In this document: one piece after another, positions 1 to 377 of the stretch
Position numbering within the stretch: the first letter of the stretch is position 1
How the letters are laid out: each line of letters opens with the position of its first letter
NCBI RefSeq assembly: GCF_003334815.1
Contig: NZ_QOWO01000132.1
Origin: Escherichia coli
GTDB lineage: Bacteria > Pseudomonadota > Gammaproteobacteria > Enterobacterales > Enterobacteriaceae
Strand: one strand, 5' to 3'
Length of the DNA: 377 nt
The notes under the pieces: model-generated
What the model saw: the letters and a program-made list of their open reading frames with translations, nothing else
What the model was told of the DNA's origin: nothing
The model's database searches: none
Made by a program: the position numbers and the translations under genes

Positions 1-1
1 T

Positions 2-77
2 TGGTGGGTCGTGCAGGATTCGAACCTGCGACCAATTGATTAAAAGTCAACTGCTCTACCAACTGAGCTAACGACCC
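2..77 (-). tRNA. lysZ: tRNA-Lys, anticodon UUU, complete 76-nt gene with encoded 3' CCA
   Basis: Reverse complement of 2-77 reads GGGTCGTTAGCTCAGTTGGTAGAGCAGTTGACTTTTAATCAATTGGTCGCAGGTTCGAATCCTGCACGACCCACCA. This folds as a cloverleaf: acceptor stem GGGTCGT/ACGACCC, D-arm GCTC/GAGC, anticodon stem GTTGA/TCAAT with loop CTTTTAA (anticodon TTT is plus 42-44 aaa), T-arm GCAGG/CCTGC with TTCGAAT loop, then discriminator A and CCA. It matches the E. coli tRNA-Lys(UUU) sequence as I recall it. The lysZ label rests only on the recalled 146-nt lysY-lysZ spacing and is tentative. Confidence 0.95.
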
Positions 78-111
78 ATACGGGTGTTACCTGAAAGATT
101 TTTACTCGGGG

Positions 112-128
112 CCAATCTTTAAGATTGG
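112..128 (-). other. Hairpin (7-bp stem, 3-nt loop) overlapping the CCA end of the partial tRNA-Lys copy
   Basis: Plus 112-118 ccaatct pairs with plus 122-128 agattgg; loop is 119-121 tta. In the minus-strand transcript CCAAUCU-UAA-AGAUUGG, the first CCA is the CCA of the tRNA 3' fragment. Confidence 0.45.
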
Positions 129-143
129 TGGGTCGTGCAGGAT
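125..143 (-). repeat. Partial copy of the tRNA-Lys 3' end (18 nt of the gene including CCA, plus 1 flanking nt) embedded in the spacer
   Basis: Plus 125-143 ttggtgggtcgtgcaggat is identical to plus 1-19. Positions 126-143 are the reverse complement of ATCCTGCACGACCCACCA, the last 18 nt of tRNA-Lys. Identity ends at 144 (g versus t in the real gene). It matches the Lys 3' end, not the Val 3' end (tggtgggtgatgacggg). Confidence 0.85.
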
Positions 144-157
144 GACTCGCTTCGCTC

Positions 158-184
158 GCCCTACGGGCCGTTGCTGGCGCAACG
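158..184 (-). other. Two adjacent short GC-rich hairpins in the middle of the spacer
   Basis: Plus 169-174 cgttgc pairs with 179-184 gcaacg (6 bp, loop 175-178 tggc). Plus 158-161 gccc pairs with 165-168 gggc (4 bp, loop 162-164 tac). Both are perfect inverted repeats read directly from the sequence. Confidence 0.4.
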
Positions 185-197
185 TTATCCTTCACGC

Positions 198-220
198 TTA
201 ACATCTGAGTTTGATGTTAA
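198..220 (-). other. Hairpin (8-bp stem, 7-nt loop) starting 3 nt downstream of the lysY-position tRNA 3' CCA
   Basis: Plus 198-205 ttaacatc is the exact reverse complement of plus 213-220 gatgttaa; loop is 206-212 tgagttt. In the minus-strand transcript this is UUAACAUC-AAACUCA-GAUGUUAA. The stem is AU-rich (6 AU, 2 GC), so only moderately stable. No U-tract follows it. Confidence 0.5.
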
Positions 221-223
221 AAC

Positions 224-299
224 TGGTGGGTCGTGCAGGATTCGAACCTGCGACCAATTGATTAAAAGTCAACTGCTCTACCAACTGAGCTAACGACCC
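224..299 (-). tRNA. lysY: tRNA-Lys, anticodon UUU, complete 76-nt gene with encoded 3' CCA
   Basis: Plus 224-299 is identical base for base to plus 2-77, so the same cloverleaf and anticodon apply (anticodon is plus 264-266 aaa). It lies 3 nt downstream, in the transcription direction, of the tRNA-Val gene. The lysY label is from the recalled valZ-lysY 3-nt spacing and is tentative. Confidence 0.95.
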
Positions 300-302
300 G
301 AG

Positions 303-377
303 TGGTGGGTGATGACGGGATCGAACCGCCGACCCCCTCCTTGTAAGGGAGGTGCTCTCCCAGCTGAGCTAATCACC
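303..377 (-). tRNA. valZ: tRNA-Val, anticodon UAC, truncated by the window edge (75 of 76 nt present; the 5' terminal G is outside the window)
   Basis: Reverse complement of 303-377 reads GGTGATTAGCTCAGCTGGGAGAGCACCTCCCTTACAAGGAGGGGGTCGGCGGTTCGATCCCGTCATCACCCACCA. Anticodon stem CCTCC/GGAGG with loop CTTACAA gives anticodon TAC (plus 343-345 gta); T-arm GGCGG/CCGTC with TTCGATC loop; acceptor 3' strand ATCACCC plus discriminator A and CCA. It matches E. coli tRNA-Val(UAC) as recalled, minus the first G. The valZ label is tentative and based on operon context. Confidence 0.93.

Follow-up and report, generated by a model that had tools for sequence, protein, structure and literature searches.

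Results

tRNA Genes and Direct Repeats in the Window

The window (i.e., the whole stretch of 377 nt of Escherichia coli DNA analyzed here) is part of the lysT operon in reverse complement, and when read from right to left it carries valZ, a 3-nt spacer, lysY, a 146-nt spacer and lysZ. Its features are given below, with tRNA genes scored against the Rfam tRNA model RF00005 (gathering score 29).

2–77, minus strand: tRNA-Lys(UUU) gene lysZ, with encoded CCA (ARAGORN; Rfam tRNA, 79.2 bits; 100% identity to K-12 MG1655)
78–125, minus strand: non-repeat part of the lysY–lysZ spacer, 48 nt, with a small hairpin at 91–100/114–123 (comparison with the empty allele; inverted repeat I1)
119–143, no strand: partner 1 of direct repeat D2, made up of the tail plus AATCTTAA (repeat finder)
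126–223, minus strand: tRNA-linked repeat (TLR, RtT family), short form, 98 nt (Rfam RF00391; fold; homologous units elsewhere)
126–143, minus strand: TLR tail, an 18-nt copy of the tRNA-Lys 3′ end (ATCCTGCACGACCCACCA; identity to 2–19 and 224–241)
149–184, minus strand: conserved TLR core of three hairpins (99% of cells paired in 40 units)
187–196, minus strand: TLR 5′ arm (CGUGAAGGAU), which pairs with the tail strand at 134–143 and closes the fold (fold; compensatory changes)
198–220, minus strand: TLR hairpin 1 (UUAACAUC/GAUGUUAA), confined to the slot b/c subtype (fold; orthologous units)
217–241, no strand: partner 2 of direct repeat D2, made up of the lysY 3′ end and the first 7 nt of the TLR
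224–299, minus strand: tRNA-Lys(UUU) gene lysY (ARAGORN; Rfam tRNA, 79.2 bits; 100% identity to K-12 MG1655)
300–302, minus strand: valZ–lysY spacer, 3 nt, CUC in the transcript (sequence; CUC also in PMC4176162)
303–377, minus strand: tRNA-Val(UAC) gene valZ, its first base falling outside the window (ARAGORN 303–378; Rfam tRNA, 57.8 bits, 5′ truncated)

The two tRNA-Lys copies (2–77 and 224–299) agree at 76 of 76 positions with a start-to-start spacing of 222, and since both genes lie on the minus strand, each 76-nt repeat opens, on the plus strand, with the tRNA 3′ end (CCA). A sequence-only reading of this DNA had described them as two identical 76-bp direct repeats 222 bp apart, and the repeat finder, ARAGORN and Rfam all bear this description out. 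Judged from the sequence, a perfect 76-nt repeat inside 377 nt cannot reasonably be put down to chance. The same reading had placed a partial 3′ copy at 125–143; the copy is real at 126–143 (18 nt, TGGTGGGTCGTGCAGGAT), where it is identical to 2–19 and to 224–241, but base 125 falls outside it, as that base matches base 1 only. The longer direct repeat D2 (119–143 vs. 217–241) spans 25 nt at 92% identity with a spacing of 98, and it bounds a 98-bp segment that is present in some strains and absent from others. Elsewhere in the spacer, a 10-bp inverted repeat (CTGAAAGATT/AATCTTTAAG, window 91–123) has a left arm that varies by strain (AAAGATT vs. AAACATT).

Locus Identity and Operon Context

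The window is 100% identical to valZ–lysY–lysZ in the lysT operon of E. coli K-12 MG1655, as well as to many other strains, and the matched region is annotated in K-12 MG1655 as three tRNA-Lys genes and one tRNA-Val gene. The search covered 5,426 complete E. coli genomes, each of which matches the window. In K-12 the locus lies between cpoB and nadA, and its cluster (locus L001) holds seven genes that, with the spacer lengths in nucleotides, run Lys-135-Val-2-Lys-149-Val-3-Lys-146-Lys-132-Lys. The window and the K-12 operon agree in gene order, in the CUC spacer of 3 nt and in the lysY–lysZ spacer of ~146 nt; there is no difference between them, and the window stops one base before the valZ 5′ end.

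The lysT operon is expressed as a single transcript of ~1100 nt (Agrawal et al., PMC4176162), in which the valZ–lysY spacer is CUC and a lysY–lysZ spacer of ~147 nt is co-transcribed (PMC4176162). RNase P separates the tRNAs at every tRNA 5′ end, working in the 3′ to 5′ direction, exonucleases take off the long 3′ trailers, and with RNase P inactive RNase E is able to cleave the long spacers (PMC4176162). No promoter-like site was found in the window, spacer included, and the two terminator-like matches in the spacer both lie on the antisense strand. Those open reading frames of ≥20 aa that the window contains overlap tRNAs or the structured repeat and give no sign of coding. The locus is an ordinary and already described one.

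Two observations concern DNA beyond the window. An Rfam match to the CpoB/ybgF thermometer (52.8 bits, truncated) lies at L001 3526–3584, upstream of cpoB. Plasmid NZ_CP098226.1 (50 kb; strain Z0117EC0005) carries adjoining tRNA-Val and tRNA-Lys genes at 20408–20599, the latter being 98.7% identical to the chromosomal gene.

A Short-Form tRNA-Linked Repeat in the lysY–lysZ Spacer

TLRs were first seen by Egan and Landy (1978) and are defined by a 3′ end of 18–19 bp that is an exact match to the tRNA or rRNA gene upstream (PMC8144298); K-12 has 22 copies at ten loci, with one to five per locus (Rudd, 1999; PMC8144298). As 126–143 equals 224–241 at 18 of 18 positions, the partial copy answers to this definition and is the defining tail of an already known family. 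The unit starts at the base directly after the lysY CCA on the minus strand, in the same orientation as lysY.

The predicted fold of the unit (−32.7 kcal/mol, z = −3.5; MFE and centroid) has a closing helix in which CGUG-AGGAU pairs with AUCCU-CACG (i.e., the tail), plus the 5′ hairpin and two core hairpins. The conserved core at 149–184 comprises the hairpins CGUUGC-NNNN-GCAACG (169–184) and GCCC-GUA-GGGC (158–168) and a small GC-GAA-GC hairpin (149–155), and hairpin 1 is also found in orthologous units of Citrobacter, Enterobacter and Pluralibacter. The tetraloop at 175–178, within the hairpin at 169–184, is the most variable spot of the unit across E. coli strains and slots (GCCA, GTCA, ATGA, ATCA, GTTA, GCTA and GCCG in the spacers of L001–L015), and the stem is invariant.

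When searched with RF00391, the unit scores 54.4 bits with the 5′ third of the model aligned onto the upstream tRNA lysY, and the spacer alone scores 41.0 bits (E = 3.8e-07) over model positions 46–130 only, against a gathering threshold of 45 bits. The RtT units of tyrT score 133–137 bits. Because the spacer-only score falls below 45 and the model is matched in part, we take the unit to be a relative of the tyrT RtT that has been shortened. In the K-12 lysT operon, each Lys gene has a unit of this kind behind it, and all five of them match RF00391. RefSeq/PGAP labels only the unit after lysQ, as “RtT sRNA,” and the four internal units (L001 1610–1708, 1833–1930, 2137–2234 and 2424–2523), among them that at 126–223 of the window, are without a RefSeq feature.

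The TLR Family Across Genomes

A scan for the core GCAACGRCCCGWAGGGYGA, with one genome per species, returned at least 120 loci, which among the matches listed are mostly from Enterobacterales, with others from Gilliamella, Photobacterium and a few further groups. For 114 cores, the fetched DNA includes an upstream tRNA on the same strand. The final 16 nt of the nearest such tRNA recur without change in the units of 96 of them, and with one mismatch in 6 more. These upstream tRNAs are Tyr, Lys, Arg(ACG), Pro(UGG, CGG) and Ser(UGA), such that a conserved core with a cognate tail occurs downstream of six tRNA types. The proposal that the partial copy in the window is a by-product of recombination between Lys genes therefore does not hold: it is a TLR tail, adjoined by the conserved core, of a kind found behind all six.

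Two groups of cores carry other 3′ sequences. At L024, L090, L091, L098, L100 and L101 the core precedes a copied 5S rRNA 3′ end (AACTGCCAGGCATCAAAT...), i.e., the rrA/rrB/rrF type. At four Pectobacterium loci (L058, L059, L133 and L134) the core is followed by cggacaaggatgtccgtcataaaaaaa without a tRNA tail, partly in tandem, and no tRNA was found upstream of these cores within the fetched DNA; they may represent a tail-less derivative.

Tails also follow variants of their neighbor genes. In Citrobacter youngae (L065), the tail behind a tRNA-Lys with a G4:C69 acceptor variant ends in ACGCCCCACCA, and the tail behind the canonical copy in the same cluster is canonical; in Hafnia paralvei (L070) the tail likewise mirrors a T-stem variant of the adjacent tRNA-Lys. 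The A69C variant thus tracked lies at a position outside the TLR’s own helix. This tracking of the neighbor gene suggests that short-range copying occurs at the DNA level. A TLR tail in Cedecea (L097) also copies a variant of the tRNA-Lys directly upstream.

We aligned 40 short Lys- and Arg-type units, in which 85.9% of cells are paired. Covariation among these units is 0.121, vs. 0.042 in shuffles (0 of 500 reach 0.121) and ≤0.053 for slid partners. Compensatory pairs occur in the closing helix at alignment pairs 14–77 and 18–73 (UA/GC and GC/AU, Lys-type vs. Arg-type units), and at the pair 54–63 of the small hairpin all of GC, AU, CG and UA are seen. Covariation of inverted repeats can also stem from template-switch mutation, and as such is no proof of RNA function. 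A crude complementarity test between the 5′ region of a unit and its own or other tails gave no discrimination (background 8–10 of 12), and alignment-based pair counts were used in its place. Among the TLR subtypes, b and c are ~90% alike, and so are a and d.

Identity of the tRNA-Lys Genes

The identical 76-mer accounts for 64 of the 74 tRNA-Lys genes in the fetched loci, which come from many enterobacterial genera, and the 18-nt tails, which are not tRNAs, carry several strain-specific SNPs in E. coli strains. As the same 76-mer recurs across genera, purifying selection is enough to explain the identity of lysY and lysZ, and gene conversion between Lys genes would not be needed for it. The perfect identity had earlier been taken to point to ongoing conversion, and its recurrence across genera removes the ground for that claim.

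Variation in tRNA Gene Number Among Strains

The same 76-nt tRNA-Lys is present in each of the 5,426 complete E. coli genomes, at 2 to 11 copies per genome (median 6, mean 5.90); in a sample of 59 chromosomes, 49 have six tRNA-Lys genes and 10 have five. Specifically, a junction in which the lysY–lysZ spacer is followed by one Lys gene and then the terminator (i.e., one Lys lost) occurs in 399 of 5,426 genomes, the sampled examples being O157:H7, and the lysZ–lysQ junction is missing in 429 of 5,426 (~8%). The expectation that tRNA-Lys number in this cluster varies by strain is thus upheld.

In the fetched loci these losses are exact to one period: O157:H7 and VL46 lack one Lys, and PCN033 and 22726 have each lost Val plus Lys, the break lying within Lys genes in the former and within Val genes in the latter. 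The lysZ–lysQ junction occupies ~53 more chromosomal places than there are genomes, at most two per genome (~1% have it twice), and this “twice” class could reflect larger duplications. None of the 19 fetched E. coli loci from complete genomes has an extra gene, and three genomes with high place counts that were checked for extra Lys genes have the normal number or one fewer. Many of the sampled minus-one genomes belong to O157:H7 or to strains closely related to it, so the 8% may go back to a small number of independent events; gene number varies in a minority of genomes, probably by way of few events.

Presence and Absence of TLRs

The spacers proved not to be invariant when their architecture was compared across the 5,426 complete genomes: the K-12 layout of the whole locus is found in one place in 984 (18%). 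Each of the five TLR slots is filled or empty independently, with at least eight occupancy patterns in 20 loci and at least eight combinations among the seven-gene loci, and some strains are empty at all five. Filled and empty spacers measure 135/35, 149/51, 146/48 and 132/33 nt, and in slot e (after lysQ) the filled state is a 156-nt insert.

In the lysY–lysZ slot (slot c), the empty allele of S88, M16807 and 22726 is 48 nt long—that is, 146 minus 98—and corresponds to 78–125 with a few SNPs, and its ends fall within the 25-nt direct repeat. The c-type TLR body, counted with a 48-nt query specific to it, is present in 4,056 of 5,426 genomes, and ~25% are without it. A slot-c junction query missed 909 genomes, probably through allele divergence relative to its 28-nt seed, and was excluded from the frequencies. 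The number of genomes that match the window at ≥80% coverage (4,867) was rejected as a frequency of the filled spacer, because an ATTTTAA repeat extends empty alleles to ~80%.

Orthologues of the slot-c TLR occupy the same slot in Enterobacter cloacae, Escherichia sp. ESNIH1 and Enterobacteriaceae RIT691, and a-type and e-type units are also common to several genera. Since orthologous units stand at the same slots across genera, the filled state is ancestral and older than E. coli; deletion between a tRNA end and a tail is the best reading of the empty alleles. The commonest polymorphism at this locus is the presence or absence of TLRs, not gene number.

The slot e unit (L001 1300–1500) is flanked by a 54-nt direct repeat that comprises the tRNA 3′ end and a whole rho-independent terminator. 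Its layout is identical to that of rrnB T1–TLR–T2, and transcription of the unit, if present, would need read-through.

Discussion

A Repeat-Rich tRNA Operon Under Probable Selection

We consider it very probable that the window is explained as a whole by four elements: a lysT-operon segment, a TLR in its spacer, gene identity maintained by selection, and repeat-mediated changes in genes and TLRs. The five tRNA-Lys(UUU) genes of the operon would be identical because purifying selection has frozen their sequence across Enterobacterales. Recombination or replication slippage between whole tRNA genes would remove or add genes, and the same process between a tRNA 3′ end and a TLR tail (18–25 nt, 98 bp apart) would delete a TLR precisely. 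The operon RNA is polycistronic, with RNase P cutting at each tRNA 5′ end and the spacers then being trimmed. The sequence-only reading was right to see the locus as recombinationally unstable because of its repeats, judging from the alleles compared here, while the mechanism is one that we infer.

That reading had proposed the partial copy as debris of unequal crossing over or slippage and the gene identity as the product of ongoing gene conversion. Identical tandem genes are indeed classic substrates of unequal recombination, gene-number variants exist, and the pairing of TLR subtypes (b with c, a with d) is consistent with a Val-Lys-TLR block duplicated in tandem long ago. We nonetheless judge this account very unlikely to hold, as in-register, full-length crossing over yields whole genes rather than an 18-nt fragment with a conserved 80-nt structured body, and as lysY/lysZ identity is equalled by identity across genera. 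The body-plus-tail design, moreover, also stands behind Tyr, Arg, Pro and Ser tRNAs and 5S rRNA in many genera and has already been defined as the TLR (PMC8144298). A miniature or decayed mobile element residing at tRNA 3′ ends, with the tail as a target or att duplication and the polymorphism as a set of insertions, would account for the layout of direct repeat, body and direct repeat, for a repeat that is the adjacent gene’s 3′ end with paralogue variants included (C. youngae, Hafnia), for its extension over the whole terminator in slot e (54 nt), and for a body with an inverted-repeat arm complementary to the tail; genomic islands, too, typically duplicate tRNA 3′ ends (PMC9897764). We find this origin quite improbable, however: no integrase or convincing open reading frame lies in or beside the units, their flanks are tRNAs, cpoB and nadA, the direct repeats differ in length (18–54 nt) where a target duplication would have a fixed one, and the slot-specific body subtypes are orthologous across genera, which argues for vertical descent and loss and not for repeated insertion.

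That the TLR is a selected functional RNA module—its tail and closing helix directing tRNA-type end processing, which would release a stable spacer RNA or tune maturation of the adjacent tRNA-Lys—is a possibility that we hold tentatively, and one compatible with the main explanation. It would fit a fold that is conserved with compensatory pairs (z as above), a family conserved from Enterobacterales to Photobacterium and Gilliamella, and a lysY–lysZ spacer that is co-transcribed (PMC4176162). Among related units, rrA, rrB and rrF undergo processing and, in vitro, associate with Hfq and CsrA, the tail of an rRNA-linked TLR has been proposed as an RNase E determinant (PMC8144298), and RtT-family RNAs have been seen by Northern blot in Actinobacillus (PMC4986893). 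Yet about a quarter of E. coli lack the unit and some lack all five, so that it is dispensable; the sole claimed phenotype has been retracted, and “TLRs have no known function” (PMC8144298). Covariation, furthermore, can arise by template-switch mutation without selection on RNA, and pairing gives no account of a tail that follows A69C outside the closing helix. Beyond the preferred explanation of a selected operon with repeat-mediated changes, TLRs might also be self-maintaining cassettes, whose tails are recopied from the adjacent gene (by template switching or conversion) and which are lost or duplicated via the same repeat. It is a tail following paralogue variants outside its own helix, together with five slots that segregate for presence and absence, that leads to this idea, which we regard as unlikely.

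Implications and Comparison With Known Systems

While the locus alone matters little, being a textbook tRNA operon in the best-studied bacterium, the tRNA-like fragment in its spacer is a caution, as it is a member of a defined repeat family and lacks RefSeq annotation at this place. With its nested direct repeats, the locus ranks among the short core-genome regions of E. coli that vary more in structure, and the sharing of the K-12 layout by only 18% of genomes bears on typing, on tRNA gene counts and on the quality of assemblies. For TLR function, the natural filled and empty alleles would offer ready isogenic contrasts. If occupancy alters the maturation or dosage of tRNA-Lys and tRNA-Val, it would amount to a natural polymorphism that reversibly tunes an operon at the core of translation; such an effect, if true, would be a handle on TLR function, a question standing since 1978.

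Attachment-site fragments of integrative elements present a similar short repeat of a tRNA 3′ end downstream of an intact gene. In contrast, the window has no integrase or island, an 80-nt conserved body lies between its repeats, and the arrangement recurs at six tRNA types with vertical inheritance at fixed slots. The rRNA-linked units rrA, rrB and rrF, which are TLRs between the T1 and T2 terminators of rrnA, rrnB and rrnD (PMC8144298), belong to the same family, with tails that copy the upstream 5S 3′ end, and lysT slot e shares their layout of terminator, TLR and duplicated terminator. They differ from the window unit in lying between terminators instead of between two genes, and in that they bind Hfq and CsrA in vitro, whereas TLRs of tRNA operons have a predicted CsrA binding of <0.01.

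The closest likeness is to the TLR/RtT family itself (RF00391; type member rttR, tyrT operon), with which the window unit shares the core GCAACGGCCCGWAGGGCGAG, the hairpins and the closing helix; it likewise sits directly behind a tRNA gene, and its last 18 nt are that tRNA’s 3′ end. Relative to the tyrT units, it is shorter (98 nt), lacks a T-arm-like module of ~41 nt, has its own 5′ hairpin and scores lower by RF00391 (41 vs. 133–137 bits). In tyrT–tyrV, identical tandem tRNA genes are parted by a TLR, as lysY and lysZ are here, and that pair is a classic substrate of unequal recombination, which changes gene and repeat number. The two systems differ in scale and arrangement: tyrT–tyrV has tRNA-Tyr genes, long-form TLRs and a downstream array of 178-bp repeats (3.14 copies), whereas the lysT TLRs are single and distributed over five slots.

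Follow-up and report, generated by a model that had tools for sequence, protein, structure and literature searches.

The 146-nt spacer that separates two tRNA-Lys genes in this stretch of the Escherichia coli chromosome is a composite, made of a 98-nt tRNA-linked repeat (TLR) and of the ordinary 48-nt 5' leader of lysZ. The repeat is an already known, catalogued element, and our result is hence a re-identification. We consider it probable, with roughly three chances in four, that the spacer is correctly read as the catalogued TLR behind lysY followed by the lysZ leader, dispensable for the cell and at most a transient intermediate of processing. The window (the whole stretch of 377 nt that we analysed) is 100% identical to the valZ-lysY-[146 nt]-lysZ region of E. 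coli K-12, with the genes on the minus strand; the spacer, positions 78-223, corresponds to NC_000913.3 781223-781368. Its features are the following:

2-77, minus strand: lysZ, tRNA-Lys(UUU), the downstream gene, cleaved by RNase P at its 5' end (ARAGORN; Rfam tRNA; K-12 annotation; processing model of Agrawal et al., 2014).
78-125, minus strand: 5' leader of lysZ, 48 nt, outside the repeat (length match to a whole EPEC Lys-Lys spacer).
126-223, minus strand: TLR unit (RtT family), 98 nt, from the base after the lysY CCA through the pseudo-CCA end (Rfam RF00391).
126-143, minus strand: copy of the tRNA-Lys 3' end, 18 nt, AUCCUGCACGACCCACCA; 134-143 form the 3' arm of P1 and 126-133 the unpaired ACCCACCA tail.
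149-155, minus strand: P4 mini-hairpin, GC-GAA-GC in K-12, 3 bp in most relatives (pair counting).
158-168, minus strand: P3 hairpin, GCCC-GUA-GGGC, sequence-invariant core (98% of cells paired).
169-184, minus strand: P2 hairpin, CGUUGC-GCCA-GCAACG, sequence-invariant core (98.7% of cells paired; four of six pairs never vary).
187-196, minus strand: 5' arm of P1, CGUGAAGGAU, pairing with 134-143 (helix 1 in pair counting; RNAalifold; centroid fold).
198-220, minus strand: 5' hairpin, UUAACAUC/GAUGUUAA, with a 7-nt loop (repeat search; MFE and centroid folds).
224-299, minus strand: lysY, tRNA-Lys(UUU), directly upstream of the repeat unit (ARAGORN; Rfam tRNA, 79.2 bits; K-12 annotation).
300-302, minus strand: Val-Lys junction, 3 nt, CUC (ARAGORN coordinates).
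303-378 by ARAGORN, clipped at the window edge (377), minus strand: valZ, tRNA-Val(UAC) (ARAGORN; K-12 annotation).

The original prediction described the spacer as far longer than needed between two tRNAs, rich in perfect inverted repeats and carrying a tRNA-like 3' segment, and each of these observations was borne out. Gene coordinates from ARAGORN give 146 nt vs 3 nt for the Val-Lys junction. A repeat search of the spacer recovered perfect inverted repeats of 8 nt (198-205/213-220), 8 nt (112-119/121-128) and 6 nt (169-174/179-184), together with one of 10 nt that is 90% complementary (91-100/114-123), and a 4-bp GCCC/GGGC stem can be read off the sequence at 158-161/165-168. The tRNA-like segment is real: TGGTGGGTCGTGCAGGAT at 126-143 (ATCCTGCACGACCCACCA on the transcribed strand) is exactly the last 18 nt of both tRNA-Lys genes, identical in 18/18 nt to 224-241 and to 2-19, so that the window holds three copies where 0.00 are expected (200 shuffles). 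The extra length of the spacer exists because one 98-nt copy of the catalogued repeat sits there. No new RNA need be postulated for the odd length or for the tRNA-like segment, as TLR identity accounts for both. Subtraction of the unit leaves a 48-nt leader, which has the same length as the corresponding spacer of EPEC and differs from it at a few bases.

Membership in the family is supported by Rfam and by the published catalogue. When the spacer was searched alone, 126-223 matched RF00391 with 41.0 bits (E 3.8e-7; model positions 46-130). With upstream context the match rose to 54.4 bits at 126-292, above the gathering threshold of 45 bits, in an alignment whose 5' third lies on the tRNA-Lys gene and which contains a 44-nt insertion. 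RtT matches follow every tRNA-Lys gene of the lysT operon (46.7-60 bits vs the threshold of 45). PGAP labels the unit behind lysQ 'RtT sRNA', and annotation pipelines give this label to some units only: the internal ones are missed, since their alignment to the Rfam model runs over into the tRNA gene. As in the RF00391 model, an outer helix between the 5' arm and the tRNA-end copy encloses the AACGUUGC/GCAACG and CCC/GGG hairpins. TLRs are defined by an 18-19 bp 3' end identical to the end of the upstream tRNA or rRNA gene, and 22 of them have been counted in K-12, at ten loci (Stenum et al., 2021). Positions 126-143 agree with this definition, and the unit begins one base past the lysY CCA, on the minus strand, within the lysT operon. 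The strain table of the same work (table S1) lists five lysT-locus units, after T, W, Y, Z and Q, and the one studied here is the lysY entry. The family, first described in 1978 (Egan & Landy) and catalogued since 1999 (Rudd; both cited via Stenum et al., 2021), has no known function according to published work. In the units that we compared across genera, the conserved core pattern occurs behind tRNA-Lys, Tyr, Arg and Pro and also with a 5S-type ending, always on the transcribed strand and directly 3' of a stable RNA gene; outside Enterobacterales, members are also found behind tRNA-Pro and tRNA-Arg(CCG).

The unit is built of a 5' hairpin and a four-helix domain (P1-P4). Its closing stem, P1, is formed by the 5' arm and the first 10 nt of the 18-nt tRNA-Lys end copy, leaving the 8-nt ACCCACCA tail; in the modelled structure, P1 looks like a T-stem that runs on into a short acceptor stem. 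Predicted folding energies are -43.0 kcal/mol for the spacer RNA (z = -2.9) and -32.7 kcal/mol for the 98-nt unit (z = -3.5; 0/200 shuffles as good). The plus strand folds equally well (z = -3.3), as expected for hairpins, and folding energy alone therefore has no power to name the functional strand. P1 to P3 are present in the centroid fold of the single sequence. In the MFE structure of the full spacer, the 5' arm of P1 pairs with the leader (AUCUUUCA) and not with the tRNA-end copy, which makes the fold inside the precursor uncertain.

Comparison of units gives information that energies do not. Among 25 short-form units, 94.6% of cells pair, vs 28-49% when partners are slid by 1-3 columns, and none of 500 shuffles reaches the observed covariation score. 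RNAalifold returned the same helices independently of our hand-specified structure. Compensatory changes are seen in P1 (UA to GC) and in P4, whose middle pair is GC, CG, AU, UA or UG across the 25 units. The 5' arm of P1 varies with the identity of the upstream RNA, and the counterparts of the closing stem are GGGGAAGGAU/AUCCUUCCCC behind tRNA-Tyr, AGAGGAU/AUCCUCU behind tRNA-Pro and GGCAGUU/AACUGCC in the 5S context; overall, this stem has compensatory support across Lys, Arg, Tyr, Pro and 5S contexts. The position of the 5' hairpin is occupied by hairpins of different sequence in E. cloacae and Enterobacteriaceae RIT691, and by weaker ones in Phytobacter and Pluralibacter. The strict sequence of P2 and P3, together with compensatory changes in P1 and P4 among genera and five kinds of upstream RNA, argues for selection on the RNA. 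Judging from these alignments, a purely passive passenger would leave the conservation of the fold unexplained, and this weighs against our preferred reading, as do the discrete RNAs that paralogues give.

The pairing pattern bears directly on an explanation at the DNA level. There the unit would be a repeat that is neutral or selfish, the 18-bp direct repeat that it forms with the tRNA 3' end would lead to precise deletion, duplication and unequal crossing-over that mainly shape tRNA-gene copy number, and the fold would be incidental or reflect DNA hairpins. The distribution of the unit agrees well with such a view. In EPEC E2348/69 all four internal units are precisely missing: the spacers measure 35, 51, 48 and 33 nt, i.e. 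the K-12 lengths minus 100, 98, 98 and 99 nt, with near-identical sequences. In E. coli SCPM-O-B-8794 two units are missing and two are retained, so that presence and absence are exact at the direct repeats and independent for each spacer. By BLAST, the full spacer is found in 4,068 of 5,426 complete E. coli genomes and about 25% are without it, a count in which the joining of pieces merges TLR-bearing and TLR-less states and makes the TLR-less total inexact. The number of tRNA-Lys genes also varies by strain (five in K-12, six in EPEC), tandem TLR arrays are found behind tyrV and in other genera, and the two strands fold equally well. Furthermore, a strain from which all 22 TLRs had been removed could be cultured and served as a source of RNA (Stenum et al., 2021). 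These data show that the unit is dispensable and that it is gained and lost exactly at its 18-bp direct repeats. An exclusively DNA-level explanation is nevertheless at odds with the pairing pattern, since the 5' arm of P1 lies outside the duplicated tRNA end and still matches it in five classes, and P4 pairing is kept through five pair types, including the strand-specific G-U. It also has to face the constant placement of units on the transcribed strand just 3' of a stable RNA gene, and the orthologous unit that Enterobacter, Phytobacter and Pluralibacter keep at the same junction. We hold it possible, though on the doubtful side.

The reading of the spacer as a TLR that is at most a transient processing intermediate is in line with what is known of the lysT transcript. 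The operon is transcribed as one polycistronic precursor of roughly 1.1 kb that RNase P processes 3' to 5', and RNase II and PNPase remove the 3' trailers of the Lys pre-tRNAs, which may reach 150 nt (Agrawal et al., 2014). A promoter scan found no sigma-70-like promoters on either strand of the spacer, and its transcribed strand has no intrinsic terminator or U-tail: the RNA runs on into lysZ. The unit itself has no promoter-like site, and published work places its transcription within the ~1.1-kb precursor. In the published scheme, RNase P cleavage at the 5' end of lysZ yields a lysY pre-tRNA with the unit and the leader as its 3' trailer, which is then degraded by RNase II and PNPase; with RNase P inactive, RNase E is able to cleave within the spacer. 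The unit is most likely a transient part of the pre-tRNA. Folded and with its tRNA-like end, it would be at most a short-lived processing intermediate and not a stable trans-acting RNA, and the tRNA-end copy probably serves as a tRNA-like stop or cleavage point for 3' processing nucleases. If it has a role, this would be to modulate, in a non-essential way, precursor processing or, via recombination, tRNA-gene copy number. Cleavage by RNase P 5' of P1, where ACCC would serve as a pseudo-ACCA, was considered and dropped because the Tyr and Arg units are laid out differently.

A stronger version of this idea gives the unit a cis-acting function, as a roadblock for exonucleases or an entry site for nucleases that times or protects 3' maturation of the upstream tRNA or keeps the long precursor whole up to the end of transcription. 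The layout of P1, a T-stem and the start of an acceptor stem followed by the ACCCACCA tail, speaks for it. So does a hairpin at 112-128, formed by the first bases of the leader and the CCA of the pseudo-3'-end: CCA-enclosing hairpins recur with varied sequences, and in EPEC the genuine tRNA CCA takes part. In the literature, recognition by RNase E of the repeated 3' end of RrB, as at 5S rRNA, has been proposed (Stenum et al., 2021), and nascent lysT transcripts were remarked to be apparently protected until transcription is complete, structure or chaperones being suggested as the cause (Agrawal et al., 2014). Against such a function, strains without units make the same tRNAs, the strain deleted for 22 TLRs grows, and levels of mature tRNA-Lys are hardly altered by rne-1 (Agrawal et al., 2014). 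We find it unlikely.

The original prediction went further and proposed a stable, structured spacer-derived RNA acting as a small-RNA sponge. The structured part stands, through the conserved fold, the compensatory changes and co-transcription with the tRNAs; the stable RNA and the sponge drew no support from Northern blots, which detected precursors only, or from RIL-seq, where the spacer has no entry. In its full form, the proposal is that the spacer or the 98-nt unit persists, binds Hfq and sequesters one or several sRNAs in the manner of 3'ETS-leuZ. Besides the strong and conserved fold, it can call on the high transcription of the lysT operon and on paralogous TLRs that give discrete RNAs (rttR; RrA, RrB and RrF, whose short form is Hfq-enriched in pull-down), although these are a precedent in paralogues only and not for the lysY-lysZ spacer. 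Two spacer-specific Northern probes (8 and 9) detected large precursors only, and only in rnpA49 or rne-1 rnpA49 mutants, according to the authors' description, in which small or rare species may have gone unreported; the trailers were assigned to exonucleases (Agrawal et al., 2014). None of the four lysT-operon spacers is in a supplementary list of RNAs with significant Hfq RIL-seq chimeras, where mature lysT and lysQ tRNAs are present, and since the repeat occurs five-fold in the operon, short-read interactome pipelines may discard its reads. The text of the TRIC-seq preprint does not mention the lysT-operon spacers, nor do the TIER-seq, OMV-tRF, stationary-phase sRNA and NaF studies mention the lys spacers.

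Base-pairing potential was evaluated with RNAduplex for the spacer, the unit and the leader against 12 sRNAs (RyhB, RybB, MicF, MicA, OmrA, OmrB, GcvB, Spot42, ArcZ, CyaR, SdsR and ChiX), i.e. 36 tests with 300 dinucleotide shuffles each. No duplex energy went beyond shuffled controls after allowing for the 36 tests. The positive control, 3'ETS-leuZ, recovered RyhB (0/300 shuffles) and missed RybB, and the sensitivity of the test is therefore limited. The best z of the whole spacer was -0.9, vs -5.1 for 3'ETS-leuZ with RyhB. The best duplex, between the leader and RyhB, was matched or beaten by 4/300 shuffles in one of the 36 tests, and includes a 9-nt Watson-Crick match of CUUUCAGGU (leader, 89-97) to RyhB nt 26-34; chance alone is expected, however, to give a 9-mer match with one of 12 sRNAs about half the time. 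The spacer's lack of a terminator hairpin with U-tail, the module by which Hfq is usually bound, and the many E. coli genomes missing the unit count against a stable RNA too. So does the best-studied paralogue (RrA/B/F), with a half-life of 2-3 min, an affinity for Hfq far below that of OxyS and no RNA partner that came down with it reproducibly. On our analysis the sponge idea appears unsupported rather than refuted, and we judge a persistent, sRNA-sequestering spacer RNA very improbable.

Other kinds of gene were examined as well. An independent gene in the spacer was rejected on the missing promoter and terminator described above, and an antisense RNA because the plus-strand Rfam matches are only spurious ones (antisense tRNA). 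A coding spacer was rejected likewise: its ORFs of 26-54 aa enter tRNA genes or start at a TTG inside a hairpin. The case closest to a precedent is a small protein resembling tpr, which is annotated within the tyrT unit as a 'protamine-like protein' and whose frame through the conserved core is open in the spacer as well; here a TTG ORF at 102-182 would encode MRQQRPVGRAKRVILHDPPILKIGPE, to be compared with ...RCRRQRPEGRSAQR in tpr. This ORF begins, however, at a TTG within the P2 loop, the longer ORF of 54 aa (ATG, another frame) enters the lysZ tRNA gene, and other units of the lysT operon diverge upstream of the core, where the start would have to be. The RNA pairing pattern is enough to account for the conservation, and we give a spacer-encoded protein practically no credence.

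We prefer to see the spacer as a dispensable TLR followed by the lysZ leader, yet the family as a whole poses a puzzle still to be solved, with a structure that is strongly conserved and invariably found behind stable RNA genes. An improbable solution would be that TLRs are mimics of the tRNA 'top half', with a T-stem/acceptor-like helix, a CCA-type tail and a three-hairpin core, that share an activity, or else that they are a mobile element. As mimics they might be transient decoys or sponges for a factor binding tRNA 3' ends, for Hfq, CsrA or an sRNA, and the decoy level would report the transcription rate of stable-RNA operons. The alternative would be a small element homing to the 3' ends of stable RNA genes; this version fits the presence of the same core behind five kinds of stable RNA and its dispersal in other Gammaproteobacteria, where core-containing 74-bp related repeats are both dispersed and in tandem (Alcanivorax, Pseudomonas, Pectobacterium). 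The class-specific closing stem, the precise-deletion alleles available in E. coli and the tRNA-Pro and tRNA-Arg(CCG) members make experiments straightforward.

Among known systems, the closest is the TLR family of E. coli, to whose 22 catalogued copies the spacer unit belongs and whose type example is the RtT of the tyrT operon (RF00391, rttR, 178-bp repeats). The spacer unit and this type example both lie on the same strand as a stable RNA gene and directly after it, both have final 18 nt that repeat the 3' end of that gene, and they have in common the core AACGUUGC...GCAACGGCCCGnAGGGCGA and a closing stem between the 5' arm and the 3'-end copy. They differ in that the spacer unit is a short form of 98 nt with a conserved domain of ~70 nt, and is without the T-arm-like insert of ~40 nt that is seen in the tyrT units and in those after lysQ and lysV; it scores 41-54 bits against the RtT model, vs 133-138 bits for the tyrT type locus. 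It also sits between two tRNA genes, while the tyrT RtT is at the operon end and is released as a discrete RNA of 171 nt (rttR, annotated in K-12), with none reported from the spacer unit in the published descriptions that we could draw on.

RrA, RrB and RrF, TLRs that lie between twin terminators in rrnA, rrnB and rrnD, belong to the same family, are transcribed with a stable RNA and, like the spacer unit, have the 3' end of the upstream RNA copied at their own. They exist as 173-nt and ~115-nt species, the short form co-purifies with Hfq, and they bind CsrA in vitro via GGA loops; the 19 TLRs of tRNA operons score <0.01 in a predictor of CsrA binders (Stenum et al., 2021). Additional hairpins and a terminator downstream are present in the Rr units and missing from the spacer unit. 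The 3'ETS-leuZ and the metZWV internal spacers (Lalaouna et al., 2015) are, as the spacer is, by-products of tRNA polycistrons, and these do act as sRNA sponges. The sequence of 3'ETS-leuZ is unrelated to that of the spacer, and, unlike the spacer, this RNA finishes with the operon terminator and a U-tail, owes its release to RNase E, pairs extensively with RyhB and is present in interactome data. Finally, TLRs share with REP/BIME and similar repeats their being short, hairpin-rich, multi-copy, dispensable and intergenic, and are set apart from them by their tie to the 3' ends of stable RNA genes, of which each carries a copy.

The lysY-lysZ spacer spans 78-223 (146 nt), is transcribed from the window minus strand, and lies in a window with 100% identity to E. 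coli K-12. The original prediction had described a 146-nt spacer, a Val-Lys junction of only 3 nt and several inverted repeats; the positions of the tRNA genes bore out both distances, and a repeat search of the spacer recovered all the described features:

2-77, minus strand: tRNA-Lys(UUU) gene (ARAGORN)
224-299, minus strand: tRNA-Lys(UUU) gene (ARAGORN)
303-378, minus strand: tRNA-Val(UAC) gene (ARAGORN)
198-205/213-220: perfect inverted repeat of 8 nt (repeat search)
112-119/121-128: perfect inverted repeat of 8 nt (repeat search)
169-174/179-184: perfect inverted repeat of 6 nt (repeat search)
91-100/114-123: inverted repeat, 90% (repeat search)
158-168: GCCC/GGGC stem of 4 bp

The tRNA-like 3' segment, also predicted, proved to repeat the final 18 nt of tRNA-Lys exactly (126-143), a sequence present three times in the window for 0 copies expected. 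Comparison with enteropathogenic E. coli (EPEC) E2348/69, whose lysT-operon spacers measure 35, 2, 51, 3, 48, 33 and 33 nt, resolved the structure of the spacer. Subtracting 100, 98, 98 and 99 nt from the K-12 spacers yields the EPEC lengths of 35, 51, 48 and 33 nt with nearly the same sequence, and the K-12 segments absent from EPEC end in ...CCACCA. Because EPEC spacers match these remainders, the 146 nt consist of a 98-nt unit (126-223) and the 48-nt lysZ leader (78-125). The spacer RNA folds more stably than its shuffles (z = -2.9), and the unit alone does so more strongly (z = -3.5); since the opposite strand folds equally well, folding energy alone cannot pick the strand.

The unit belongs to a known family. 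Rfam RtT (RF00391) scored 54.4 bits over the spacer (threshold 45) in an alignment whose 5' portion covers the tRNA gene, and a search with the spacer alone matched exactly 126-223 (41.0 bits, E = 3.8e-7). RtT matches follow each of the five tRNA-Lys genes of the lysT operon (5/5), with four more at the type locus tyrT and one at lysV, and PGAP labels the unit 3' of lysQ 'RtT sRNA'. The pal-cpoB junction (1-128 of L002, the K-12 lysT region), upstream of the operon, holds an Rfam CpoB/ybgF thermometer (RF02782, 119 bits) with no relation to the spacer. The literature knows these elements as tRNA-linked repeats (TLRs), first described in 1978; K-12 has 22 catalogued units at ten loci, one to five per locus, and each repeats at its 3' terminus the exact 18-19 nt with which the tRNA or rRNA gene upstream ends; Stenum et al. 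(2021) state that they have 'no known function'. The strain table of that study lists five units at lysT (suffixes T, W, Y, Z and Q) and, as it names the Y unit, the unit after lysY is already catalogued.

Natural alleles lack the unit. EPEC (serotype O127:H6; locus L125, NZ_LT903847.1, 578-1390) is without all four internal units and carries six Lys genes, while E. coli SCPM-O-B-8794 (L110, 2157-3057) misses the first two and keeps the last two; in both strains the boundaries of the missing units fall precisely at 18-bp direct repeats. The full spacer is present in 4,068 of 5,426 complete E. coli genomes, and a unit occupies the same Val-Lys-[unit]-Lys junction in Enterobacter cloacae, Phytobacter, Pluralibacter and another Enterobacteriaceae isolate. 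Since these other genera carry it there, the EPEC absence is most simply read as a loss, precise and between the 18-bp direct repeats. Such gain and loss, together with the variation in copy number, could be accounted for if the unit were purely a DNA-level repeat; this would leave unexplained the class-matched 5' arm and the G-U-containing covariation of its RNA fold.

We scored an explicit four-helix model (P1-P4, P1 being the closing stem) on an alignment of 25 short-form units (Lys and Arg). In these, 94.6% of cells were paired versus 28-49% with partners slid, and the observed covariation score was reached by none of 500 shuffles. P1 shows UA-to-GC exchanges that follow tRNA identity, and the P4 middle pair occurs as GC, CG, AU, UA and UG, with few independent events (classes) behind the support for P1 and more for P4; the sequences of P2 and P3 do not vary. 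RNAalifold predicted the same helices, and Tyr, Pro and 5S units have the closing stem too, its arms matching each class. From its sequence, P1 reads as a T-stem that runs on into the acceptor 3' strand by 3-4 bp: apart from one change, the T-stem 5' strand is found within its 5' arm, and an 8-nt ACCCACCA tail is left over beyond it.

Flanking hairpins, one 5' and one enclosing the CCA, recur in several genera with different sequences. In the second (112-128, minus), the pseudo-3' end contributes its CCA to a pairing with the first lysZ-leader bases; E. cloacae and Phytobacter have the pairing in other sequences, EPEC forms a hairpin of the same type with a genuine tRNA-Lys CCA (L125, 1041-1072), and the lysW-valZ leader pairs with the entire ACCCACC tail. 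In the full-spacer MFE and centroid structures the partner of the P1 5' arm (UGAAGGAU) is the leader (AUCUUUCA; 88-100 with 187-196, minus) and not the tRNA-end copy, with which the arm pairs in the isolated unit. The leader pairing may represent an alternative fold within the precursor.

The lysT promoter drives a single transcript of ~1,100 nt, whose tRNAs are separated by RNase P from the 3' end toward the 5' end; RNase II and PNPase trim off the Lys pre-tRNA 3' trailers, which can reach 150 nt, and RNase E cuts in the long spacers only in the absence of RNase P activity (Agrawal, Mohanty and Kushner 2014). With two lysY-lysZ spacer probes, the same authors described full-length species and large ones in rnpA49 as well as rne-1 rnpA49 mutants, and 'surprisingly few' intermediates in the wild type. 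The best-supported picture is that unit and leader together make up the pre-tRNA-Lys(lysY) 3' trailer and are degraded. The folded unit with its tRNA-like end would then be a transient intermediate, and the tRNA-end copy would probably give nucleases a tRNA-like point at which to stop or cleave, as proposed for RNase E at RrB, an RNA from an rrn-operon TLR (Stenum et al. 2021). The tRNA-like end also agrees with the unit being a cis-acting processing signal, yet the unit can be dispensed with: a strain from which all 22 units are missing could be grown and served for RNA work (Stenum et al. 2021) and, given also the natural alleles without the unit, any role is non-essential.

We consider it highly improbable that a spacer-derived RNA acts as a small-RNA sponge. 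Paralogues do yield discrete RNAs (rttR; RrA/B/F) and RrB-short is enriched on Hfq, yet this RNA has a lifetime of 2-3 min, falls far short of OxyS in Hfq binding, and pulled down CsrA, not Hfq, with no reproducible RNA partner; the 19 tRNA-operon units score below 0.01 as CsrA binders (Stenum et al. 2021). None of the lysT-operon spacers appears in a RIL-seq partner list that names the lysT and lysQ tRNAs. A search of the spacer for a terminator, a U-tail or a promoter found none. In duplex tests against shuffled controls, 3'ETS-leuZ/RyhB as positive control gave z = -5.1 and the spacer at best z = -0.9, in an assay that is not sensitive (RybB was missed in the positive control). The sole low value, leader/RyhB (4/300 shuffles, from a 9-nt match at 89-97), is the chance expectation over 36 tests. 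The site (CUUUCAGGU, minus) is a perfect complement of RyhB nt 26-34 (ACCUGAAAG), which adjoin the RyhB region pairing with 3'ETS-leuZ, and is kept in the EPEC leader.

It is very unlikely that the spacer encodes a peptide like that of tpr, the legacy 'protamine-like protein' gene of the tyrT unit (L003, 788-877). The tpr frame is also open here (102-182, minus), with a start only at a TTG within the P2 loop, and the tpr-frame peptides through the conserved core read RQQRPVGRAKR versus RRQRPEGRSAQR. The DNA-level, processing-signal and peptide readings are not mutually exclusive with that of a degraded trailer.

Scanning one genome per species for the core gave at least 120 loci. Among the matches listed, the core lies behind tRNA-Lys, Tyr and Arg(ACG), and also tRNA-Arg(CCG) in Marinobacterium (L027) and Amphritea (L098), tRNA-Pro UGG in Gilliamella (L078, L079) and, as a TLR-like unit, tRNA-Ser in Photobacterium (L116), besides regions with a 5S rRNA-type ending. 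Lys, Tyr, Arg(ACG), Pro and 5S-type units carry at their end a copy of the 3' end of the RNA upstream, and in the Gilliamella Pro units copy and 5' arm are matched. TLR-like units thus reach Orbales, Oceanospirillales and Vibrionales; the published discussion that we found covers Enterobacterales. Units of 74 bp with the TLR core (AACGUUGC..GCGACGGCCCGAAGGGUGA and two flanking hairpins) occur in Alcanivorax, Pseudomonas, Pectobacterium, Brenneria and Arsukibacterium, dispersed and in tandem, mostly not adjoining tRNA genes:

74-bp units: Alcanivorax sp. 24 loci L030-L044 (e.g. L041, 3641-3796); also loci L045, L059, L081, L082, L089-L092, L100, L101 and L118

Four of these loci (L034, L037, L041, L082) matched no Rfam family at E <= 0.01; the 74-bp units appear co-linear with the rrnB T1-T2 unit.

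The element was already known, and a small-RNA role for TLRs has already been posed as a question in print. What we add is descriptive: a clean decomposition of the lysY-lysZ spacer, natural alleles with precise unit deletion, explicit pair counts for the four-helix model, and a family range extended beyond Enterobacterales. The units after lysQ (L002, 2154-2345) and lysV (L004, 1030-1216), nearly identical to each other, each lie between two near-identical whole Rho-independent terminators (ATGTAAAAAAGCGCCCTAAAGGCGCTTTTTT), the same twin-terminator layout as described for rrnA, rrnB and rrnD.

Follow-up and report, generated by a model that had tools for sequence, protein, structure and literature searches.

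Descriptions of the tRNA-linked repeats (TLRs) of Escherichia coli go back to 1978 (Egan & Landy 1978; Rudd 1999, as cited in PMC8144298). In strain K-12 the family comprises 22 copies at ten loci, with one to five copies per locus, and its hallmark is a 3' end of 18-19 bp that is identical to the upstream gene (PMC8144298). TLRs have no known function; the sole reported phenotype, an early stringent-response claim for rtT, was retracted (PMC8144298). In Rfam the family is represented by RtT RNA (RF00391), a model which is centred on tyrT-type elements and whose consensus ends in AUCCuuCcCccaCCACCA, the 3' end of tRNA-Tyr. The same ending is found in the four K-12 copies of the tyrT and tyrV loci. 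The tyrT copies (locus L003, positions 911-1695) are long forms arranged in tandem arrays, overlap a small ORF (tpr) and end in the 3' end of tRNA-Tyr rather than tRNA-Lys. The tyrT-linked element overlaps tpr as an annotated gene of 29 aa (locus L003, positions 1288-1377). A discrete 171-nt RNA is annotated at the tyrT locus, whereas none is annotated in the Lys spacers described below.

Other described members are linked to 5S rRNA genes: rrA, rrB and rrF are TLRs between the terminators T1 and T2 of rrnA, rrnB and rrnD (PMC8144298). Their RNAs bind Hfq and CsrA in vitro, and the 19 tRNA-linked members scored below 0.01 in a CsrA-binding predictor (PMC8144298). For the 5S-linked members, the repeat was proposed to be an RNase E determinant, and the 3' end of the RNA maps 3 nt past the repeat (PMC8144298). 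The lysT operon, in which the DNA analysed here is located, forms one polycistronic transcript, so that its lysY-lysZ spacer is transcribed as well; RNase P takes the precursor apart starting at its 3' side, and some cuts in the spacers are made by RNase E (PMC4176162). Repeats are not mentioned in that processing study.

The window, i.e., the whole 377-nt stretch under study, is E. coli valZ-lysY-lysZ (K-12 coordinates 781068-781444), and it was matched by megablast in all 5426 complete E. coli genomes. According to ARAGORN, Rfam and the K-12 annotation, it contains three tRNA genes on the minus strand: tRNA-Val(UAC) valZ at 303-377, the first base of which is cut by the window, tRNA-Lys(UUU) lysY at 224-299 and the downstream tRNA-Lys(UUU) lysZ at 2-77. 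A mechanically called ORF of 54 aa (40-204, minus strand) extends across the spacer into lysZ; nothing was found to indicate that it encodes a protein.

Within the lysY-lysZ spacer, window 125-143 (TTGGTGGGTCGTGCAGGAT) is identical to window 1-19. Positions 126-143 (minus strand; ATCCTGCACGACCCACCA in transcript sense) are an exact copy of the 3'-terminal 18 nt of both tRNA-Lys genes (2-19 and 224-241), with lysY as the host gene whose 3' end is copied. The fragment consists of the last 2 nt of the T loop, the 3' strand of the T stem, the 3' strand of the acceptor stem and ACCA. In transcript sense, it lies 80 nt past lysY and 48 nt ahead of lysZ, and these distances, given already in a first-pass annotation of the window, agree with the placement by ARAGORN. 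That annotation had also described the repeat as a copy of the tRNA-Lys 3' end plus one flanking base. The copy itself is real, with 18/18 nt identical; the flanking base 125 is shared with the downstream gene only (window 1), since the upstream copy has C at 223. The longest substring common to spacer and tRNA measured 18 nt as compared with a maximum of 12 in 2000 shuffles of the spacer, and the match is far beyond chance.

The fragment is very probably best explained as the 3'-terminal module of a short-form TLR (Rfam RtT), a structured 71-nt element at window 126-196 that starts 27 nt after lysY. An Rfam scan of the window returned RtT RNA at 126-292 with 54.4 bits (gathering score 45; E = 4.6e-10), although this alignment places the 5' half of RF00391 on the tRNA-Lys gene by means of a 44-nt insertion, and true homology is confined to model positions of about 60-130. 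The match terminates exactly at the fragment. Across the K-12 operon, five RtT matches were found, one behind each tRNA-Lys gene, all ending in ATCCTGCACGACCCACCA; the copy after lysQ already carries the PGAP annotation "RtT sRNA". The window element has what marks a TLR: a stable-RNA gene directly upstream, a tail matching in 18/18 nt, a score above the gathering score, and a conserved core with a closing helix.

Compared with the TLR/RtT family of K-12 as a whole, the element has in common the place directly behind a tRNA gene in a tRNA operon, the core AACGUUGC...GCAACGGCCCGNAGGGCGAG and the 18-nt host-identical tail, and it differs in nothing essential. With the 178-bp repeats of tyrT/tyrV and the rttR (rtT) RNA it shares the core, the closing helix and a host-matched tail, which in their case is AAUCCUUCCCCCACCACCA, the tRNA-Tyr 3' end. 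It is, however, a short form in which P2 and P3, the helices of the 5' half of the tyrT-type RtT, are missing, and tyrT copies reach 133-137 bits in RF00391 compared with 54 for the window element. The suspicion of the first-pass annotation that the repeat is a known property of the operon was therefore right: the fragment is a re-discovery of the hallmark of a family which has been described since 1978 and is deposited in Rfam.

All parts of the element are read from the minus strand. Closest to lysY, a left spacer part (197-223) directly follows the gene and can form an 8-bp hairpin from UUAACAUC and GAUGUUAA (198-220). The element begins with the 5' strand of a closing helix P1, CGUGAAGGAU (187-196), followed by the conserved TLR/RtT core (144-186) that is contained in the RF00391 match. 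The core is composed of three hairpins, namely P4 (AACGUUGC-GCCA-GCAACG; 169-186), P5 (GCCC-GUA-GGGC, generally with a GNA loop; 158-168) and P6 (GAG-C-GAA-G-CGAGUC with flanking G/A motifs; 144-157). It is nearly invariant in 24 short-form copies, with the helices 99-100% paired. The fragment AUCCUGCACGACCCACCA at 126-143 is the 3' module, and the right spacer part (78-125), the 48 nt ahead of lysZ, is homologous to the whole lysY-lysZ spacer of strain EC32. An additional 8-bp hairpin, CCAAUCUU-A-AAGAUUGG (112-128), starts with the CCA of the fragment. Its counterpart in a TLR-less allele is a weaker hairpin, CCAAU/AUUGG, in which the homologous flank is joined to the CCA of the lysY gene (locus L124, positions 1350-1368).

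Comparison of sequences showed that P1, a predicted helix, closes the element by joining the first 10 nt of the fragment to a 5' strand that changes with the host tRNA. In the window, the 3' strand of P1 is AUCCUGCACG (134-143), which forms nine of ten pairs, with A.G as the single mismatch; at this position U.G is present in the lysW copy, whose helix is fully paired (10/10). In alignment A1 (24 short-form copies), 94.7% of cells were paired, as opposed to 28-50% when the 3' partners were slid by 1-3 columns, and none of 500 shuffles reached the observed pairing. Five pairs had changed on both sides, and P1 pair 18-81 occurred as GC in 12 copies, UA in nine and AU in three. In alignment A2 (33 long-form copies), 91.2% of cells were paired and 18 pairs had changed on both sides. 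P1 pair 19-128 varied there according to the host (AU13/GC9/CG6/GU4), P3 pair 53-70 occurred as CG12/GC11/UA8, and all six pairs of P6 covaried. These explicit pair counts were used in place of a contiguous-helix score for cognate versus non-cognate fragments, which was non-discriminating, the purine-rich 5' strands forming G.U pairs with any pyrimidine-rich fragment.

The covariation in P1 is partly non-independent, in that the sequence of the 3' strand follows from the tRNA and the 5' strand of P1 looks like the 5' strand of the T stem. Because of this resemblance, a duplicated T arm could yield the complementarity of P1 without any selection. The pairs which extend P1 into the acceptor bases (CGU/ACG in Lys, GGG/CCC in Tyr and CUG/CAG in Arg-CCG) are not explained by descent from a T arm. 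Only this extension and the changes within Arg argue for more than such descent. Single-sequence folds were not decisive: in the isolated spacer GAAGGAU pairs with downstream AUCUUUC and not with the fragment, whereas a partition-function fold of all 377 nt gives P1 pair probabilities of about 0.5-0.6 and also swaps strands of the identical tRNAs.

Alignment A2 gives good support to a model of local hairpins, i.e., P2, P3 (GNNA/GNA loop), P5 and P6 (GNA loop), with flanking G/A motifs at P3 and P6. Its columns 72 and 91 co-switch between A..G and G..A, as for a sheared pair. The interior long-range helices read from the Rfam RtT consensus line showed no covariation in the 33 sequences of A2, and pair 49-96 is broken in 15 of them.

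Between the 5' strand of P1 and the core, long forms insert P3 and a hairpin that ends in a copy of the 5' strand of the host T stem plus TTCGA; the core is placed exactly between TTCGA and ATCC of the copied T arm. A long form linked to Arg(ACG) in Yersinia thracica (L114) and Y. nurmii (L115) contains GAACCGAGCGGTCGGAAGTTCGA, a near-exact 24-nt copy of the anticodon-stem 3' strand, the variable loop and the T-stem 5' strand of tRNA-Arg. This copy suggests that the long forms originated when part of a tRNA was duplicated and the T loop received the core. In the window, ARAGORN detected no additional tRNA; only the 18-nt tail and the T-stem-like 5' strand are found there. A partial tRNA duplication is thus a plausible origin of the element.

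The core pattern AACGRCCCGNAGGGYGAR, which avoids the tRNA fragment, was scanned for in one genome per species (GTDB; 100,044 species genomes). At least 120 loci were obtained; many of those listed are chance matches in high-GC actinobacteria, and their taxonomic range is a sample and not a census. At least 69 core copies follow, at a distance of less than 400 nt, a tRNA gene that ARAGORN predicts on the same strand. Among the matches listed, core copies occur in Enterobacterales, in Marinobacterium and in one proteobacterial MAG, with Lys(UUU), Tyr(GUA), Arg(ACG), Arg(CCG), Pro(CGG) and Pro(UGG) as host tRNAs. Nearly all of the at least 69 copies carry, 11-26 nt past the core, an exact copy of 17-22 nt of the host tRNA 3' end, as computed against the tRNA of the same locus. 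The tails begin at (A)ATCC of the T loop and often extend 1-4 nt beyond CCA.

Variants of the tRNA that are specific to a lineage recur in the fragment. The Arg(ACG) tail reads CCTCCCGGATGCACCA in Enterobacter, CCTCCTGGATGCACCA in Serratia and Pseudescherichia and CTTCCTGGGTGCACCA in Yersinia, and a Tyr variant with G is found in Enterobacter sp. BIGb0383; each is mirrored in the respective fragment. As these variants are matched within each locus, the fragment evolves in concert with the host gene. In Marinobacterium, outside the Enterobacterales, TLR-like elements follow tRNA-Arg(CCG); the host-matched tail extends over 21 nt in M. lacunae (L111) and over 11 nt, then diverging, in M. lutimaris (L026).

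Further hosts are found in K-12 itself. In serV-argVYZQ (locus L129, positions 1200-2060, minus strand), short-form TLRs with an Arg(ACG) tail follow argV, argZ and argQ, in spacers of 198 nt; these copies score below the Rfam gathering score. The argY spacer is without a TLR, measures 62 nt and matches the post-fragment part of the occupied arg spacers. The proK gene is followed by a long-form copy, and just past this RtT lies a match to Rfam naRNA4 (nucleoid-associated noncoding RNA 4, CssrE; locus L130, positions 376-455; 69 bits, gathering score 59.5). In the T1-T2 spacer of rrnB (locus L132, positions 255-330), the P4-P5-P6 core GAACGTTGCGAAGCAACGGCCCGGAGGGTGGCGGGCAGGACGCCCGCC is the same as in the Lys spacer and is followed by AACTGCCAGGCATCAAAT, in which 18 nt from the 3' end of 5S rRNA plus trailer are repeated. 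This T1-T2 segment is the one that is present in many expression vectors. The elements rrA, rrB and rrF thus share the core and the 18-nt tail of the upstream gene with the window element; they differ in that the host is 5S rRNA and in that a P1-type 5' strand was not seen in the rrnB copy. The 5S-tailed copy in rrnB indicates that host matching is a property of the family as a whole and does not depend on the T loop.

Within E. coli, the five TLR sites of the lysT operon proved to be variable. Strain EC32 possesses the same seven tRNA genes as K-12, but all five sites are precisely empty. Its post-Lys spacers measure 35, 51, 48 and 33 nt compared with 135, 149, 146 and 132 nt in K-12, an element is likewise missing after lysQ, and no Rfam match to RtT was obtained in the EC32 operon. 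In EC32 each tRNA-Lys gene is joined directly to what in K-12 lies behind the 18-nt fragment. The 48-nt spacer between lysY and lysZ is a case in point, the left spacer part (197-223) being deleted along with the core. Strains O157:H7 EC4115 and CUWW06 retain the lysY-lysZ copy only; EC4115 has six tRNA genes instead of seven, one tRNA-Lys unit being lost. When EC32, EC4115 and CUWW06 are compared with K-12, each of the five sites is independently either occupied or precisely empty.

The element-specific 80 nt of the lysY-lysZ copy, which also match the lysW copy, are present in 4126 of 5426 genomes, the lysT/lysZ type of element sequence in 3585 and the long form after lysQ in 3243. About 24% of the genomes are thus without the lysY-lysZ element type, and about 24-40% are without a given type; since the former lack it, the element is dispensable and any function must be non-essential. 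A BLAST search for the empty junction gave a count of 1307 genomes with an identity of at least 99%, in line with the 1300 lacking the element, although hits were pieces joined across the insertion and are not cleanly interpretable. After lysQ, K-12 contains a 54-nt direct repeat (locus L002, positions 3636-3689 and 3792-3845) composed of the 18-nt tail and the whole Rho-independent terminator. This repeat flanks the long-form TLR there, and K-12 accordingly has two identical tandem terminators whereas EC32 has one.

In Citrobacter werkmanii, the lysT-valT spacer is 91% identical to that of K-12, element included, and the other spacers are empty. This orthologous spacer implies that the elements are old and that empty sites are most simply explained by precise deletions between the tRNA 3' end and the 18-nt copy. 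The fragment and the tRNA 3' end form a perfect direct repeat flanking a presence/absence polymorphism, and loss of the element leaves an intact tRNA gene. The fragment is, in this sense, one arm of a scarless deletion device. The covariation of P1 with the host tRNA and the site-by-site occupied and empty alleles may go beyond the published descriptions consulted. Comparison of the homologous spacers had been suggested as a check in the first-pass annotation; the five operon spacers share the block, nearly all of the copies listed are host-matched, and copies vary from site to site in E. coli.

On the basis of these observations, a mechanism can be envisaged in which the copy of the 3' end, together with the 1-4 nt of trailer that often follow it, would provide the spacer RNA with the 3'-processing determinant of the tRNA. 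RNase E might then cut just past the CCA, with subsequent exonucleolytic trimming of the spacer RNA, and the element would be excised as a discrete RNA with a tRNA-like end. The identity of tail and tRNA could be upheld by recombination or gene conversion with the adjacent gene. A broader proposal is that TLR/RtT elements, instead of being passive junctions, are host-fitted structured RNAs, consisting of the core and a helix made from the host 3' end and a co-varying partner strand, which are kept by selection despite an easy route to scarless deletion, or else self-propagating hitch-hikers at the 3' ends of stable RNAs. We regard this broader proposal as speculative and its probability as low.

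An unlikely alternative to the TLR identification is that the fragment is a mere junction left by an old unequal recombination or partial duplication of tandem tRNA genes, and that the spacer element is a functionless by-product. An ancient duplication junction had also been considered in the first-pass annotation. It is compatible with the dispensability of the element and its polymorphism at every E. coli site, and with the lack of a known function in the literature, where the only reported phenotype was retracted (PMC8144298). What it leaves unexplained is that the block is more than a junction: it forms the 3' module of an element with a conserved structure. Throughout the Enterobacterales the core hardly varies, it is also present in Marinobacterium, and P3 and P6 contain many compensatory changes, as seen at pair 53-70 and in the six covarying P6 pairs. 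Moreover, the lysT-valT copy has been retained as an ortholog in Escherichia and Citrobacter despite an 18-nt repeat through which it should be easily deleted. Invariance and covariation, taken together with this orthology, point to purifying selection.

Much less probable is the view that the core spreads by itself among stable-RNA genes, with the 18-nt copy being a target-site duplication or a recombination handle and the element a hitch-hiker. Such spreading could account for the same core behind seven different host genes among the matches listed and for 13 or more copies in K-12, for occupied and empty sites that are precisely bounded with direct repeats on both sides, and for the exact position of the long-form core between TTCGA and ATCC of the copied T arm. 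However, no transposase or integrase is associated with the element, and the direct repeat varies from 18-22 nt up to 54 nt (terminator included), unlike a fixed target duplication. Simple insertion cannot generate the host-matched 5' strand, and orthologous copies across genera indicate mainly vertical descent. An insertion element specific for T loops was considered separately. The 5S-linked copies weaken this idea, as they combine the same core with a 5S tail although a T loop is missing there; they also speak against self-propagation in general.

A further suggestion of the first-pass annotation was that the fragment pairs with the 5' acceptor strand of the downstream tRNA-Lys and that the competing stem modulates processing; in terms of sequence, ACGACCC of the fragment would join GGGUCGU of lysZ (or of lysY). 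This is extremely improbable as an explanation of the fragment. It is thermodynamically possible in silico: the partition-function fold of the 377-nt precursor assigned a probability of about 0.2 to the pairing of the fragment with the lysZ 5' end, and forcing the alternative costs 0.9 kcal/mol (-71.2 versus -72.1). Yet folding cannot separate identical repeats, and the same run that gives P1 at 0.5-0.6 predicts swaps between the lysY 5' and lysZ 3' strands at 0.6. Comparative support was not found; the 5' half of the fragment is held in the covarying P1, strains without the TLR keep the same tRNA genes and flanks, and the study of operon processing describes ordered RNase P cleavage with no mention of the repeats (PMC4176162).

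Att cores of T-loop-targeting integrases extend from the T loop to the tRNA 3' end. The fragment resembles the duplications made by tyrosine integrases in being a direct repeat of a tRNA 3' end that starts in the T loop, but an attL/attR-type scar of a tRNA-targeting integrative element, the remnant proposed in the first-pass annotation, has practically no probability left: only 80 nt lie between the repeats, as that annotation had correctly stated in denying an integrated element; the ORFs there are unsupported mechanical calls, neither an integrase nor a remnant of an integrase-carrying element is present, and the interval is a conserved structured RNA. The reading fails because the homologous operon spacers share the same block, which closes the spacer behind every tRNA-Lys gene, and the same architecture with a shared non-coding core recurs at Tyr, Arg(ACG), Arg(CCG), Pro(CGG), Pro(UGG) and 5S genes instead of one specific tRNA gene per element family.

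Recognition of the fragment as the tail of a short-form TLR removes a false lead, and short copies of tRNA 3' ends in tRNA and rRNA operon spacers of enterobacteria need to be checked against TLR/RtT before an integrase is invoked. TLRs have been known as a class since 1978 without an assigned function, and the host-matched helix together with the presence/absence alleles of thousands of E. coli genomes offers cheap handles on whether tRNA processing or fitness depends on it. If it is true that the elements are kept by selection, the occupied and empty alleles at the five sites of the lysT operon would be natural knock-outs for a function such as buffering or ordering the action of RNase E, RNase P or exonucleases on tRNA precursors.

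Follow-up and report, generated by a model that had tools for sequence, protein, structure and literature searches.

A conserved predicted stem-loop takes in the CCA of a tRNA-Lys 3' end in the lysY-lysZ spacer of the Escherichia coli lysT operon

Introduction

The lysT operon of Escherichia coli yields one transcript of about 1,100 nt, from which RNase P removes the terminator first and then cuts the 5' ends of the tRNAs in the 3'-to-5' direction (Agrawal, Mohanty and Kushner, 2014; PMC4176162). The Lys pre-tRNAs have trailers of up to 150 nt, which are removed by RNase II and PNPase, and then by RNase T; cleavage by RNase P is poor when the 3' trailer is long (PMC4176162). RNase E cuts the long spacers, including at a site described as "upstream of lysZ", only when RNase P is inactive, and what protects the nascent transcript was stated to be unclear (PMC4176162). 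When the stem-loop of a terminator lies next to the CCA, RNase P is inhibited for as long as the stem-loop is in place (Mohanty & Kushner, 2008; PMC2241853). The usual site of RNase E is 1-3 nt past the CCA (PMC2241853, Table 3), and efficient RNase E sites at CCAG/UUUUA (the slash marking the cut) are listed for both lysY and lysW (PMC2241853).

Here, we examine a short hairpin in the spacer between lysY and lysZ, the 5' arm of which begins with the CCA of a duplicated tRNA-Lys 3' end. Full-text searches of the literature found no prior description of this hairpin. We have compared it across the Enterobacterales, traced it to the 3' trailer of functional tRNA-Lys genes, and weighed the roles that it might play in the processing of the operon.

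Results

The window, by which we mean the whole stretch of 377 nt analyzed here, is the reverse complement of the valZ-lysY-spacer-lysZ segment of the lysT tRNA operon of E. coli (Table 1). It is 100% identical to E. coli K-12 and is matched in all 5,426 complete E. coli genomes. ARAGORN and Rfam detect three full tRNA genes only, and the 18-nt fragment in the spacer, made up of T-stem and the 3' strand of the acceptor, is not scored as a tRNA. The gap between the two Lys genes is 146 nt long and contains a match to Rfam family RF00391 (RtT RNA), which covers positions 126-292 on the minus strand with a score of 54.4 bits, against a gathering score of 45. The match stops at position 126, with the CCA of the hairpin inside it and the loop and the 3' arm outside. 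There are five RF00391 copies in the K-12 operon, found in all four long spacers of the lysT operon and after lysQ. The RtT-like elements of K-12 end in GAGUCAUCCUGCACGACCCACCA, and their last 18 nt are identical to the 3' end of tRNA-Lys; accordingly, the pseudo-end in the window agrees with the tRNA-Lys 3' end at 18/18 nt, as is characteristic of the endings of the RtT family. A second and separate hairpin begins 4 nt past the real CCA of lysY, and the RNase E site of lysY mentioned above lies at its foot (PMC2241853).

Table 1. Coordinates of the features in the window
Feature	Position	Strand	Details	Source
tRNA-Val(UAC) gene valZ	303..377	-	One base short at the window end	ARAGORN, Rfam
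tRNA-Lys(UUU) gene lysY	224..299	-	Real CCA at 226..224	ARAGORN, Rfam
tRNA-Lys(UUU) gene lysZ	2..77	-		ARAGORN, Rfam
5' acceptor strand of lysZ plus U-1	78..71	-	Complementary to the pseudo-acceptor, 136..129	
CCA hairpin	112..128	-	5' arm CCAAUCU 128..122, loop UAA 121..119, 3' arm AGAUUGG 118..112	
Pseudo-end, 18-nt exact duplicate of the tRNA-Lys 3' end (ATCCTGCACGACCCACCA, AUCCUGCACGACCCACCA)	126..143	-		
RtT-like repeat unit, 98 nt	126..223	-	From the first base past the real lysY CCA to the pseudo-CCA	
Probable ancestral Lys-to-Lys spacer ("type A"), 48 nt	78..125	-	Remainder of the hairpin plus leader	
Leader CCCCGAGUAAAAAUCUUUCAGGUAACACCCGUAU, up to lysZ	111..78	-	Sequence conserved, unstructured	
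Second, separate hairpin UUAACAUC-AAACUCA-GAUGUUAA	198..220	-	Start of the RtT-like unit; 5' arm 220..213	

On the plus strand of the window the inverted repeat reads ccaatct (112-118), tta (119-121) and agattgg (122-128); because the tRNA genes lie on the minus strand, the transcript is read from 128 down to 112, as 5'-CCAAUCU-UAA-AGAUUGG-3'. The CCA at 128..126 is at once the end of the 18-nt copy of the tRNA-Lys 3' end and the first three bases of the hairpin, which confirms the reading of a first-pass annotation of this DNA, that the repeat ccaatct/agattgg uses the CCA of the fragment as the start of its 5' arm. A repeat finder returned arms of 8 + 8 nt with 1 nt between them; a 1-nt loop being impossible, the real stem is one of 7 bp closed by a loop of 3 nt. 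The predicted energy of the hairpin is -6.0 kcal/mol alone and -7.1 kcal/mol with its flanks. The stem is part of both the MFE and the centroid structures, whether the 146-nt spacer or the whole window is folded, with predicted pair probabilities of 0.98-1.0 for six of the pairs and 0.81 for the seventh. An alternative pairing, of 91-100 with 114-123, was not recovered across species by RNAalifold and was discarded. When the spacer is dinucleotide-shuffled, 3.6% of the shuffles contain, anywhere, a perfectly paired stem of 7 bp or more with a 3-8 nt loop. At this chance rate the single sequence is suggestive only, and the decisive evidence is comparative.

The stem has two G-C pairs and is followed directly on its 3' side by CCCCGAG; it starts at C74, in an operon the RNase P dependence of which has been published (PMC4176162). 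With so few G-C pairs, no U-tract, and no terminator-like site on the minus strand, it does not have the makings of an intrinsic terminator; the scan found terminator-like matches on the antisense strand only, and no sigma-70-like site. An open reading frame of 54 aa (40..204, minus strand) crosses the hairpin. It starts in the RtT-like unit, which is dispensable, and runs into lysZ, the differences in loop and spacer length are not multiples of 3, and G·U pairs occur in the stem; a coding function was rejected on these grounds. A phage origin was also rejected, since the fragment plus hairpin has no exact match in viral contigs.

For the comparison, one genome per species was scanned with a pattern whose two anchors were the pseudo-end and the beginning of the following tRNA-Lys; between them, 28-58 nt were left free, with no constraint on the hairpin region. 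The scan found 60 loci, nearly all of them labeled Enterobacterales, with 82 matches and 70 distinct trailers. These trailers form classes, one of which, type A, contains the homologues of the window and is made up of a hairpin, CCGAGUAAAA..UUCAGG..ACCCGnAU, and tRNA-Lys. The criterion for picking type-A trailers was the downstream motif, regardless of the hairpin. The 27 distinct ones, 23 of which follow pseudo-ends and 4 real tRNA-Lys, come from about 20 enterobacterial genera and were aligned with MAFFT (alignment A1). In all 27, a stem of 5 bp or more takes up the whole CCA (23/23 at pseudo-ends and 4/4 at real ends), whereas shuffling the first 24 bases of the trailer produces a whole-CCA stem of that length in 5.5-7.2% of cases. 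The 5' arm nearly always starts at the CCA, while the sequences of the arms vary: CCAAUC/GAUUGG, CCAAUU/AAUUGG, CCAUCU/AGAUGG and CCACUU/AAGUGG are found, as well as CCACCA/UGGUGG, CCAAA/UUUGG and CCAGUU/GAUUGG. The UGG opposite the CCA is invariant in the 27 trailers, and in 20/25 the base that comes next, a U, pairs with the discriminator A73. Local folding pairs the CCA in 27/27, at -3.8 to -9.0 kcal/mol. Moreover, RNAalifold recovers the stem from 22 full trailers with no structure imposed; in the leader downstream of the hairpin, the sequence of which is conserved, it finds no conserved structure.

On the MAFFT alignment, 91.5% of the cells of the 7-bp stem are paired, as compared to 22-55% in controls with slid 3' partners. 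Both sides are changed in 18 cells, against 4.5 +/- 2.2 in shuffles (0/500) and at most 6 in the slid controls, and the covariation score is 0.318, against 0.118 in shuffles (0/500). Several pair types occur at stem position 4 (AU16/CG4/UA3/GU2), position 5 (UA19/UG4/CG2/AU1/GU1) and position 6 (UA7/CG5/UG5/AU2). Two of the five covariation measures do not clearly exceed the shuffles; pairs with a change on both sides number 3 against 2.6 in shuffles (266/500), and further pair types 11 against 8.0 (11/500). Because the sequences are related and the structure tested was derived from one member of the alignment, the conclusion was not rested on the alignment measures of covariation alone, and three independent checks, the local folds, RNAalifold and the class-by-class count, agree with them. 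The stem is made of base pairs maintained by compensatory and wobble substitutions, as expected for a conserved RNA structure. Its wobbles comprise 14 G·U and no A·C, and the loop ranges from 3 to 9 nt across type A; this fits a structure in an RNA of the same sense as the tRNAs, rather than in an antisense RNA or a palindrome in the DNA. The strand-symmetric complementarity and fixed spacing of the arms that mark a DNA palindrome were not found.

Judged from these alignments, the hairpin is very probably under selection at the level of RNA. The first-pass annotation had left room for coincidence and had named, as the check, a comparative alignment for compensatory changes; with the stem conserved, positions 4-6 covarying and the CCA paired throughout type A, coincidence is excluded. 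We regard it as very improbable that the repeat has no function in RNA, be it as a palindrome arisen by chance, a neutral remnant of duplication, or a site for protein binding or recombination in the DNA. Recombination classically targets the 3' ends of tRNAs, there is an 18-nt direct repeat at the borders of the RtT-like unit, and, as seen above, a single 7-bp stem is only modestly unlikely to arise by chance; however, none of this would account for compensatory changes at three positions of the stem, for the wobbles being G·U and never A·C, for a loop of variable length, or for an incidence of 27/27 where shuffles give about 6%, and there is neither a promoter-like site nor, on the transcribed strand, a terminator.

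Pairing of the CCA is not a general property of E. coli tRNA trailers. Among 42 other tRNA 3' ends of K-12, which represent twelve operons or loci, only three have a contiguous helix of 5 bp or more that touches the CCA, and these are weak or spurious (argX; thrU, in which the arm is the next tRNA; and asnW, which is weak). A stem with the full CCA is absent from the lysZ-lysQ type of trailer (0/19; pseudo-ends of this type, 0/14) and rare next to terminators (1/26 terminator-type pseudo-ends). It is present in about 20% of the Lys-to-Val spacers, and in 16% of the real ends that precede an RtT-like unit, where a commoner pairing, CCACC/GGUGG, covers C74-C75 only. Within lysT-type operons, it is universal in type-A spacers only. 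The CCA-pairing stems of the long Lys-to-Val spacers have unrelated arms, ACCCACC/GGUGGGU in K-12, and elsewhere CCACCACU/GGUGGUGG or CCAUCU/AGGUGG. On the trailers compared, pairing of the CCA is tied to the tRNA-Lys 3' ends of the lysT operon family, and not to E. coli tRNAs generally.

Since the full-CCA hairpin is universal in one class of spacer only, its function could belong to the spacer module, leader included. The hairpin and the conserved, single-stranded CCGAGUAAAA..UUCAGG..ACCCGnAU would then act jointly as a leader for the downstream tRNA-Lys, for example as a boundary that positions the backup cut by RNase E or that insulates the folding of the next of five identical tRNAs, and the CCA would have been recruited only as the sole source of G-C pairs at the start of a short, A/U-rich spacer. 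In line with this, all 27 of the spacers that bear the leader have the hairpin, the leader is conserved in sequence without a conserved structure, tandem identical tRNAs mispair readily in silico, and the RNase E cut "upstream of lysZ" is made when RNase P is inactive (PMC4176162). Long Lys-to-Val spacers, however, carry CCA-pairing stems with different arms next to an unrelated leader, and the type-A stem never begins downstream of C74, even though nothing in principle would prevent a hairpin from forming elsewhere in the spacer. A joint module of this kind is, in our estimation, unlikely.

A homologous hairpin is found on real tRNA-Lys genes in E. coli E69, Salmonella diarizonae, Pseudocitrobacter, Citrobacter amalonaticus and an Enterobacter. 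In E. coli HCP4S3_I4, the identical CCAAUCUUAAAGAUUGG lies on the CCA of an annotated tRNA-Lys that is followed by a 48-nt spacer. The operon map is Val-Lys-98-psi[hairpin]-124-Lys in K-12 and Val-Lys[hairpin]-124-Lys in E69, and the 146-nt spacer of K-12 is exactly the 98-nt unit plus the 48-nt spacer found in E69. An RtT-like unit of about 98-100 nt, bounded by the 18-nt direct repeat, is thus present or absent at orthologous positions, while the hairpin and its distance to the next tRNA-Lys are fixed; the indel varies between species and also between strains of E. coli. The commonest allele, carried by about 1,490 of the 2,431 genomes matched by megablast and about 97% identical to the query, keeps the RtT-like unit; its pseudo-acceptor has decayed (GACACACCA), with the CCA and the hairpin untouched. 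In every context the 5' arm is the CCA, often together with A73, of whichever tRNA-Lys 3' end adjoins upstream, and the inner pairs of the stem drift and are repaired by compensatory change. It appears, then, that the hairpin of K-12 lies on a duplicated tRNA end because a 98-nt repeat was inserted between the gene and its trailer. Its occurrence on functional CCAs without an RtT-like unit implies that it predates the pseudo-end context and is independent of it. In all likelihood, the hairpin is the ancestral 3'-trailer stem-loop of a functional tRNA-Lys. As far as can be read from the genomes compared, the pseudo-end inherits the hairpin wherever an RtT-like unit lies between gene and trailer, and the hairpin is not an adaptation to the pseudo-end.

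This history bears on the two roles suggested by the first-pass annotation, both of which concern the pseudo-end: that the hairpin hides the pseudo-CCA, as a potential decoy, from enzymes that recognize CCA ends, or that it prevents mispairing with the next acceptor stem. The enzymes concerned would be RNase P, 3' exonucleases or the CCA-adding enzyme. Of the type-A hairpins, 23/27 lie on pseudo-ends, where they are no weaker than on real ends, and the common E. coli allele has lost the pseudo-acceptor and yet retains both CCA and hairpin. In addition, the annotated RttR of the tyrT operon ends exactly on a pseudo-CCA, which means that a pseudo-end can be treated in the manner of a tRNA 3' end. 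Against the masking of a decoy, the same or a homologous hairpin pairs the CCA of functional tRNA-Lys where there is no RtT-like unit, and other classes of pseudo-end do without it, namely those of the lysZ-lysQ and terminator types counted above. Prevention of mispairing does not agree with the structure either, as the K-12 stem covers the CCA only; the acceptor-derived GACCCA is left single-stranded, and the pairing GACCC/GGGUC co-exists with the hairpin in RNAalifold, so the stem cannot prevent it. We consider a role confined to the pseudo-end, of either kind, to be quite unlikely.

Another possibility is that the hairpin acts as an exonuclease stop. Once cleavage had occurred at the next tRNA, RNase II and PNPase would trim the single-stranded leader back to this 3'-protective stem-loop, which would define and stabilize the 3' end of an RtT-like spacer RNA or of an intermediate of pre-tRNA-Lys. 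The hairpin is suitably placed, at the 3' boundary of the RtT-like unit, and RtT of the tyrT operon is annotated as a processed RNA. The efficient RNase E site 1 nt past the real CCA of lysY could release the spacer (PMC2241853), and lysT trailers are reportedly removed by the two exonucleases in question (PMC4176162). However, in published Northern blots, probes 8 and 9 for the lysY-lysZ spacer revealed no small stable RNA in the wild type and detected precursors only, in RNase P mutants (PMC4176162), which leaves a stable spacer sRNA unsupported. The hairpin is also found where there is no RtT-like unit; on a real tRNA, protection of the CCA by a stem would hinder maturation rather than help it, and the stem is weak and A/U-rich. 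The probability of an exonuclease stop therefore seems low to us.

Discussion

The explanation that we narrowly favor overall is that of a conserved Lys-to-Lys 3'-trailer stem-loop that masks the CCA junction. Bacterial RNase P RNA contacts single-stranded RCCA. In the polycistronic transcript of 1.1 kb, the CCA and the A/U-rich first bases of the trailer would be double-stranded and flush with the acceptor stem, and the hairpin would keep RNase P from making its RCCA contact and RNase E from reaching its usual site, 1-3 nt past the CCA. Access would be restored only after RNase P had cut at the next tRNA and 3' exonucleases had removed the trailer. In this way, the hairpin would contribute to the order in which lysT is processed, 3'-to-5' and one tRNA at a time. 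Before processing, the CCA junction of the transcript is probably held double-stranded by the hairpin, in keeping with the published order of cleavage by RNase P. That it works by masking sites from RNase P and RNase E, or by ordering their cuts, is a more tentative proposal, which we favor over the other roles considered but hold to be less likely than not. The weakness of the stem (-3.8 to -9.0 kcal/mol across the trailers) counts against it. Furthermore, the real CCA of lysY in K-12 is unmasked and has an efficient RNase E site, and thus the order of processing in K-12 cannot depend on this hairpin alone.

Masking of any internal CCA, real or pseudo, may be the property that is selected in both contexts. 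Possibly, although we are inclined to doubt it, trailer hairpins that sequester the CCA serve as a timing device, hiding each internal CCA from RNase E and from the CCA-binding loop of RNase P, such that RNase P starts at the sole exposed 3' end and works backwards, one tRNA at a time. If so, they would provide a structural basis for both the 3'-to-5' order and the protection of the nascent lysT transcript, and would explain the unchanged persistence of the hairpin on the pseudo-end after insertion of the RtT-like unit. Were the proposed role correct, 17 nt would offer a mutable handle on the question of why processing of the lysT and valU operons by RNase P proceeds strictly from the 3' end, and an encoded CCA could be deliberately masked in a precursor; were it incorrect, what is left is a small conserved spacer hairpin and nothing more.

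In any event, the comparison clarifies the nature of the RtT-like repeats, which are precise indels of about 98 nt with a copy of the tRNA 3' end, 18 nt long, at the boundary, and which are polymorphic even within E. coli. As these units are indels between a tRNA gene and its trailer, they produce "tRNA fragments" in spacers with flanking structure that appears purposeful.

How does the hairpin relate to known systems? It adjoins an element that matches the RtT RNA/RttR family of the tyrT operon (RF00391) above the gathering score, and each lysT copy of this element ends in the 3'-terminal bases of the cognate tRNA, including the CCA, much as RttR of tyrT ends on CCCCCACCACCA. Nevertheless, the hairpin is outside the family model, which ends at the A of the CCA, and exists without an RtT-like unit; in tyrT, unlike in type A, the CCA is left unpaired by the trailer (UCACUUUCAAAAGU) that follows it at both the real and the pseudo end. 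A precursor with its CCA held in a helix that competes with the CCA contact of RNase P has also been described: according to Kirsebom and colleagues, the 3' CCA of pre-tRNA-Tyr su3 reportedly pairs with the 5' leader, and RNase P is said to open this pairing via the RCCA-L15 interaction. The partner of the CCA in su3 would thus be the 5' leader of the same tRNA, whereas in the lysY-lysZ spacer it is the 3' trailer, in a separate local hairpin. Like 3'ETS-leuZ, a spacer-derived RNA of a tRNA operon that is annotated next to leuZ in K-12, the spacer is a conserved non-tRNA segment of a tRNA precursor, but one that gives no stable RNA in the wild type (PMC4176162).

The terminator hairpins that follow the CCA of the last tRNA in secG-leuU, metT, valU and lysT delay RNase P (PMC2241853, PMC4176162). 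In common with the hairpin described here, they place a stem-loop no more than a few bases from an encoded CCA, in a polycistronic tRNA transcript that depends on RNase P; the lysY-lysZ hairpin differs in being internal, short and A/U-rich (about -6 kcal/mol), in having no U-tract, and in using the CCA itself as part of an arm. By analogy, it is these terminator hairpins that it would most resemble in function, and it is, in kind, a conserved structured trailer of a pre-tRNA.

Presence and absence of RtT-like units in the lysT operon

The 18-nt tRNA-Lys 3' end forms the boundary of the RtT-like indels. Each Lys 3' end of the lysT operon is polymorphic for the presence of a unit, both between genera and among E. 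coli strains; the lysZ-lysQ spacer, for example, measures 33 nt in E. coli 2013C-3033 and HCP4S3_I4 versus 132 nt in K-12. In the lysT operon locus that includes lysQ (L001), the copy 3' of lysQ (2115-2240) is labelled 'RtT sRNA, processed from tyrT transcript' by PGAP, despite its actual place in the lysT operon, and it terminates in the tRNA-Lys 3' end plus a second copy of the lysQ terminator. PGAP leaves the four internal copies unannotated.

Features of the window and of compared loci
Feature	Location	Strand	Remark
Second hairpin, UUAACAUC-AAACUCA-GAUGUUAA	window 198-220	-	start of RtT-like unit
RtT-like units, 98-100 nt	window 126-223; L001, L021, L072, L073 and other loci		precise presence/absence indels
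Mutated pseudo-acceptor	L072 (E. coli 2013C-3033), counterpart of window 126-136		commonest allele
Leader, CCCCGAGUAAAAAUCUUUCAGGUAACACCCGUAU	window 78-111	-	cross-genus sequence conservation
Hairpin ACUAAC-AUA-GUUAGU	L001 1159-1175 and homologues		short Lys-to-Val spacers

The second hairpin, whose first base lies 4 nt 3' of the real lysY CCA, shows compensatory changes between genera in its arms (e.g., UUAACGUC/GACGUUAA), and CCAG↓UUUUA, at its 5' foot, is a site that RNase E cuts with high efficiency according to published work (PMC2241853). The leader that precedes lysZ is strongly conserved in sequence between genera, without conserved structure. It is similar to the initial ~35 nt of the RtT-like units (GGUAGUAAAACGUGAAGGAUAACG), which suggests a shared origin and may also hint at a partner that recognises the sequence, for instance RNase E, a protein or an sRNA.

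Pairing of the pseudo-acceptor and of the main hairpin

The acceptor strand of the duplicated tRNA-Lys 3' end, or pseudo-acceptor (ACGACCCA, 129-136), is complementary at 8/8 positions to U-1 and the 5' acceptor strand of lysZ (71-78), 50 nt downstream, and a GACCC/GGGUC pairing between the two is retained in the RNAalifold consensus. The pseudo-acceptor could act as a transient trap of the lysZ 5' end in the nascent transcript. Megablast matched 2,431 of the 5,426 complete E. coli genomes; the commonest allele in this matching set (~1,490 genomes) has the pseudo-acceptor GACACACCA in place of GACCCACCA, and carries GAGUAGAAA in the leader; its CCA and main hairpin (CCAAUCU-UAA-AGAUUGG) are the same as in the window. 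The 3' arm of the main hairpin has an alternative pairing with the downstream AAUCUUUCAG (114-123 with 91-100; 10 nt, 90%), which is absent from the cross-species consensus fold. AAGATT occurs as a direct repeat at 95-100 and 121-126.

Related arrangements in other loci

The hairpin of the short Lys-to-Val spacers is distinct from the main hairpin; it begins at A76 of a pseudo-CCA or a real CCA, and has a compensatory form, ACUGAC/GUCAGU, in Citrobacter amalonaticus. In four Photorhabdus loci (L002, L012, L053 and L056), tRNA-Lys genes form long arrays together with pseudo-ends and degenerate tRNA-Lys starts (e.g., AGAUAGAUCGUU); in these arrays, CCAUCU 3' of the pseudo-end is complementary to AGAU joined with the GG of the next tRNA. 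The K-12 serV-argV-argY-argZ-argQ operon (L069), which may be another repeat-bearing tRNA operon, also has two spacers of 198 nt, and its Arg trailers have CCAUAUUCUCCG..CUUCAGCAAUGAAGG in common. A typical enterobacterial lysT-type operon, with the hairpin of the Lys-to-Lys spacer class homologous to the window (type A), was found on a contig labelled Chryseobacterium sp. 18061 (L038), probably reflecting contamination or a mislabelled assembly.

A 54-aa arginine-rich ORF (window 40-204, - strand) starts within the RtT-like unit and extends into the lysZ gene. The ORF lacks credibility as a gene, and is reminiscent of 'tpr', the doubtful ORF annotated inside the tyrT RtT.

Follow-up and report, generated by a model that had tools for sequence, protein, structure and literature searches.

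The window, by which we mean the whole 377-nt stretch analysed here, is the reverse complement of the valZ-lysY-[146-nt spacer]-lysZ segment of the E. coli lysT tRNA operon, a cluster of seven genes flanked by cpoB and nadA. It is 100% identical to E. coli K-12 and is present in 5,426 of 5,426 complete E. coli genomes. The genes and features described below lie on its minus strand. The tRNA-Val (UAC) gene valZ (303-377; Rfam tRNA, 57.8 bits) lacks its first base, which is cut off by the window edge, and the tRNA-Lys (UUU) gene lysY (224-299; Rfam tRNA, 79.2 bits) carries an encoded CCA at 226-224; both were called by ARAGORN and agree with the K-12 annotation. The next tRNA-Lys (UUU) gene, lysZ (2-77; ARAGORN), is identical to lysY (repeat D1, 100% identity). 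We also note that valZ and lysY are separated by 3 nt only (CUC, 300-302); tRNA spacers of such a short length are reported not to be RNase E sites, and RNase P is obligatory to separate both tRNAs (PMC4176162).

Directly downstream of the lysY CCA, a GUU linker (221-223, read from the sequence) leads to hairpin H (198-220), in which arms at 213-220 and 198-205 enclose a loop at 206-212; its assignment comes from folding, covariation and RNAalifold. It is followed by an RtT-like core (126-196), delimited by an RF00391 match, the consensus fold and pair probabilities, and the last 18 nt of the core (AUCCUGCACGACCCACCA, 126-143; direct repeats D2 and D3) duplicate the 3' end of tRNA-Lys, CCA included, as a pseudo-3' end. 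This pseudo-CCA is sequestered in a second hairpin (112-128; repeat I6) of the form CCAAUCUU-A-AAGAUUGG, which pairs it with a downstream UUGG at pair probabilities of 0.81-1.00. The second hairpin is found in relatives with changed sequences (CCAAU/AUUGG, CCACU/AGUGG and CCCAC/GUGGG), and these variants look like covariation by eye. The remainder of the 146-nt spacer, which reaches to the RNase P site, is the lysZ leader (78-111, from the sequence), in which ...CCGAGUAAAAAUCUUUCAGG... is conserved in relatives.

On the minus strand, hairpin H is made up of the arms UUAACAUC (220-213) and GAUGUUAA (205-198) and the loop AAACUCA (212-206). ARAGORN and the repeat search (repeat I7) bear out the original prediction, which had placed a perfect 8-bp inverted repeat, here with a 7-nt loop, 3 nt past the encoded CCA of tRNA-Lys. 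A U-G pair between 221 and 197, with a pair probability of 0.43, can lengthen the stem to 9 bp. The hairpin also holds in the thermodynamic folding that had been suggested as a check: the isolated sequence folds at -6.0 kcal/mol with z = -4.3, 1 of 200 shuffles being as good, and in the full 377-nt transcript the 8 pairs form with probabilities of 0.83-1.00. When sequences are dinucleotide-shuffled, a perfect 8-bp inverted repeat with a 3-10 nt loop turns up in 3.2% of cases for the window and in 0.8% for the spacer alone, and the repeat, taken in one sequence alone, is only moderately improbable. The stem contains 2 G-C pairs.

An intrinsic terminator was rejected, as the original prediction had also argued: the stem is weak and is followed by GCGUGAAGG with no U-tract, and a terminator scan of the minus strand of the window returned none. 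A promoter scan of the spacer likewise found none.

The nature of the spacer is disclosed by RF00391, the Rfam model of RtT RNA, matches of which follow each of the 5 tRNA-Lys genes in the lysT operon and are 166-169 nt long. In the window, the model aligns to 292..126 with 54.4 bits, above its gathering score of 45; this alignment includes tRNA-Lys, which has to accommodate the model's 5' half by way of non-canonical pairs. The spacer by itself scores 38.0 bits (E = 2e-6), over model positions 59-130 only, which is below the gathering score, and the passing of the threshold is therefore owed to help from the tRNA in the alignment. No other Rfam family matched the spacer with an E below 7. The 3' part of the model (AACGuuGC...GCaaCGGCCCGnAGGGCGAG...CGAGUnAUCC...CCACCA) is a good fit to the spacer. 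Model positions 1-48, that is, the 5' leader and a T-arm-like AAGGUUCGA hairpin, are absent from the spacer and replaced by hairpin H and CGUGAAGGAU; the model has no counterpart for the 44-nt insert in which hairpin H is situated.

The RtT core comprises a GA-rich segment, the closing helix P1 (187-196 with 134-143) and two hairpins, CGUUGC/GCAACG (179-184 with 169-174) and GCCC/GGGC (165-168 with 158-161). P1 and both hairpins are recovered by RNAalifold, so that the conserved core hairpins and the closing helix are all present, and P1 uses the 18-nt copy of the tRNA-Lys 3' end as one strand. The spacer lies downstream of a tRNA and its element ends in a copy of the 3' end of that tRNA with CCA, 143-126 being identical to lysY. 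Since the core and the context are those of an RtT element and the 5' half of the model is missing, the spacer is a truncated lysine-type RtT element, of which hairpin H is the first module. The description of the hairpin as a generic trailer structure is thereby revised: the hairpin exists, and what had been overlooked is that the spacer belongs to the RtT family (RF00391) and that the hairpin is its 5' module. Membership in the RtT family is already known, as Rfam-based annotation labels such copies. The new elements are that the lysine-type units are a truncated RtT variant and that their opening hairpin, which is missing from the model, is supported by covariation.

A dispersed repeat of the BIME/boxC kind, considered in view of a remark in PMC2965389, is out at the sensitivity of blastn, which places the RtT-lys core at a median of 5 positions per E. 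coli genome, equal to the copy number in the K-12 lysT operon. In that operon, each of the five RtT copies closes with 18 nt identical to the 3' end of tRNA-Lys, CCA included (1144-1161, 1431-1448, 1735-1752, 1958-1975 and 2223-2240 in the numbering of locus L001). The two neighbouring tRNA-Lys genes have 5' acceptor strands complementary to this 18-nt copy, which could therefore compete with native acceptor-stem formation.

The conservation of hairpin H was assessed by a scan of 100,044 species genomes for the tRNA-Lys 3' 17-mer, followed by 65-95 bases and the 17-mer again, which gave at least 120 loci. Removal of plain tRNA-Lys tandems left 69 distinct RtT-like units among the matches listed, and all 69 of these belong to Enterobacterales. 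Hairpin-type units are confined, among the matches listed, to Enterobacteriaceae, where their module is represented by 22 distinct sequences from at least 10 genera (Escherichia, Pseudescherichia, Enterobacter, Pluralibacter, Kluyvera, Silvania, Citrobacter, Raoultella, Klebsiella and Superficieibacter). In the alignment of these sequences (n = 22), 98.5% of the cells of the 9-bp helix are paired. Double-sided changes are observed at 4 of the 9 pairs in 10 cells (U-A to C-G twice, C-G to U-A, and A-U to G-C), which amount to ~4-5 independent compensatory events rather than 10, as the 22 sequences are kin by descent and paralogy. The observed pairing or covariation score was reached by none of 500 shuffles, and in a control in which the partner was slid by 1-3 columns the pairing fell to 32-45%.

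RNAalifold on full-length units independently predicts the same helix and places it in direct contact with P1, and the loop varies freely in sequence and length across the 22 copies. The covariation in 22 homologues and the independently predicted helix confirm that hairpin H is real; the refutation test that had been named for it, a lack of stem covariation in relatives, was run, and the stem passes. Across four divergent E. coli strains the hairpin is invariant, so that polymorphism within the species is uninformative on covariation. Among the cells that are not Watson-Crick pairs, there are 17 G-U, three non-pairs (U-C, A-A and A-G) and zero A-C on the tRNA-sense strand. The count of 17 G-U against 0 A-C implies that the structure is selected in the RNA of the tRNA-sense strand, and a DNA-level palindrome or a structure of the antisense strand is out on this account. 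Hairpin H is thus under selection as an RNA stem-loop of the sense transcript; it belongs to an RtT-like element and holds a fixed place between the CCA and P1. We put the probability that it is a conserved RNA stem-loop belonging to the RtT-like element at roughly 0.9.

A single unit is worth a separate remark. In Enterobacter sp. EA-1 (L052), the unit that starts with ATTTAACGTCCTGTGATGACGTTAAAC has an RtT core that is largely deleted or scrambled, and its hairpin has stayed whole, with a compensatory A-U to G-C change. From this one case, the hairpin may be retained independently of the RtT core.

The position of the hairpin is as constant as its pairing. The 9-bp stem starts 1-2 nt past the CCA in all copies (2-3 nt for the 8-bp stem), and the distance from hairpin H to the closing helix P1 is 0 nt in every copy. 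In the 22 homologues the linker has A or G at +1, U at +2 in 22 of 22 and U at +3 in 21 of 22. The form of hairpin H is the same whether tRNA-Lys, tRNA-Val or the operon terminator comes next, and this independence of the downstream gene ties its role to the junction of tRNA-Lys and RtT.

Within the K-12 operon, the lysW spacer has the same stem with 3 of 7 loop bases changed (UUAACAUC-GAAGACA-GAUGUUAA). The lysT and lysZ spacers have different modules of 26-29 nt that contain GGUGG, and lysQ is followed by a terminator. Non-hairpin 5' modules are thus found after 3 of the 5 tRNA-Lys genes of the operon (lysT, lysZ and lysQ), which encode identical tRNAs, and it follows that hairpin H is no general requirement for 3' maturation of tRNA-Lys. 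Whatever hairpin H does is dispensable or substituted in the units that lack it. Folding of the modules gives a mean z of -5.0 for the hairpin type, with 22 of 22 below -2, against -1.1 for the ATCG type and 0.0 for the rest; the simpler view of a hairpin after every tRNA-Lys CCA is out, as the hairpin-type module alone is significantly structured.

We also note a complementary distribution of segments that could pair with CCA. Units with a hairpin-type 5' module have a CCA-complementary segment after the pseudo-CCA (112-119 in the window and 1449-1475 in L001), and units with other 5' modules have GGUGG inside the module (L001 1062-1090 and 1877-1903) and none downstream. This distribution may reflect shared descent of whole spacers.

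The processing of the operon transcript bears directly on what the hairpin could do. Agrawal, Mohanty and Kushner (2014; PMC4176162) reported that the lysT operon is made as one ~1100-nt transcript, which agrees with the predicted read-through into the next tRNA-Lys, and that RNase P separates the tRNAs of the operon in the 3'-to-5' direction. The lys pre-tRNAs carry trailers of 133-150 nt, for which shortening by RNase II and PNPase and finishing by RNase T were proposed, and a single mature tRNA-Lys species was seen (PMC4176162). The mature fraction of tRNA-Lys was 0.95 in the control, 0.89 in rne-1 and 0.17 in rnpA49, and few intermediates were present in rne-1 (PMC4176162). RNase E cuts in the long spacers were detected in rnpA49 and, according to the authors, are absent when RNase P is active (PMC4176162). 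The suggestion of an RNase E-type cleavage in the trailer is not sustained by these data as far as the main step of separation goes: RNase P performs that step, and the mature fraction in rne-1 is 0.89 vs 0.95. The scarcity of intermediates in rne-1, taken with the exonucleolytic model of trailer removal, further implies that an endonucleolytic release step is not required by the data.

In the RNase P mutant, the evidence for cleavage by RNase E near the CCA is indirect. Intermediates of rnpA49 that end after lysW or lysY do not hybridise to probes for the adjacent spacers, and the 3' ends that depend on RNase E therefore lie close to the tRNA (PMC4176162). In many E. coli tRNA trailers RNase E cuts 1-3 nt past the CCA in AU-rich sequence (PMC5291269), and PMC5222698 describes a preference for uridine 2 nt downstream of the cut and for a single-stranded segment. 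The conserved CCA-R-UUU fits this preference, with its U residues partly in the lower stem (pair probability 0.43-0.95).

The role that we favour, tentatively and at somewhat less than even odds, is that hairpin H organises the junction of tRNA and spacer and gives a putative excised spacer RNA a paired 5' end. Local folding of hairpin H would leave a very short, A/U-rich single-stranded linker (CCA-R-U-U) at the junction. The trailer could be severed in this linker, either by an RNase E/G-type cut 1-3 nt past the CCA or by final exonucleolytic trimming after RNase P has acted at lysZ. Hairpin H could stack on P1, and with such stacking the putative excised RtT-like RNA would begin base-paired at its 5' end, which should slow 5'-end-dependent decay. 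5'-Terminal stem-loops such as the ompA 5' hairpin are said, in work attributed to Emory, Bouvet and Belasco in 1992, to stabilise RNAs against 5'-end-dependent attack by RNase E. By analogy, cutting the spacer 1-3 nt past the CCA would put hairpin H 0-2 nt from the new 5' end, in a geometry like that of ompA. The fixed position of the hairpin, the CCA-R-UUU linker, the rnpA49 blots and the precedent of rtT RNA, which arises by processing of the tyrT transcript (Bosl and Kersten 1991, cited in PMC4986893 and PMC2965389), are consistent with this junction role.

The comparison with tyrT, for which K-12 was used since E. coli SK1144 shows no annotated RtT repeats after tyrV, shows what the two kinds of RtT copy have in common. 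Both the tyrT copies and the lysine-type units lie directly downstream of a tRNA in a tRNA operon and end in the 3' end of their own tRNA, tRNA-Tyr or tRNA-Lys, including the CCA. They share the RtT core, AACGuuGC-N4-GCaaCGGCCCGnAGGGCGAG...CGAGUnAUCC, and a closing helix with a pseudo-3' strand. Unlike the RtT model, the lysine type is devoid of positions 1-48, and the sequences after the CCA in the tyrT copies are unrelated to those of the lysine type. The K-12 tyrT trailer (L124 264-300) has a 6-bp stem, ACCACA/UGUGGU, with a GCGA loop, which starts 6 nt past the CCA, and the tyrV trailer (L124 558-580) has a stem of at most 4 bp. In SK1144 (L122), a convergent fatty-acid desaturase gene lies 17 nt past two tRNA-Tyr genes and RtT repeats are unannotated; judged by annotation, E. 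coli strains seem to differ in the number of RtT copies at tyrT.

Stem-loops a few nucleotides past a tRNA CCA and joined to it by an AU-rich linker are also seen in the Rho-independent terminators of lysQ, lysV and proK/L/M, which are removed by RNase P or RNase E with a cut in the linker. In contrast to those terminators, hairpin H lacks a U-tract, folds at -6 kcal/mol with only 2 G-C pairs, and is transcribed through into lysZ. A further likeness is to tRNA spacer RNAs. The 3'ETS-leuZ and metZWV spacers reportedly act as sRNA sponges, a finding attributed to Lalaouna et al. in 2015; these RNAs and the lysY-lysZ spacer are alike to the extent that they are structured pieces of tRNA primary transcripts. 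Putatively excised in tRNA maturation, the lysY-lysZ spacer may, by this analogy, have a life of its own.

Among the alternatives to the junction role, an exonuclease roadblock is the one that the original prediction had put forward. RNase II and PNPase, entering after the RNase P cut at lysZ, would pause at hairpin H, and the pause would protect the 3' end of the tRNA or define a discrete intermediate for RNase T. The long lys pre-tRNA trailers, with their proposed removal by RNase II and PNPase and then RNase T, provide such enzymes with a substrate in which hairpin H is the last structure before the CCA. However, according to PMC5291269, which cites Spickler and Mackie, PNPase and RNase II degrade terminator stems of only 4 G-C pairs, and resistance to PNPase sets in at ~-16 kcal/mol with at least 5 G-C pairs. 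Hairpin H, with 2 G-C pairs and -6.0 kcal/mol, falls well short of this, and a durable block of 3' exonucleases is unlikely. A stem 1-3 nt off the CCA would moreover hinder rather than help the final trimming, which is single-strand-specific, and tRNA-Lys genes without hairpin H mature equally well, as judged by the single mature species. We regard the roadblock as unlikely.

About as unlikely is a folding insulator, in which hairpin H would form fast and co-transcriptionally and keep the folding of the tRNA and of the RtT core apart; the pseudo-3' strand of the core (ACGACCCACCA) could otherwise compete for the 5' acceptor strand of tRNA-Lys. The pseudo-3' fragment is indeed complementary to GGGUCGU of both flanking tRNA-Lys (repeats I3-I5 and I8-I10), hairpin H is local and very probable in its context, and the spacing of CCA, H and P1 is fixed. 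Against this stand the type C and G modules, which share the pseudo-3' fragment and have no comparable hairpin (mean z of -1.1 and 0.0, respectively).

Hairpin H could also be a functional domain of a putative trans-acting RtT-like RNA, binding a protein or a partner RNA in a manner unrelated to processing. A link of RtT RNAs to the stringent response and to stress has been described, and the stem is under selection. In K. pneumoniae, RtT copies that are clustered in the genome are differentially expressed; at 166-170 nt, they match in length the RF00391 hits after tRNA-Lys here. Neither the sequence nor the length of the loop is conserved, which speaks against loop-specific recognition, and the sequence of the stem drifts by compensatory change; we consider this domain improbable.

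Improbable to a like degree is a decoy reading, in which the lysine-type RtT units would be functional RNAs that present a decoy tRNA 3' end (ACCCACCA), the accessibility of which is set by interchangeable modules. In some units a GGUGG "anti-CCA" in the 5' module would have this function, and in hairpin-type units hairpin H would lie beside P1 with the anti-CCA downstream of the pseudo-CCA. Were this reading true, enzymes that read tRNA 3' ends, such as RNase P, RNase T/PH, the CCA-adding enzyme or RelA on the ribosome, could be titrated or ordered by the decoys, which would explain the strict 3'-to-5' order of RNase P as well as the old link between rtT and the stringent response.

A coding start in the hairpin was considered and rejected: the mechanical 54-aa ORF that begins with the ATG at 204-202 enters lysZ, and its ATG is not kept among the hairpin variants. 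A neutral palindrome or relic, be it a decayed terminator, a DNA-level palindrome or the start of this small ORF, is very unlikely: although non-hairpin modules of the same length (26-29 nt) fill the same slot in paralogous units and the ATG lies in the 3' arm, the compensatory changes and the G-U excess over A-C on the sense strand are unexpected for a relic or a DNA or antisense feature, the ATG is lost in GACGUU, GAUAUU and GGUAUU variants, and there is no U-tract.

To our knowledge, Rfam and genome annotation have listed RtT RNAs for decades with no mechanism known. Seen against this, hairpin H is a modest refinement of a known and poorly understood element rather than a new kind of signal. 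It offers a concrete handle that can be mutated, by disruption and restoration, in the best-studied bacterial tRNA operon. It also opens the questions of how structured trailers of 130-150 nt come off tRNA-Lys, and of whether the spacers are by-products of processing or stable RNAs with their own function. The minimum gain is a correction to the Rfam RtT model, the 5' half of which now aligns onto the tRNA.

The comparison of loci yielded several minor observations on the history of these units. In the K-12 operon, a 52-nt direct repeat (L001 2067-2118 and 2223-2274), consisting of the 3' 18 nt of tRNA-Lys and the lysQ terminator, surrounds the last and longer RtT copy, so that the operon ends in two identical terminators with an RtT between them. 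The arrangement resembles the outcome of a tandem duplication, or of an insertion that duplicated a long target. In a Superficieibacter unit (L115) and a Citrobacter MAG (L083), a second and partly decayed hairpin-type module is present just past the pseudo-CCA, and E. coli AUCUUAAAGAUUGG resembles a deletion derivative of that second module. These second copies suggest that the spacers arose from tandem RtT units. Finally, the lysY copy of E. coli STEC388 has a T-to-C difference (position 6 of locus L125), which gives TCGAAC instead of TCGAAT in the T-loop region.
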